Shown here: positions 1 through 55,277 of the stretch, one piece after another
Position numbering within the stretch: position 1 is the first letter of the stretch
Layout: every line of letters begins with the position of its first letter
IMG/VR virus record: IMGVR_UViG_3300024999_000132
Location: 1 to 55,277 of that record
From: a virus
Lineage: Duplodnaviria; Caudoviricetes
Reading direction: 5' to 3' (one strand)
Length of the DNA: 55,277 nucleotides
Position numbers and translations under genes: made by a program
The notes under the pieces: model-generated
Told to the model about the DNA's origin: nothing
The model's database searches: none
The model's input: the letters and a program-made list of their open reading frames with translations, nothing else

Positions 1-116
1 AAAAGCCATTGAATATTCCTCCTTAAATTTTATTAATAATCAACAAATAAAAAACCTATGCCAACATTATAGCACAGGTCAAATAGTTTTGGTAGTTAAT
101 AATTTTATTTTAGGAA

Positions 117-434
117 TTAATCCTCCAATAATCCAAGATCAATAATTTTATCATCTGTAATAATTTCTGGTGTACCATTACTATCCACTGAGCATTCGAA
201 CCATTTGTCTTTTACATTGTCTGTTGTGAGGACTGTAAAGGCATCGCCATTTTCATTTTGTAGGATTGTATGATAGACGGAATTTGAAGGATTATAGGTG
301 CTATTTGTGGCAAGTGCTATCATTGTGTAGGATGTATCGGAACCAGGTGTGATTGATGGATTTGCTGAAGTTGTTAGGATAGAGGATGTTAGGAGAGTTA
401 AGGAAAGGGTTAGAATTGATATTAGTTTTTTCAT
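117..434 (-). CDS. small secreted/membrane-anchored hypothetical protein
   Basis: 105 aa ORF, signal-peptide-like N-terminus MKKLISILTLSLTLLTSS, RBS-like sequence upstream. Confidence 0.6.
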   Translation of the reverse strand: MKKLISILTLSLTLLTSSILTTSANPSITPGSDTSYTMIALATNSTYNPSNSVYHTILQNENGDAFTVLTTDNVKDKWFECSVDSNGTPEIITDDKIIDLGLLED

Positions 435-460
435 GAGAGTGTACCTACTTTCTTTAATTC

Positions 461-775
461 TTAATTATATTTTGGGTTAAGCAACTCGCCATGTTTGGAT
501 ATTCTCTTTTCAATAATACTAGGAATTTTATCAATGTATTTTACAATATTTTCTTTCGCCAATTTAAAAATCTCTTTTTGATTGGCGCAAGGTGTACAAA
601 TTTCCAAGCCGGAAGTTACTTCGGCAATATAATAGAGTGATCCGCTTTTATAGATGTAAAATGTGAATTTTGCAAATTGTTCAAAATTTAGCATCCATAA
701 AGGTTTTACATAGTATACACTATTCATATAAAATTGAGGGTAGGAAATTCCTTCGACTGGTTTTAATTTTTTCAT
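461..775 (-). CDS. hypothetical protein
   Basis: 104 aa ORF with AAGGAGG RBS on the minus strand. Confidence 0.7.
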   Translation of the reverse strand: MKKLKPVEGISYPQFYMNSVYYVKPLWMLNFEQFAKFTFYIYKSGSLYYIAEVTSGLEICTPCANQKEIFKLAKENIVKYIDKIPSIIEKRISKHGELLNPKYN

Positions 776-1148
776 TTATGTATTTTCCTCCTTTAAGTAT
801 TAGAATTAGTAGATATTGATATTGTAACATTTATGAATATTAGTTGTAAAGTATTTATTTTATATTTTGCTTCTATGGAGATAAGAAAAGAAAATTAATA
901 AGAGAATATAACCAGAATTTCCGCACACTTGCCGGAAATTCTGCTCCGTTCCCTTGTTTGATGTATTTATAGGATTATTAGAATAAATCTAATAAAGAGT
1001 TGATAAATCCTATTTTGAGCTTGTCTCAAAATTGAAAGGCTGCTGCCAGCTATTGTTAGTTGATTGATTTTATAAATAATCGACCATAATTGAAGTCCCC
1101 ATAATAACTATAGTATAAAGGGCATGTCAATTTTGGTCGATTTTATTT

Positions 1149-2396
1149 TTATTCTAATTCATCTAATAATTTGTCTAATATTTCATCCATATTCATATCA
1201 GCAATAACATCTAATTTGGTTTTCTTGACTGAATCTTTAATATTTGTGGCATTTATAAATATTAAACTATTTCCTAATTCAATATTATCATCTATATAAT
1301 TTCCTTCAGCCCTTCTTTTAGTTCTTTTACCTTCTTTATCATTTTTCATTCTGCCAATGATTTTAGACTTTTCTTTTACTGCTTTTTCATGTCTATTTTC
1401 TGCATTTGTGATAGTTCTATCAATTACATCATTATTAATAAGATATTTACTATCTTTTTTCTCTTCCTCGGTTAATTCACATTTGCCATAAATATCATCT
1501 ACTGCCTCTTTTATGTGTTTTTCATTAAATAATATCTTATACGACTTATAGTAGAACGCAATATTTAACTCTTTTAGAACTATATCATCTACTTTATTCT
1601 TAAATGTTTCCCACATACCAAACTTAATTACTTTTTGTTTACTATCACAGCCTAATTCATTCATTGTATCTTTTTCTATCTTTTTTATAAATGCTTTTTC
1701 CTTATCAGTCCCTTCTCTATAATTTAATTGTATTTCATCATCAGCACGATATTTATAGTCAATTTGCTCCTCATTGTATTGATCTATGTATTTTCTTTTT
1801 ACTATTTCAGTGCCATCTTTTGTGACTTGTGCCATTGGTATTGCTTCAGCTACAGTTAACTCCTTATGCCATGATATAAGAGATTGATTCTCTAAACTAT
1901 TTAATGCTTGTTGGAGATTTCTTTCTAACATATCATCGTTTAAATCATACCATTCTTCTACAGTTTCTTTGTTAATATTCATAAATTTAGATAATTTTAA
2001 TATTCTGCGCTTGCAATATACATAATTATCATTAATCATATTAAATTCCTTGAATAATTGATTTTTGCTGAGGAATACTCTCCCAAATCCCTGCTTATTG
2101 TTTCCTCCTTGTACTAATAAATCTAATATTAAGTTTTCTATGTATTTAGTGTATTCCGTTACGTTGTTTGCTCCTCCTTTATTAAATATTCTATTATCAA
2201 TTTTAGGTAATACTTCAAGGTATATTTCATCTATTATAAATTTATTTCCCTCTTTGTGATATTTAAAGTATCTATCCATTTCCTTATACTGTGCTTGTTT
2301 GCTGTTTGTGCTTGCTTTTACGGGTATCCCTAAGATAGCACAGAGTTCTTTATAGTTTTTAATAATTAAACCAACGTATAATTTAGATATATCCAT
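1149..2396 (-). CDS. hypothetical phage protein, possibly Rep-like DNA-binding protein
   Basis: 415 aa ORF with AAGGAG RBS; HTH-like N-terminus (KNYKELCAILG); inverted repeats immediately downstream. Function is inference. Confidence 0.55.
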   Translation of the reverse strand: MDISKLYVGLIIKNYKELCAILGIPVKASTNSKQAQYKEMDRYFKYHKEGNKFIIDEIYLEVLPKIDNRIFNKGGANNVTEYTKYIENLILDLLVQGGNNKQGFGRVFLSKNQLFKEFNMINDNYVYCKRRILKLSKFMNINKETVEEWYDLNDDMLERNLQQALNSLENQSLISWHKELTVAEAIPMAQVTKDGTEIVKRKYIDQYNEEQIDYKYRADDEIQLNYREGTDKEKAFIKKIEKDTMNELGCDSKQKVIKFGMWETFKNKVDDIVLKELNIAFYYKSYKILFNEKHIKEAVDDIYGKCELTEEEKKDSKYLINNDVIDRTITNAENRHEKAVKEKSKIIGRMKNDKEGKRTKRRAEGNYIDDNIELGNSLIFINATNIKDSVKKTKLDVIADMNMDEILDKLLDELE

Positions 2397-2891
2397 TTTA
2401 TTTTACTCCTTCTAGATTAATAAATTTTCTTTGTTTTGGATGTCTGATTATTACTTTGCCAGTGCTTCTTTCAATAATACGCATGTATTCTTCCATAATC
2501 ATTTCTAGTATGATTGCATCATTACCCTCATATAATTGTAACCATTCATGATATATTATGTCTAGATTAGATTCTAAGGAATATTCGTTGCAATATTCAA
2601 GGATGTATTTTAGGTTTAGTATTTGTGGCTCTTGCTCTTTTTCTAATCCATTAGGGCCATGCCATAAGGATTATAGAGCATATCTAATATAGTTAATTCA
2701 AAGTCATTATATTTCATTTTTATATTACCTCTTTCATAATTTTATTTATATTTATTAGATGACTGAATGATAATAAATAGGATAAATATAGTTACGTGTT
2801 GTCAGTGCTATGTATTTGTACAATTTGTATAATTAGTATAGTTCGCTCAACTCCTTTCCTTAAATTTATTTTGTATAATTGGGTAAAATTA

Positions 2892-2921
2892 ATTATAACA
2901 TGATGGGATATAATATGTCAA
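2892..2921 (-). promoter_or_regulatory. sigma-A promoter
   Basis: minus strand TTGACA-18 nt-TATAAT with TG extension. Confidence 0.6.
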
Positions 2922-3180
2922 TAATTATTTTATGATTTGTTTGTGGTGTGATCGGGAATATGGGAATTGATAAGGATAATAGATAATTTTTAGGATTATT
3001 AGGATTTTAGGATTTGAGATTGTAGCAGAATGTGGATGATATGCGCTAGGATTGATTGTAAGAGGGTTTATGTGTTTAGGTGAAGGATTATAAGGGGAAT
3101 AGAAAAGAGACTCGTTAGAGCCTCTAGGTTTAACACTCATGAATTGTTATACCAATTCTGTTATAGACAAAATGACAAAA

Positions 3181-3208
3181 AGAAAAGGACTTAAATTAAT
3201 AAGTCCTT
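3181..3208 (-). terminator. intrinsic terminator
   Basis: AAGGACTTA/TAAGTCCTT hairpin with a U-tract on the minus strand, right after the 3207..3449 stop. Confidence 0.65.
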
Positions 3209-3449
3209 AAACAATCTGATATGATTTCCAATTATTGTCCCAAGGTTTAATTTCCTCCTGCAAAAAATCACGTTCGCTGTTATGGAAGATTAAGGGATTG
3301 TTTAGAATTACTTCTAAAGCTCGGAAACTACCTTTAAATTGCCCAAAGAATCTGATCATGGTCTGAGATATTATAAAGAATCTTTCTGCTATGAAGTCTC
3401 CTTCAGGTAGAGAAAATATTTGAGATCCTTTTATTTCGAATGTAGCCAT
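3207..3449 (-). CDS. hypothetical protein
   Basis: 80 aa ORF overlapping the GATase stop, AAGGAGG RBS. Confidence 0.65.
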   Translation of the reverse strand: MATFEIKGSQIFSLPEGDFIAERFFIISQTMIRFFGQFKGSFRALEVILNNPLIFHNSERDFLQEEIKPWDNNWKSYQIV

Positions 3450-4183
3450 AAATTTTCTAATTCCTCCTTTGTGTAATCATTATAATAATAATTTTGTTCC
3501 TCGTCAATGTAAGAATCGTTGCTGTTATATTCCCATGCTGTTATAGCGTATTTGTTATGAGTAGTACCACGTTTGATATAGGGTTTATAATGTCTGCTGG
3601 TGTAGGTGTATTCATATGGAATATAAGAAGTATTTGAATAAAATATACCATCATCTTCGATGAAATCTCCTATTAGGGAAAACCCATCTTTGTCTAGTAT
3701 AGTAAATTTAGAATAAGTTTTTTCGTAGGGATAATTGTCTTTTAATTGATCTTGTGGCACTTGAGAAAGAATATCTTTAATGAATATTTGGGTATCAGAT
3801 AAGTCATGTTTGTTTGGAATACTACAAAAGGATATAACTCCATTATGGGCTATACCTGTTGTTGTTATACAGGAAATGGCCTGCAAATCTTTTATTTTTT
3901 TAGATACAGGAAATGGATGGCAATTCTTGGAATTAATAGATCCTTGTGTAGCATAGCGAAAATGTATCACTAGGTCGCTGTTATAGAAGTTATCGGCTGT
4001 TATAGAGGTTATGGCATAATAGAATGATTCGAAATCCATGAAACCCTTGGCAATGGTGACATGGTGGCTGTTATGGTTGTTATACATAAATCCTGCTCCA
4101 TGAGGATTTGAGTTAAAACATTTAGATAAGATTTGCTCTGATGGTAATTGTTGACATTTTGGTTTAACTACAATGATACACAT
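3431..4183 (-). CDS. class II (Ntn) glutamine amidotransferase
   Basis: N-terminal Met-Cys, NPHGAG, HFRYATQG, NCHPF, AHNG and SDT motifs. Confidence 0.9.
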   Translation of the reverse strand: MCIIVVKPKCQQLPSEQILSKCFNSNPHGAGFMYNNHNSHHVTIAKGFMDFESFYYAITSITADNFYNSDLVIHFRYATQGSINSKNCHPFPVSKKIKDLQAISCITTTGIAHNGVISFCSIPNKHDLSDTQIFIKDILSQVPQDQLKDNYPYEKTYSKFTILDKDGFSLIGDFIEDDGIFYSNTSYIPYEYTYTSRHYKPYIKRGTTHNKYAITAWEYNSNDSYIDEEQNYYYNDYTKEELENLWLHSK

Positions 4184-4532
4184 AATAAATTCCTCCTATT
4201 AATTAATAATTATTACAAGTTCATGATAAATTAAAATATTAAAGTCATGAACAAAATATGCTTCGCTGTTATAGGGAATTTCAGAAAAAGTCCATGTACT
4301 ATTTAGAGGTCGCTGTTATAATAGATTTAGGATAATGGGATTTAGAATAGGGAAATATTTTGAGCGAATTATGGGCCGTAATGACTAACAGGTATCTAGG
4401 CAAAGACTGGAATATGATCATATCTATATTAGTTTATTGGGTTAATTGTGGCATAAGATGATAAATTGTACTATTTTACCTATTAGTAATTGTAAGTTAA
4501 TTAATGTTAGAATAATTCTAAGGTATATAGTA

Positions 4533-4565
4533 AAAAGAAAAGAGTAAATTTTATTTTACTCTTTT
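4533..4565 (-). terminator. intrinsic terminator after amidoligase
   Basis: AAAAGAGTAAA/TTTACTCTTTT hairpin with A/T tracts. Confidence 0.6.
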
Positions 4566-4573
4566 ATGATATT

Positions 4574-5758
4574 TTATGCTGCAGGATTAATTATTTTACG
4601 AACGGCGCAGTATTCTTTAAGGTATGTATAGTTTGTGCTGGCTTCTATTAGTTCTGACAATCTAGACTGATATAAATCAGCTATGGAAATGTTAACAGAA
4701 GACTTTACAATAAGATCGACTAGTTCTAACGTTGCGTATAGTGTTTCTACTTTTAAAGTTCCTCTAAATAGTCTAAATTCGACTGTATTGGAATTCTGCA
4801 AGTTAATTGCCATATAACGTCCTGACATTTTACCTTCTTCTAATAATTCAGTCATATTTTTTTGTGAGTAACGTGAAGCCCATCTTGATAGTTGTGTTTC
4901 AGTTCTACGGGAGAATTGCACCATGTCCTCCCAGTTATTGTTTACTAAGAATAAAAGTTTTGCGATATTTTTTTCTTGTTCATCGAAGGAAAGTCCGAAA
5001 GCCTTTCTTGATACGTGGATATGCAATCCGCAAGTTATGGCATCGTGTGATTTAAAGTCGTGATTTTTTGCAGTATCCATAACTTCTGACCATGGAAAAT
5101 GATTTAAATGATAATCTAAACTGCATGGATGTGTAACTATTTCTACTCCATCATCTAGACTACCATCTTCTTTAAGATAAAAAATGTCTTCGTCATCGGA
5201 TAATTCATATAAGTCGTTAGCGTAGTCTTCTTTGTCATCACCTTTGTCTGTTTCAACTTCTAATCCATATTGGATTAAAGATTTTCCGTGAAATATTGCT
5301 TCTGGCTTGTAGCCGTAACCATGTATAACTTCGTTGTCTGGTTTGTTGTCCTCATAACATGATTCGCAATAAATGTTGTCTTCGCCATAAATTTCGTCAC
5401 CTGAAATATAAATTCCACAGTCTTCGCAAATGTAATAGTTTTCTCTGCATGATTCGCAATATCCCGTATTATTTGAGTCAGTATAGATTGCATTGTCTTC
5501 AAAATAGTCTCCACAATCGTCGCATTTAGTTAGATATTTTCGTGTGCAGGAAGGACAAGCGAAATCAGTATTTCTGTATCTGTCTGTATATTCTTGCATG
5601 TCATTGTTTTCGTGGTATTCATCACAGAAGCCACAAAGGGTAAAAAGATCATCCTTGCATTCGTCGCAGTAAAATTGATCATCGATTTCGTTGGCGTCCG
5701 GTAATTCAACTTCACAATCACAATTGCAACATTTTACCGTTAGTTCTAAGTTTTCCAT
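4574..5758 (-). CDS. amidoligase (COOH-NH2 ligase, Amidoligase_2-like) with N-terminal CxxC repeats
   Basis: GLEVE, EDGSL, GVEIVTHP, CGLHIHVS, RYMAIN and TVEFRLFRGT motifs; ~140 aa acidic Cys-rich N-terminus. Confidence 0.88.
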   Translation of the reverse strand: MENLELTVKCCNCDCEVELPDANEIDDQFYCDECKDDLFTLCGFCDEYHENNDMQEYTDRYRNTDFACPSCTRKYLTKCDDCGDYFEDNAIYTDSNNTGYCESCRENYYICEDCGIYISGDEIYGEDNIYCESCYEDNKPDNEVIHGYGYKPEAIFHGKSLIQYGLEVETDKGDDKEDYANDLYELSDDEDIFYLKEDGSLDDGVEIVTHPCSLDYHLNHFPWSEVMDTAKNHDFKSHDAITCGLHIHVSRKAFGLSFDEQEKNIAKLLFLVNNNWEDMVQFSRRTETQLSRWASRYSQKNMTELLEEGKMSGRYMAINLQNSNTVEFRLFRGTLKVETLYATLELVDLIVKSSVNISIADLYQSRLSELIEASTNYTYLKEYCAVRKIINPAA

Positions 5759-6027
5759 TTTTATTTCCTTCTTTCCTTTAATTAAATTTAATAAAAACTT
5801 AAAGGATTTATATCCTTTACAAAATATTCTACAAATGGAATACTTAGCAAAGCATACAATCAGAAGGTATTCTCTCAGTTCTAGAAAAATATGAAGTTAT
5901 CAAAGAACGTTGTGTTAGCTTTCAGCAGGATATCCAGTCAATACCGGACAATCGCGTAGTCGCTTTCGGCGATAAGCCACGATGAAGAGTAAGGATGTTA
6001 AGTAAAATTGAATAGATTCCTACTAAT

Positions 6028-6056
6028 AGTATACTAAAATATAGGGTTTTTGTCAC
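6028..6056 (-). promoter_or_regulatory. sigma-A promoter of the leftward unit
   Basis: minus strand GTGACA-17 nt-TATACT. Confidence 0.55.
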
Positions 6057-7803
6057 GTTAATATAATTATTTATGGCCTTATATAGCGTGTATTTGTTAG
6101 GATTTTAGGATATTTACTATGAGTATTTATAATTGTATGTTGTTTGTTTGATTATGGTTAGATCGTAGGATATTGGGATTGTGTATTAATACAGATATAG
6201 TTTATGTATTACTGTATTATACTAGCAAAACTTATGCCAACGTGAAATAAGAGTTGATATAATGCGTTGAAGCAAGAAATAAAATGTATGGGTTAGGCGC
6301 ACAGAAAGGGGCTTTTAAGCGGTTTGAGGATTTGAGGGTTATATTGGTATGTAGAATTTTATTTTGTGTCTTATACTAAAATTTTTCTACACGGTATCGG
6401 GTGTGTCGAGATTTTAGGGTATTTGGCATTAGAATTGATTAGAGATGTTTTAAGGTTTGATTGTTAGGTTTGTGATAAGTGTCAAGTATTTTTGCTTTAC
6501 ATTTGATTTTATATAGTTGGAATTGATGATGGTATATGTTTTATATATGTGATCATTGTGATCATGTAATAAAGTATTGGTAATATTATAATACTGTAAT
6601 TGTTAGTTGGTATATAAACTATACTTAGTATAATATTTGTTGTTAGTATGAATATAATAGTTGGTATCTTTTGTATACTAGGTATGTTTTTGATACTGTA
6701 AAGTGTTCAAACATTTCGGCCATGTTATTACCCTCGACTATTTGGACGTTATAACGCACAACGCAATCAAGGCCCAATAATTTCCTCATTATCTCTACAT
6801 TCATATCCATTTCAGCCGATCATAATCAATTCGACATTATCACTACCGAGTGCAGCCAATGCAAGGCCAGGATAAAATCCTATTCTATTTCATGCCACAA
6901 AACAGCCCTTCTAACCTCTTCAAACATCCCGACCCATACAATTCTACCCTCAATTTTCATCCAATGTTACACATTCCCATTGTGTAATATTCAGATAATT
7001 CAACAAATCGGCTTATAGCAAGGGTTTCAGGGTTCGCATCATATCCAGCCCATACTATTTTCAGTTTGTCATAGTCAAAGCTTATACCAAAAACCTGTGT
7101 TAACATTCCATTACATAAACCATGCCAACTATACCCATATACCCGGCGTACCTTTACAAACATTAACCGATATTATTCGACAGTATTCGACAGAGTACTT
7201 GTTTACACATCGAAATTTTAGAAATCGATTTCGAGATAAAAATTTGTAAACTTACCCCTCTAACTTAATTATTCCCCTTCGTACATTCATCGCAAAAACA
7301 TAATCATCACAACAATTTCCAGCCCCAATAAATCCATTTTCCAAATCATAAAACTTCTCAAAAGTCAAATATATTTAACAAATAAATCATAATAATTTAA
7401 TAAAATCTATCTATTTTTCTATAATAATAAATAAATCCTTAACATCATACAAACCCTAATCTACAACAATTTCTGGCACATTCCATTACATAAAATACCA
7501 TCTTATGATCTATAAAATACACTCGAATATTAACCTCAAAATAACTATAAAAATCAATTTATTATAAATCATATCGAACAAATTATAAAAACAATAATCA
7601 CAATAAATGCATCTATAAAAATCAAAATATCCATCTAATAAACCCTCCATAAAATCCTTATACAACAGCACTTACATCTATTATACTATATCCTTTCTAT
7701 ATAAGGGGGCGTATATTTAACAAACTTGACCGAATCAAATTTTGGGAGTAAACAACAATATAAATTACTAAAAATAAATTTTATAAATCTATAAATAAAT
7801 ATG

Positions 7804-7832
7804 TTGACATATATCTTGTAATTTGATATACT
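7804..7832 (+). promoter_or_regulatory. sigma-A promoter
   Basis: TTGACA-17 nt-TATACT with TG extension. Confidence 0.7.
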
Positions 7833-7958
7833 ATATATAGATATAAAATAAATTATATCTATATAGATAAGGGGGAATATATTATGGATTAGGAAAATTT
7901 AAATTATCTTTTATGGTTAGAAAAATATTGAGTTAAAATAGAAAGGATTGATTGATAA

Positions 7959-8735
7959 TTGGCATATGCAAAAATAAATGAATCTGTAAAAGTTGCTGAT
8001 AGAGTAGGACAAATTGGAGTAAATAATTTTGGTAGCAAAATGATGATAATAAAATATAATAATACAAAAGATATTGACATATATTTTCCTGATACAAATT
8101 ATACAGTTTACAATCGTGAATATAAAGATTTTATGAAAGGAATGGCAAATTCGTTATATGATAAAACAGTTTGTGGAGTTGGTTATTTGGGAGTAGGAAA
8201 ATATAAAAGTGGTAGAAATTCTAAAACAACTAGTCAATATCGTTGTTGGACGAATATGTTGCATAGATGCTATGATGAAAAATTACATAAAAAACGTCCT
8301 ACATACATAGGTTGCACTGTCTGTAATGAGTGGTTAAACTTTCAAAACTTTGGTCAATGGTATGATGAAAACTATTATGAAATAGATGGAGAAGAAATGC
8401 ATTTAGACAAAGATATATTAATTAAAGGTAATAAAATTTATTCTCCAGAGACATGTGTATTCGTCCCTGTTAGAATTAATTCTTTGTTAAAAACACACAG
8501 ACATAACAATATACTAGTAGGTGTATCCGCACATCATAGAAAATATAATGCAGTTTGTCGCGACAATGATTCAAGTATATATTTAGGAAGTTTTAATACA
8601 CCCGAAGAAGCCTTTAATGCATATAAAGAATATAAAGAAAAATACATAAAACAGGTAGCATATGAATATAAAAATAATATTCCTCAGACATTATATGATG
8701 CTATGTGTAGATATGAAGTGGAAATTACTGATTAA
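7959..8735 (+). CDS. phage HNH-like endonuclease with AP2-like C-terminus
   Basis: YRCWTNMLHRCY, VCNEWLNFQNF, HLDKD..GNKIYSPETCVFVP..IN, YLGSFNTPEEAFNAY. Confidence 0.85.
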   Translation: MAYAKINESVKVADRVGQIGVNNFGSKMMIIKYNNTKDIDIYFPDTNYTVYNREYKDFMKGMANSLYDKTVCGVGYLGVGKYKSGRNSKTTSQYRCWTNMLHRCYDEKLHKKRPTYIGCTVCNEWLNFQNFGQWYDENYYEIDGEEMHLDKDILIKGNKIYSPETCVFVPVRINSLLKTHRHNNILVGVSAHHRKYNAVCRDNDSSIYLGSFNTPEEAFNAYKEYKEKYIKQVAYEYKNNIPQTLYDAMCRYEVEITD

Positions 8736-8760
8736 AACAATAAAGGAGTAATAAAAATAT

Positions 8761-8955
8761 ATGAATAATACAAATAATTCTAATTCCAACAAACAAAACA
8801 ATCTTAACCAATTCTCTAACTATAAATCACAACTAAAATCCATATCCAATGTCTATTCCATTGCTCAAGATTTTGATTACATCCTAAACAATATATTCTG
8901 TACATATTCCTTCTCAAAAGGTAAAACTAAATGGAAAAGTATATTGAGTATTTGA
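8761..8955 (+). CDS. small hypothetical protein
   Basis: 64 aa, AAGGAG RBS. Confidence 0.45.
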   Translation: MNNTNNSNSNKQNNLNQFSNYKSQLKSISNVYSIAQDFDYILNNIFCTYSFSKGKTKWKSILSI

Positions 8956-9028
8956 TAGAGAATAGCAATAATTGATGAATTGGTGTTTAAATTGTTTAAA
9001 TGTTTATTAAAGTAATAAATAAAATAGT

Positions 9029-9057
9029 TTGACATGCTATTCTACTTATGACATAAT
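9029..9057 (+). promoter_or_regulatory. sigma-A promoter
   Basis: TTGACA-17 nt-CATAAT with TG extension. Confidence 0.6.
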
Positions 9058-9223
9058 TATCTCAAGGGATAATTATGAAATAAATTCAGAAGGAGGAAAT
9101 ATATTGATGATTATATTACATATACATTTTTCATTACAATTACAAATTGATATTATTGCTAGTGGTTTTGCATAAGTAAAATATAAAATTGCATAATTAT
9201 TATTATTGAAAGGAGAAAATTTA

Positions 9224-9415
9224 ATGCCAAATTCTATTGTTTCACAATTAGGATATAAATCCATAGAAGAACTTAGGCAAAAATATAATGGTATATTTGA
9301 ATTATCAAATAAAATGGAAGTACATGATGTAATATACATATTCATACGTAGAAAAATAATATTCTCTATTGATTATGATCTTGCTAATCCAAATATAGTA
9401 ATAATAAAATTCTAA
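9224..9415 (+). CDS. small hypothetical protein
   Basis: ATG at 9224 after AAGGAG; in frame with track ORF 9206..9415. Confidence 0.55.
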   Translation: MPNSIVSQLGYKSIEELRQKYNGIFELSNKMEVHDVIYIFIRRKIIFSIDYDLANPNIVIIKF

Positions 9416-9437
9416 TCAAAGGTGGTAAATAAACTAA

Positions 9438-9662
9438 ATGCAAACAATAACTAATCCATACATAAATATAAAAACTCAAAAATTAGCTGGTTATCTTATG
9501 ATGAGAGGATTTGTATTAAAAGGGTTAATACCAGATGATACTATTAATACAAATACAAAAAGAAATATATTTATGTTCAATAATACATATGAATTGAATA
9601 ATGCAATAAATGATTATAAGCAAATTAATAAGATAAAGAATAATAAAATAGAAATAAAATAA
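9438..9662 (+). CDS. DUF5659-like small protein
   Basis: IKTQKLAGYLMMRGF...KRNIFMFNNTYELNNAINDY pattern. Confidence 0.75.
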   Translation: MQTITNPYINIKTQKLAGYLMMRGFVLKGLIPDDTINTNTKRNIFMFNNTYELNNAINDYKQINKIKNNKIEIK

Positions 9663-9708
9663 TTGTGATAAAAATTAAATCATTCGATTTATCGGTGATT
9701 TACAATAC

Positions 9709-9887
9709 TTAGTATACTCTTATTATTTATTATTCTTCTCTTATTATAATATTAGTATACTCTTATTACACTTATATTGAGTACCCACATTGGGACACTT
9801 AGTCTAATTTTCACTTGTACTTACTGTCCCTAAATGGCACACTAAGTCACTATTACACTCCAAGTTAGTGTCCCTAATTGGCACAGT
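9709..9887. repeat. iteron-like cluster
   Basis: TTAGTATACTCTTATTA at 9709 and 9752; three imperfect dyads of the TGTCCC-N4-TGGCACA type at 9780, 9824 and 9868 (44-bp spacing). Confidence 0.7.
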
Positions 9888-9956
9888 TGCTCATACACTC
9901 CCATCTAATGCAGGTTTCAGGGTTTTACCCTAACAAATGAAAGAGGTTATTGACAA

Positions 9957-11351
9957 ATGAATAATAATTCCAATGAAAATTATATAATAATTCCTAATAA
10001 TGTAGTTCAAAATATTACAGTTGATACAATAAATAAAAATAGTTACATACAATTGTTTGGTAAAAGAACAGTGGCGTACCTTAAACAATTAATTGAGTTA
10101 CAAAATCATAGAGAAGATATTCATGTTTCTGTAGATATGATTATGTGGTTGTTGAATGTTGAAAACAATATTAAACGTGAAAAAGTATATTTTAAAGATT
10201 TCTTATCTGAATTAAGTAAAAACTCATTGATTAGTTTAGTTAATGAAATTAATCTCTTATCTTTAAGTGCAAGTGATTTCATTATTGTAAAACTAAATAT
10301 ATATGATTATAAGGAAGATAAAGATGGCAATAAATACAAAACAAGTTTCTTTATACTTAAAGATTCTGAATATAATTCAATCATGTCTTATTCAGGTAAT
10401 TTAGATAAGTATAACTTACTTAACCTATTTTGTAATCTTAAAAGTAGAATGTGGAAAAATGATAAAGACGCTTCTCCTGCTGAAAGAATACCAGAGGTAG
10501 CATATCCTTCTTATGATACTATAATGAGAGATATATTTATTGAAAGTGATAAAACACTTAAACAATATATAGATACATTGGTTGAATTGGATTTAATACG
10601 TTTTGATTGTGCAGGAGATATGATTTTTAATATTAATGGATCGCAACCTATTAGAAGAAAATCTAATTTTACATATGCTTTATTTAAACCACAGTGGGAA
10701 TTAGAGTTAGAACATGCAATATCTTTATTTAAAAGTAGGAAAAGAGCTAATGGATGGGAGTTTTTAACTAAGGATAAAGAAATATCAGCAAATGAGAAAA
10801 GATCAGTTACGCAGAAAATAAATATGTTGGATAAATTATCTATAGATTCTACATTAACTCAAATACAAAAGAAAGAATTGGTAAAACTAAAACGTCAACA
10901 AGAGAAATGGAAGTTAGAATATGATAATAAAGTAGATATTAGAAAACTTGAGGAAGATAAACTATTAGCAAATAATCCAAATCAAGAGTTATCGGAAATA
11001 TATGAAGAAATGGGATGTGAGAGAAAAGCAGATAGAGCAGAAGCAATTGAAGAATCTATTATCTATGATACTCGTTCAGCCACAGAAATTAAAGGTATAG
11101 GACTTCAGAATAAGAAACAAAAACCATTACCTATACCAAAAATATATAATGAAGATAACGAAGAACCTGATATATTTGAAGATTTATTTGGAGATGAGGA
11201 AGAAAATGATTATTGGGATATAAGTAATCTTACAATTGAAGAACAGAAAGCTATGCAAGAAATAGAAGATTTAAACCATGATCAAATACCTTTAGATGTA
11301 TTACAAATGATTGAGAATGAATTGAATGAAAGAAATGAGGATGAAGAATAA
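9957..11351 (+). CDS. putative replication initiator / winged-helix DNA-binding protein
   Basis: YIIIPN start, VAYPSYDTI...SDKTLKQYIDTLVELDLI wHTH pattern, acidic tail, preceded by iterons. Confidence 0.6.
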   Translation: MNNNSNENYIIIPNNVVQNITVDTINKNSYIQLFGKRTVAYLKQLIELQNHREDIHVSVDMIMWLLNVENNIKREKVYFKDFLSELSKNSLISLVNEINLLSLSASDFIIVKLNIYDYKEDKDGNKYKTSFFILKDSEYNSIMSYSGNLDKYNLLNLFCNLKSRMWKNDKDASPAERIPEVAYPSYDTIMRDIFIESDKTLKQYIDTLVELDLIRFDCAGDMIFNINGSQPIRRKSNFTYALFKPQWELELEHAISLFKSRKRANGWEFLTKDKEISANEKRSVTQKINMLDKLSIDSTLTQIQKKELVKLKRQQEKWKLEYDNKVDIRKLEEDKLLANNPNQELSEIYEEMGCERKADRAEAIEESIIYDTRSATEIKGIGLQNKKQKPLPIPKIYNEDNEEPDIFEDLFGDEEENDYWDISNLTIEEQKAMQEIEDLNHDQIPLDVLQMIENELNERNEDEE

Positions 11352-13172
11352 ATGAAAAAAGCTTTAGATCAGAATAATAAAATGGTAGATATTATTGAGT
11401 CAACATCTAATAATACATATCATTGCCCAGTTTGTAAAAAAGAATTAATAAGAAATTTTGGTGCAGTCAAACAATTCTATAGTCATCAAAAAGATGTTGA
11501 TGCTACAGACTGTGAGATTAAAATGAAACTCATAATAAAAGAAGATAAATCAATCTTCCAACAATCAGAATCAAATATATTATCTACAGAATTTTATAAT
11601 AAACAATTTGATGATGTAGAAGTAGAAATGTCTGATTATATGTCAGAAGAGGGGTATTGGTTAACGAAGGAGCAGAAGGATATTATCTTTAGTACAGAGA
11701 ATAGGGTTAAGGTATCAGCATTGGCTGGCAGTGCTAAGACAAGCACAATTTATTATTACTGTAAAGAACGCCCCTTTAGTAAAATTCTCTATCTAGTTTA
11801 TAACAAATCTCAAAAGGATTCTGCCATGTTAACCTTCGGAAAGCTAAAAGGAGTTTCAGTGATGACCGTTCACGGATTGGCATTTGGTATAGTGGGTAGA
11901 TTCTATAAGGACAAATTAACATTTAATTATGGTGTTGTAGACATTATTAAGGATCTTAATCTTAATTGGAATAAAGATATGGAGCTTGCAAATAAAGTCA
12001 ATGAATTAATGAAGCAATATATGCTATCTAACGTTCAAGAATTTGAAGAATTAGAAATATTTAAAGAAGATGATATGAGAAGTAAGATACTATCATGTGC
12101 TCATAGATTGTGGGAATTAAAAAAATCATATAAGAACTCCGTAAAGATTGAGCACGATTTCTATCTTAAGCTCTATCAGCTCGAAAAGAAAGATTTATCG
12201 TCGAAATATGACATAATTTGTCAGGATGAGGCACAGGATCAGAATCTTATGATGCTTGATATAATTATAAATTCTAATGTTAAATCTGTCGTAATGATTG
12301 GAGACAAATTTCAGTCTATATACGGTTTTCGCAATGCTATTAATATTATGCCATTATTTGAAGCCACAGAATATAAATTAACAACATCGTTTCGAGTATC
12401 ACAAAATATTGCACATATATCTAATTTGATCATTTCAGATTTTGTTGGTGATGATATTAAGATGAAAGGATTTAATTCTAAACAGACTATTGTAGACAAA
12501 ATTGATAAATCCAAACCTTATGCTTGCCTATGTCGCACTAACGCATATATCTTTTCTGAGATTGCTGATGCTTTAAGTGAAGATAAGAATAAGAGATTAT
12601 TCTTCGAGGGTGGATATCAATCTTATAATTTTACTAATTTAGTCGATATGTATTGGTACAGCCAAGGTCATCCAACAAAAAATAAAATATTGTCTAAATT
12701 TAAAGACTATAATGCTATGTGCGAGTATAGTAAAAAGACAGAGGATATTGAGTTATTGTCTTTAATACGAATGGTAGATAAATATGGTAGTAATATTGTG
12801 AGTATTGTAGAAGGAATTAAAAACAATGCGACAACTAATAAAGATAAAGCAGATATTATATTTTCTACATGTCATAGGGCGAAGGGTGCTACTTATTCTA
12901 TTCCGGTATACATAAGTGGAGATCATTTAGATATAGAAAGTTTGTATAGGAGAAAATATATTACTCCAAGAGAAGAACTTAGCAAGGCAGATATAGAAAA
13001 TTTGGAAAAGGATATCAGTCAAGAAATTTATATCATTTATGTCGCCATAACTCGTGCCAGTAGGAGTGTAGAAATTTCAGATAGCATTAAAAGATATTTA
13101 TTAATGAGATATAATCATATTGGACATGAATTACATAATGTAATAAATAAAAATAATAAAGAGGAGGTATAA
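11352..13172 (+). CDS. UvrD/REP-type SF1 helicase with N-terminal Zn domain
   Basis: ALAGSAKT, DEAQD, GDKFQSIYGFRNA, STCHRAKG, YVAITRA; N-terminal CPVC. Confidence 0.9.
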   Translation: MKKALDQNNKMVDIIESTSNNTYHCPVCKKELIRNFGAVKQFYSHQKDVDATDCEIKMKLIIKEDKSIFQQSESNILSTEFYNKQFDDVEVEMSDYMSEEGYWLTKEQKDIIFSTENRVKVSALAGSAKTSTIYYYCKERPFSKILYLVYNKSQKDSAMLTFGKLKGVSVMTVHGLAFGIVGRFYKDKLTFNYGVVDIIKDLNLNWNKDMELANKVNELMKQYMLSNVQEFEELEIFKEDDMRSKILSCAHRLWELKKSYKNSVKIEHDFYLKLYQLEKKDLSSKYDIICQDEAQDQNLMMLDIIINSNVKSVVMIGDKFQSIYGFRNAINIMPLFEATEYKLTTSFRVSQNIAHISNLIISDFVGDDIKMKGFNSKQTIVDKIDKSKPYACLCRTNAYIFSEIADALSEDKNKRLFFEGGYQSYNFTNLVDMYWYSQGHPTKNKILSKFKDYNAMCEYSKKTEDIELLSLIRMVDKYGSNIVSIVEGIKNNATTNKDKADIIFSTCHRAKGATYSIPVYISGDHLDIESLYRRKYITPREELSKADIENLEKDISQEIYIIYVAITRASRSVEISDSIKRYLLMRYNHIGHELHNVINKNNKEEV

Positions 13173-13173
13173 A

Positions 13174-14607
13174 ATGATAAGAAAAGTATTTTTAGAAGAA
13201 CTACCAAAACTTAAAGGGAGAGGTAAAAGTAGTGGTAAAACAATAAACGATTGGTTGTCTAGTGTTGGTCATAGTTTTAAATTTATATATGATAATATTA
13301 AAGGAGTTGTTGAAATAGTAGATTATAATAAAAAATCACATGAATTAAGTGTTAAATATTTAAATAAAATCTTTAAAATAAATACAAGTTTAGTTATAAA
13401 TGCTCAATTGGGAACTGTAATAGGAATATCTAGAATATACTTCAAATATAATATAGGAGATATAGTCAATACTGATTTTGGAAGGTTGAAAATAATTAAC
13501 AGTTATAGACATAATGATAATAATTCAAAAAGATATGATTATTTATGTTTAAATTGTTCAAATACGGATAGTATGACTGAATCAGAATTAATTAGTGGAA
13601 CAGGTTGTAATGTTTGTTGTCCAACGCCTAGAAAAATATTAATAGGATATAATGATATAGGTACTACAAATCCGTGGATGGTTGAATCTATGATAGATAA
13701 AACAAATGCTACCAAATATACGTATGGAAGTAACCAAAGAATATTATTCAAATGTTTAGAATGTGGTGAACCAAAACTTATGAAAATATGCGACTTCTTT
13801 AGTAGAGGAATATGTTGCAATAAATGTGGAGACGGAGTTAGTTTTCCAAATAAAATTGGATATAATTTATTATCACAAGTAAAAATAGATTTTGATATAG
13901 AAAAAATGTTTGAATGGTGCATATACATAGATCCTAAAAAGAATAAACAATGTAAAGGAAGATACGACTTCTATTTCAAATTTGATAATAAGGAATATAT
14001 TGTCGAAATGGATGGAGAATTTCACACAAAAGATAATGGTATGAGTGGTCAAAAAGCAGAAGACGCAAAATATATAGATGATATGAAGGATGAATTAGCA
14101 AAGCAAAATAATATTAAAGTTATAAGGATTGATTGTTGTCCTAGTAGTTTTGAACATATAAAAGAGAGTATATTAAATAGCGAATTAAATACTTTATTTG
14201 ATTTATCTAATATAGATTGGGAAGAATGTAATAAATACGCATTATCAACTAAGGTTAGAGAAGTTTGTGATCTATGGAACAGTGGTATAAAAAATGTTAC
14301 AGAGTTATATGCTCTTGTTAAATCAAGCAAACCAACAATTGCTACATATTTGACAAGAGGGGCAGAGTTAGGATGGTGTGATTATAATGGACAAGAAGAA
14401 TTAACTAAACGCACTATTAGAAATAATAAGAAAAATTTATCAAAGCCATTGATATGTATAGAGACTAGTGAAATATTTGAATCCACTTCTGAATGTGCTA
14501 GAGTTAGCGAAGAAGTATTTGGTATGAAATTGTTCCAACCCAATATATCTGCTGTATGTAGAAAAGTTTTACCGTCATATAAAGGATTACATTTTGAGTA
14601 TATATAA
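13174..14607 (+). CDS. Zn-ribbon + PD-(D/E)xK/Vsr-like endonuclease with NUMOD1-like C-terminus
   Basis: CxxC pairs, RYDFYF..IVEMDGEFH, D..KDELA...IKVIRI, ISAVCR..YKGLHF. Confidence 0.75.
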   Translation: MIRKVFLEELPKLKGRGKSSGKTINDWLSSVGHSFKFIYDNIKGVVEIVDYNKKSHELSVKYLNKIFKINTSLVINAQLGTVIGISRIYFKYNIGDIVNTDFGRLKIINSYRHNDNNSKRYDYLCLNCSNTDSMTESELISGTGCNVCCPTPRKILIGYNDIGTTNPWMVESMIDKTNATKYTYGSNQRILFKCLECGEPKLMKICDFFSRGICCNKCGDGVSFPNKIGYNLLSQVKIDFDIEKMFEWCIYIDPKKNKQCKGRYDFYFKFDNKEYIVEMDGEFHTKDNGMSGQKAEDAKYIDDMKDELAKQNNIKVIRIDCCPSSFEHIKESILNSELNTLFDLSNIDWEECNKYALSTKVREVCDLWNSGIKNVTELYALVKSSKPTIATYLTRGAELGWCDYNGQEELTKRTIRNNKKNLSKPLICIETSEIFESTSECARVSEEVFGMKLFQPNISAVCRKVLPSYKGLHFEYI

Positions 14608-14718
14608 ACTATAAAATAACATAATCAAATTAATAGTAGGAGGGGCATACAATAAACATATTAATCACAAATCTTCCCTCCTACATACCTTATATATAAA
14701 AAGGAGATGCCATAATAA

Positions 14719-16317
14719 ATGTTCAATAATAACCCAGACTTCTACCCAACACCTCATGCCCTAATCACAAAAATGCTAGATAAAATTGACTTCAAATATA
14801 TCTCCAGTATTCTTGAAAATTCAGCAGGGAAAGGGGATTTAGCAGACGCTATAATTGAAAAATTAAAAAATGCTCATAGTTCCTATTACAATCGCGAAGC
14901 AAAGTGGGATTTGGATTGTATTGAGATTGATGAAAATTTAAGACATATCCTCAAAGGTAAAGGGTATAGAGTTATTCATGATGACTACTTAACTTACAAC
15001 ACATATAAACATTATGATGCAATTATTTCTAATCCACCGTTCAGTATTGGAGATAAATTTTTATTGAAAATGATTGAGATGCAAGAATCTCAAGGTGGAG
15101 TGATAGTTTCATTATTAGGAGCAGAAACCCTCCGCAATCCATACAGCAACACCAGAAAAGAATTACTAGATAAATTAGAACATTACAATGCAGAAATCGA
15201 ATATATACAAAATGCTTTTATTGATGCTGAAAGATCAACAAATGTAGAGGTTGCTCTCATATACATCTCAATTCCTAAGCCAGAACATTCCTCTATAATT
15301 CTAGATGATTTAATGAAACAAGAGCAATTCAGAGAAGAAGTTCATTATAATAATGAAATTGTAAATGCTGATTTTCTCAAAGGAATTGTTCAGAAATATA
15401 ATTTCGAAGTTAAAACAGGATTAAGATTAATTGCTGAATTTAATGCAATGAAACCTTATATATTATCTTCTTTTAAAGATGATAGTAGTAATACTATATT
15501 AAATCTAACTGTTACTGATAAAGATCAAAATTCTTCAATTGAAAATGCTTATATTAAAAATGTCAGAATGAAGTATTGGTTGGCACTCTTCACAAATGAA
15601 GACTTTATGGGACTATTCACATCTAATTTGAGGGAAAAGTATCAATCTAAGATTAGTGAATTGAAAAATTATGATTTTAGTCTTTATAACATCCACACAA
15701 TCAAAATCCAATTAAACAATGAAATGGTAAAAGGCGTAGAGGATACTATACTTAAATTGTTTGATGAATTTTCTTATCAGTCATCATGGGATAAGGAGTT
15801 TAGTAAAAATATTCATTACTATAATGGGTGGAAAACTAATTCTTGTTGGAAGGTAAATCCTAGAATAATTATTAGACTGAATGGTTTTAATACTTATGAC
15901 GGTTCAATAGAATATGATTATAAAGTTAAGAATAAATTAGGAGATATTCAGAAGACTTTTGATTATTTAGATAATGGATTAACCGATGATATTAATATTA
16001 AAGACACTTTAGAATCTGCTAGAGGGTATGGGAATACAAAAAAGATTAAGTTAAAACATTTCACTGTCACTTTCTATAAGAAAGGAACTTGTCATATTGA
16101 ATTTAGCAATTTAGATTTATTAGGGAAATTTAATATTTTTGGGTCACAGAGACACAATTGGCTTCCACCATCTTATGGGAAGAAGAATTATAATGATATG
16201 ACTCAAGAAGAAAAGATTATAATTGATGAATTTGAAGGAAAAGATTCTTATGATAATGTCATGAGCAACAAAGAGTATTTTATAGTTGAAACTTCTAAAT
16301 TATTAATGTTGACATAA
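14719..16317 (+). CDS. SAM-dependent N6/N4 DNA methyltransferase with DUF4942-like C-terminus
   Basis: FYPTP, LENSAGKG, NPPF motif IV, FYKKGTCHIEF, WLPPSYG. Confidence 0.88.
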   Translation: MFNNNPDFYPTPHALITKMLDKIDFKYISSILENSAGKGDLADAIIEKLKNAHSSYYNREAKWDLDCIEIDENLRHILKGKGYRVIHDDYLTYNTYKHYDAIISNPPFSIGDKFLLKMIEMQESQGGVIVSLLGAETLRNPYSNTRKELLDKLEHYNAEIEYIQNAFIDAERSTNVEVALIYISIPKPEHSSIILDDLMKQEQFREEVHYNNEIVNADFLKGIVQKYNFEVKTGLRLIAEFNAMKPYILSSFKDDSSNTILNLTVTDKDQNSSIENAYIKNVRMKYWLALFTNEDFMGLFTSNLREKYQSKISELKNYDFSLYNIHTIKIQLNNEMVKGVEDTILKLFDEFSYQSSWDKEFSKNIHYYNGWKTNSCWKVNPRIIIRLNGFNTYDGSIEYDYKVKNKLGDIQKTFDYLDNGLTDDINIKDTLESARGYGNTKKIKLKHFTVTFYKKGTCHIEFSNLDLLGKFNIFGSQRHNWLPPSYGKKNYNDMTQEEKIIIDEFEGKDSYDNVMSNKEYFIVETSKLLMLT

Positions 16318-16352
16318 TTAAATTTTCTTAAACCATAAAATAAAATTAATCC

Positions 16353-16381
16353 TTGACACACAAATAAATCCATGCTATAAT
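16353..16381 (+). promoter_or_regulatory. sigma-A promoter
   Basis: TTGACA-17 nt-TATAAT with TG extension. Confidence 0.8.
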
Positions 16382-16489
16382 TATCACATAGGCAAGGGGG
16401 CGGTATGGTTTACATATTCATCATCACAATACTCACCAACCTACCCCTTGCCTAAAAATCAAATAAATAAAATATAACAAAGAAAGGAG

Positions 16490-16765
16490 GTGAATAATAT
16501 CACTACAGTAAATGAATATATTGATTGTCAACATTGTGGCAACAGAATCGCTAATAAACATACTCTAGAAGAAGGAGATTACTCAAAACCTATAATAATT
16601 GTTCCAATATGTTCTCAAATTGTAAAAGTAGAAATACAAGGGTGTGAATCTCGTGCAATGGATTTTTGGGATAGTGATAGTACAGGATATTTTCTTAAAA
16701 CTAAATTAAAATGCAATTGTTGCAAAAGACATACTACAATTAAAACATTTTGTTGGGCAAGGTAA
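16490..16765 (+). CDS. small Zn-ribbon hypothetical protein
   Basis: CQHC and CNCC motifs; RBS-like AAAGGAGG nearby, exact start uncertain. Confidence 0.6.
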   Translation: MNNITTVNEYIDCQHCGNRIANKHTLEEGDYSKPIIIVPICSQIVKVEIQGCESRAMDFWDSDSTGYFLKTKLKCNCCKRHTTIKTFCWAR

Positions 16766-16795
16766 ATAAAAATAGAAAAGAAGAGGTGAAAACAA

Positions 16796-17038
16796 ATGAT
16801 ACTAACCACAAATCAACTAACAAAACTAAAACAATTACTATTCTCTCAAAACCTAGAAGATGAAGAAAACCCTAATAAATGCATGGAATGTAAATAAAAT
16901 GATCCAACGTACTGTGAATTCTCTGATATATGTAATAAATATGGTTATATTTTGGTTAATACAGAGAATGGGAATATATTAGAGGATTTATTTGATACTA
17001 TTGAGTATTTGGATAAATTACTTAGAGAAGGAAGATAA
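16796..17038 (+). pseudogene. small gene with internal in-frame TAA
   Basis: GAGGTG RBS, ATG 16796, TAA 16895-16897, frame then continues to TAA 17036-17038 (CMEC..C..C Cys pattern spans the stop). Confidence 0.5.
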
Positions 17039-17067
17039 ATTGATTAAATTAATTAATAAATAATTAT

Positions 17068-17097
17068 TTGACACATTGTGAAAACTAATGTTATAAT
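17068..17097 (+). promoter_or_regulatory. sigma-A promoter
   Basis: TTGACA-18 nt-TATAAT with TG extension. Confidence 0.7.
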
Positions 17098-17125
17098 AAT
17101 TAAGTAACAAAGGATGTGAAAAGGA

Positions 17126-17530
17126 ATTCTAAAATACATTGGTGTTTATACAATCTTCCATCAAGAAAACAGTGACGGAAAACCTAGTAAAAACAAAGAT
17201 GACAATTATATTAAATCAAAAAACAATCAAGTTTACAGATATTCAGATGATACCTTGGCTATCCTTCTTCCAAGTGGTTCTAGTACAGTAAATAATTTGC
17301 TCCCAAAGTTTGAAGCAGAAGGAATAAAAGTATGGAATATAATAAGTCCAGAGGTGTGCGAGGAAGCAATTCTAGGTGTGGAAGAAAAGGATATTCATAA
17401 GATACATAATATCATGAAATTTATGAAGATGGGTAGCAAAGATCAGTTAAAAACCTACAATGAAAAACAAAAAGCAAAAGAAGAAAAGTTAAAACTCAAA
17501 GAATCAATAAATAATATTTCTAATACATAA
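17126..17530 (+). CDS. hypothetical protein, probable ATT start
   Basis: track ORF 17255..17530 stays open upstream to ATT 17126, preceded by AAGGATGTGA. Confidence 0.55.
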   Translation: MLKYIGVYTIFHQENSDGKPSKNKDDNYIKSKNNQVYRYSDDTLAILLPSGSSTVNNLLPKFEAEGIKVWNIISPEVCEEAILGVEEKDIHKIHNIMKFMKMGSKDQLKTYNEKQKAKEEKLKLKESINNISNT

Positions 17531-17783
17531 TATAAAGTATAAAATTTAATTATAAACTACTTCTAAGGCTTCGCATTTTTGATTTGACATAATCTTACCT
17601 GACAAAAAATCTGATTGATTCTAGGCCCAAATATGTGAATTATGGATAATTACAGAGTCTTGAATCCTTACTCTCACAAGGGTTACAAGGTTATGGTAAA
17701 TATTAGGATAATCACATAAATTAGAGACATATATCTAAGGATATAATAATACAAAAAATAAAATAAGAAAGAGGTAATAAAAT

Positions 17784-18179
17784 TTGAAAACATATTATTT
17801 TAATGGAAAACTCCTACTAGATGAAACAAATAAAAAAATGAATTACATAATTGAGGACAAATTAACAAAAGAACAAACATCTATAACCAGCATCTTAGAT
17901 AATATTTTTAACTCATCAAAATTTGATAATAAATTAGTAAGAGTTTTGGGTAGAGTTTATAATCATGATTCAATTAAAGATTTAAATGGCATGGGAAATT
18001 TATTAATGTGTAGAAGCAATTCTTCTCGCGTAGAGGGATATTGCATTGGGTCATTACAACTTGAAAACAAATTATTTGATGCTGTAAATTTTGATGTAGA
18101 AATTTATTTAGAGGACTATACTGACTTTGTATTTTCGGAGGCGATGATTCGTAATGAAGATGCAAAATCGATTTCATAG
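17784..18179 (+). CDS. hypothetical protein
   Basis: 131 aa, GAGGT RBS, TTG start. Confidence 0.7.
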   Translation: MKTYYFNGKLLLDETNKKMNYIIEDKLTKEQTSITSILDNIFNSSKFDNKLVRVLGRVYNHDSIKDLNGMGNLLMCRSNSSRVEGYCIGSLQLENKLFDAVNFDVEIYLEDYTDFVFSEAMIRNEDAKSIS

Positions 18180-18345
18180 AATTAAGGAGGAATTAGATAG
18201 TGATATTTCCGAGTCATGTTACTATTGTTCCAAGGAATTATCAAATATAAAATATATATTTGTCAGTGTAGATAAAGATAGATACATATGCGGTGAATGT
18301 TCGGAAAAAATGGATATAGAAGTTGTCAATTGTATGGATTATTAG
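18154..18345 (+). CDS. small Zn-finger protein
   Basis: CYYC...ICGEC. Confidence 0.6.
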   Translation: MKMQNRFHRIKEELDSDISESCYYCSKELSNIKYIFVSVDKDRYICGECSEKMDIEVVNCMDY

Positions 18346-18375
18346 ATTAGATTAAGAAAGGAATAATAAATAATC

Positions 18376-18636
18376 ATGTATAGTAATTGTCTATTACAAT
18401 CAATAAAACAATACATATTAAATCCTACAAATATAAAAATACATAAACGAGGTTCATGGTTAGATATTTTCCAATTAAAATGGCCCCACTTCTATTGGTT
18501 AGATTTAAGAGATAATCATTATTATCATTACTGTGCTAAATTTTCTGATGAACCATTTTTGTGTGAGATATGGTTTAAAGGTGAGATTAAAAGATTCTTA
18601 TGGCATGATAAGAGTGAAAGGAGAGAAGAAATATAA
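18376..18636 (+). CDS. hypothetical protein
   Basis: 86 aa, AAAGGA RBS. Confidence 0.65.
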   Translation: MYSNCLLQSIKQYILNPTNIKIHKRGSWLDIFQLKWPHFYWLDLRDNHYYHYCAKFSDEPFLCEIWFKGEIKRFLWHDKSERREEI

Positions 18637-18795
18637 TGAAACAAACTATCATATTAAAATGGCACGTTACACCATTAGATAAATGGAAAGATGCAAGAAT
18701 TGATCAGATGTATTTTATGAAAAACCGTGAGACGAGTAGAAATTAATTAGATTGCTTTGATAAATTAAAAAAAATAATAAAGGAGATATAAAATA

Positions 18796-19158
18796 ATGGC
18801 ATTAAAAGATTATAAATATAATGATAATAAATGTATAGTCAATAATCATTCAGAATTTGTAAGATTATTAAAATGGTTTCTTAAACATGGAGCAGAAGAT
18901 TATGTAGGAAATGATATTCCTATGTTTGAAAATGTGTGGGACATTTGTGAAGAATTAGATGTTAAATATGAAGATTATGATTATGTTGATGATATTGAAG
19001 ATGCAGTAAAGAGATTTAGTTATGATTTAGATTATTTTATTGATGGAGCCAGAATTTCCTGTATTTGTAGAATTGAAGCAGGGCATGACGACGAGGGCGT
19101 TTATGAAGGAATTTTGAATGATTACTTTGATGAGGAATATGAGTGCAAGGAAGATTAG
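18796..19158 (+). CDS. acidic hypothetical protein
   Basis: 120 aa, AAGGAG RBS. Confidence 0.7.
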   Translation: MALKDYKYNDNKCIVNNHSEFVRLLKWFLKHGAEDYVGNDIPMFENVWDICEELDVKYEDYDYVDDIEDAVKRFSYDLDYFIDGARISCICRIEAGHDDEGVYEGILNDYFDEEYECKED

Positions 19159-19430
19159 ATTTAGAATGTAGATAGTGTATAAGGAGAGTTTTAATACTCT
19201 CCTATCCCTATTACAATAATCAAAGATTAGGAGTGATAAATATGAATAGTATGAATAATAAAATTGGAAGTCCTAAAGATTGGTACATTTATAGCAGACT
19301 TGACTATTTTAATAAAATTGTTAAAAATACTGGAGAATGTATTACTAGGAAGATGACTGATGAAGAGAAGATTAAGTATTGTTGTAAGTGATAAAATTAA
19401 TATTGAAAAATACGAGAGGTGGAATAGAAA

Positions 19431-19856
19431 ATGCTTTTATGTTTAAATTGCTACAAAATATATAATCAGAAAACTATAAAGAACAATATGTGTAAGATTA
19501 AAGAGTGCTATGGTGATGTAGTAGAAATTGATGAATTATTTGTTCCAGTGATTGCTGAATTAAATAGGAAGGGTTATAGGACTAGGTATTGCTGTAGTGG
19601 TCATTATACTAAGGATTCAATAACAACTTATATTATGTTTGAAGATTTTATTGAATTACCTTCTTTACCTGAAGGATATAATTATGATGTAGATTGGACA
19701 ATTAGAAATGGTAATACTGATATTGAGAAGTATATTGATAAAAATAAAAGCTTCAATGAATTAAGTAAAGATATTTTTAATAATGCGGTTAGTGTGTTGG
19801 AATGGGCAGAGGGGCTGAAAGAGTTAAATGAAAAAGTAGGAGGAATTATTAATTGA
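19431..19856 (+). CDS. hypothetical phage protein
   Basis: CLNC..C..C and LNRKGYRTRYCCSGH motif. Confidence 0.75.
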   Translation: MLLCLNCYKIYNQKTIKNNMCKIKECYGDVVEIDELFVPVIAELNRKGYRTRYCCSGHYTKDSITTYIMFEDFIELPSLPEGYNYDVDWTIRNGNTDIEKYIDKNKSFNELSKDIFNNAVSVLEWAEGLKELNEKVGGIIN

Positions 19857-21280
19857 TTAATAGCGATGTACAATTATTTTGGGCAAATGATGAGAATGGT
19901 AATATTGCAATTATATTTGATATGGTTGAAGAAGATAGGAATAAGAAATATACTTGTCCTGTTTGTGGATTTGAAGTAAGACCAGTAGCAATTGATAATA
20001 AAACTAAAACTGGAAAAGTAGCACAAGTGTCTTCGCATTTTTCTCATTTTGATGCTAGTAAATGTAGCAACGAATCAGCTATTCACTACTGGTTCAAAAA
20101 CAAGATTCTAGTGAATGGAGATAGTTTTATTATTAAGACAGATGTTGAAAATGAATACAAATGCAAAGAATTATTGGTTGAACAATTTTACAGAACTGAA
20201 TTTGGTATCTATAGACCAGACATAACTATAATTACTGAATGTGATAAGACAATTTACTTTGAGATGAATTATACTAACAAGAAGAAAATAGAAGATTATA
20301 TGGACAAGTGGTTAGAGTTAGGTAATCCAGTAGTAGAGGTAGATTTAAAAGCATTAATGAGTGCTAGTCTTAATAAGACAAAATATGAGTTTAAAGCTTT
20401 ATTTTATGAAGGAAAATGTTTTAATACAAAGAAGAATGATTTGTATTATGATACTATCGGGAAACATAAAGAGAAAACATTCAATACTATTAACATTGAT
20501 GACAAAATGAGAGAAAGAATTAGTAAATTAGATTGGTTTTGGAAAGATGTGCAAAAGTATAAGAAATATAAATTGACTATTGATTACATGATTAATATTA
20601 TAGATAGTATTGATGAGACAGAAGATAAAATTCTTTTAGTAGATATATTAAAAAAATTAAAATGTAGTGATTTAATTGAAAATTATTTAAAAATAACAAA
20701 AGATAAAACAAGTACATATTTAAGAAACGAATTATCATTTATTGACGAAAGAATTACTTTTAACACTTCGAATGGATTTACTCAATTTGCAAATATAATT
20801 TATGGAACAACTTATAATCTGACATTTAATAACCATAACATAAAGACAATCACATTGAAACTAAACGAACAATTAGATTATGATTTAAAAGAAAATATTA
20901 AATTGAATGTTTTAAATATTATTAATGATGAAAATGCAGAAATTACGATTGATAATATTATAAATAATATTATGTTGAAGTTTAATAATTATAATCTCGA
21001 CATAACAAAAGGACACAGAAACATTAGAATTAAGGGATTGTACAAAACCAGAACAATTTTTATAGAAATTGAAAAAGATAAGGTTTTATTTAATAAAGAA
21101 TATTGGGAAGAGGTGAAGAGTGTACATTGGAGAGGAGGAAAATATAGACAATATTTAAAAAATGAATTCATTAAGAAAAATTATATAACTTTTGATTTCA
21201 ACGATTATAATTCAGTACAAGAATCCATAGAAAATCAAATATTAATTGAAATAAACAAAAGCAAAATATATAAAGCATAA
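19853..21280 (+). CDS. CoiA-like protein (Zn domain + PD-(D/E)xK nuclease-like)
   Basis: CPVC..HFSH..C, ESAIHYWFK, YRPDI..IYFEM. Confidence 0.7.
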   Translation: MINSDVQLFWANDENGNIAIIFDMVEEDRNKKYTCPVCGFEVRPVAIDNKTKTGKVAQVSSHFSHFDASKCSNESAIHYWFKNKILVNGDSFIIKTDVENEYKCKELLVEQFYRTEFGIYRPDITIITECDKTIYFEMNYTNKKKIEDYMDKWLELGNPVVEVDLKALMSASLNKTKYEFKALFYEGKCFNTKKNDLYYDTIGKHKEKTFNTINIDDKMRERISKLDWFWKDVQKYKKYKLTIDYMINIIDSIDETEDKILLVDILKKLKCSDLIENYLKITKDKTSTYLRNELSFIDERITFNTSNGFTQFANIIYGTTYNLTFNNHNIKTITLKLNEQLDYDLKENIKLNVLNIINDENAEITIDNIINNIMLKFNNYNLDITKGHRNIRIKGLYKTRTIFIEIEKDKVLFNKEYWEEVKSVHWRGGKYRQYLKNEFIKKNYITFDFNDYNSVQESIENQILIEINKSKIYKA

Positions 21281-21295
21281 AGGAGAGAATCAATA

Positions 21296-24049
21296 TTGGC
21301 AAAGCAAAAAACTAATCTAAGATACATATATAAGATACATTCATCTAGATTAAGCAAATCAAATTGGAATTTATCGCTTACAATTCCAGAAGCAATAGAC
21401 AATGAAGAATTAGTATCCCTTGCTGATAGCACAACTCTTCGATTTATCAATAAAGATAAGAATATTGAAGGTGATGCGAATAAAATTAGAAAACAAATAA
21501 AAGACTTGAAAAAACAAGATACCAATATGGAGAATAGGAATAAAATTAAAAAACTATATGCACTATTATACAATACTTTGTTTGTGAAAGACTATATCTG
21601 TATTATTATTGATAAAAACAAGCATTTTGACAGAATGAATAATACTAAAAAGTTCTATATCAATGGAATTAAATTTAAAAGATTACTTGCTACAAATGGA
21701 GGAGCAAAAAAAAGCACTGTCATATATGTTAATGAACAAATTTATGACAATTTACATAAGAGAATTGAGAATGGTAGGGATGAGAGTAAAGAACTCGTCC
21801 CTGCTAAACTAGAAAGTTATAAATCATTAACATGTAGTGCCAGTATTCCAGTTTCAGATCCTAAAGGCATCCTAGTTGTAAATGATTGCGAAACGGAATT
21901 TTATAGTGATGTGATATTATTAGATGATTCTAAAACAGAATATCCTTCTATGACTTATGAGAAAAACTATCCTATAAAATTAATTGAAAACGATGGATAT
22001 GGCATGATTTGTCCAGAATTAAGTTTAGCATGGGGAAAAGAAATTGATAAAGATTGTAATAGTATTGCATCTGGTTTCTGTTTGAGAAATAGTTTTTGTA
22101 AGGGCATGGTTTTTTCCTTTGATTATGTAGATCATGCATATCATTTTGCAGAATCCTATATGGTTAAAGATATTTGGGGAGAAGAAAGAGATATCCGAAG
22201 TGTTCAATTAGTGCTTACTGCCTCAATGTTAAAATTATGGGACTCATATAAAAGCCTAGAAGACTATATGAAATGCTACAAGGAAAATGATTATACATTT
22301 AGTGTAACAAAAGTAACTCCTGAAAAATTAGAAAATGAACGCTATCTAAATTATCAATTTGCACAGTCATATGAATTATCTGATGATGACATAGATGAAC
22401 TAATAAAACCAACTGTACAAGAAATACATGATGTATTAGGAAATGATCCAATTAAAAGTATTCTATTTCTAAGGGGAATGCACTTATCTGAAAATAGTTA
22501 TGATACACAAGAGACAGATTTTATCAAGGCATTAATGATTGATAAGGAAATGATAAAAGACCCATTTGTGAAAAATAAAATACATAATTCTATAAAGAAA
22601 CGTATTAACGATGCAAAAATTGGGGTACTTAAGGTTTCAGCCAACTACTCTATAATCTCTGGAGATCCATTTTCCCTTGCTCAAAGTATATTTAAATTAC
22701 CTGTGACTGGATTATTGAAAGCGGGAGAATTTTATTCTAAGTATTGGAATGATAAAAATGTTGATAAAGTTGTATGCTATCGTGCTCCTATGACTTGTCA
22801 TAATAATATTAGAATACTTAATTTAAAAAATACTCCAGAAATGCAGTATTGGTATAAACATATAAATACAGTAACCATATTTAATTCATGGGATACAACT
22901 ACACATGCTTTAAACGGGGCAGATAAGGATTCGGATCAGGTACTTACAACTAATAATCCAGTTCTTTTAAATAATACTAGAGAATTGGATGCAGTATTAT
23001 GTATTCAAAAATCTGCTCCAAAGAAAGTTGTAAAAGAGAATGATTTAGTTAGAGCAAATAAAAATGGATTTGGAGATGCAATAGGTTCAACTACAAATAA
23101 GGTTACTGGTATGATTGATGTTGCTAGTAGTTTTGATAAAGAAAGCGAGGAATATAAGGAATTACAGTATAGAATAATTTGTGGTCAGAATTATCAACAA
23201 AATGCAATTGATCGTATTAAAGGATGCATAAGTAAACCAATGCCTAAAGAATGGTATGATTATCGTTTTGCTAAAAATACTGATAAAAGTGAATTTAATA
23301 TTAGGATTTTAGCAGATAAAAAACCATATTTCTTTATTTACAATTATCCATATTTAATGAGAAGATACAAGAAATATATGTCTGATGTAAATAAAAATTG
23401 CTTGATTAGATTCGGATTAGATGTTAAAGAATTAATTAAAAAAGAAGATAGGAACGAATATGAAGAGCAATTTTTGAAATATTATTACATAAAAATGCCT
23501 ATTTTTAATAATAATTCGGTAATGAACAGAATTTGTTGGAAAATAGAAAAGGAATTTGATGGATTTAAAAGTGTTGGTACTAAGGAACAAGATTTGTTTG
23601 ATTGCTCAATACTAAAAAGTCTTACTAAGTATTCAAAGAAAAGATTCGCTGACATAAAAATTGTATATGAAGACTACAATATTAAACTTAGAGAACATGC
23701 ACAAAGTTCATCTAAAAGCAAGATAGATAAAGATGAAGAAAAGACAAAAAGAATTGTATTTAAGGAGAATTTTAAGAAGCAAGCACAAGAAATATGTAAT
23801 AATGAGGATGAATTATGTAATATTGTTGTTGATTTATGCTATAAAAACAATTATTCTAAGCAATTTGCATGGGATATCTGTGGAGATGTAATTATTAAGA
23901 ATTTATTAATAAGGAATAATAACATAGTACAATATCCCATTGCAGATGATAAAGGTAATATAGAATTTGGTGGAGAAAAGTTTTCTATGTTTGTCAAAGA
24001 TTTAAATGATTTAGATGTGGAGGAAGAATATGATATTGATATTAAATGA
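21296..24049 (+). CDS. yonO: YonO-like single-subunit DNA-dependent RNA polymerase (two-barrel, cellular RdRP-related)
   Basis: 917 aa; DGYG, FCKGM, YRAP and GADKDSD catalytic-loop motifs; SPbeta-like context upstream of head genes. Confidence 0.88.
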   Translation: MAKQKTNLRYIYKIHSSRLSKSNWNLSLTIPEAIDNEELVSLADSTTLRFINKDKNIEGDANKIRKQIKDLKKQDTNMENRNKIKKLYALLYNTLFVKDYICIIIDKNKHFDRMNNTKKFYINGIKFKRLLATNGGAKKSTVIYVNEQIYDNLHKRIENGRDESKELVPAKLESYKSLTCSASIPVSDPKGILVVNDCETEFYSDVILLDDSKTEYPSMTYEKNYPIKLIENDGYGMICPELSLAWGKEIDKDCNSIASGFCLRNSFCKGMVFSFDYVDHAYHFAESYMVKDIWGEERDIRSVQLVLTASMLKLWDSYKSLEDYMKCYKENDYTFSVTKVTPEKLENERYLNYQFAQSYELSDDDIDELIKPTVQEIHDVLGNDPIKSILFLRGMHLSENSYDTQETDFIKALMIDKEMIKDPFVKNKIHNSIKKRINDAKIGVLKVSANYSIISGDPFSLAQSIFKLPVTGLLKAGEFYSKYWNDKNVDKVVCYRAPMTCHNNIRILNLKNTPEMQYWYKHINTVTIFNSWDTTTHALNGADKDSDQVLTTNNPVLLNNTRELDAVLCIQKSAPKKVVKENDLVRANKNGFGDAIGSTTNKVTGMIDVASSFDKESEEYKELQYRIICGQNYQQNAIDRIKGCISKPMPKEWYDYRFAKNTDKSEFNIRILADKKPYFFIYNYPYLMRRYKKYMSDVNKNCLIRFGLDVKELIKKEDRNEYEEQFLKYYYIKMPIFNNNSVMNRICWKIEKEFDGFKSVGTKEQDLFDCSILKSLTKYSKKRFADIKIVYEDYNIKLREHAQSSSKSKIDKDEEKTKRIVFKENFKKQAQEICNNEDELCNIVVDLCYKNNYSKQFAWDICGDVIIKNLLIRNNNIVQYPIADDKGNIEFGGEKFSMFVKDLNDLDVEEEYDIDIK

Positions 24050-24851
24050 GAAAGAATTATTAAGAAAATCATTAGAAGAAGGTTATATTGATGAGAAAAA
24101 AACTTCAAATACAATAAGAATTTTAGCAAAGCATTATTTTTCTATAGATATGACTAAGGAACAAGTTTATGATTCAATTGATAATTTTTTTAAGAAGAAT
24201 TATAAAAAATACAATTCAGTCAAGTGGCAGAATAGTTTTGATAAAATAATTAGTGCAGTATATAAATACAAAGACTACAAATTGTTTGATATTAATAGTA
24301 TAGAAATAACAGAAAATGAATTAGTGAGAATTAAAAGTTTGAATAATATAAAGTACGAAAAAGTAGTTTTTATATTGTTAGTTTACGCTAAAATTTATAA
24401 TAAAATGAAGAACAATGAATTAGGAATTGTAAAAATTGATCAAAAATATATATTTAGTGATGCAAAAGTTAAAGAAAATACTCATAGTCAAGGTACTATA
24501 TTACATACTTTTGAAGAAATGGGTTTAATAACACCATATAGAATTGTTAATTGTACGGATATTAAAATTAATTTTATAGATAAGAATAGTCAGGTTGTTT
24601 TAAAAATAACTGATTTCAGAAATTATGTTTATGAGTATTTAAGATGGAAAGGAGAAAATATTATAAATTGTCAGAATTGTAATATATTATTTTATCCATC
24701 TAATCATACTCACAAATTCTGCAAAGTTTGTGCGAAAGAAATACATAGCGAACAAGAAAGAGAAAATTCTAAATTAAGAATGAGAAAAATGAGAAATAAT
24801 CATGTTACGCAAACAGAAAAACTCTGTAACCCTACTACCACAATGGTTTGA
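24030..24851 (+). CDS. hypothetical protein with C-terminal Zn ribbon, coupled to the RNAP gene
   Basis: ATG 24030 after GGAGG, overlapping the RNAP stop; CQNC..FCKVC. Confidence 0.75.
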   Translation: MILILNEKELLRKSLEEGYIDEKKTSNTIRILAKHYFSIDMTKEQVYDSIDNFFKKNYKKYNSVKWQNSFDKIISAVYKYKDYKLFDINSIEITENELVRIKSLNNIKYEKVVFILLVYAKIYNKMKNNELGIVKIDQKYIFSDAKVKENTHSQGTILHTFEEMGLITPYRIVNCTDIKINFIDKNSQVVLKITDFRNYVYEYLRWKGENIINCQNCNILFYPSNHTHKFCKVCAKEIHSEQERENSKLRMRKMRNNHVTQTEKLCNPTTTMV

Positions 24852-24869
24852 CGGTTTATCCTACTAGCA

Positions 24870-25328
24870 TTAGTATGAGAGGTAAAAGCCTTATTACATA
24901 AGAGTTTGGTCGATACGCTAAAACAAAAAAGAAAAAGAAAAATTAAAGAGCATTAAGTTGTAAAATAACCAAAAATACAATCCAACTTTCCTTACTAACG
25001 AATCATACACAATTGGCTATGTTAGTAGAAAACTTTGCTTAAATTGTCTGTTAGTTTTGCCAATAGGACTTGAAGATAATTTAGCATGTATTATCGAAGC
25101 TTTGCTGAAAGATGCACTAAAGGGTTATAGATAATACAAAGTCTCAACAATTCAACGTCAAATATGAGTAGTCTTTGGTCGGATGAAAGTAATGAGACAA
25201 ATATGCTGTTAGTATAATGAATTAAATTCCTCTAAACGAGGCTTATACTAGACCACAGCATATTCTGAACTAAACAGAGGGTAAAGAGTAGATAGGCAGA
25301 TGCCGACAATTTAAGTCTACTCTCCCTA
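24870..25328 (+). ncRNA. putative structured RNA (tandem stem-loops)
   Basis: six or more back-to-back hairpins, e.g. TAAATTGTCT/AGATAATTTA, TGTATTATC/GATAATACA, AATATGCTGT/ACAGCATATT, AGAGTAGA/TCTACTCT; strand assumed from neighbours. Confidence 0.55.
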
Positions 25329-25439
25329 CTAAAATTGCTATTAAACTGTATTGGTCGATTGCAGTTTAAATATAAAATATTCCATAATAACAAAAACAAT
25401 ATAAAACTCCAAACTAAAAGGAGCATCAAACAACAAACA

Positions 25440-25817
25440 TTGGAAAAAATCACAAAACAAGAAATGTCATACCTAATTTCCAAAAACATCATCAAGCAAA
25501 CACACGGATCATTCGGAGATAATCTAGTAGTAATAGGAAAATTCAGTAGTAAATCTCGCAAACAACGTTATATTACAGATCCCTACTATAATTATCTACT
25601 CAGATTAAAGCAAAATGATAAAAATAAACAAACTATTGATGATGTAAAAGATAATCAGAGATATATGTTTAGTAGTGGTATGGATAGTGGTATGGATAGT
25701 GGTATGGATAGTGGTATGGATAGTGGTATGGATAGTGGTATGGATAGTGGTATGGATAGTGGTATGGATAGTGGTAACAGTAATAGTGGAATTAGTAACA
25801 GTGAATGTGTCTCATAA
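25440..25817 (+). CDS. hypothetical protein with SGMD repeat tail
   Basis: probable TTG start at 25440 after AAGGAG; in frame with track ORF 25335..25817. Confidence 0.6.
   Translation: MEKITKQEMSYLISKNIIKQTHGSFGDNLVVIGKFSSKSRKQRYITDPYYNYLLRLKQNDKNKQTIDDVKDNQRYMFSSGMDSGMDSGMDSGMDSGMDSGMDSGMDSGMDSGNSNSGISNSECVS
25674..25775. repeat. 12-bp tandem repeat AGTGGTATGGAT x8.5
   Basis: perfect tandem copies read directly. Confidence 0.95.
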
Positions 25818-25853
25818 TACATAGTAAAATAATTAGTAGAGGGATGATTCTTA

Positions 25854-27092
25854 TTGCCCAGTAAAGTATTTGTAGAAACAAATATAATGCTGAATCATAA
25901 CTTCGATCTAAATAACTATCTTCATGTTAAAATACCTATAATAACAATTGAGGAGTTAGATGGGTTAAAGAAAAGCGAAACTGTTGGTTATCAAGCCAGA
26001 AAAGCTCTTAGAGATATCAAAAAAGCAATGCAAGATAAAAGAGTGACAATAGTAAAAGATTATGAATTTAAATTAGAGAATAGGTTCTTGGATCACAAAA
26101 ATGATAACTTTATTTTAGGATTCGCGTATGAAACTTATGTTGATGACAATGAATATGTTTTTATTACAGATGATTTTAATCTATGGATAAAAGCAGAAGC
26201 ATACAATATTCCTTGTGAACTTTTTGGATTTAAAGACATTGAAGAAGAAAAATATAATGGAATTAGAGAAGTTTGGTTAACTGATAGAGAATACATAAAT
26301 ATAAGAGACAGTGAAATTAATCAATTAGATTGCTTGCTAAACGAGTATGTAATTGTTAATAACACAACAAAAAATGAACAATATTTGTATACATGGAATG
26401 GTGAGTATCTTGATGAAGTCAAAGTGAAGCCAATAACTAATAAATATCTTAATATAGGAGATGCGGTTCTTCACTTAGATATCTATCAGAAAGCATTAAT
26501 ACACATGTTACAAAATGAGAATGTAAGAATTTGTATTACAGACTCAATCTATGGTTCTGGAAAATCGTATATTATGTTACATTGGGCATTACAACAATTG
26601 GGAAGTGGTAATGGAAAATATAAAAAGATTTATTTTGTAAAAAGTGATTCACCGCCAAGAGGACGTAAGGAATTTCCTGCGATCCCTGGAAATGTAGCTG
26701 AGAAAACAGAACCGTTAATGGGAGTAATATTAGACACAACATCTGAAGATAGTATGTCTGATTTTTCTTCTGGAAATAGCAAAGTTGAAATACTTCCAAT
26801 TCAATTTTGTCGTGGTAGAAGTTTAAGAAAAGCAATCTTATATATCAATGAAGCTCAGAACTTTACTCCTTCGGAAATGGAATTGTTACTTTCTAGAGCT
26901 GGTGAAGATACTGTAGTTTTGATTGATGGATCTACTAAACAAATTGATAATAGGTATTGCGTTCATAGAAATGGACTTAGTATTGTAAGTGAAAACTTTA
27001 AAGATAAGTCCATAGCAGCACAAGTCAATATGGTAGAAGATTTCAGAAGTGAAATTAGCAAAATGGTTAGTGAAATGGATTGGCATGATTAG
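25854..27092 (+). CDS. phoH: PIN-PhoH (PhoH2-like) ATPase
   Basis: N-terminal PIN (ETN..EELD..DN..TDD); GSGKS, RGRSL, NEAQN, GSTKQID. Confidence 0.88.
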   Translation: MPSKVFVETNIMLNHNFDLNNYLHVKIPIITIEELDGLKKSETVGYQARKALRDIKKAMQDKRVTIVKDYEFKLENRFLDHKNDNFILGFAYETYVDDNEYVFITDDFNLWIKAEAYNIPCELFGFKDIEEEKYNGIREVWLTDREYINIRDSEINQLDCLLNEYVIVNNTTKNEQYLYTWNGEYLDEVKVKPITNKYLNIGDAVLHLDIYQKALIHMLQNENVRICITDSIYGSGKSYIMLHWALQQLGSGNGKYKKIYFVKSDSPPRGRKEFPAIPGNVAEKTEPLMGVILDTTSEDSMSDFSSGNSKVEILPIQFCRGRSLRKAILYINEAQNFTPSEMELLLSRAGEDTVVLIDGSTKQIDNRYCVHRNGLSIVSENFKDKSIAAQVNMVEDFRSEISKMVSEMDWHD

Positions 27093-27329
27093 TTAATAGT
27101 TGTTTTTACTCCCTCAGACTGTTTTTCTGTAAGGAGTTAAGGTATAGAGTGTTTTTCTATCACCTCTTTAAATATTAATTCAAGGAGGGAAGATTAATTT
27201 AATGGATTTTGGTTAGCGTAAATTAGATATTAGTAAAATATAAAATATAAAATATAAATAACAAAAACCACGGGTCTGGCATTAAGAAATGTGCAGATAC
27301 TATTAAAGAATAAAAGGGGATTAAAATAA

Positions 27330-27611
27330 ATGAATAAGCAACAACTCGTAGCAGAATTAAGTATTAAATCGGAGATCACAAAAAAGGAAGCCGAGAAGCA
27401 TGTTACAAATCTATTTGATATTATCATGGAAACTGTAGCTATTGGCGAAGATGTAAAGGTAGTGGGTTTTGGAAAATTCGAGAAGAAAGAAACAAAAGGT
27501 CGTGAAGGAGTATCAAAACTACAGGGTGTGGAAAAACCATGGAAAACTGAAGATTCTTTCAAACCATATTTTGATCCTTCTAAGGCATTTGAAGATAAAG
27601 TAAAAGCATAA
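27330..27611 (+). CDS. hup: HU-family DNA-binding protein
   Basis: MNKQQLV...GFGKF..REG..PYF. Confidence 0.9.
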   Translation: MNKQQLVAELSIKSEITKKEAEKHVTNLFDIIMETVAIGEDVKVVGFGKFEKKETKGREGVSKLQGVEKPWKTEDSFKPYFDPSKAFEDKVKA

Positions 27612-27696
27612 TAAACAACAATAATTTTGTGCTATCAGTGTAAGTCCTCATATTCAATAGATATCGTTGGGTATAGGGCAGGATAGCATATTACAT

Positions 27697-27772
27697 GCCA
27701 CTGTAACTCAATTGGTAGAGTACCTGACTTGTAATCAGGATGTTGCGGATTCAAGTTCTGCCAGTGGCTCCA
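27697..27772 (+). tRNA. tRNA-Thr(TGT)
   Basis: GCCACTG/CAGTGGC acceptor, CCTGA-CTTGTAA-TCAGG anticodon arm, TTCAA T-loop, encoded CCA, 76 nt. Confidence 0.93.
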
Positions 27773-27811
27773 TATAAAAATAAAATAAATAAAAAGGTGG
27801 CAAACAAAAAT

Positions 27812-28018
27812 ATGTCAATAATCAACAATAAAAATTTCTGTCCAATTTGTGTAAAACGTGGAACCTGTATGTGGGAAGATAAATTATCTAAACTAGAAGG
27901 AACAAAGAACAATTATATTGGTCTTGATGTTACTGTAAATGGATGTGAAGCGTTTTTATTGGATGAAAATGTTGAGGTTGAGGATTTAACTGGAGAGAAA
28001 GAAGAACTAGAAGAATAA
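27812..28018 (+). CDS. small Cys-containing protein
   Basis: ATG 27812 after AAGGTGG; CPIC..C..C. Confidence 0.65.
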   Translation: MSIINNKNFCPICVKRGTCMWEDKLSKLEGTKNNYIGLDVTVNGCEAFLLDENVEVEDLTGEKEELEE

Positions 28019-28139
28019 TAATTAAATAATACTAATTATTATATATTAATTAGTATAAGAGTAAGATAAAAAGTGATATTACTAGAAAGGAATGATTAAA
28101 TTGCAAGAATCTAGTAAAGATTAAACATCTCTTACAGAT

Positions 28140-28835
28140 ATGGTGAATTTGGCGATTCATTGGCAGTTACCTTAACCAACCACAATAAGGTCAGAAATGG
28201 TTCCTGACGCACTCGAAAGAGTACCTGAGATGCAAGATACACCGACTTGCTATTGTGGTCTGATAATCATATTGATATGTCTAGTAGCATCTTAGTTGGC
28301 ATACTATAGAAGGTTGTAAGTCCAACAAAAATGTTTCCCTCACTCCCATGATTTTATTGGCGAAGGTTTGTAGTGGATAAGAGTGTAAAGAGAACCTTGT
28401 ACAAGTTAAGTATCGTTTGGGGAAATGATATTTAACAATATTATGAAGGAATTATAGAAGTGCAAACTTCCTCGAATTATTTATAATTCGGTTTCAAGTG
28501 TAATTCCTTCATAATAAAAATACAATATTGGCAGATGCCAAAGATAAAGAATAGGGAAGTGTAGCGAAATAAGTAATGATCAACCATGCTGTAAGGCATG
28601 TATGTGGGATGCTACATAGTCATCTTTAGATAAAGGGTTGGGATGACACAATGGCTTAATTGCCGACTAGATAATTTCCCCTCATCACTCATTGTTTGTT
28701 CTCTATGGCGTTAATCACAGTTTTATTTAAACTTAGTGATAGAGACAAATGGCATACTGCAATGATGTTGATGAATATAGAGTATGCCAAATTACAAATA
28801 AGGTGAATTTATAGGGGTAGATTCACCTTTATAAT
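28140..28835 (+). ncRNA. large structured ncRNA candidate (ROOL/GOLLD-like size and context)
   Basis: ORF-free, GC-elevated; many hairpins, a GAAA tetraloop and crossing long-range helices. Confidence 0.65.
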
Positions 28836-28865
28836 AAATATATTATCGAAAGGATAGATATTTTT

Positions 28866-28997
28866 ATGGAAGAAATACTAGTGGCTATTTTAAATGAACT
28901 TAAAGAAATAAAAGAATTACTTGCACCACATGCATGTAGAACAAGTGAAGATGCTCAAACATATAAACTTATTCCTTATAAAAAAGAATTGAGTTAA
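28866..28997 (+). CDS. small hypothetical peptide (43 aa)
   Basis: AAAGGA RBS, MEEILVAILNELKEIKELL amphipathic helix. Confidence 0.4.
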   Translation: MEEILVAILNELKEIKELLAPHACRTSEDAQTYKLIPYKKELS

Positions 28998-29044
28998 TTA
29001 CTCTAATAAAGAAGAAAATACAAATTGAAAGAAGGAAATAATAA

Positions 29045-29728
29045 ATGTCTAATTCACAAAACACTAATTCAACAATTTCACTAAAAGAGTCTTTTCGCAC
29101 ATTGGTTTATATTGATAAAACTATTTCATCTCTCACTTCATATCTTTCTAATAAAAATAACTCTATTTCTGTGATTGAACAACATTTGAAAGAAAAATCT
29201 AATCCAGAAGCAAAGAATGAGGAATTAGATACAACTACTATTAAAGAATATCCAGATGCTTCAACAATTAATATTATTAATCTTGTTCAAAACTTAATTG
29301 CAGAGAAAACAAAATTAGAAATTTCAGTAGAATTAGCTAAAAGAGATATAGTAATTCAAACTAAAGATAATAATAATCTAAGTTTAGATTCTGCCATATC
29401 AAATGCAAAACAATCTAGAAATTTAGCTAATGTATTAAATAATCTTATCAATATAAAAACGGATGAGAAAAAGACCGTTGCTCAAGGGTTTAAGTTTAAT
29501 ATCAACGGGGAAGAAGTGCCATATAGGTATGATGTAGTAATTACTAAAAACATTAATTTTGATAGAAATACTGTTAGTGATAATTATAAATCTCTCTTAG
29601 AAAAAGCTGATAAGCTCAGTATTTCTATTGAAAAAGCCATGATGGAAGAAATTGTAGAATACGAATTTCCTTATAGTATTCATGATTCGACAGCAGATAT
29701 TGTAGGGAAGTATTTAGATACTTTATAG
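29045..29728 (+). CDS. helical coiled-coil protein (possibly DIP1984-like)
   Basis: 227 aa; ISLKESFR start, LSLDSAI, FDR...ADKLSISIE end; family assignment is a pattern impression only. Confidence 0.7.
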   Translation: MSNSQNTNSTISLKESFRTLVYIDKTISSLTSYLSNKNNSISVIEQHLKEKSNPEAKNEELDTTTIKEYPDASTINIINLVQNLIAEKTKLEISVELAKRDIVIQTKDNNNLSLDSAISNAKQSRNLANVLNNLINIKTDEKKTVAQGFKFNINGEEVPYRYDVVITKNINFDRNTVSDNYKSLLEKADKLSISIEKAMMEEIVEYEFPYSIHDSTADIVGKYLDTL

Positions 29729-29787
29729 GATTTAACCATGACAATTAATAAGGGGATTGCCTAACCATAGTCTCCTTATTAAAACAA

Positions 29788-30207
29788 CTAACCAGAAGCA
29801 AAGCAAGATAGACTATTTATTTGGACATCTGAAATTAGATGTAAATTCAAGTTAAATCTTACCATATTCAAACATGGTACTAACACAGGTTATGTATATT
29901 AAATACATAAATATAAACAAAAATTGAGTTTGCTGTCACAAGCAAGAAGAATCACTAATCTATCACTAAGCGCAAAATCATCATTCGCAAATTCGATATG
30001 TCTCTAATTTCAATATTCATTAGTACGACAATCAATCGCTAATCACGCATAAATAAATTTTAGGATTAATAATCCTTAACTAGAAAAACAAATATAATAA
30101 AATTATAGTTTTTAAAAGATACTCTCTTAGAAATAAGAGGATGATTTTAATAATAAATGGATAATATAATTAATAAATAGTCTTATTTTGCTTGCTTTAC
30201 TGGTTAG
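29788..30207 (+). ncRNA. ~420-nt structured RNA closed by a long terminal stem
   Basis: 29788-29821 pairs with 30172-30207; seven internal hairpins; central unpaired repeat tract. Confidence 0.7.
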
Positions 30208-30629
30208 ATATATAATAAAAGTCATTTGTGTTTTAGACACGTTATATGGAGGCATTTGTCTCCCTTGGTATTTTTGATATGGGAGAGTTTAATTATCTCC
30301 CCTTCTCAATAAACTAAATAGGTTTTGCAAGTTGCAACCTAAATAAAAAACTTGCATTTATTAATAATTATAATCCAAGAAAAACTGTATTTTCTAGGAT
30401 TTTAAATCAGGAATATTATTAGTACTTAAATGGATGAATATAATTACCCTTGCTGAAAGGCATGAGGATTGCAAATGTATTTTTTTACATTTGCCATGAT
30501 AATTTTTGCTCAGATGAGTACGAGAGAATTGTTAAAAACTAAGGTAGGATGAGTTTTGTATATGACGCAATTGAAGGGATTGGTTTTAAAACTGTTCGAT
30601 AGCGTGCTATTTTTAGAATCCTACACTAT

Positions 30630-30704
30630 TGGCGAGTAGTTCAGTGGTAGAACGCCTGACTGTTAATCAGGATGTCGAAGTTTCGAATACTTCCTTACCA
30701 GCCA
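30630..30704 (+). tRNA. tRNA-Asn(GTT)
   Basis: CCTGA-CTGTTAA-TCAGG anticodon arm, GAAGT-TTCGAAT-ACTTC T-arm, G discriminator + CCA; one acceptor-stem mismatch. Confidence 0.88.
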
Positions 30705-30707
30705 AAC

Positions 30708-30781
30708 GCCTGACTAGTTTAATGATAAAACTTCTGTTTTGTAATCAGAGATTCACAGTTTGATTCTGTGGTTAGGCTCCA
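30708..30781 (+). tRNA. degenerate tRNA-Thr(TGT)
   Basis: GCCTGAC/GTTAGGC acceptor, TTTGTAA loop, CCA; D-loop lacks GG and T-loop is TTTGATT. Confidence 0.7.
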
Positions 30782-30819
30782 TAATTAATATCTATATTCT
30801 CTATAAGGAGGATTAAACA

Positions 30820-30960
30820 ATGAAAGAAACTAATATTTATGATTCAATAAATGAAAATACAATATGCCCTATATGCTTTAGAAATAGATTTTGGCTAAAG
30901 TTTTATTGTGGTAAGACAATATTATGGTGTGCTGATTGTGGGTATTGGATAGAGATTTGA
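30820..30960 (+). CDS. small Zn-ribbon protein (46 aa)
   Basis: AAGGAGG RBS; CPIC...CADCG. Confidence 0.6.
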   Translation: MKETNIYDSINENTICPICFRNRFWLKFYCGKTILWCADCGYWIEI

Positions 30961-30997
30961 TTTATAAGAAAAAGTAAAGCCGAAAAGAGGTAATCGA

Positions 30998-31192
30998 ATG
31001 ATTAATAATAATGAAGTAGTGTTTATTTATAATTTACGTCAAGCAGATTTTTACTTTAGCAAAGGGATATTACCTTTGAATGTAGGGGTAGGTTCTAAAA
31101 AAGATACTTATGTTAAATTTGCTAAAAGTGATGAATTAATGTCTGCATTTAAAGAATGGTGTAATAGTAGAACTACGATAACTAAAAAATAA
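30998..31192 (+). CDS. DUF5659-like small protein
   Basis: FIYNLRQADFYFSKG..YVKF..AFKEW; resembles the 9438 and 35662 products. Confidence 0.65.
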   Translation: MINNNEVVFIYNLRQADFYFSKGILPLNVGVGSKKDTYVKFAKSDELMSAFKEWCNSRTTITKK

Positions 31193-31234
31193 TAATATAC
31201 TTGATTTCAAAACGAAAGGACTAGGTGAATAATA

Positions 31235-32668
31235 ATGATAAACGATAATACAATTTTAGAAGTAATTGAGGAATACAAAAACAAGAATAAGGATTTTACT
31301 ATAATTATAAAAACAGAGAAACTAACTAAAAAATACCACTACAATGTTGATGGACAAATCAATGAAGTTATAGAGGGAAAATTTTACGAAGAGGGAAAGT
31401 TTATGGATAAAATGTTTGTTGATTATTTTATAACTAAATATGATGTTGTTTATAGTAAGGGAACAGGGTTTCTAATATTCAATGGAGAAATTTGGGAGAA
31501 TTGTTCTGACTTACATATACAACAATTAATTGCAACAATATTAGAATTAGAAGACCAATTAACAAACGCAAAAATAGCTTCTACTTGTAAAATGCTTATA
31601 AATCAAGTTAACAATGACAAATTAGCGGAATTACTTAATTCCAATAGAAATAGATTAATAATAAAGAATGGAACACTGGATATTACAGACATTGAGAATT
31701 TTGTTTTCTATGAGAATGAGTTTTTCAAAGAAGATTATAGTACAATTCAATTGAATGTTAATTATGATGTAAATGCAATTAAAAATAATGCCGTTAATTG
31801 GAAATATTATATGACTTTTACATTTGAAAATGATACTGAAAGAATGAAATTAATTGGAGAGATGCTTGGATATTGTTTAACACCAAATTGCAAGTTCCAT
31901 AAATCATTTATGCTAGTAGGAGAAGGGTCTAATGGTAAATCAGTATTATTAGATATAATGGATTATATATGGGGTAGTAAGAACATAAGTGACGTTGACA
32001 TCTGTGAGTTAGATAAACCATTTGCAAGAGTAAGTTTATTCGGAAAACTGATTAACAAATCATCAGAAATAGAAGGTAATCTAAAGACAACATCCTTCTT
32101 CAAAAAGATAGTTAGTGGTGATATGTTGGATGGAGAATTTAAAAACAAGGATAGATTCTCATTCCCTAGTACAGCAAAATTAATATTTGCTATGAACTCG
32201 TTACCAGTCACTAAGGATAAATCTGATGGATTGTATAGAAGACTGTGTATCATCCCTTTTAACAAACAATTCAAAGGCGATGAAATTGATATCGATCTGT
32301 CTGAAAAATTAAAATCAGAGGCAGATGGGATATTCTTTTTTGCGTTACAAGGTTTAAAAAGATTACATAAGCAAAAGAAATTTACTGAAAGTATTGAAGT
32401 TAATAATAAACTTGAAGAGTATAAATTAGATAGCAATCCAGTAAAACAGTATATGGAGGAAAAATATATTGTTGTAGAGGATGAAAACAAAGGTATAAAA
32501 AGTGGAGATTTATATGAATCATATACAGTTTGGTGTGGAGATAATGGTTTTATGAAAATGAACAATGTAAACTTTGGCAAAGAATTAAAGAGATTAAATT
32601 ATAATAAGAAACAAAAGAAAATAAGTGGTAAGGTGGTATGGGTTTTTGAAAAATTAGATAAAAGGTAA
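31235..32668 (+). CDS. P4/D5-family SF3 helicase (primase C-terminal part)
   Basis: D5_N-like KNGTLD, Walker A GEGSNGKS, FKKIVSGD, MNSLP, RRLCIIPF, C-terminal wHTH. Confidence 0.9.
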   Translation: MINDNTILEVIEEYKNKNKDFTIIIKTEKLTKKYHYNVDGQINEVIEGKFYEEGKFMDKMFVDYFITKYDVVYSKGTGFLIFNGEIWENCSDLHIQQLIATILELEDQLTNAKIASTCKMLINQVNNDKLAELLNSNRNRLIIKNGTLDITDIENFVFYENEFFKEDYSTIQLNVNYDVNAIKNNAVNWKYYMTFTFENDTERMKLIGEMLGYCLTPNCKFHKSFMLVGEGSNGKSVLLDIMDYIWGSKNISDVDICELDKPFARVSLFGKLINKSSEIEGNLKTTSFFKKIVSGDMLDGEFKNKDRFSFPSTAKLIFAMNSLPVTKDKSDGLYRRLCIIPFNKQFKGDEIDIDLSEKLKSEADGIFFFALQGLKRLHKQKKFTESIEVNNKLEEYKLDSNPVKQYMEEKYIVVEDENKGIKSGDLYESYTVWCGDNGFMKMNNVNFGKELKRLNYNKKQKKISGKVVWVFEKLDKR

Positions 32669-32669
32669 T

Positions 32670-32937
32670 AGGTTGTATGTTAGGTTGCATGTGAAACTAT
32701 TTTACATGCAACCTCTAAAAATACTACTGTTATAGTAATTATATGGTATAAGTTGTAGGTTGTATATTAAATTTATTATGATTAAAAAATAAATAATATA
32801 AAAAGTCACATGATGGGATAATGTCTATAGTAAATTTATAATTTTACATACAACCTATTACCTATTGATAAAACCATTATGGCAAAGGGATTTTAAAGGT
32901 TGTATGTGGTTGTATGTGAAAAATATACATGCAACCT
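32670..32937. repeat. iteron array GGTTG(T/C)ATGT in both orientations
   Basis: about 8 copies near 32671, 32683, 32704(rc), 32758, 32846(rc), 32898, 32908 and 32927(rc). Confidence 0.8.
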
Positions 32938-33131
32938 TTTCATTAATTATAATATAGCCATGAAGTAATTTTGGGACACCAAAATTGCGTAATGTTCCGT
33001 AGGACAAATATCAAATAAATAATTACAATTAATCTTGTGCTGACAGCGTCTTTTCAATTTTGAACAAGTTCAAAATAGGGTTTGTTAAATAATAAAATAA
33101 AATAAATATATAGGGTGGTATTAACAACATA

Positions 33132-34475
33132 TTGGATAAAAAATTAATTGATATATGTTATCAGAAATATAATAAGAAAATATCGGATTCGTGGGATTCT
33201 TTAGCTAAATTGTATTACCCTCAAAGCACAGGTGAAGGTCTTAGGAGTAAATTTAAGAAATATCGTAAAGCAAATGGAACACTAAAAGCAAAAGATATTA
33301 TTAATGGTATTATTCTTGGCAATGGCGATAGAGAATTAATTATTCCTACTCCTACCCCATCTACTCCAAATTATAAAGAATCTTTGGAAATCAAGCAAGA
33401 TAATTCTCAAGTCTCTGATAAATTATTGGAAATGAGTTTGGAAGAATCTAAAGATCCTGAGTTTGTTTTGAGGAGTCATGGGTATTCGCCTGATGAGTTT
33501 ATTTTGCTTAGTGCTAAGAATAGTATGTGGCACATGAATACTAAGGAAGATGGATTGAAGATTCTCTATGCCAGTAAAATTAGTGTAAAGCCCAAAACAG
33601 AATACCAATGGAATGAAGAAGATGCTAGAAAGATATTCTCTAGTTTAGAAACATGTACAAGAACAATAAATAAATCAAATATTAAAACAACACAATATAA
33701 GAAAAATGGTAAATTACTTATAGTTCCTATTTCTGACTTCCATCTTAATTTATTATCAGATAAATTATCAACAGGAAATGAATATAATATGCAAATTGCA
33801 GAAGATATATTCTTTCATGTAATTAATGATGTAATAGATAGAGTTGAAGGTAAGGTATTTGAAAAAGTATTGTTTATAACAGGAAATGATTTTATAACAT
33901 CAGATAACACTAATGGAACTACAACTCGTGGGACTCCTCAAGATAATGCTGAATCATGGTTTAAAGCAGTCCATAAGGCCACAGAATTAATTGTTAAGGC
34001 AATTGATATGCTTACTGAAATTGCACCTGTAGACGTTATTCTAGTGCCTTCTAATCACGATCTACATACTATGTTTGGAGTAATACAGACAGTAAAAGCA
34101 TGGTATAGAGATGATAATAATGTAAATATTGATGACAGTCCTTTACCAAGAAAATATTATAAATTTGGTAAAATACTTGTTTCTTTATCTCATGATATCA
34201 AAGTAAAAGATGCTTTGCAAATTATTACTACAGAAGCAAAAAGTATGTGGAGTAATTGTGAACATATTATTCTTATGTTGGCTCATTTTCATCAAGCAAT
34301 GGTTTATGAGAAGCAAGGATATTTAGAAGTATTAAGATTACCTTGCGTTAGTGGATGGTCAAGGTGGAGTAATGAAAAAGGTTATATTCAATCAGAAAAG
34401 AAGAATCAAAGTTTTATTATTGATAGTAAGTTAGGTATTACTGATGTAATGAATACGGTGATTGTGGATTATTAA
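33132..34475 (+). CDS. calcineurin-like metallophosphoesterase with N-terminal extension
   Basis: SDFH, GND, SNHD, SHD and AHFH motifs. Confidence 0.85.
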   Translation: MDKKLIDICYQKYNKKISDSWDSLAKLYYPQSTGEGLRSKFKKYRKANGTLKAKDIINGIILGNGDRELIIPTPTPSTPNYKESLEIKQDNSQVSDKLLEMSLEESKDPEFVLRSHGYSPDEFILLSAKNSMWHMNTKEDGLKILYASKISVKPKTEYQWNEEDARKIFSSLETCTRTINKSNIKTTQYKKNGKLLIVPISDFHLNLLSDKLSTGNEYNMQIAEDIFFHVINDVIDRVEGKVFEKVLFITGNDFITSDNTNGTTTRGTPQDNAESWFKAVHKATELIVKAIDMLTEIAPVDVILVPSNHDLHTMFGVIQTVKAWYRDDNNVNIDDSPLPRKYYKFGKILVSLSHDIKVKDALQIITTEAKSMWSNCEHIILMLAHFHQAMVYEKQGYLEVLRLPCVSGWSRWSNEKGYIQSEKKNQSFIIDSKLGITDVMNTVIVDY

Positions 34476-34503
34476 AATAATTGAAAGATAATGAGGTATT
34501 ATT

Positions 34504-35106
34504 ATGTCAGAAGTTTTATCAAGCGGAGTAAATTTCTTTGATAAAGTATTTGAAGAAAATCTAAAGGATAGAAAATTAATATTTAATGATGAGGTTGACC
34601 AAGATGTTGTAGAAACAATTGTATTACAGATTTTTAAATACAACAAAGATGATAAAGATATTCCTGTTGAAAAACGTAAGCCAATTTATATTTATATAAA
34701 TTCTATGGGTGGAGAAATTGCAAATGGATATATAATTATCGATGCTATTGAGTGTAGTAAAACTCCAGTACATGCAGTTGTTTTAGGGTACGCATATTCG
34801 ATGGGTGGATTAATTTTGCTTGCAGCAAAAAAGAAATATGCGTTTAAGAACAGTACAATTCTTTTACATGATGGAAGTATGGGTGCAGTAACGAGTGGAA
34901 GTAAATTCAAGGACATTGCCAAATTCTACGATACTATGAATGAAAGAATTAAGGAATTTGTTTTATCTAAAACAAAAATGACTCCTGAATATTATGATTC
35001 AAAATATGAAAAAGAATTTTACATGTATGCAGATGCAGAAGCCAAAGAATTAGGTATTGTAGATTATATTATTGGTGAAGATTGTGAACTTGATGAGATT
35101 CTTTAA
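34504..35106 (+). CDS. clpP: ClpP-like protease
   Basis: IYINSMGG, AYSMG (catalytic Ser), LLH, EAKELGIVD. Confidence 0.88.
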   Translation: MSEVLSSGVNFFDKVFEENLKDRKLIFNDEVDQDVVETIVLQIFKYNKDDKDIPVEKRKPIYIYINSMGGEIANGYIIIDAIECSKTPVHAVVLGYAYSMGGLILLAAKKKYAFKNSTILLHDGSMGAVTSGSKFKDIAKFYDTMNERIKEFVLSKTKMTPEYYDSKYEKEFYMYADAEAKELGIVDYIIGEDCELDEIL

Positions 35107-35155
35107 CTTAAACATAAAATAAACAACAAAATAAAAATAAAGGCAGGAAAAATTA

Positions 35156-35536
35156 ATGCGTGTATTTCAAACTCAATCTATGTGGGATAAAATTGAAGAA
35201 CAGTGGTATGAAGTATTTTCGGTTGATGGAGAACAATGTTCTCAGGAAGAATATTTCAGGGAATTAGAAGTAGAACAGTGTTTAGAAGATGACGAAGTGG
35301 AAGAGGAAATGAATATGGAAGAAATTCATGATGAAGATTGCACTTGTCAAGATTGTCAAGAAAATAGAAAAATGATTTATTTAGGTGAAGCAGTTAAATT
35401 TATGTTTGAGAATCAATTATGTCCTAAAGGTGTTTTTGAATTGCTTGGAGATATTTATGATAAGGGAAACTATGAAGGATATGAAGAGGGTTATGAGGAT
35501 GTAAAGAATGAGATGAGAGAATTTTTGGATGATTAG
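35156..35536 (+). CDS. acidic hypothetical protein
   Basis: 126 aa, HDEDCTCQDC. Confidence 0.7.
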   Translation: MRVFQTQSMWDKIEEQWYEVFSVDGEQCSQEEYFRELEVEQCLEDDEVEEEMNMEEIHDEDCTCQDCQENRKMIYLGEAVKFMFENQLCPKGVFELLGDIYDKGNYEGYEEGYEDVKNEMREFLDD

Positions 35537-35592
35537 ATTATATAATTAGTCAATAAAATCTAAGTTTTAAATTAATATTTTTACAGTAGATA

Positions 35593-35623
35593 GAGGGCAT
35601 CAGTGAGTTGATGCTCTTTCTTG
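35593..35623 (+). terminator. intrinsic terminator
   Basis: GAGGGCATCA/TGATGCTCTT hairpin followed by T-rich sequence. Confidence 0.55.
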
Positions 35624-35661
35624 TGTTGTAAAGGTACAATACAAATTAAGAATGAGAGGAA

Positions 35662-35874
35662 GTGAAATTAAGAATGACCGAACAAAAACAAGAGTATAAA
35701 GAAAAGGAAAGATATGTTTATATTTATAACCCAGAACAATCTTCCTACTATTTATCACAAGGAATTCCATTGATTGATACGGGTATTCATCCTAAGACGA
35801 AGCATGTCTGGTTCAAGTTTTCTTGGGAAGCCACAGTAGAAGTTTACGGGAAATGGTGTACAAGAACTAGATGA
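35662..35874 (+). CDS. DUF5659-like small protein
   Basis: YIYNPEQSSYYLSQG..VWFKF..YGKW. Confidence 0.65.
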   Translation: MKLRMTEQKQEYKEKERYVYIYNPEQSSYYLSQGIPLIDTGIHPKTKHVWFKFSWEATVEVYGKWCTRTR

Positions 35875-35902
35875 TTATTTATGTTGAAAATGGTTAGTTG
35901 GA

Positions 35903-37090
35903 ATGGTTAATAAAATAAGAATGAAAGCGAGTGATTTAATAATGGAAAATAATTTAACAGCATTTGAACAAGAATTTGGATTAACGGTTGATGAGAATGG
36001 CAAGGTTGTAACAAATAGCCTAAAAATTGCTGATTATTATAGTAAAGAGCATAAAGATGTTTTGAAGAAAATTAGAGGATTTATTGAGTTAATACCAGAA
36101 TTAGGAGAGGGAAATTTTTCGCTGTCCTCTTATACCAATGAACAAAACAAATCTCAACCTATGTATAAAATAGATAGAAGTGGTTTTGCAATGTTAGTGA
36201 ACAAGTTTACAGGTGATGATGCCACTATCTTTACATATAAATATACTAAGGCATTTGAAGAAATGGCAGAAGAATTAGAGCATAGGCGCGAACAAAGCGT
36301 AGAAGTATTAAATGCTTTAAACGAAAAAGATGTTAAACTGCAACGCAAAAAGACATTGGATTCTTATTTTGGTAAAAGAAAAACAGTAACTACATTTAAA
36401 TATTGTAGTTATGAAGAATTTGCTAATATGTTGTCTTTATTTGATGAGTATTTATTTACCATTAAAGACTCAGAGATTAAAAGAATTGAGTACAATAGAG
36501 TTGTTGACGGATTAACTCAAAATAGAAACTCAGTCTCGCCTAACGATAAGATGTATATGCCTAAAACAAGTATTTATAGTTATTATATACAAGAGTTTAC
36601 CAAGAAGAAAGGTTCCTCAGAGAATAAGTCTTATGGTCAACGTCTTAGACACAAAGATGGCATTATTAAAGAACAGCAAAATATAATATCTACTTTAAAT
36701 CCTCCTTTAGAAGATTATATGGTTTTAGATGCACATGGTTTGTCTGAAAATTACATGTATGAAACTGTAGAAAATGAAATGACAGGTAAAAATATTACAG
36801 TTAAGTCATATGTTTATAAGAATTGGATCAAGAAATTTCCATCGTTCCAATTGAAAGATAAAGAAGAATTAAATGTAGACTGGGATAGACCAATTACTGT
36901 ATTTCTAAAATTTGATTGTATGGATAAATTTGACGTTCAGAATTTCTCAAAAAGTGCAATTGATCAGGTTATAACAAGAGATTTTGGTGAAGATGATAAT
37001 ATAATTGATAAAGTTATTGTCGAAAGAAATAAGAGTGTAGAATCATTTGATGAGGGAAGGATTTACGTTTATATTCAGAATGTAGATTAA
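35903..37090 (+). CDS. Rha-family regulator fused to a RusA-like C-terminal domain
   Basis: NSLKIADYYSKEHKDVLKKI..F..SSY..QNK..PMY (Rha); FDVQNFSKSAID..DDNII (RusA-like). Confidence 0.75.
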   Translation: MVNKIRMKASDLIMENNLTAFEQEFGLTVDENGKVVTNSLKIADYYSKEHKDVLKKIRGFIELIPELGEGNFSLSSYTNEQNKSQPMYKIDRSGFAMLVNKFTGDDATIFTYKYTKAFEEMAEELEHRREQSVEVLNALNEKDVKLQRKKTLDSYFGKRKTVTTFKYCSYEEFANMLSLFDEYLFTIKDSEIKRIEYNRVVDGLTQNRNSVSPNDKMYMPKTSIYSYYIQEFTKKKGSSENKSYGQRLRHKDGIIKEQQNIISTLNPPLEDYMVLDAHGLSENYMYETVENEMTGKNITVKSYVYKNWIKKFPSFQLKDKEELNVDWDRPITVFLKFDCMDKFDVQNFSKSAIDQVITRDFGEDDNIIDKVIVERNKSVESFDEGRIYVYIQNVD

Positions 37091-37157
37091 TTGTATTAAA
37101 AATAAATAAATAATATTTTGTAAGTTATAAGACGCTTGAGCAATCAGGGGTTTTCTG

Positions 37158-37193
37158 TGTGGATGGTAATGTGGATGGTAATGTGGATGGTAA
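37158..37193. repeat. 12-bp tandem repeat TGTGGATGGTAA x3
   Basis: read directly. Confidence 0.9.
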
Positions 37194-37388
37194 TAATGAT
37201 ATAAAGTTTTGTGGGTAAGTCGATAATCCAAGCAGAAATGTTTGGATTATTTGTTATTCACAGGAATAATGTGGATCAAAGTTGAGAGGTAATTTGGGAG
37301 TCATGACCCATCTCTACACGCCTCTCTTCTTTCTATTTTTAAGTTTTAGTGTAGAGAACAATAAATGTGTAGAAAGAAGGAATTGATT

Positions 37389-38516
37389 ATGTTGTTAACA
37401 AAAGAGGTGGAGATTAATTTAAAAGGTAGTAAACCTAAACACTATGAGAGTTTAGGATATGAAATACCTAAAAAGATTGGTGCAAAAGGTAAAGAAGTTT
37501 GTGATTATAGTAAGAGTATTTTAGTAAAAATCGAAGATTTGCCTCATAGTTCAGAAGTTATAATTAAACTACAATGTGACTACTGTGGAAAAGAAATCGA
37601 AAAACTATATAAGGATTATTATAAACAAACATTATCAGATGATAGTTCTCCGAATAAAAAGGATTGTTGCTACGAGTGTAGATATTTAAAGAAAAAAGAA
37701 AGTGATATGATAATACATGGAGTGGCACATACTACTCAATTAAAATCTACTCAAGACAAAATGAAGAAGTCAATGATGAATAAATTAGGAGTTGAATATG
37801 CTTCTCAAAGTCAAGAAGTAAAAGATAAAATTAAGTCAACTAATTTAGAAAGATATGGATTTGAAGTTTCCTCAAAATCTGAAATTGTAAAGGATAAATT
37901 TAAAAATACATGTCTTGATAGATATGGTGTTGATCATCCAGTTAAACTTAAAAGTATTCAACAAAAAATAATAGATACTTATAATTTTAAATATGGGTGC
38001 CATCCAATGCAAGTGGAAGAAATAAAAAATAAGGCAATTATTAAACAACGAATTGCATTTTATAATAACGAAACAGCACCTTGCTCAAGACAACAAAAAT
38101 ATATAAGTTTACTATTTAGAGGAAAATTAAATTATCCTGTAAACAAATGTAGTTTAGATATAGCTTTTCCAGAAGAAATGATTTATGTTGAGTATTTTGG
38201 AGGCGGCCATTATTTAGATGTTAAATTAGGAGAAATATCGTTAAATGATAAACAAAAGAATGATAGACGTAGATGGTATGCTTTAAAAAGCAAAGGTTGG
38301 AAGGAAATTAGGATACTATCAATAAAAGATTACTTACCACAAGATAATATTATTTTAGATTTACTTTTATATGCAAAAGATTACTTATCTACAGGTCATT
38401 CTTGGATTAAATTTGATATAGATAATTCTAAAATAATTACTTCGCAATATGAAATAAATGTTGATTATGGGATATTACGAAAAATTAAGCAAGCAGATTT
38501 AGAAGAAGTGAGTTAG
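37389..38516 (+). CDS. free-standing putative homing endonuclease (ERYG-type repeats + Vsr/DUF559-like nuclease)
   Basis: CDYC, repeated T(N/C)LxRYG units, LDIAF..IYVEY.GGGH, RR..LK..GWKEIRI; ATG 37389 after GAAGGA. Confidence 0.7.
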   Translation: MLLTKEVEINLKGSKPKHYESLGYEIPKKIGAKGKEVCDYSKSILVKIEDLPHSSEVIIKLQCDYCGKEIEKLYKDYYKQTLSDDSSPNKKDCCYECRYLKKKESDMIIHGVAHTTQLKSTQDKMKKSMMNKLGVEYASQSQEVKDKIKSTNLERYGFEVSSKSEIVKDKFKNTCLDRYGVDHPVKLKSIQQKIIDTYNFKYGCHPMQVEEIKNKAIIKQRIAFYNNETAPCSRQQKYISLLFRGKLNYPVNKCSLDIAFPEEMIYVEYFGGGHYLDVKLGEISLNDKQKNDRRRWYALKSKGWKEIRILSIKDYLPQDNIILDLLLYAKDYLSTGHSWIKFDIDNSKIITSQYEINVDYGILRKIKQADLEEVS

Positions 38517-38552
38517 TTAAATATTAACTTCTCCTTTATTCAATTAAAAGAG

Positions 38553-39710
38553 GTGAGACCTATACCTAGAGTTGGAAAAACAATAAAAGACCCAATAATA
38601 AAATCAAAAGATGAAGAAAGTAAAATAAAGTGTCCAATGTGTACAGATGAACCAAAAGCAAGATCAAATTTTTATAAAAGTTTATCTCCTTTGTATTTAG
38701 GGATAAACATTGATTATCCCAATGAATCGAGAATGGTATTTTGTAAGGAGTGCATATGTAATACTTATGACACCTATTATGGTATTTTAAAAGACATTAA
38801 AAAATCAATTCTTATAACTTGTATGAAATTTGATATTCCATTTAATGAAGGTGATTTTGATGGGGCAATGAAACAATGCACGAATAAACCAACAGCACAT
38901 CCATTAAAAATTTATATGACAAAATTAAATTCATTAGGTAATTTTAATAATACTTTAGCTGGTTTTGATCCTAAATTTTTATTTGATAAAGAAACTGGGA
39001 AAGACCTTATAACTAACGCTTTAGAATTAGAGGTAAAAGATTTAGATTATAATATTCAACTTACTGAAAAAGATTTACAAGTTAAAGATGATGTAATTAG
39101 GCTTATTGGATATGATCCATTTGCTGGATATTCTAATTTCGATCAGAAGTTTTTATACAATGAGTTAATTACTTATCTAGATGAGGATTTATTAGATGAT
39201 GCATTTAAGTTATCACAAATATTACAATTGGTTAATAACAATAATCAAATAAGAAAAATAGATTTAGTTATTGCTACTTTAAGCAATGATACCAAAACAT
39301 TAATTTCAAATCAAGGAGAAATAAAATCTCTGTCTTCCACAAAAAGTCAAATAGTTGGAAGTACAGATAAAATTGCTAAAGAAAACTCTATTTCTGTGAA
39401 AAATCGAGGAGATAAAAAAGCAGGAAAATCAACTTTGACTTATATGATGAAGAATTATAGAGAAATTGGTTTTGAAGATGCAGAAGTTGATTATTATGAT
39501 CAATTAAAAGGCATAGGAATGAAACATGCTGCTGACATTTCAAATAGTAGTATATTAGAACAACTTAGATTTGATGAAAATGATTTAGATAATATGATTA
39601 AAGAACAAAGAACGCTAATTCAAAGTTTACAAAGTGAACTTGATGAGTCATTGGAAGAAAATAGAAAATTAAGAATTAAAATAAAATCAGAAACTATTAC
39701 TGATAATTAA
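38553..39710 (+). CDS. putative terminase small subunit
   Basis: CPMC..FY..CKEC N-terminus, coiled-coil end, directly upstream of TerL. Confidence 0.55.
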   Translation: MRPIPRVGKTIKDPIIKSKDEESKIKCPMCTDEPKARSNFYKSLSPLYLGINIDYPNESRMVFCKECICNTYDTYYGILKDIKKSILITCMKFDIPFNEGDFDGAMKQCTNKPTAHPLKIYMTKLNSLGNFNNTLAGFDPKFLFDKETGKDLITNALELEVKDLDYNIQLTEKDLQVKDDVIRLIGYDPFAGYSNFDQKFLYNELITYLDEDLLDDAFKLSQILQLVNNNNQIRKIDLVIATLSNDTKTLISNQGEIKSLSSTKSQIVGSTDKIAKENSISVKNRGDKKAGKSTLTYMMKNYREIGFEDAEVDYYDQLKGIGMKHAADISNSSILEQLRFDENDLDNMIKEQRTLIQSLQSELDESLEENRKLRIKIKSETITDN

Positions 39711-39727
39711 GGTGGTGAATATTTAAA

Positions 39728-41552
39728 ATGACAAATCTCAATCGTGATAAAAAATTACTAACAACAAGAAAAATAGAAATGTATAATGCAAACTCTAAGA
39801 TTATAAAGTTTTGGAGACGTAATCCAATTATTGCGGCTGAAGATTTGTTCGGTTAGTATAAGATTATTGGATTTTCAAAAATGGGTTCTTCAAATGAGTT
39901 GGAATACTCCGTATGTGTTGTGGTGTGAAAGTCGAAACGCAGGTAAAAGTTTTGAAGCAGCAGTATTAATGGGGTTAAAATCAATATTATATGAAGATCA
40001 AGATATTTACATAGTAAGCAATGTCGGAAGTCAAGCACAAGAATGTTTCACAAAAATTGAAGATATAGCTTTAGATAGAATTAATTCAATTAAATCGTTA
40101 AAAGATATATTTAGAAATGAAATAGTGCAAAGCCCTTCATGCAAGACTGGATTTTCACATAATCCTGTATCATTTCATGTTTCAACATATAATAATAGTG
40201 AAATATTTACACTTAATGGTAATCCGGATAATAACAGATCGAAAAGGGCAACGTGCGTATTTTTTGATGAGGCGGGGTATTCTGGTGAAGAACTGTTAGA
40301 AGCAATGGCAGCATTTGCAACACAAGATAGTGATTTTGCAACTTCTGTACAAAAAGACTTTGATGTTAAAGCGTCAAGAAGAAACGTACCTACACAATTA
40401 ATTTATGCATCTTCAGCATCTTCAGTTGATACTACATTCTTTAGAAAATATAAGGACTTTGCAATGAAAATGATGATGGGAAATAGAGATTATTTTTGTT
40501 GCGATATTCCTTGTAATATTCCTATTAATCCAATGATGGACGGGATAGAGCATCCTCCACTTTTACAAAAATCTAAAGTAGAAACAGCAATGACATCTAA
40601 TAGGGATAAAGCATTAAGAGAATACTATAATAAATTCGATTCGGATGGTGGAGAAACACAAATATATAAACGTGCTATGATAACAAGAAATAGCATATTC
40701 TCTTTACCTAAATTTTCTAATGAAACTGGAAAAGAAAAATTCGCAATTGCTTTTGACCCTGCAAGAGCAGGAGATGGTTCGATTGTTTCCGTAATGCAAA
40801 TTCTAAAAGATGATAACATTGGTTATTATGGAAAGATTGTAAATTGTACAAATATGATTGATTTAGCCAGTAAAAGAAAAATAAAAATGAAAACTCCAGA
40901 TCAGATCAAGTTTTTAAAACAAACAATATTAGATTACAATGGAAATAATCCTGACTATGAAAATATAGAAGCATTTTTGATCGACGCAGGAGCAGGTGGA
41001 GCTGGTGTTTCAGCATATGCTGATAATTTATTAGATGATTGGTTTGATGATAAAGGTATTAAGCATAAAGGATTTATTGATAAGGTTTCTGATATTTACG
41101 AAACGGAAAAATATAATTATCCTAATGCATGGGAAAAATTAGCATTAATATCTCCAAATAAATATAGAAATAAAATGTGTGAAGAATTATTAGAACTATT
41201 ACAATTAGATTTAATAAAATTTCCATATGAATATTCTGGTAAAGGATTTGTAACATTGGCATCTGATGATGGAAGTGAAAGAAATTTAAAAAACTATAAT
41301 CTTTCATTTGAAGAGGAATTAGCATTAATTAATATTGATATAATGAAAACTGAAACTATTAATATCCATAGAGTTGCTAATGCTGAAAAAACAAGTGTAA
41401 GATATATATTACCAAAAGATAAGGAAAGAATTATGTATGATGATAAATTTTATACATTGTTGCTTTTAGCTCATTATTTATATGAGAAAAGAAGAGGAGA
41501 TATAATCAACACGGATGATTCAGATCATGATTTCGTATTCTCTTATTCATAA
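39728..41552 (+). CDS. terL: terminase large subunit, frame interrupted by 4 extra nt at ~39854-39857
   Basis: SRNAGKS Walker A, FFDEAG Walker B, AFDPA and YDD nuclease motifs; N-terminal 42 codons (ATG 39728, FWRRNP..EDLFG) lie in another frame. Confidence 0.88.
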
Positions 41553-41592
41553 CACAAAAACAAATCCCTAAAGAAAGGAGGTATAACTTCTC

Positions 41593-43230
41593 TTGACAAA
41601 AAAAATAATTTCTCAAACAGAAACAAACACTCAAACTATCCCCTCTGATCCATTCCCTCAATTCTCAACATCGAATGAAATTGAATTAAATTCTTTATCC
41701 TATAATTCATATTCATTTTCAACAGGAAGATTAGATACTGATAATATCCCAATGAGCGATTTAAAACAATATGTCAAATATCCGATGATATATAATGAAA
41801 TATTGAGAACTATATCTGAGCAAGCTTATAATTCTGATGGACTGTACTCAAATATTTTGGAATATATGGTTGCTATACCTACTTTAGCAAATATTACAAC
41901 TATGAGAAACAACACTCCTGAATTGAAAGAGAAAAAGAAAAAGTTTAATCTTATATTAAAATTACTAAATCACGATAGGTCAACTAGAGACATATTAAGA
42001 AATTTATATATTTATGGCACATACATAGGTACGCTTAGAGAAACTTTTGCAAGTAATAAAAATATAGATACTGGTTCGATTACAGTAGAATCAATTGATA
42101 GAATTGAAGGACTATCATTAGATGATAATTTTATGATCCAACCTTTAGACTTAGATTATTGTAAAATAATTGGATTTCAAAATAATATATCCATTGCTGC
42201 TTTTGATATGATGTATTTTGATCAATTTAAATTTGGTGGACTAGTAAATGAAATAAAAAATTTCCCTAAAGAGTTTATGAAAGCATATATGTCGTATAAG
42301 AAAGATGCAAGTAAAAGATGGTTTATATTAGATTATAGAAAAACCATTGCATTAAAATCTAAATCAAAAGAGGATGAACCATATGGTAGACCTCTTGGAT
42401 TATCAGCTTTTAAAAATATGAAATCAAGTAGTGACTATGATGATAGTCAATATCAATTAGTTAGTGAATTAGCTAGTAGTATCTATTATTTGATCTTGCC
42501 TTCTGGGGAAAAGCAAGGATCTTGCTCATTAAATTCAACTCAGCAAAAAGAAGTTATTGAGGCTTTTAAAAACGCAGTAAAAGTTAATACAAGTGGAGAA
42601 AACGCCAAAATCTCAACCCTCAGTTTAGCACCTGGGACAGAAATAAGTAGGTTAAGTAAAGATTCATCTCTAGTAAAAGATACTTTAAGTGATGAAAACA
42701 TGAAGAAAATCAGTACAAGTTTAGGTTTTGCTAGTAGTGCTTTAAATGCTGAATCTAGTGGTGGAAGTTCATACGCAAATTTGGCTGTAAATTTAGATTT
42801 AGTATCATCCCAAGTATTTCAGTCTGTAAATGAGATAGCAAGAGAATATACAAGAGTAATTAATGAATTATTAGGCATAAAACCAAAGGATTATATTGAT
42901 ATCAATTATTTACCTATTTCTTGGTTAAATAAGGATGATATGTTTGAGAAAGTGTCTCAATTATATACATTAATAGGGGGTAGCAGAAGATATCTAGTGG
43001 CTTGTGCAGGAATCGATGTTAATAGTTACTTTAGTTGTCTAGATGAAGAAATTGAAGAAGGGTATGAAGAGAAGTACCCTGTTCATTTATCTGCATTCAA
43101 TTCAAATAGTGGAGATATAAAAGACAATGACGGTGGAAGACCATCAATGAAAACTAAGGATTTATCGCAAAATGGAATGGTCACTCGCAATAATAATAGC
43201 AATAATCAAGTAAAACCATCCACTAAATAA
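41593..43230 (+). CDS. portal protein
   Basis: 545 aa directly after TerL; YGRP, ISTSLG..SYAN portal-like pattern. Confidence 0.75.
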   Translation: MTKKIISQTETNTQTIPSDPFPQFSTSNEIELNSLSYNSYSFSTGRLDTDNIPMSDLKQYVKYPMIYNEILRTISEQAYNSDGLYSNILEYMVAIPTLANITTMRNNTPELKEKKKKFNLILKLLNHDRSTRDILRNLYIYGTYIGTLRETFASNKNIDTGSITVESIDRIEGLSLDDNFMIQPLDLDYCKIIGFQNNISIAAFDMMYFDQFKFGGLVNEIKNFPKEFMKAYMSYKKDASKRWFILDYRKTIALKSKSKEDEPYGRPLGLSAFKNMKSSSDYDDSQYQLVSELASSIYYLILPSGEKQGSCSLNSTQQKEVIEAFKNAVKVNTSGENAKISTLSLAPGTEISRLSKDSSLVKDTLSDENMKKISTSLGFASSALNAESSGGSSYANLAVNLDLVSSQVFQSVNEIAREYTRVINELLGIKPKDYIDINYLPISWLNKDDMFEKVSQLYTLIGGSRRYLVACAGIDVNSYFSCLDEEIEEGYEEKYPVHLSAFNSNSGDIKDNDGGRPSMKTKDLSQNGMVTRNNNSNNQVKPSTK

Positions 43231-43350
43231 TTGATAATTTTAATAAAAGATAGGTGAGGAGTAATTACCCTTACTGAGAAGATGAGTTCCTTTCACTCAT
43301 CTTCTTTTATTTGTTTAAATTTAAGAAAGGAAGATTCTCATTAGAAAGGA

Positions 43351-44277
43351 ATGATAAAAATGGATAAAAACTTTATAGAAATTACTAATTTTTGCAGTAG
43401 TAGAATAATTGATATAAGCATAAGAGAATGTGGAATTTATGCATTATATAATATTGAAAATGGAAAGATTTATGTTGGAAGTAGTATAGACATGTACTCT
43501 AGAACAAGAAGGCATCTTTCCGATTTAAAAAATGGAAAACATTATAATAGATATTTAATTAGAGCATATAAAAAATATGGGAAGTCAATAATCCCCGTTG
43601 TTTTAGAAATTGTAAAGAATAGAGAAAATCTAATTGAACGTGAACAATATTGGATTGATCATTTTGAAAGCTATAATAATAAAGTTGGATACAATATCTG
43701 TATTATTGCGGATAGATTAACCGGCATTTTTAGAACAGACGAGGAAAAGAAACATTTAAGTATTATTAATACTGGCAGAAAACACACTGAAGAAACAAAG
43801 TTAAAAATGAGTAAATCTAGAATAGGAATTCAATATTCAGAAGAAACATTAAAAAGGATGAGCGAGTCTCATATTGGCAAAAATTTATCTGAAGAAGCAA
43901 AAGAAAAGTTAAGAAATAATATCAATATAATTCCAATATATCAATATTCGTTAGATGGTATGTTTATACAAGAATGGAAGAGTGCTGCTGAGGTGGTTAG
44001 AGTAAAAGGATTTGACTCGTCTGCTATAACAAAATGTTGCAGAGGAAAATTACATAAACATAAGGGATATATTTGGAAATATGAATATTTTGAAAAACTA
44101 GAAATAAAGTATAAAAAAATTATACAGAAAACCCTAGACAATGAAATAATAAAAATATGGGATTCTATGAGTGATGTTTGTAAAACTTTAGCATATAGTT
44201 CTAGTGCTATATGCCAATGTTGTCTGGGTCATTGGGAAAAATATAAAAATTATAAATGGGAATATATGTTTTGTTAA
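43351..44277 (+). CDS. GIY-YIG homing endonuclease with NUMOD3/NUMOD1 repeats
   Basis: GIY..IYVGSS..R..H, EREQYWID, GYN, HTEETKLKMS. Confidence 0.92.
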   Translation: MIKMDKNFIEITNFCSSRIIDISIRECGIYALYNIENGKIYVGSSIDMYSRTRRHLSDLKNGKHYNRYLIRAYKKYGKSIIPVVLEIVKNRENLIEREQYWIDHFESYNNKVGYNICIIADRLTGIFRTDEEKKHLSIINTGRKHTEETKLKMSKSRIGIQYSEETLKRMSESHIGKNLSEEAKEKLRNNINIIPIYQYSLDGMFIQEWKSAAEVVRVKGFDSSAITKCCRGKLHKHKGYIWKYEYFEKLEIKYKKIIQKTLDNEIIKIWDSMSDVCKTLAYSSSAICQCCLGHWEKYKNYKWEYMFC

Positions 44278-44324
44278 ACAATTGTTTTATTTAATAATAA
44301 ACCTAAATAAAAAGTTGAAAGGAG

Positions 44325-45986
44325 GTGATATATTTTGTGAATAAGCCAATTATAAACTCTGATAATACATACATAGAAATTTGTGAAATGTCCGAAGAAG
44401 ATGTTGCTGGAAGAGTAAAAATAAAAATGTCTAGTCATTTTATCCATCCAGAAGTAGGTCAATGGAATAAAAATGGGATTACATGGTTAGAACAATATAC
44501 TCAAGACAATATTAAATCTGCTATAGGAATGAATTATGTAGTATCTTGGGCAGATGAAGAAAATCAAATTCCTTCAGGACATGGAGAAATGAGTTTTGAT
44601 GAAGATGGAAATGTCAAATTTGAAGGAGTAGTTGTTGGAAGCGTATTAGATGCTTACATTTGTGATGTAGAAATTGATGGTCAAATAAAAAAGGTAATGA
44701 TGACCGAAGGGTATATTAATTCACAGCGATATAGTCTTTTTGTAAAATGGCTAAAGGAAGAAATTGAAAATGGGAAAGTTTATGGTTCAATTGAGATAAA
44801 TGGCAAAGGAAAAGCTAAAAATATTGTGTATCTTGATGGAAATAAGAATATTGATGGAACTTTAAAAATGGGCCGTTGTCCCACAGTTTTTGATTTTTCT
44901 GGATTAGCAATTTTATCTAATCTAGAAAATCAAGCAGATGATGATTCAATTGTTTTTGAGGTTAATTCTAAACAGGATGACCTTGATATAAATAATAATC
45001 TAACATTAGAAACAGGAAAGGAGGACAATATATTGGGAGAAAATAATAATATGAAATTAATTTCTAAAGGAAAAACAATAGAAATTAATAATTTGACTTC
45101 ATGGGAAATAGAAAAATTATTAGAAAAAGCTTTTAGGATTGCAATAGGAGATATTTTTGATTCAGAAGAACATGGTTATTATGTAGATAAATTATATCCT
45201 ATTAATGCAGAGTTTATTATTAGAAAATGGAGTCGTAATGAGGTTTCTACTTTCTATAAATCTTCTTATTCAGTGGATGATAATAATAATGTAACTTTAG
45301 GAGATATATATGAAGTTGAAGAAGCATGGACTCCAGTTAATAATGAAAAACCTATAGAAATGAATAATCAAGCGAAGGAGGAAAATAAAAAAATGGATGA
45401 AAAAATCGTATTAGAACTTAATCAAAAAATCGAAGACAAAATTAATGAAATTAATACTCTTACAAATTCCCTAGAACAAAAAGGAGTAGAAATTAATTCA
45501 TTAACTAAATCTTTAGAGGAAAAACAAGCTGAAATCAATAGTTTAACTGAAAAAGCAACAGAACTTGATAGTAAGGTAATTGAACTAAACACCAGTATTG
45601 TAGAGGTTAATAAATTACTTGAATCTGAAAAAGCAGAAAAAGAATCTCTTACAGTAGAAGTAAATTCTTTTAGAGAAGAAAAAATTAAAGCGGATTCAGA
45701 AGCAAAAATTACGGAAGTCAATGCTTATTTTGAAACAGAAATTACTAAGAATGGTTTTGAAGAAAGCGAAGTAAATTCTCTTAAATCTTTTGTTGAAGCT
45801 ATTGATTTGGAAGGACTAAAAAAAGCAGAAGCAGAATTATGTGCAAAGAAATTCAAAGAAATGATTGCTCAAAAAGATGTAGATTCTGATGTTGAAACAA
45901 ATACTGCAAATAATGTAATGTTTATTTCTATTAAAGAAAAAGAAATGAAGAAAGTCCCTGGTAGTATCCCATCTTTCTTTAACTAA
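44325..45986 (+). CDS. prohead protease/scaffold-like protein
   Basis: between portal and capsid; N-terminal GHG..GSIE domain, long C-terminal coiled coil. Confidence 0.7.
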   Translation: MIYFVNKPIINSDNTYIEICEMSEEDVAGRVKIKMSSHFIHPEVGQWNKNGITWLEQYTQDNIKSAIGMNYVVSWADEENQIPSGHGEMSFDEDGNVKFEGVVVGSVLDAYICDVEIDGQIKKVMMTEGYINSQRYSLFVKWLKEEIENGKVYGSIEINGKGKAKNIVYLDGNKNIDGTLKMGRCPTVFDFSGLAILSNLENQADDDSIVFEVNSKQDDLDINNNLTLETGKEDNILGENNNMKLISKGKTIEINNLTSWEIEKLLEKAFRIAIGDIFDSEEHGYYVDKLYPINAEFIIRKWSRNEVSTFYKSSYSVDDNNNVTLGDIYEVEEAWTPVNNEKPIEMNNQAKEENKKMDEKIVLELNQKIEDKINEINTLTNSLEQKGVEINSLTKSLEEKQAEINSLTEKATELDSKVIELNTSIVEVNKLLESEKAEKESLTVEVNSFREEKIKADSEAKITEVNAYFETEITKNGFEESEVNSLKSFVEAIDLEGLKKAEAELCAKKFKEMIAQKDVDSDVETNTANNVMFISIKEKEMKKVPGSIPSFFN

Positions 45987-46092
45987 GTTTTAGAAAGTAA
46001 AGATAAATATATAATTAATGTTAGTAATAAGTAATGGTTAAATAGTAATGGTTAATTAATAACAAAAATAAAAAGAAATGAGGTAATTAATA

Positions 46093-46614
46093 ATGAGTTT
46101 ATTTAAGTTTCATGATTCAAATTTTCTTAATGTATCCAATAAACCTAATGTAAAGGCAATTGCAGATACATATAATGGTTATCAGTTCAATATTACATCT
46201 GATGTTCAGGTATTAGTTCCAGATTTAGCTACAGCAAAATTGGGTGATATTTATGTTATGTGTAATATTATTGATAAGCCTGAAATCATCAATACAGATT
46301 CTTATAAAGTTGTTGCTGATGAGTATATTCGTGCATTCAGACTTAAAGACATGGTAGGACTTCAACTTGATATGTCTGCTGATTTGCTTACTGATGCTTT
46401 TGCAGATGTTGCTGTTGGTAACTTTGTCATTGGACGTTCTGTAGCAGATGCTACAAATGTAATGAAATGGACTAAAACTGCTGATGTTTCTGCATATGAA
46501 ATTTATCTTAAAGTAATCAAGAAAACTACTTTTGGTGCGTTTACTATTGATGCAGGTGGTGGAACTGTTGCTGGTGGTTATGTTGTAGAAGTAATGGCAA
46601 ACGATAATCTGTAA
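46093..46614 (+). CDS. virion structural protein (capsid decoration-like)
   Basis: 173 aa before MCP, codon usage typical of highly expressed genes. Confidence 0.6.
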   Translation: MSLFKFHDSNFLNVSNKPNVKAIADTYNGYQFNITSDVQVLVPDLATAKLGDIYVMCNIIDKPEIINTDSYKVVADEYIRAFRLKDMVGLQLDMSADLLTDAFADVAVGNFVIGRSVADATNVMKWTKTADVSAYEIYLKVIKKTTFGAFTIDAGGGTVAGGYVVEVMANDNL

Positions 46615-46730
46615 GTTATGAGATTGTAGGTTATTGTATGTGTTGTTTGTAAGTAATATATAATATTTTTGGATTAATGTCAAATAGTAAGTTAATAAAT
46701 AAATAATAAGAAAGAAAAGAGGTATTAATA

Positions 46731-48230
46731 ATGAGTTTTGGAATAGATTTTACAAAATTACAAGAGAATGCAGAACAAGTTGAGATTAATAAAATTGTAA
46801 AGAATAAGTTGTCAACTATTAATCCTGCTCGTCCGAATGAAGATGTGGAGATTTTTACTAATATTGTTTATGGTAAAGATGTATCTAAATATGGTAAAAA
46901 AGTTGATACAGTAATGGATAAGATTAAATTATTGGCTACTGCTGCCAATGATGGTGATTATAGAGCTAAAGCTGAATTGAATGCTATTCGGACAGTTACT
47001 ATTCAACAACCTTTGGAAAAGAGATTGGCAATTAATAATGCTATGGGCCAAGTTACAAAAGTTGGTTATAACGAGGAAATGAGATATGAAGTATACCAAT
47101 TACAGGGAGATAAGTCAAGAGTTCAAGCTTCGTCTGGTTCTTTTGTATTTCCTACTGTAAAGAAAAGAACTGGTATTATGGAAACTAAAACTTCTACAGG
47201 TGGAGTTATTTTTGACGCAAGAGAATTATTGTCGGGGGCGACAGATGGTTTTGCACGAGCCAACGAACAAGTAATGACTGATATGACTAACCAAATGGTT
47301 CTTTCTCACATTAATGCTTTGAGAAGTGCCATTACTGCCGCTACTACATTAAAGAACTATGCTGAAGGGATTACGAAGACAAATGTCGAAAATACGAGAA
47401 AATTAGCAAGACGTTTCGGCTCATCTGTAACAATTATGGGAGATTACAGTGCAGTAAATAAACTTGGTGATCTTGCTAATTTCAGTGTTGTTGCGGCAGG
47501 AACGGAATTTAGATTCCCTGAGTCCGTGATGGAAGAAGTAATGAAAACTGGTCTTATTAAAGTTTATAAAGGGAGTATTGTAGTAGAATTGCCAAATTCT
47601 TACAATATGATTGATCTTAATACTGCTGGTGATTTTTATGCTCCACAACTTCCTACAACTGATTTGTGGTTTTTACCACAAGGAGCATCCAATGCCTTGC
47701 AAATTGGCCTTCGCGGAGGTATGACCACAATGACAACGACTGATATTAATTTAAGGGTAACTTTAGCCCCGTATGTACAGAAATGTGCATAGGACATTTC
47801 CTTAATTGCAGGTAATTCCTAAAGCTCTCATGCCACAACATAAGGATGAAATACGCCTAAGTGTGACGGAACGAAAGTAGAAAAAAGTTGAGAGATGGTA
47901 TAAGGTTAAATCCTAAGTGCTGTTACAATGGATGTTCATTGCAGGTAAGACTCGAATAGAGTAAACTTCAACGACTATGGCTGAAATGCCAGTACACTCA
48001 AGCGAGTGGAAAATGGAAGCCCTTAACAGGTAATGCTGAAGGTGAAGAAATAGTCTATTCTCATATGAAAATATGAGCAGTTATAAACGGTATAGAAGTT
48101 GCGATTCTATATGAATATAAATTTATAAAAAGCCGAAGTTACAAGATATGACTGGGAATTCGGAAATTACGTGGCTGTGGAGAATTTACCAGCAATCGGG
48201 ATGATATATGATGCTGCATTAGCCGAGTAA
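46731..48230 (+). CDS. major capsid protein in two exons (46731-47757 + 48133-48230, 374 aa spliced)
   Basis: position and size; exon 2 encodes AEVTRYDWEFGNYVAVENLPAIGMIYDAALAE*, a plausible capsid C-terminus. Confidence 0.8.
47758..48132 (+). ncRNA. group I intron without ORF, 375 nt
   Basis: P-like AATTGCAGGTAATTCCTAAAG; R CTTCAACGACTAT and S AAGAAATAGTCT give P7 (47973-78 with 48050-55); P1 GGGT..GCCC; P10 AACTT/AAGTT. Confidence 0.88.
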
Positions 48231-48373
48231 TATATATTTTAAGTAAATTTTATAAGAGATAGGTATTAATTAAGATTGCAAGCTTAATTGATTACTGATA
48301 AGAGTGGTTTTCCTAGACCACTCTTCTTTTATTTTATAAAAAATTAGGGAGTGATTCTAAGGAGGAATTAAAA

Positions 48374-49726
48374 TTGGCAACAAAACTTACATATCAAATC
48401 ATTAAAAACTATATAAATAGCGAAGAAACAGGAAATGGTTGTAGTCTAAAAACTACAGAAGAAGAATTTAATCAAGCGAAGATAGATCAAAACAAAAATA
48501 GTTCACATGTAGTAATATTTATGAAATGTAAATGTGGAAATAATATTGAGAAATCTTATGATAATTTTAAATACTCTAAGAAGCAATGTAATAAATGCTC
48601 TGGATTAGAAAGAAGGACTAATGAAGAAGTTAAATATTTCATAGAAATAGAATCTCAATCAAATTGCAAGTTATTATCAGAATATACTATTGCAACTGAT
48701 TTATTAGATTTAGAATGTGGTTGTGGAAGGCCATTTAAGAAAAGTTGGAATAAGTTTTATAGTTGTAATCAAAGAACATGTAATGAGTGTAGCAATAAAT
48801 TATCAGGAGAAAAACATAAAATCCCTTATAAAGATATAAAGCATTATATAGAGATCGAAAGTAATAGTGGTTGTGAGTTAATAACAACTGAAGATGAATA
48901 TATAAACACACATTTAAATATTAATATCAAATGTAAATGTGGAAATCCTTTTACCACAGCATTTCATCAGTTTAAAGGCGAATTATATAAAAAACAACAT
49001 TGTGATGAATGTGGAAACAAGGCAATAGGGTTAAAATTAAGTAAGCCATACATAGAAGTTAAAAATACTATAGATAACACTGGTTGTGAATTATTAACTA
49101 CTATTGAAAACTATGAAAATTCTACTTCTCTCTTGGAAATAAAATGCAATTGTGGAAAACCATTTAAGACAACTTACAGCATATTTAATAGAGGAGAAAA
49201 AGGGAAAAATAAATGTGATGACTGTGCAAAAGAAATAAGTAATACAAAAAGGATGAATACTCTTTATAAAAATGGTACTGCTCCTTGTAGTAGTCAACAA
49301 AGATATGTTCATAGTATTCTTGGAGGAGATTTGAATTATCCAGTAAAAACAGCTTCTCTAGATATAGCTTTCCTAGATGAAAAAATATATTTAGAGTGTG
49401 ATTTTAGTGGTCATTGGATGGCGGTAACATTAAAGAATATGACACAGGAGCAATTTGATCGAAGAGAATTAAGAAGATGGTATGCTCTTAATAAATCTAA
49501 TTGGAAAGAAATCCGTATAATCTCAACCAAAGACCTAATCCCATCAGACCAAAAACTTCTAGAAATCCTATCTTATGCACGTACATACCTAAATCAAAAT
49601 CATCATTATATTAAATTCGACATTGACAATTCAAAAATAATTAATTCTCAAGGTGAATTTGATTATGATTATGGTGAATTAAGAAAAATCAAACCAACAG
49701 ACATCCAAATTCAAGAAGCAATCTAA
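48374..49726 (+). CDS. free-standing putative endonuclease (CxCG..CxxC repeats + Vsr-like nuclease)
   Basis: four CxCG/CxxC repeats; C-terminus paralogous to the 37389..38516 product. Confidence 0.75.
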   Translation: MATKLTYQIIKNYINSEETGNGCSLKTTEEEFNQAKIDQNKNSSHVVIFMKCKCGNNIEKSYDNFKYSKKQCNKCSGLERRTNEEVKYFIEIESQSNCKLLSEYTIATDLLDLECGCGRPFKKSWNKFYSCNQRTCNECSNKLSGEKHKIPYKDIKHYIEIESNSGCELITTEDEYINTHLNINIKCKCGNPFTTAFHQFKGELYKKQHCDECGNKAIGLKLSKPYIEVKNTIDNTGCELLTTIENYENSTSLLEIKCNCGKPFKTTYSIFNRGEKGKNKCDDCAKEISNTKRMNTLYKNGTAPCSSQQRYVHSILGGDLNYPVKTASLDIAFLDEKIYLECDFSGHWMAVTLKNMTQEQFDRRELRRWYALNKSNWKEIRIISTKDLIPSDQKLLEILSYARTYLNQNHHYIKFDIDNSKIINSQGEFDYDYGELRKIKPTDIQIQEAI

Positions 49727-49786
49727 AAACTAAATAATCTAAACAAAAATAATAAAGGGTTAAAATAATGGAGGGAGTAAACTAAA

Positions 49787-50275
49787 ATGGCAATTGATAT
49801 GAATAGTAGGTCAAAGGTACAAAACTTATGTGATTGGAATGTTTCATGGGAGAGGTTTTCCATGGACGGAGATGAATTCATAAAAGCAAATCAGACAGTA
49901 TATATTCCAAATATGGAGATTGAAACACAGGTGCAAAACAACAATCTCTTCTTTTCCGGAAATGACAATATTGGATCGCACGCGAGAGTTTATATTCACA
50001 ATCCAGAAATGAGAGAACACCTTGGTTTCGATAACAAAGAAGAAAAAAGAACTCAACTAATTCTAAGTGATGAAAAATGTAAAGAAATATTTGATTATAA
50101 AACATTTAGCACTTTCAAAAAACATGTAAATGAAAATATTATTACAAATCAAGAAAAATCAAAAATAGTTAATTATGCTAAGAAAATGAAGATAAATGAT
50201 TATGACAAGATTCAGTATTTAACCGAGTACACAGGTCTTTCATTCAAAACTGACAAAACAGATGATAAAGAATAA
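49787..50275 (+). CDS. head-module hypothetical protein
   Basis: 162 aa, GGAG RBS, post-capsid position. Confidence 0.7.
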   Translation: MAIDMNSRSKVQNLCDWNVSWERFSMDGDEFIKANQTVYIPNMEIETQVQNNNLFFSGNDNIGSHARVYIHNPEMREHLGFDNKEEKRTQLILSDEKCKEIFDYKTFSTFKKHVNENIITNQEKSKIVNYAKKMKINDYDKIQYLTEYTGLSFKTDKTDDKE

Positions 50276-50304
50276 ATATAATAAATCATTGGAGGTGATA
50301 TAGT

Positions 50305-50988
50305 TTGGGAACTTTACTCCAAAAAATATATGATAAATTTTTCATAAAGGTATCTGATGTGGATTTCACTTACAAACAAGATTTAGTTTTTGAGTTTTTT
50401 GAAACTGCCATAGGGTACAGTTACAAAACTACACCACATGATTTAAGCTATACTTTGTATTCTGATAATGCAGTTTTGATAGTTTATGATGTAATAGAAA
50501 ATAGTGGTGATATAACTATTCAAATCAACTCTGATACATATACAATTGCTTTATTAAATACTGATACAAAATTGCAAATAGCAACAAAAATAAAGTCTGC
50601 TATTGAATTAAATTATACAGTAGTATTAGATGATATTGAAAATCCAATGTTAACAATCACTAAATCACTTACAGATAATATCACATTAACATTTACTGAT
50701 ACAGATAATACTAATTTAAATCTAATCATAAGTAAAACATATGATGGAATAATGCTTAATGACTTAGATATAGATGAGATTGAATTAATTTCATTAAATA
50801 TGAAAAAAGCATATTTAGATTATTTATTAAAACCATTATCTCGATTAAAAAAGCAAATTGGAACTAAAGATTTTAATCGTTTAGAAAGTAAAGTAGAAGA
50901 ATTAAAAGTTTATTCATTAATGTTAAGTAATTTAAAGGAAGAGATTAAAGATTTTAGACAAGAATTTAATTCTTATTCAAATTCTTAA
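50305..50988 (+). CDS. putative head-tail adaptor
   Basis: MGTLLQKIYDKF start, LDIDEIELI..M, GTKDF; position. Confidence 0.55.
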   Translation: MGTLLQKIYDKFFIKVSDVDFTYKQDLVFEFFETAIGYSYKTTPHDLSYTLYSDNAVLIVYDVIENSGDITIQINSDTYTIALLNTDTKLQIATKIKSAIELNYTVVLDDIENPMLTITKSLTDNITLTFTDTDNTNLNLIISKTYDGIMLNDLDIDEIELISLNMKKAYLDYLLKPLSRLKKQIGTKDFNRLESKVEELKVYSLMLSNLKEEIKDFRQEFNSYSNS

Positions 50989-51003
50989 TTAAGTTGGTGG
51001 AAA

Positions 51004-51240
51004 ATGAATAATAATATCAATAATATCAATAATAAGAAAATTCTTATTAAAACTCCAAATTGCGAAATGAGCTTAGAAGACTTATGTAAGAAAGAATATT
51101 TAAAAATAAACAATCTTATGCATATGATTGAGAAACAATTTGATATTTCTTTGCATGATTATCCTGAACTTAGAGGAGAAATCTTAAATATAAGCAATTT
51201 TATTAAGAGGATACCTTATTTACAGAGGGAGATTATGTAA
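51004..51240 (+). CDS. hypothetical protein
   Basis: 78 aa in the structural operon. Confidence 0.6.
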   Translation: MNNNINNINNKKILIKTPNCEMSLEDLCKKEYLKINNLMHMIEKQFDISLHDYPELRGEILNISNFIKRIPYLQREIM

Positions 51241-51302
51241 TTAAATAATATAAGTCATAATGATAAAAATCATAACAAATCAAGAAAAAGGAGGAAAGAA
51301 AA

Positions 51303-52109
51303 ATGGGATATAGTGATTCTGAATTTAGTAGAATATCTCAAAGTGAAGAAGCAACTATAGATGGCGTAACTGCTGGAACAGTATCAGCTTCAAAAGCAAT
51401 TGTTGCAGGGGCAAATAAAAATGTTGATGTGTTGGCAATTGCAGATTTAAAATTGGGAGCAGGAGCAGGAACTTCTGTAACTGCAACTGCTACACAAATT
51501 AATTCTTTGATTAATTTTCCTGGAACTATGTCAACAGCAGTAATTGATTTTAATGCGACTGGTGAACCTGCAATGAAAGTTACTATTAATGATGTTGATT
51601 ATCAAGAAGCAGATGTAGCTGTAGTAACAACTGGTGTCTGGACTAATGGTGCAAGTGCCGCAAACTCTGCTACAAGTTTGGTTGCTGCAATTAATGGTGA
51701 CACAAGAGCAACAGTTCCTTTTACAGCATTTTTATCTGCTGATGGTGCAAGTGTCGTACTAGCATGGGATGCAATTGGGACTGTTGGGAATGTTACTATT
51801 TCTACAACAAGTGCAGCGAATTGTACTGTGGAAAATTCAGTTGGGGGAACTGCCTCTGGTATAAAACAAATGGTTGTTGTAGATCGCATTGTTACTGCAC
51901 AAGATGTATTAGCACTTGAAACTAATATACCTTTGCCATTTGTGCCAACTAAAATATTAGTTAATTATTTTGATGCAGATGGAATTTTGCTTGGTACGAT
52001 TACAGATAAGGCATCCATCCAAGCAAATCCAAATCGTGTTCGTGTACTACAAGCTGGTGCAACTCATTTGGCTGCTACTAATGTAATTCAGGTAATGGCT
52101 GTAGAATAG
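51303..52109 (+). CDS. Ala/Thr/Val-rich virion structural protein (fibre/decoration-like)
   Basis: 268 aa, strong RBS, composition. Confidence 0.6.
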   Translation: MGYSDSEFSRISQSEEATIDGVTAGTVSASKAIVAGANKNVDVLAIADLKLGAGAGTSVTATATQINSLINFPGTMSTAVIDFNATGEPAMKVTINDVDYQEADVAVVTTGVWTNGASAANSATSLVAAINGDTRATVPFTAFLSADGASVVLAWDAIGTVGNVTISTTSAANCTVENSVGGTASGIKQMVVVDRIVTAQDVLALETNIPLPFVPTKILVNYFDADGILLGTITDKASIQANPNRVRVLQAGATHLAATNVIQVMAVE

Positions 52110-52218
52110 TAGAATAATGGTTAATTATTAGGGTTCGAAACTTAATAATTGTAATTAAAAGACATGTGCCTATACACATGTCTTTTCCCATTGGATAGTC
52201 TCTAATATAGGAAGGAGA

Positions 52219-53376
52219 TTGATTAAAATTAGTATTAAACTTACTTATATAGAAGTCAAAAAATATATTGAGAATTTAGGATATAAATTAATTAGCAAAG
52301 AATACATTAATAACAGAGAGAAATTAATTATTAAAGACAAATATGGTTATTATTACACAATTAAACTAAATAATTTAAAAGCAGGATATTTTCCATCTAT
52401 TGTAGAAAAAAGAAATCCTTATGCAATTCAAAATATAAAGTTATGGTGTAAAATTAATCAAAAGCCTTTTGAATTAATAAGTGAAATATATGAAGAAAAA
52501 GACAAAAAATTACAATGGAAATGTCTTAAAGAAGAATGTGGTGAAATATTTAAATCTAGTTGGAATGGAATTAGAAATAATTACGGTTGTGGATTTTGCG
52601 ATGGTAAACAGGTGGGTTTATCAAATTGTCTTGCAACTAAAAATCCTGAGTTAGCATTTGAATGGCATCCCACTAAGAATGGTGATCTGACTCCTTTTGA
52701 TGTTACACCTGGAAGTGATAAAAAGGTATGGTGGATATGCGAAAAAGGACACGAATGGCAAGCAGTAATTGCTAGTAGAAATCATAATGGAAGATATTGT
52801 CCTTATTGCACTCATAATTTACCGTCTGAAGATTATAATCTACTAATAATAAATCCTAAACTTTGTGAAGAGTGGAATTATAATAGAAATGATAAATTTC
52901 CACACGAATATTGCCCAAATAGCAATAAAAAAGCTTGGTGGAAGTGCTATAAAGGTAATCATGAATGGGAAGCAACAATTAATAGTAGGAATAATGGTAA
53001 TGGTTGTCCAGAATGCAATGAATCAAAAGGTGAAAAACAATTGGATTACATATTGTCCAAATATAATTTTCCTCATAGTTCTCAATATACTTTTGATGAT
53101 TTAAGAGGTATTGGCGGTGGTCTATTAAAATTTGATGTTCCTATATTTTGGGATGAAGAAAAAACTCAATTAAGACTGCTGATTGAATATGATGGTAGAC
53201 AACATTATGAATGGATTGAAGGTTGGATTACTAAAGATGGGTTTGAAACATTACAAATTCATGATGAGCGAAAAAATGTATATTGTGAAAATAATAATAT
53301 AAAATTAATTAGAATACCATATTGGCATTTTAATAATATTGAAGAAATATTAAATAGAGAGTTAAATATTATTTAA
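52219..53376 (+). CDS. free-standing putative endonuclease (DUF4379-like Zn ribbons + PD-(D/E)xK domain)
   Basis: EWHPTKNG..KVWWIC..GHEW..CPYC repeats; SKGE, LKFD, LIEYDGRQH, LIRIPYW. Confidence 0.8.
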   Translation: MIKISIKLTYIEVKKYIENLGYKLISKEYINNREKLIIKDKYGYYYTIKLNNLKAGYFPSIVEKRNPYAIQNIKLWCKINQKPFELISEIYEEKDKKLQWKCLKEECGEIFKSSWNGIRNNYGCGFCDGKQVGLSNCLATKNPELAFEWHPTKNGDLTPFDVTPGSDKKVWWICEKGHEWQAVIASRNHNGRYCPYCTHNLPSEDYNLLIINPKLCEEWNYNRNDKFPHEYCPNSNKKAWWKCYKGNHEWEATINSRNNGNGCPECNESKGEKQLDYILSKYNFPHSSQYTFDDLRGIGGGLLKFDVPIFWDEEKTQLRLLIEYDGRQHYEWIEGWITKDGFETLQIHDERKNVYCENNNIKLIRIPYWHFNNIEEILNRELNII

Positions 53377-53429
53377 TGTTATTAAATATATTATAACAAA
53401 TAAAAATAATTAAGAGGAGTGATTTAATA

Positions 53430-53708
53430 ATGGCAACAAACTTCATCGGTAGATCGCTAGTAGCGAACATATTGGAACAAAATGTTACTTTGGATATGTC
53501 TTTTATTAATCTTATTGTAAATGATAGCACTTCAACAGTTACTTTATCCTTTGATGTGGCAAGTGCAAGTGCATCAGGAAACTTAATGGTTTTAAAAGCA
53601 GGAGAATCTAGAAAAAATATTGCAGTACCTTTTGGTAAATTGTATTACAAAGCTGCTGCAGATACTTCAGCATTAAGGATTGAAGGATTAGCAAAAGCAG
53701 AATTCTAA
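53430..53708 (+). CDS. small virion protein
   Basis: 92 aa, GAGGAG RBS. Confidence 0.6.
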   Translation: MATNFIGRSLVANILEQNVTLDMSFINLIVNDSTSTVTLSFDVASASASGNLMVLKAGESRKNIAVPFGKLYYKAAADTSALRIEGLAKAEF

Positions 53709-53786
53709 TATTATTAAAACAAATATAATGTAATTTGAGTAGAGAGTTATATAATTAATTCTCTACTCTATATAAGGTTGTGAAAT

Positions 53787-54965
53787 ATGGATGTAAGAAA
53801 AAAATGGATAAGTAGTGACTCAAATTATTCTTCTAAAGAAGAAATTGTATCAGACGTAAAAGAAAATTTTGATATTCGTAGATATTATAGTGCAGAAGGT
53901 TTCAGTACAATAATTGACAATATTACAACACAAGTAATAATTCAATCACATTTAAACCCATTAAATGAAGGAAAATATGATAAGAAAATTCATATGCCTG
54001 TAGATACAATAGTCAATACTGGATCAATAGTAGAATGGGAAGGTAGTAAGTGGATTATAGTAAGCAATATTGATAATTTACAAGCATATAAAACTGCAAG
54101 CATGATTAAATGCAACAACAACACCCTTCAATTCTACGACTCAACCTCAACTTTCCACTCTATCCCCTGCATAATCTCAAAAGGTTCAATCAGTCTAGAT
54201 GAACAAAAAATAATATCAACATTAGATTCAGAAATTGCCGTTCAAATAAGCGATACATCTATCACAAGACAAATTCCAATGAGTTATGTGTTTAAAATTG
54301 GATTGAGGAATTATACCGTTACGGACATTAATGATATTACTGTAAATGGTTTATTGTTGATAAAGATGGTATATAGCGAAGTTGAACAAGTATTTCCATC
54401 ATATTCTCTTACTATCTTAAATGGAGATTCAATTCAAGCAGACATTAATACTCCTGTACAATTAAATATTCAAGTAAAAGACAGAGAAACAATAATTACA
54501 TCTCCTTTGCTTGTTTTTACATCAAGTAATAATCTAATTGCTACTGTATCAACTACAGGATTAGTAAGTTTCTTATCTGTAGGAAATGTAATGATTAGTT
54601 GCAAATTGGATAATGATAATTTGATTCAGGATAGTATTGGAATTGAAGTAGTTGAGGAAGAAAAGCATAATTATACTGCAGTAATTAATAATGGAAGCAT
54701 TTCGATAATTAAAACTTACTCTTCTACTTATACTTGTACATTCAAGGATAATGGAATTGCAATAAGTGATTCTTCTGTTTTCTATTTGACTGGTGATGAT
54801 GGAGTTTCGGCTACTGGTTTGGCGAGTATTGTTAGTCAAGATAGTGTTGGGAACAGTTGTGTTGTTAAGGGATTGAATTTGGGGTATGTTAGGTTATTCT
54901 GTAAAAATGTTGGAGAGACAGTAGTTAGTAGTGGATTTAGGATTCAGATTAAGAGTTTGTTTTAG
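53787..54965 (+). CDS. head-closure/neck protein with Ig-like (Big_2) domains
   Basis: GSIVEWEGSKWII; FTSSNNLIATVSTTGLVS Ig-like motif. Confidence 0.65.
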   Translation: MDVRKKWISSDSNYSSKEEIVSDVKENFDIRRYYSAEGFSTIIDNITTQVIIQSHLNPLNEGKYDKKIHMPVDTIVNTGSIVEWEGSKWIIVSNIDNLQAYKTASMIKCNNNTLQFYDSTSTFHSIPCIISKGSISLDEQKIISTLDSEIAVQISDTSITRQIPMSYVFKIGLRNYTVTDINDITVNGLLLIKMVYSEVEQVFPSYSLTILNGDSIQADINTPVQLNIQVKDRETIITSPLLVFTSSNNLIATVSTTGLVSFLSVGNVMISCKLDNDNLIQDSIGIEVVEEEKHNYTAVINNGSISIIKTYSSTYTCTFKDNGIAISDSSVFYLTGDDGVSATGLASIVSQDSVGNSCVVKGLNLGYVRLFCKNVGETVVSSGFRIQIKSLF

Positions 54966-54976
54966 GGTGGTGAAAA

Positions 54977-55276
54977 ATGAGTAGATTTAGTGAACTTGGT
55001 ACAAATAAATTTACAATATTAATGAAATTAATTGAAAATGAAGAATTAGTTAAATGTTTAATAAATAATCAGCCTAATTTCTTAGATAATCCTTTGCCGG
55101 AAGGTTTTGATCCAAGTTCCTGCATTTATGATTCCATATATCCATACAAATACATACCAACAATTCAAACAGAACCAAAAACATTCATAACTATGTCATT
55201 TAGTTATAAACCAGATGGAAGTAAATTTAAAAATGCATCTGTTCGTTTCTATATAATGTGCCATAATTCATTATTA
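54977..55276 (+). CDS. neck/tail-completion protein, truncated by the window end
   Basis: GGTGGTG RBS, ATG 54977, MSRFSELGTNKFTILMKLIENEELVKCL open to the end. Confidence 0.6.
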   Translation, partial: MSRFSELGTNKFTILMKLIENEELVKCLINNQPNFLDNPLPEGFDPSSCIYDSIYPYKYIPTIQTEPKTFITMSFSYKPDGSKFKNASVRFYIMCHNSLL

Positions 55277-55277
55277 A

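Follow-up and report, generated by a model that had tools for sequence, protein, structure and literature searches.

The 227-aa gene at positions 29045..29728 (plus strand) of the viral DNA analyzed here is followed on the same strand by what comparative evidence indicates to be a large structured RNA, and our preferred reading, with a probability of roughly 0.55, is that this RNA is functional and works together with the protein encoded upstream of it. The window, by which we mean the whole 55,277-bp stretch, is part of a viral record, and CheckV puts its completeness at 28%; a close relative of the window has a complete record, 230,300 bp in length. The G+C content is low in the region around the gene and the RNA. 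Upstream of the two lie a tRNA-Thr gene and a skipping-rope RNA, downstream lie genes for tRNA-Asn and a second tRNA-Thr, and replication genes are found in the vicinity, with a gene for a D5-type primase-helicase adjoining. No plus-strand open reading frame of at least 40 aa was detected within 29729-30628. The stretch was matched by 11 DNA sequencing runs from 5 studies, with no RNA run among them, and an annotated phage collection contained neither a DNA nor a protein match.

The 420-nt stretch behind the gene was predicted to fold at -89.9 kcal/mol, compared to -57.3 ± 5.1 kcal/mol for 100 shuffled sequences (z -6.44), none of which folded as well. The minimum-energy fold contains, all on the plus strand, a 5' hairpin designated H0 (29745..29782) with the conserved loop CCUAACCA and a 34-bp closing helix, P1, with bulges and a G-U pair, that is formed between a 5' strand at 29788..29821 and a 3' strand at 30172..30207. 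From H0 to the end of P1 (29745-30207), the folded RNA covers ~470 nt. Enclosed by P1 are four hairpins between 29825 and 29952, namely H1 (29825..29842) and three further hairpins (29860-29879, 29890-29910 and 29923-29952; together 29860..29952), and three more hairpins between 30062 and 30139 (30062-30076, 30084-30113 and 30124-30139; together 30062..30139). A conserved central strand that is C-rich relative to G (29946..30055) lies between the two groups and includes invariant blocks in relatives. This layout bears out most of what had been proposed in the preliminary description, which placed behind the 227-aa gene a structured RNA with a hairpin at 29745-29782, a terminal helix of ~34 bp with bulges and G-U pairs, four 5' hairpins and three 3' hairpins; all of these were recovered, and both H0 and P1 were kept in 14/14 distinct relatives. 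A terminator-like hairpin with a T-rich tail, found by consensus scan only, is present on the plus strand 41 nt past P1 (30248..30273) and is likely to mark the end of a transcript that carries both the gene and the RNA.

Relatives of the window were collected in two ways. Screening viral contigs with the protein gave 20 loci, at protein identities from 93% down to 43%. A search with the 5' arm returned 28 stretches, of which 22 are true copies and 6 are chance matches inside coding DNA. Combined, the two scans yielded 14 distinct elements, and all 14 were located behind a homologue of the gene. When 38 pairs were scored across these 14 relatives (532 cells), 97.6% of the cells were found to be paired, a level that was reached in 0 of 500 shuffles and that compares to 36-54% in slid controls. 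Six of the 38 pairs were changed on both sides among the 14 distinct relatives, a type of count that overstates the number of independent events, as the compared sequences are kin. For H0, 97.9% of the cells of its 10 pairs were paired, 4 pairs were changed on both sides, and G-U cells numbered 10 compared to 2 A-C cells. For P1 (20 pairs in 14 sequences), there were 253 Watson-Crick, 25 G-U, 0 A-C and 2 other cells. Because G-U cells would not pair in DNA or in a transcript of the other strand, the 25 G-U versus 0 A-C cells of P1 point to an RNA of the plus strand and not to a DNA element. Taken together, the pairing pattern among relatives indicates that the region behind the gene is a structured plus-strand RNA.

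Conservation among the relatives starts ~10 nt before H0 and ends a few bases beyond the 3' arm of P1. Inside the closing helix, hairpins tend to be retained as places rather than as sequences: for the four inner hairpin positions that were checked in relatives, the place was kept and the sequence was swapped, and for the hairpins of 29860-29952 the relatives have other sequences at the same places. A hairpin was folded at the segments matching 29890-29910 in 14/14 distinct sequences, 29923-29952 in 11/11, 30062-30076 in 10/11 and 30124-30139 in 13/13; the hairpin at 29860-29879 is based on the fold of the window itself. The hairpin at 30124-30139 includes an invariant UUAGA and has compensatory changes in 3 pairs. 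In sequence, the RNA of relatives in the window clade is 72-83% identical to that of the window, at protein identities as different as 92% and 43%, and the RNA of a distant subclade has diverged less than the coding sequence (72-83% compared to 62-65% identity). This uncoupled divergence of RNA and protein would fit recombination and gives no sign of co-evolution in the window clade.

The central strand is where the preliminary description and the present results part. That description had regarded the tract at 29946-30055 as a G-poor, unpaired array of degenerate units of 7-8 nt, held single-stranded as a periodic binding site for an oligomer of the upstream protein. Tandem Repeats Finder returned 0 rows for the tract, and C, TC or A[AT]T words were no more periodic at spacings of 5-12 nt than they are in shuffles (p 0.52-0.71 for any period), so that the repeat units were not recovered. 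The composition is C-skewed (8 G and 22 C in 96 nt), and the supposed depletion of G does not exceed that of shuffled versions of the same RNA: the 90-nt segment lowest in G had a G content of 0.067, which is not below the shuffle mean of 0.059. With no tandem repeat, no significant periodicity and no excess depletion of G, the notion of a periodic single-stranded binding array is not upheld. The unpaired character of the tract is weak, as the mean unpaired probability was 0.54 in the tract versus 0.42 in the rest of the RNA; the tract is slightly less paired, but this does not amount to a displayed array. Predicted pairing of the central strand is inconsistent between relatives. In the bacterial relatives described below, CG steps hint at a spacing of ~8 nt, with 8 as the best period in 38 of 76 sequences that are kin to one another and p<0.05 in 16 of the 76. 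The tract is a conserved sequence block that is neither repetitive nor periodic. A small peptide encoded in the central tract was considered and rejected, since gaps of 1 nt among the relatives break the reading frame.

The association of the gene with the RNA is, as traced by sequence scans, one that extends far beyond the phage clade of the window, into gut Clostridia and large phages. Among species-representative genomes, 290 pattern matches were obtained, 242 of which were confirmed as relatives, and 80 loci were kept; these 80 bacterial loci are mostly from Oscillospiraceae, Faecalibacterium and other Clostridia, and the carriers include cultured strains of Faecalibacterium and Dysosmobacter. 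A second scan of viral sequences gave 193 matches and 95 relatives, and again 80 loci were kept. In four bacterial loci that were inspected, P1 starts ~10-30 nt from the stop codon and encloses ~390 nt. On another viral contig (L052), which encodes a protein 31% identical to that of the window, a long helix closes the ~480 nt of non-coding DNA behind the gene, and a tRNA comes next. Where the preliminary description expected a long stem together with a repeat tract downstream of homologues, the stem was found to recur widely behind the gene but the repeat tract of the window was unsupported.

In the bacterial relatives, a conserved motif just inside P1 folds as an H-type pseudoknot, which in most relatives comes directly behind the 5' strand of the helix. 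P1 comprises 26 pairs in a set of 47 non-redundant bacterial elements, and nearly all of these pairs occur in several forms (e.g., UA 25, CG 12 and GC 4 at one position; GU 19, GC 13 and AU 12 at another). By a criterion of our own, a family-type pseudoknot was detected in 108 of 133 unique downstream sequences; in 100 of these 108 unique loci the P1 duplex had a z below -3, with a span of 384-620 nt, and the related RNAs in general are ~380-620 nt in length. Across 49 distinct pseudoknot regions, the 13 pairs of the motif were 89.2% paired (25-37% in slid controls), 8 of the 13 were changed on both sides, and cells changed on both sides numbered 47, a count that none of 500 shuffles reached (13.0 ± 2.7 for the shuffles). 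Stem 1 alternates between GGUUCA/UGAACU and GCUUCA/UGAAGU, and stem 2 occurs as GUGCAG, CCGCAG, GUGUGA, GCAUGG and others, with a partner that matches each time. A predicted long-range pairing of CAUCUCCAU with AUGGUUGAAG hardly varies among the bacterial relatives. A generic pseudoknot score of at least 27 was reached by 96 of 133 real and 11 of 133 shuffled sequences; since this separation is partial, we relied instead on position, covariation and a covariance model.

This pseudoknot covariance model, R1, matched 79 of the 80 bacterial loci, the sole miss being at a contig end, and 58 of the 80 viral loci at E<=1e-3, counts in which many of the loci belong to or are close to the R1 training set. 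Each match was single, on the plus strand and just past the gene, and none was found elsewhere in the 0.9 Mb searched. Among the 22 of 80 viral loci without an R1 match, some have variant pseudoknots seen by eye, and one (L150) has coding sequence directly 3' of the gene. The linkage was also apparent when the search began from the RNA: an independent pattern scan of viral contigs found the protein gene within 1 kb upstream and on the same strand at 69 of 69 loci, and on the opposite strand at none of the 69. The neighborhoods are otherwise diverse. Genes flanking the bacterial loci encode UDG, PD-(D/E)XK and UvrD nucleases, AraC, TraX, GGDEF and radical SAM proteins and transporters, as well as XRE regulators, NYN and Macro proteins, ADP-ribosylglycohydrolase and NMN transport functions, with no recurrent partner among the 61 flanking open reading frames. 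This lack of a recurrent neighbor suggests the gene and the RNA form a self-contained unit. For the viral loci, tRNAs were located within 1.5 kb in 14 of 33 loci checked, and P1 abuts a tRNA-Tyr in 5 of 10 loci checked.

The RNA of the window is an atypical representative of this family. R1 gave no match to the window or its clade at E<=1, and the canonical pseudoknot is absent: hairpin H1 aligns with stem 2 of the family pseudoknot and occupies its place, all that is left of stem 1 is a set of A-U pairs overlapping P1, and the pseudoknot alternatives in the window are weak and A-U-rich. What the window retains of the family layout is a same-strand position 3' of the gene and a 420-nt span with a long closing helix. 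A relative in the window clade, L009, has a short pseudoknot of the family type (AUUC/GAAU and ACAUC/GAUGU). In a full-length alignment (A7), the window, L009 and L001 were aligned with L133-L137 at a mean column identity of 62%, with the H0 loop, P1, the central strand and the 3' block as the shared parts; the UAACCA-type loop of H0 is likewise kept in the L133-L137 clade. A member of that clade, L134, is matched by R1 (E 3.8e-4), and L009 and L134 represent intermediate forms of the pseudoknot. Based on the full-length alignment and on the R1 match of L134, the window RNA appears homologous to the family, and we read it as a diverged member in which the pseudoknot has probably decayed or been remodeled.

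The protein belongs to a large family that is unnamed. Searches of the window protein against Pfam, PHROG, NCBIfam and PADLOC returned no model match, with 0 NCBIfam families at E<=1 and 0 PADLOC matches for the 15 proteins searched. A profile built from 14 relatives found 642 cluster representatives at E<=1e-3, a number that drops to 481 at 1e-10, and a profile built from 45 members found 3778 database proteins, every named one of which is annotated as hypothetical. Among 17 distant members, weak matches to USP7_C2 (E 0.0078) and phrog_25222 (E 9.6e-4) were each confined to single proteins. Pfam DUF7873 (PF25283), a lead that came from a single Atlas cluster with the family present in 26% of its members, was rejected: 0 of 3 gene-bearing genomes or records matched at E<=1, and hmmscan gave no match.

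In the AlphaFold model of the protein (pLDDT 78.6), four long helices are accompanied by two beta hairpins, and a conserved His-Leu-Lys-Ser-Lys / Asp-Glu stretch falls within a low-confidence loop. Foldseek found no PDB match at E<=1e-3. In a wide structural search, the top PDB entry was chain A of 3kdq, which we take to be DIP1984, with a Z of 10.2 and an rmsd of 3.3 over 147 of 152 residues (model residues 10-205), a modest score given that the tool regards a Z under ~13 as weak for helical bundles; the second row had a Z of 8.4 over 67 residues. The entry 3kdq is a protein of unknown function from Corynebacterium diphtheriae, and the window protein is ~75 residues longer. The profile of 45 members did not find 3kdq among PDB sequences and returned only uL30 (E 0.095). 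An early impression that the protein is DIP1984-like thus receives some support from the predicted fold, 3kdq being the best match, but has no counterpart at the level of sequence profiles. The family is acidic, with a median pI of 5.15 (range 4.74-6.77) and a median net charge of -7 among 45 members, which would be unusual for an RNA-binding protein and counts against a protein that coats RNA.

The element was compared to described RNAs and mobile elements. A scan of the whole window with Rfam 15 at gathering thresholds detected only the skipping-rope RNA and three tRNAs, a scan of 27600-30900 at E<=10 gave nothing credible on 29732-30212, and a scan of 7 related loci at E<=1 gave no match on the element. 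It was thus unmatched by the families of Rfam 15, which include GOLLD, ROOL, OLE, raiA, tmRNA, 6S, Y RNA and RNase P, and ARAGORN found no tmRNA. One likeness is to ROOL and GOLLD, large many-hairpin RNAs of obscure function that occur in phages and Firmicutes and are located near tRNAs, including the tRNA genes of phages. The element differs in being shorter (380-620 nt), in having no Rfam match and in sitting directly behind one protein gene; we know of no fixed place of ROOL or GOLLD behind one particular protein gene. Encoding of a structured RNA beside a dedicated protein gene recalls OLE RNA and Oap, Y RNA and Ro60, and tmRNA and SmpB, and Y RNA and tmRNA likewise have ends that pair with each other. 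By contrast to these, the window protein matches no partner family in Pfam, and the pairing of protein and RNA described here is genomic. Type III toxin-antitoxin systems (ToxIN and relatives) similarly combine a protein gene and a non-coding RNA in bacteria and mobile elements; in type III systems the toxin gene is preceded by a tandem array of RNA repeats, whereas the present element has no tandem repeat, follows the gene and is matched by no PADLOC model. It also differs from a MITE or insertion sequence in that it is single copy and in that the 'inverted repeat' of P1 has 25 G-U versus 0 A-C cells.

In the portions of the literature available to us on DIP1984, on DUF7873, on GOLLD and ROOL since 2023 and on structured phage RNAs, we found no description of the RNA or the protein. 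The RNA is not mentioned in the parts consulted of bioRxiv 10.64898/2026.09.22.753630 or of PMC10690425; the supplements of PMC10690425 and PMC8040213, which hold thousands of unnamed candidates, may list parts of it. The RNA family and its strict linkage to one gene, on what would be a single transcript, appear to be new, with the reservation that catalogues of unnamed candidate RNAs may hold parts of the family. The kind is already known, namely that of a large orphan structured RNA that sometimes has a neighboring protein partner.

The reading that we prefer, that of a functional RNA that works together with its upstream-encoded protein, would involve a widespread two-part module made up of the gene for a small helical protein and, 3' of it on that strand, a large structured RNA. 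The two would be made as a single transcript, as suggested by the ~10-30 nt between stop codon and P1 in the four bacterial loci. A terminator may define the 3' end of the RNA, or, in many phages, this end may arise when the abutting tRNA is processed; the loci in which P1 abuts tRNA-Tyr suggest one transcript with the RNA 3' end cut by tRNA processing. P1 would protect the ends of the RNA, which would be a functional product released as a stable RNA and not simply an untranslated tail, and the RNA and the protein may form a ribonucleoprotein or be partners in one pathway. The position at the head of tRNA arrays in phages hints at a role related to tRNA or translation or in phage-host conflict. 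A more specific proposal, which we offer tentatively and as possible rather than probable, is that the element represents a new widespread class of RNA, common to gut Clostridia and large phages, that forms a ribonucleoprotein with the protein of the same transcript and acts on tRNAs or translation in phage-host conflict, with the pseudoknot and the central strand as its active or recognition surface. The acidity of the protein and the uncoupled divergence weigh against simple binding between protein and RNA.

Other explanations account for part of these results. A cis-acting 3' untranslated region that stabilizes the mRNA against 3' exonucleases or provides for feedback by the protein, with no function in trans, would explain why the element is strictly on the strand of the gene, why a terminator-like hairpin comes after it, and why P1 begins so close to the stop codon in the four bacterial loci, where there is little room for a separate promoter. 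A covarying fold of 380-620 nt with a pseudoknot and invariant loop bases, however, far exceeds what a stabilizer needs, the RNA is conserved better than the coding sequence in the distant subclade, and the placement of the phage RNA against tRNAs suggests its release as a separate RNA; we regard this explanation as unlikely, if a serious contender. That the RNA acts alone in the manner of ROOL or GOLLD, with the co-transcribed protein in the same pathway but not bound to it, would agree with the acidity of the protein, with the uncoupled divergence of the two and with a position beside phage tRNA genes that resembles GOLLD and ROOL. We consider it distinctly unlikely, as a linkage that is near total in both directions, in phages and bacteria and with no other recurrent neighbor, is expected of a physical or tight functional pair.

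The ring, filament or sponge envisaged at the outset, in which a protein oligomer binds a periodic single-stranded array, and the related idea of a type III-like toxin-antitoxin pair, draw on the same linkage, on a central strand whose sequence is conserved as its predicted pairing varies between relatives, and on the hint of ~8-nt CG-step spacing in kindred bacterial sequences (38/76, with p<0.05 in 16/76). Both are very doubtful in view of the acidic protein, of a window tract that has no tandem repeat, no significant periodicity and a depletion of G like that of shuffles, and, for the type III-like form, of an RNA 3' of the gene with a single complex fold and 0 PADLOC matches in 15 proteins. 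An element acting at the level of DNA, such as a MITE, an iteron replication origin or a cruciform beside the D5-type primase-helicase gene, could be imagined from the 34-bp inverted ends ~350 bp apart, from the nearby replication genes and from a minus strand that also folds well (z -5.63). This is highly improbable: the excess of G-U over A-C in P1 is explicable only by a plus-strand RNA, the element occurs once in the window and once in the complete 230,300-bp relative, no repeated iterons are present, and the position behind one gene family is fixed in unrelated genomes.

Large and widespread RNAs of bacteria and phages that have no assigned function are, to our knowledge, only few (OLE, GOLLD, ROOL and raiA), and each of these four opened new RNA biology. 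The RNA described here comes with a handle, a single cognate protein family of 3778 proteins with 242 confirmed genome sites, and this pairing of gene and RNA makes genetics, pull-downs and structural work directly possible. It also offers a starting point for assigning function to a large family of hypothetical proteins, as well as to the non-coding DNA that surrounds tRNA clusters in phages.

The phage region around the gene for the 227-aa protein forms an island of genes for non-coding RNAs. On the plus strand at 28180-28258, approximately 800 nt upstream of the gene, a skipping-rope RNA was detected at full length (Rfam RF02924; 69.4 bits compared to a gathering score of 36.7), flanked by tRNA-Thr (27697-27772) and a 43-aa ORF. 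Comparison with relatives revealed a further non-coding block on the same strand at about 30440-30625, between the structured RNA and tRNA-Asn. By sequence comparison, this block was matched nearly base for base in the relatives L014 and L015 and was not shared by the others; no credible match to it was found by Rfam scan of the window region. In viral loci L168, L181, L192, L204 and L210, the 3' strand of P1 (the closing helix of the RNA) reaches directly to the 5' end of tRNA-Tyr, the first gene in an array of as many as 8 tRNA genes. Viral locus L150 may represent a gene copy without the RNA: another coding sequence lies directly 3' of the gene homologue, and locus inspection and R1, the covariance model of the pseudoknot, showed no pseudoknot and no non-coding gap after the gene.

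Small ORFs with Cys-x-x-Cys pairs similar to those of zinc ribbons were also found on the plus strand of the window, one of 92 aa (27740-28018) and one of 46 aa (30820-30960), with the latter found again 3' of the RNA in several relatives. Neither ORF had a family match in searches of protein family libraries.

Within the RNA, alternative pairing may occur at P1. The word TAACCA is present in three copies in the window, before hairpin H0 (29735-29740), in the H0 loop (29762-29767) and at the start of P1 (29789-29794), and the TGGTTA at the P1 3' end (30201-30206) is complementary to any of these. Alignment with the window RNA revealed that the L133-L137 clade also keeps AACCA in both the H0 loop and the P1 start. 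At the pseudoknot, many bacterial copies (L053, L059, L060, L064 and L093) have an extra GGTTCGG or GGTCCGG word about 35-45 nt downstream, which, judged by complementarity, could rival stem 1 for the GAAC strand, and the loop of L134 has two possible partners, GAUUC upstream or AAUUC downstream. The second word and the two loop partners of L134 hint at a conformational switch.

When window-clade elements were compared to the window copy using alignment A1 and the coding sequences, RNA identity (72-83%) was found not to track protein identity (43-92%), and otherwise close elements differed by swaps of entire hairpins. This mismatch and the hairpin swaps point to modular recombination inside the RNA of the window clade.

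Follow-up and report, generated by a model that had tools for sequence, protein, structure and literature searches.

A 55,277-nucleotide stretch of an uncultured giant phage (hereafter, the window, meaning the whole of the DNA analyzed) carries four nuclease genes, a to d, each of which lies behind a similar small three-armed leader RNA. The leaders share a predicted fold in which an outer helix, P0, and two hairpins, P1 and P2, make up a three-way junction. In leaders b, c, and d the P2 loop is complementary to one or two boxes at or adjoining the Shine-Dalgarno (SD) site, and in leader a the junction strand, not the P2 loop, carries the complementarity to the boxes. We put at about 0.62 the probability that leader and open reading frame (ORF) form a portable cassette in which loop pairing masks the ribosome site and so limits how much nuclease is made. 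No selfish genes are commoner in large phages than homing endonucleases, and, to our knowledge, their harmlessness in essential late operons has been explained only for a few T4 cases, by ad hoc hairpins; one conserved, portable RNA fold would serve unrelated nuclease families.

Pfam and PHROG matches bear out the original prediction of four endonuclease genes: all four ORFs are homing-endonuclease-like (Table 1). Direct inspection of the window likewise located the strings claimed for all four leaders, the small hairpins with the loops described for them, and the motif AGATAGGT..TACTGA.AAGA common to leaders b and c. Four different loop/box sequences and four different P1 palindromes occur in the four leaders. 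Additionally, in leader a the tract at 37327-35 could pair alternatively with 37370-78, and leader c has a weak local helix at its SD. ATT 52228 was rejected as the start of gene d because ATG occupies the position of the window's TTG 52219 in relatives L129 and L101, and a mini-ORF in leader c (GTG start 3' of box1) was rejected because it is not conserved in L030.

Table 1. Coordinates of leader and gene features in the window.
Feature	Position	Strand	Details
Leader a core	37284-37326	+	R1 17.8 bits, E 0.27, rank 6
Leader a P0	37284-90 with 37320-26	+	GAGAGGT with GCCTCTC; encloses P1 and junction strand
Leader a P1	37295-37310	+	palindrome TCATGA in loop
Leader a junction strand	37311-19	+	TCTCTACAC; inside P0
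Leader a downstream part	37327-37391	+	U/C-rich tract 37327-40, boxes, SD, start
Leader a box1	37349-57	+	GTGTAGAGA; complement of junction strand
Leader a box2	37367-73	+	GTGTAGA; near-copy of box1 at 37367-75
Leader a SD	37376-81	+	GAAGGA; ATG 37389
Gene a	37389-38516	+	375 aa from ATG 37389; Pfam DUF7487; phrog_12131 homing endonuclease, E 1.4e-40
Leader b core	43244-43309	+	R1 102.4 bits
Leader b P0	43244-50 with 43303-09	+
Leader b P1	43253-75	+	loop palindrome TAATTA 43262-67
Leader b P2	43276-43306	+	loop TCCTTTC 43288-94
Leader b boxes part	43325-43362	+	box1 GAAAGGA 43325-31; ATG 43360
Leader b box2	43344-50	+	GAAAGGA; the SD itself
Gene b	43360-44277	+	GIY-YIG with NUMOD
Leader c core	48253-48331	+	R1 59.2 bits
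Leader c P0	48253-59 with 48325-31	+
Leader c P1	48265-92	+	loop palindrome TTGCAA 48276-81
Leader c P2	48300-25	+	loop around TTCCTA 48310-15
Leader c boxes part	48345-48376	+	TAGGGA 48345-50; TTG start 48374
Leader c SD region	48355-67	+	TTCTAAGGAGGAA
Gene c	48374-49726	+	phrog_559 HNH endonuclease, E 2.6e-27
Leader d core	52116-52192	+	R1 24.3 bits, E 0.0056; R2 122.1 bits
Leader d P0	52116-20 with 52188-92	+
Leader d P1	52122-51	+	loop palindrome TTCGAA 52134-39
Leader d P2	52157-86	+	loop CCTATA 52169-74
Leader d SD hairpin	52199-52221	+	TCTCT 52199-203 with GGAGA 52214-18
Leader d box	52206-11	+	TATAGG; in loop of SD hairpin; TTG start 52219
Gene d	52219-53376	+	treble-clef DUF4379; phrog_559

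Chance complementarity was measured by comparing each loop with every other equal-length segment across the 55 kb. A match at least as long arose in 0 of 1,052 segments for leader a and in 6 of 1,164 for leader b; the value for leader d is modest (41 of 2,187), and for leader c, with 491 of 1,439, contiguous Watson-Crick pairing is not significant. Dinucleotide shuffles of the short downstream stretch, which are very conservative on such short purine-rich stretches, gave weaker results (0.006 for a, 0.043 for b, 0.12 for d, and 0.83 for c). The duplex of the leader a junction strand with box1 is computed at -14.4 kcal/mol and that of the leader b loop with 43343-53 at -11.9 kcal/mol. The best duplex of leader c is with the SD region at 48355-67 (-8.6 kcal/mol) and not with TAGGGA, and by duplex energy the c and d loops favor their cognate target no more than those in the three remaining leaders. 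The window alone, then, sustains the pairing of loop and ribosome-binding site first claimed for every leader in a and b; it does not do so in c, where TAGGGA is weaker than the SD region, or in d, where the signal is modest. A rule that picked the most stable hairpin, used with dinucleotide shuffles, chose the wrong one for leader a, L078, L079, L090, L097, and L100, and was replaced by a three-way-junction descriptor with permutation.

Comparative data raise the predicted pairing of the whole leader set well above chance. For relatives of leader d we scanned with a pattern in which the two central loop letters were left free, in place of the covariance models R1 and R2 described below. There were 55 unique matches, 23 with a P2 stem; the other 32, stemless chance matches, served as the control. 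An exact complementary hexamer lies directly 5' of the SD in 22 of the 23 stemmed leaders, which span five loop variants, and the 23rd has a G-U version, whereas 1 of the 32 controls has such a hexamer. Over 20,000 trials with permuted letters the mean was 5.8 and the maximum 14 (p about 5e-5). Across 32 distinct loops taken from the automatic three-way-junction descriptor, the match to a leader's own boxes averages 5.50 nt vs 4.37 nt for others, a mean that 0 of 100,000 permutations reached (p about 1e-5). Moreover, an alignment of five d leaders shows every position of the kissing helix paired (100%), with both sides changed in two of its six pairs. Homologous leaders thus have the predicted complementarity, and the supposition that differing loops with kept complementarity represent true covariation holds for the d-type set, the 32-loop permutation, and the five-leader alignment.

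Loop/box pairs include UCUCUACAC/GUGUAGAGA in leader a, UUCUCCG/CGGAGAA and UCCGUA/UACGGA in its relative L089, UUCCGA/UCGGAA in L041, UCCAACCU/AGGUUGGA in L144, CCUCCCAUA/UAUGGGAGG in L102, and CUCGUCC/GGACGAG in L079, and two target boxes per mRNA are common among leaders. The helices change in a similar way: 7 of the 21 RNAalifold pairs in P1 and P2 have a compensatory change, and the letters of P0 vary by type while its pairing is kept (AAAAGA/UCUUUU, AGGGA/UCCCU, AUGG/CCAU, and AGUCAAUGGC/GCCAUUGACU). In the d-type SD hairpin, UCUCU/GGAGA, 96% of cells across five sequences are paired and no double change occurs. In the b type the boxes are conserved in 23 leaders, box2 is the SD itself, and there is no local SD hairpin. 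The kept complementarity suggests that the leader is a loop-to-SD pseudoknot or kissing-loop operator, with a presumed effect on translation.

Box1 is a longer complement than the second box in leader a (9 vs 7 nt) and in L144 (8 vs 7 nt), and the upstream, non-SD box1 is also the better complement in L102 and L069. Because of this, the loop may sit on a decoy box1 in these four leaders and leave the SD free, which would tell against masking.

The kinship of the four leaders, another element of the original prediction, is supported by a covariance model, R1, built from 25 relatives. Searched against the window, R1 yields 42 matches at E values up to 10, of which b, c, and d rank highest; leader a comes sixth, at chance level (E 0.27), although L089 has the layout of leader a with other letters. 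R1 is too specific to the b type to reach most other leader types, and R2 gave only eight matches in 93 sources. In whole related records, all four independent matches tested (L131, L133, L135, and L141) precede ORFs resembling homing endonuclease genes (HEG), and 13 of 14 leader-associated ORFs tested match HEG/HNH PHROGs, vs neither of two leaderless inserts. The association has exceptions on both sides: the leader-associated ORF L030:3569 has no nuclease match, the leader of L144 is followed by a mere 10-codon ORF, and the endonuclease relatives L098, L086, L105, and L101 (at position 1198) lack the element.

The clearest view of leader and gene together comes from one hotspot, the junction between the portal gene and the next gene. 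At 12 such junctions without an insert the gaps are 10-46 nt and hold no leader; the b-type leader is present at 22 distinct junctions into which nucleases of different families have been inserted. The leader is nearly identical there as DNA, yet heads unrelated nuclease ORFs, which supports the proposal that unrelated families share it. Because junctions lacking an endonuclease have no leader, the leader arrives together with the inserted gene.

A U-tract had been described after each stem. It is present in a, b, and c, but in d the tail is UUUUCCCAUU, and relatives of the d type have a C-rich tail after the stem in 23 of 23 cases, mostly CCCAUU, with no proper U-tract; terminator-like tails are therefore not universal among leaders. 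A simple terminator scan picks up b (43276-43306) and c (48300-48325) but neither a nor d, and in those two leaders the U-rich run makes up the 3' strand of P0. The terminator/pseudoknot switch is not supported in the form suggested: the conserved unit is the P0/P1/P2 three-way junction, not a terminator, with no sign of two regulated states. An antiterminator role for the box was rejected because the box sits 3' of the stem. A terminator heading an insert in a late operon would, moreover, be polar on the next essential gene. No promoter was identified inside the leader, so masking does not explain by what route the nuclease is made. A sigma-70-type scan gave 110 sites against 124.6 expected, no more than chance (the phage may use another type).

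The P1 apical loop, of about 8 nt, has a central self-complementary hexamer whose sequence varies among members while self-complementarity is kept. Among the 23 d-type leaders the palindrome extends to a hexamer in 20 and to a tetramer in all 23. A palindromic hexamer occurs in 20 of the 36 distinct P1 loops of a mixed set vs 1 of 34 P2 loops, the background being 2.0% per position. Six different palindromes were seen, and as DNA P1 is a nearly perfect palindrome. This self-complementarity is unexplained and points to RNA-RNA contacts between leaders.

We propose that each endonuclease gene forms a single portable cassette, in which the ORF comes after a leader RNA of about 100-120 nt. P0 would enclose P1, with its self-complementary apical loop, and a stable P2 hairpin, the loop of which (in leader a, the junction strand) would pair with a box overlapping or abutting the SD to form a long-range pseudoknot; a second copy of the box, often 20-30 nt upstream, would also be paired by the loop. 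In the d type, where a small hairpin already contains the SD, the loop of that hairpin would be kissed by the P2 loop. When transcripts enter from upstream late genes, the pairing, acting in cis, would hide their ribosome-binding site and repress translation, leaving the nuclease scarce, and limited expression is what analogy with T4 would suggest. In the a, b, and c types, P0/P2 and the U-rich tail probably also stop part of the incoming transcription. The sequence comparisons show the fold, the complementarity, and the upkeep of both by compensatory change, as well as the link to endonuclease genes and the arrival of the leader with its insert; repression of translation, action in cis, and termination are inferred.

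The same observations can be read in other ways. Terminated leaders might act in trans as small RNAs, the P2 loop serving as an antisense sequence private to the SD boxes in its cognate endonuclease mRNA and P1 aiding the docking of two copies. Such a role would suit the terminator scan results for b and c, the frequency of two boxes per mRNA, the distinct loop/box sequences and palindromes of the four leaders, and the P1 palindromes of the d type. It is nevertheless rather unlikely, given the poor tails of the d type, the lack of target discrimination by the c and d loops, and the fact that loop diversity is equally expected from cis drift with compensation. A bolder form, to which we also give only a small chance, is a self-addressed module with a private loop/box code per cassette, in which two copies (e.g., a terminated leader fragment and a full-length mRNA) kiss through P1 and silencing is cooperative, copy-number dependent, and partly in trans; if true, it would define a new class of RNA regulators carried by mobile elements, spread across uncultured phages from many habitats. 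Activation is improbable. The leader's loop would here, by binding either box1 or the loop within the SD hairpin, open a competing structure that hides the SD (in leader a the U/C-tract paired with the SD, in leader d UCUCU/GGAGA), or box1 would be a decoy sparing the true SD. Local SD-masking helices do exist apart from the loop, and box1 is the better complement in the four leaders given above, but the d type and many others have a single box touching the SD, box2 of the b type is the SD itself, and a kiss with the SD hairpin is expected to stabilize rather than open it.

That the element works as DNA, as a homology arm or protein operator for cassette exchange or as a cruciform, with the RNA pairings as by-products, accords with the near-identity of b-type leader DNA before unrelated ORFs and with the near-perfect palindrome of P1. 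We consider this very improbable, since G-U, which is tolerated in the helices and in the kissing pair, can form only in RNA from this strand, since stems undergo compensatory change and loops co-vary with boxes, and since a single DNA-binding protein is difficult to square with six different P1 palindromes. Finally, the leaders could be ordinary intrinsic terminators of upstream genes with chance matches of pyrimidine-rich loops to purine-rich ribosome sites, as the terminator-like form of b and c, the chance-level result for c within the window, and the weak shuffles for b and d might suggest. This is extremely improbable, because insert-free junctions are leaderless, the permutations give p about 1e-5 and 5e-5, and 22 of 23 matches are exact over five loop variants.

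The pairing of loop and ribosome site has in effect been tried out by nature in many compensatory changes, and the leader would be a clean, small, modular candidate translational operator suited to testing and reuse. It may also mark endonuclease cassettes in metagenomes, decayed ones included. At the gathering threshold, Rfam 15 returned only skipping-rope and three tRNAs, and no family matches the leaders; E-value searches over the leaders gave sub-threshold matches alone (L20_leader, 21 bits vs 58.7; PreQ1, 15.2 vs 39; mir-202 on the minus strand, 26.4 vs 51 bits). When 18 kb were compared by megablast with 50,697 phage records, only a 54-bp match came up, and the full-text literature searched yielded no description of such a leader. 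A catalogue based on IMG/VR lists candidate structured RNAs that are conserved and lie no more than 25 bp upstream of phage genes, which in some entries are HNH, GIY-YIG, or NUMOD genes (PMC10690425); the portions of its text compared here describe no mechanism or loop/SD pairing.

Several known systems resemble the proposed cassette in part. Fold-back inhibition in IS10 and IS50 blocks transposase translation on read-through transcripts, and there too a mobile element guards against outside transcription by pairing its 5' edge with its gene's ribosome site; that pairing is a simple long-range helix before a transposase gene with a known promoter of its own downstream of the 5' arm, whereas here a structured junction would present a loop to a homing endonuclease gene. 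In type I toxin mRNAs (hok, AapA1), anti-SD elements keep a harmful gene translationally inert. The leaders likewise have an upstream SD-complementary sequence, more than one box, and a potentially harmful gene, but hok and AapA1 involve a dedicated antisense RNA and processing steps, of which the leaders show none. The central self-complementary hexamer predicted in the P1 apical loop recalls the kissing loops of retroviral dimerization initiation sites, which belong to a packaging context that the leaders lack. Leaders b and c resemble intrinsic terminators in having a GC-containing stem followed by a U-rich run, but differ in the conserved SD-complementary loop, the d type without a U-tract, and the absence of the element at insert-free junctions.

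The closest parallel is with the T4 family, in which endonuclease genes are translationally silenced by structures that sequester the ribosome-binding site; T-even examples in the part of the account drawn on here are I-TevI, I-TevII, I-TevIII, segB, and Aeh1 mobE (PMC2988022). As in those hairpins, a proposed cis structure in the leader RNA would cover the SD of an endonuclease gene embedded in a phage operon that is transcribed from upstream, and a local SD hairpin is predicted in the d type too. As that part describes them (PMC2988022), the T-even structures are single local hairpins, idiosyncratic to each gene, with a late promoter inside that lets late transcripts escape masking. No promoter was identified inside the leaders. 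Here, unlike in the T-even cases, a distant hairpin loop is predicted to do the masking, often with two target boxes, and a portable, conserved three-way junction is common to unrelated nuclease families.

The leader is a real, conserved and covarying RNA of homing-endonuclease cassettes. Its structure, a three-way junction with an outer helix (P0) and two hairpins (P1 and P2), is well supported; its function we infer. The window has 28.7% G+C over 55,277 bases and an estimated completeness of 28% (CheckV), and because the complete records related to it run to about 230 kb, it is part of a giant phage; no close relative was found among the annotated phage collection. Late genes on the + strand occupy 35–55 kb and include Rha-like, terminase-like, portal and further structural genes, with four free-standing endonuclease-like genes (a–d) interspersed among them (see table). 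Genes c (48374) and d (52219) start with TTG, where relatives at loci L129 and L101 have ATG, and this weak start may contribute further to low expression.

Leaders, endonuclease-like genes and late genes of the window, with loop and box sequences of related loci (boxes are loop complements near the Shine-Dalgarno site)
Feature	Position	Strand	Loop or junction strand	Box	Assignment
Rha-like gene	late region, 35–55 kb	+			
Terminase-like gene	39831–41552	+			
Portal gene	41593–43230	+			
Endonuclease-like gene a	37389–38516	+			DUF7487, phrog_12131
Endonuclease-like gene b	43360–44277	+			GIY-YIG with NUMOD
Endonuclease-like gene c	48374–49726	+			phrog_559
Endonuclease-like gene d	52219–53376	+			DUF4379 treble clef, phrog_559
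P1 loop, leader a	37299–37306		TCATGA		
P1 loop, leader b	43262–43267		TAATTA		
P1 loop, leader c	48276–48281		TTGCAA		
P1 loop, leader d	52134–52139		TTCGAA		
Leader a, junction strand			UCUCUACAC	GUGUAGAGA	
L089 (closest relative of leader a)			UUCUCCG and UCCGUA	CGGAGAA and UACGGA	
L041			UUCCGA	UCGGAA	
L078			CUCCG	CGGAG, twice	
L079			CUCGUCC	GGACGAG, at SD	
L079, second loop part			CCUGCACAC	GUGUGCGGG	
L094			CCUCAA	UUGAGG	
L097			UCCAAA	UUUGGA	
L102			CCUCCCAUA	UAUGGGAGG	
L144			UCCAACCU	AGGUUGGA and AGGUUGG	

Several other elements lie in the window. Three tRNA genes (27697–27769, 30630–30701 and 30708–30778) are accompanied by a skipping-rope RNA (RF02924; 28180–28258, +; 69.4 bits, gathering 36.7). 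The stretch that separates leader a from the Rha-like gene has about three tandem copies of GGATGGTAATGT within 37165–37251 (+) and, at 37222–37251, a separate terminator-like hairpin of 13 pairs. An ORF-less group I intron at approximately 47757–48131 (+; RF00028, 49.2 bits against a gathering value of 50, E 2.6e-11) divides a late gene into 46731–47756 and 48132–48229; intron-less relatives read uninterrupted through ...TDINLRAEVTRFD...ALAE, and in locus L041 this site is likewise occupied by an intron. Exon 2 is directly followed by gene c with its leader, an arrangement reminiscent of the cyanophage free-standing endonuclease beside intron-bearing psbA.

In their minimum-energy folds, all four leaders have a hairpin on the 5′ side and then a second stem, which is strong. 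Across 23 aligned leaders of the b type, the stems vary and the loops are constant: little or no variation is seen in CCTTTC of the P2 loop, in GAAAGG of both boxes or in the flanks AGATAGGT and TGAYAAG. RNAalifold finds 21 pairs in this alignment, 7 of them changed on both sides, all within P1 and P2, and forms P0 from AAAAGA with UCUUUU. The letters of P0 vary by type with pairing kept (AGGGA/UCCCU, AUGG/CCAU, AGAGAAC/GUUCUCU, AGUCAAUGGC/GCCAUUGACU), so that in b and c the U-rich stretch following P2 serves foremost as the 3′ strand of P0. When R1, a covariance model built from leader relatives, was run over the window with filters off, the top three of the 42 matches listed at E up to 10 were b (102 bits), c (59 bits) and d (24 bits, E 0.0056), with a in sixth place at chance level (17.8 bits, E 0.27). 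Leader a is a variant whose P1 loop is identical to that of some b-type leaders, whose P0 is GC-rich and in which a 9-nt junction strand takes the place of P2. The proposal that the four leaders form one related family stands; within the window they are confined to the four endonuclease genes, and none of the Rfam families matches them.

All strings quoted in the original prediction are present where it placed them. Compared with all other windows of equal length in the 55 kb, the 9-nt loop match of leader a is unique (0/1052), the 8-nt match of b rare (6/1164) and the 6-nt match of d uncommon (41/2187), and the contiguous Watson-Crick match of c is no better than chance (491/1439). Dinucleotide shuffles of the downstream stretch, which is short and purine-rich and on which they are more conservative than the window comparison, gave 0.006 for a, 0.043 for b, 0.83 for c and 0.12 for d; by duplex energy, the loops of c and d did not favour their own targets over those of other leaders. 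On these counts, shuffles and energies, the window by itself makes a good case for loop/box pairing in leaders a and b and a weak one in c and d. The loop of leader c is predicted to pair best with the SD region itself, 48355–67 (−8.6 kcal/mol), rather than with TAGGGA as originally proposed.

The same layout recurs in different letters in the leaders that precede genes related to a, c and d, and in matches from whole related records (see table). An automatic descriptor, taking the best-energy P0/P1/P2 with at least 4 contiguous pairs each, was applied to 151 non-redundant intergenic regions from 128 sequences (761 kb) and returned 53 junctions with a folding energy of −12 kcal/mol or lower. 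They comprise 32 distinct P2 loops, and some are non-leaders, which merely dilute the signal. The longest Watson-Crick match between a loop, plus 2 nt on either side, and its own 60 nt downstream averaged 5.50, against 4.37 for the downstream stretches of others, a value reached in 0/100,000 permutations (with G-U allowed, 6.56 against 5.74, p about 2e-5). Five d-type leaders fit the named structure plus pseudoknot with 95.3% of positions paired, against 80.7 ± 1.7% when shuffled (0/500); their loop/box helix is 100% paired, with 2 of 6 pairs changed on both sides.

A scan of the viral collection with the d-type frame and two central loop letters free yielded 75 stretches, 55 of them unique, and the P2 stem, counted as present when 8 or more of its 10 pairs form, occurs in 23 of these 55. 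The exact complementary hexamer occurs in 22 of the 23, 21–30 nt past the loop and immediately 5′ of the SD, and the remaining one has a G-U version. Five loop/box combinations are represented: CCAAUA/UAUUGG, CCACUA/UAGUGG, CCAGUA/UACUGG, CCGAUA/UAUCGG and CCUAUA/UAUAGG. Permuting letters among the 23 gave 5.8 matches on average and 14 at most (20,000 trials), and the 32 stemless matches, chance hits in coding DNA, include the hexamer once. Loop/box pairing is under selection, and complementarity is kept through differing loop letters, as originally proposed.

The box takes various positions relative to the SD. In leader b, box2 is the SD itself (GAAAGGA, 9 nt upstream of ATG 43360). In leader a, box2 extends into the SD; pairing of 37327–35, in the U/C tract, with 37370–78 is also predicted. 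Leader d and its relatives have the box next to GGAAGGAG, within the loop of a small SD-holding hairpin (UCUCU/GGAGA), so that the contact is loop to loop. A second box lies 20–30 nt upstream in many leaders and is the better complement in a, L144, L102 and L069.

The apical P1 loop is self-complementary in all four window leaders. Among d-type P1 loops (L145–L219), a central palindromic hexamer occurs in 20/23 and a tetramer in 23/23, in seven versions (TTGCAA 11, TAGCTA 4, TTCGAA 3, TGCGCA 1, TCGCGA 1, GGCC 2, GCGC 1); in a mixed set, 20/36 distinct P1 loops are palindromic versus 1/34 P2 loops, with a background of 2.0% per position. A P1 loop is incapable of self-pairing, and variation that preserves its symmetry hints that two leader copies may kiss through their P1 loops.

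The leader travels with the inserted gene. A portal-protein scan gave 76 related loci (L002–L077; 44–91% identity), and the junction between the portal gene and the next backbone gene is an insertion hotspot. Twelve loci are empty, the next gene following after 10–46 nt without any hairpin; most of the others hold an inserted ORF of 190–580 aa, and the nuclease ORFs behind the same leader are of four or more kinds. A leader nearly identical to b is present at 22 distinct portal junctions with an insert, whose edges lie immediately outside the leader and immediately past the endonuclease ORF. The ORFs behind b-type leaders belong to different families, those named by Pfam including GIY-YIG and DUF4379/HNH-type. 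Homing or HNH endonuclease PHROGs were matched by 13/14 leader-associated ORFs tested (the exception being L030:3569) and by 0/2 inserted ORFs without a leader. Leaderless, function-unassigned ORFs also occur at the portal junction (L002:5648–6370, L044:5592–6305), and L017, L039 and L042 each have a small leaderless one there, roughly 90 aa long. At L144:1501–1660, a complete leader (10 pairs in P0, loop UCCAACCU, and two boxes that match it over 8 nt and 7 nt) precedes an ORF of just 10 codons; it is probably what remains of an endonuclease cassette after decay.

The best-supported function is translational masking. On transcripts from upstream late genes, the junction would fold first, the P2 loop would then bind the SD-proximal box, and 30S subunits would be excluded from the ribosome site. 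Such masking would parallel fold-back inhibition in IS10. Leaders b and c are the two best sites in a simple terminator scan. The terminator role originally proposed is plausible in these two and in leader a, but not in d-type leaders, whose tail is rich in C, mostly CCCAUU. The b-type loop may resemble the 3′ end of 16S rRNA of low-GC Gram-positive bacteria.

Among the rivals, only a chance origin of the loop/box matches is ruled out (permutation tests; 22/23 exact hexamers). Action in trans by terminated leaders seems unlikely, we give activation through a decoy box somewhat lower odds still, and a DNA-level role of the element is the least probable of these three.

A full-text literature search returned T4 reviews, but no shared junction leader or loop-to-SD pairing at endonuclease genes. 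The accessible part of an IMG/VR structured-RNA catalogue holds unnamed candidates that precede HNH, GIY-YIG and NUMOD genes by no more than 25 bp (PMC10690425), among which the leader family may figure without interpretation. In T4-family endonuclease genes, transcripts of the early and middle phases have their ribosome-binding site hidden by local hairpins, and translatable RNA comes from a late promoter within the hairpin (PMC2988022); the masking proposed here follows the same logic. An internal promoter such as those hairpins have was looked for within the leaders and not found. In contrast to the T4-family hairpins, the leader fold is conserved and portable, and masking would be by a distant loop rather than a local hairpin.
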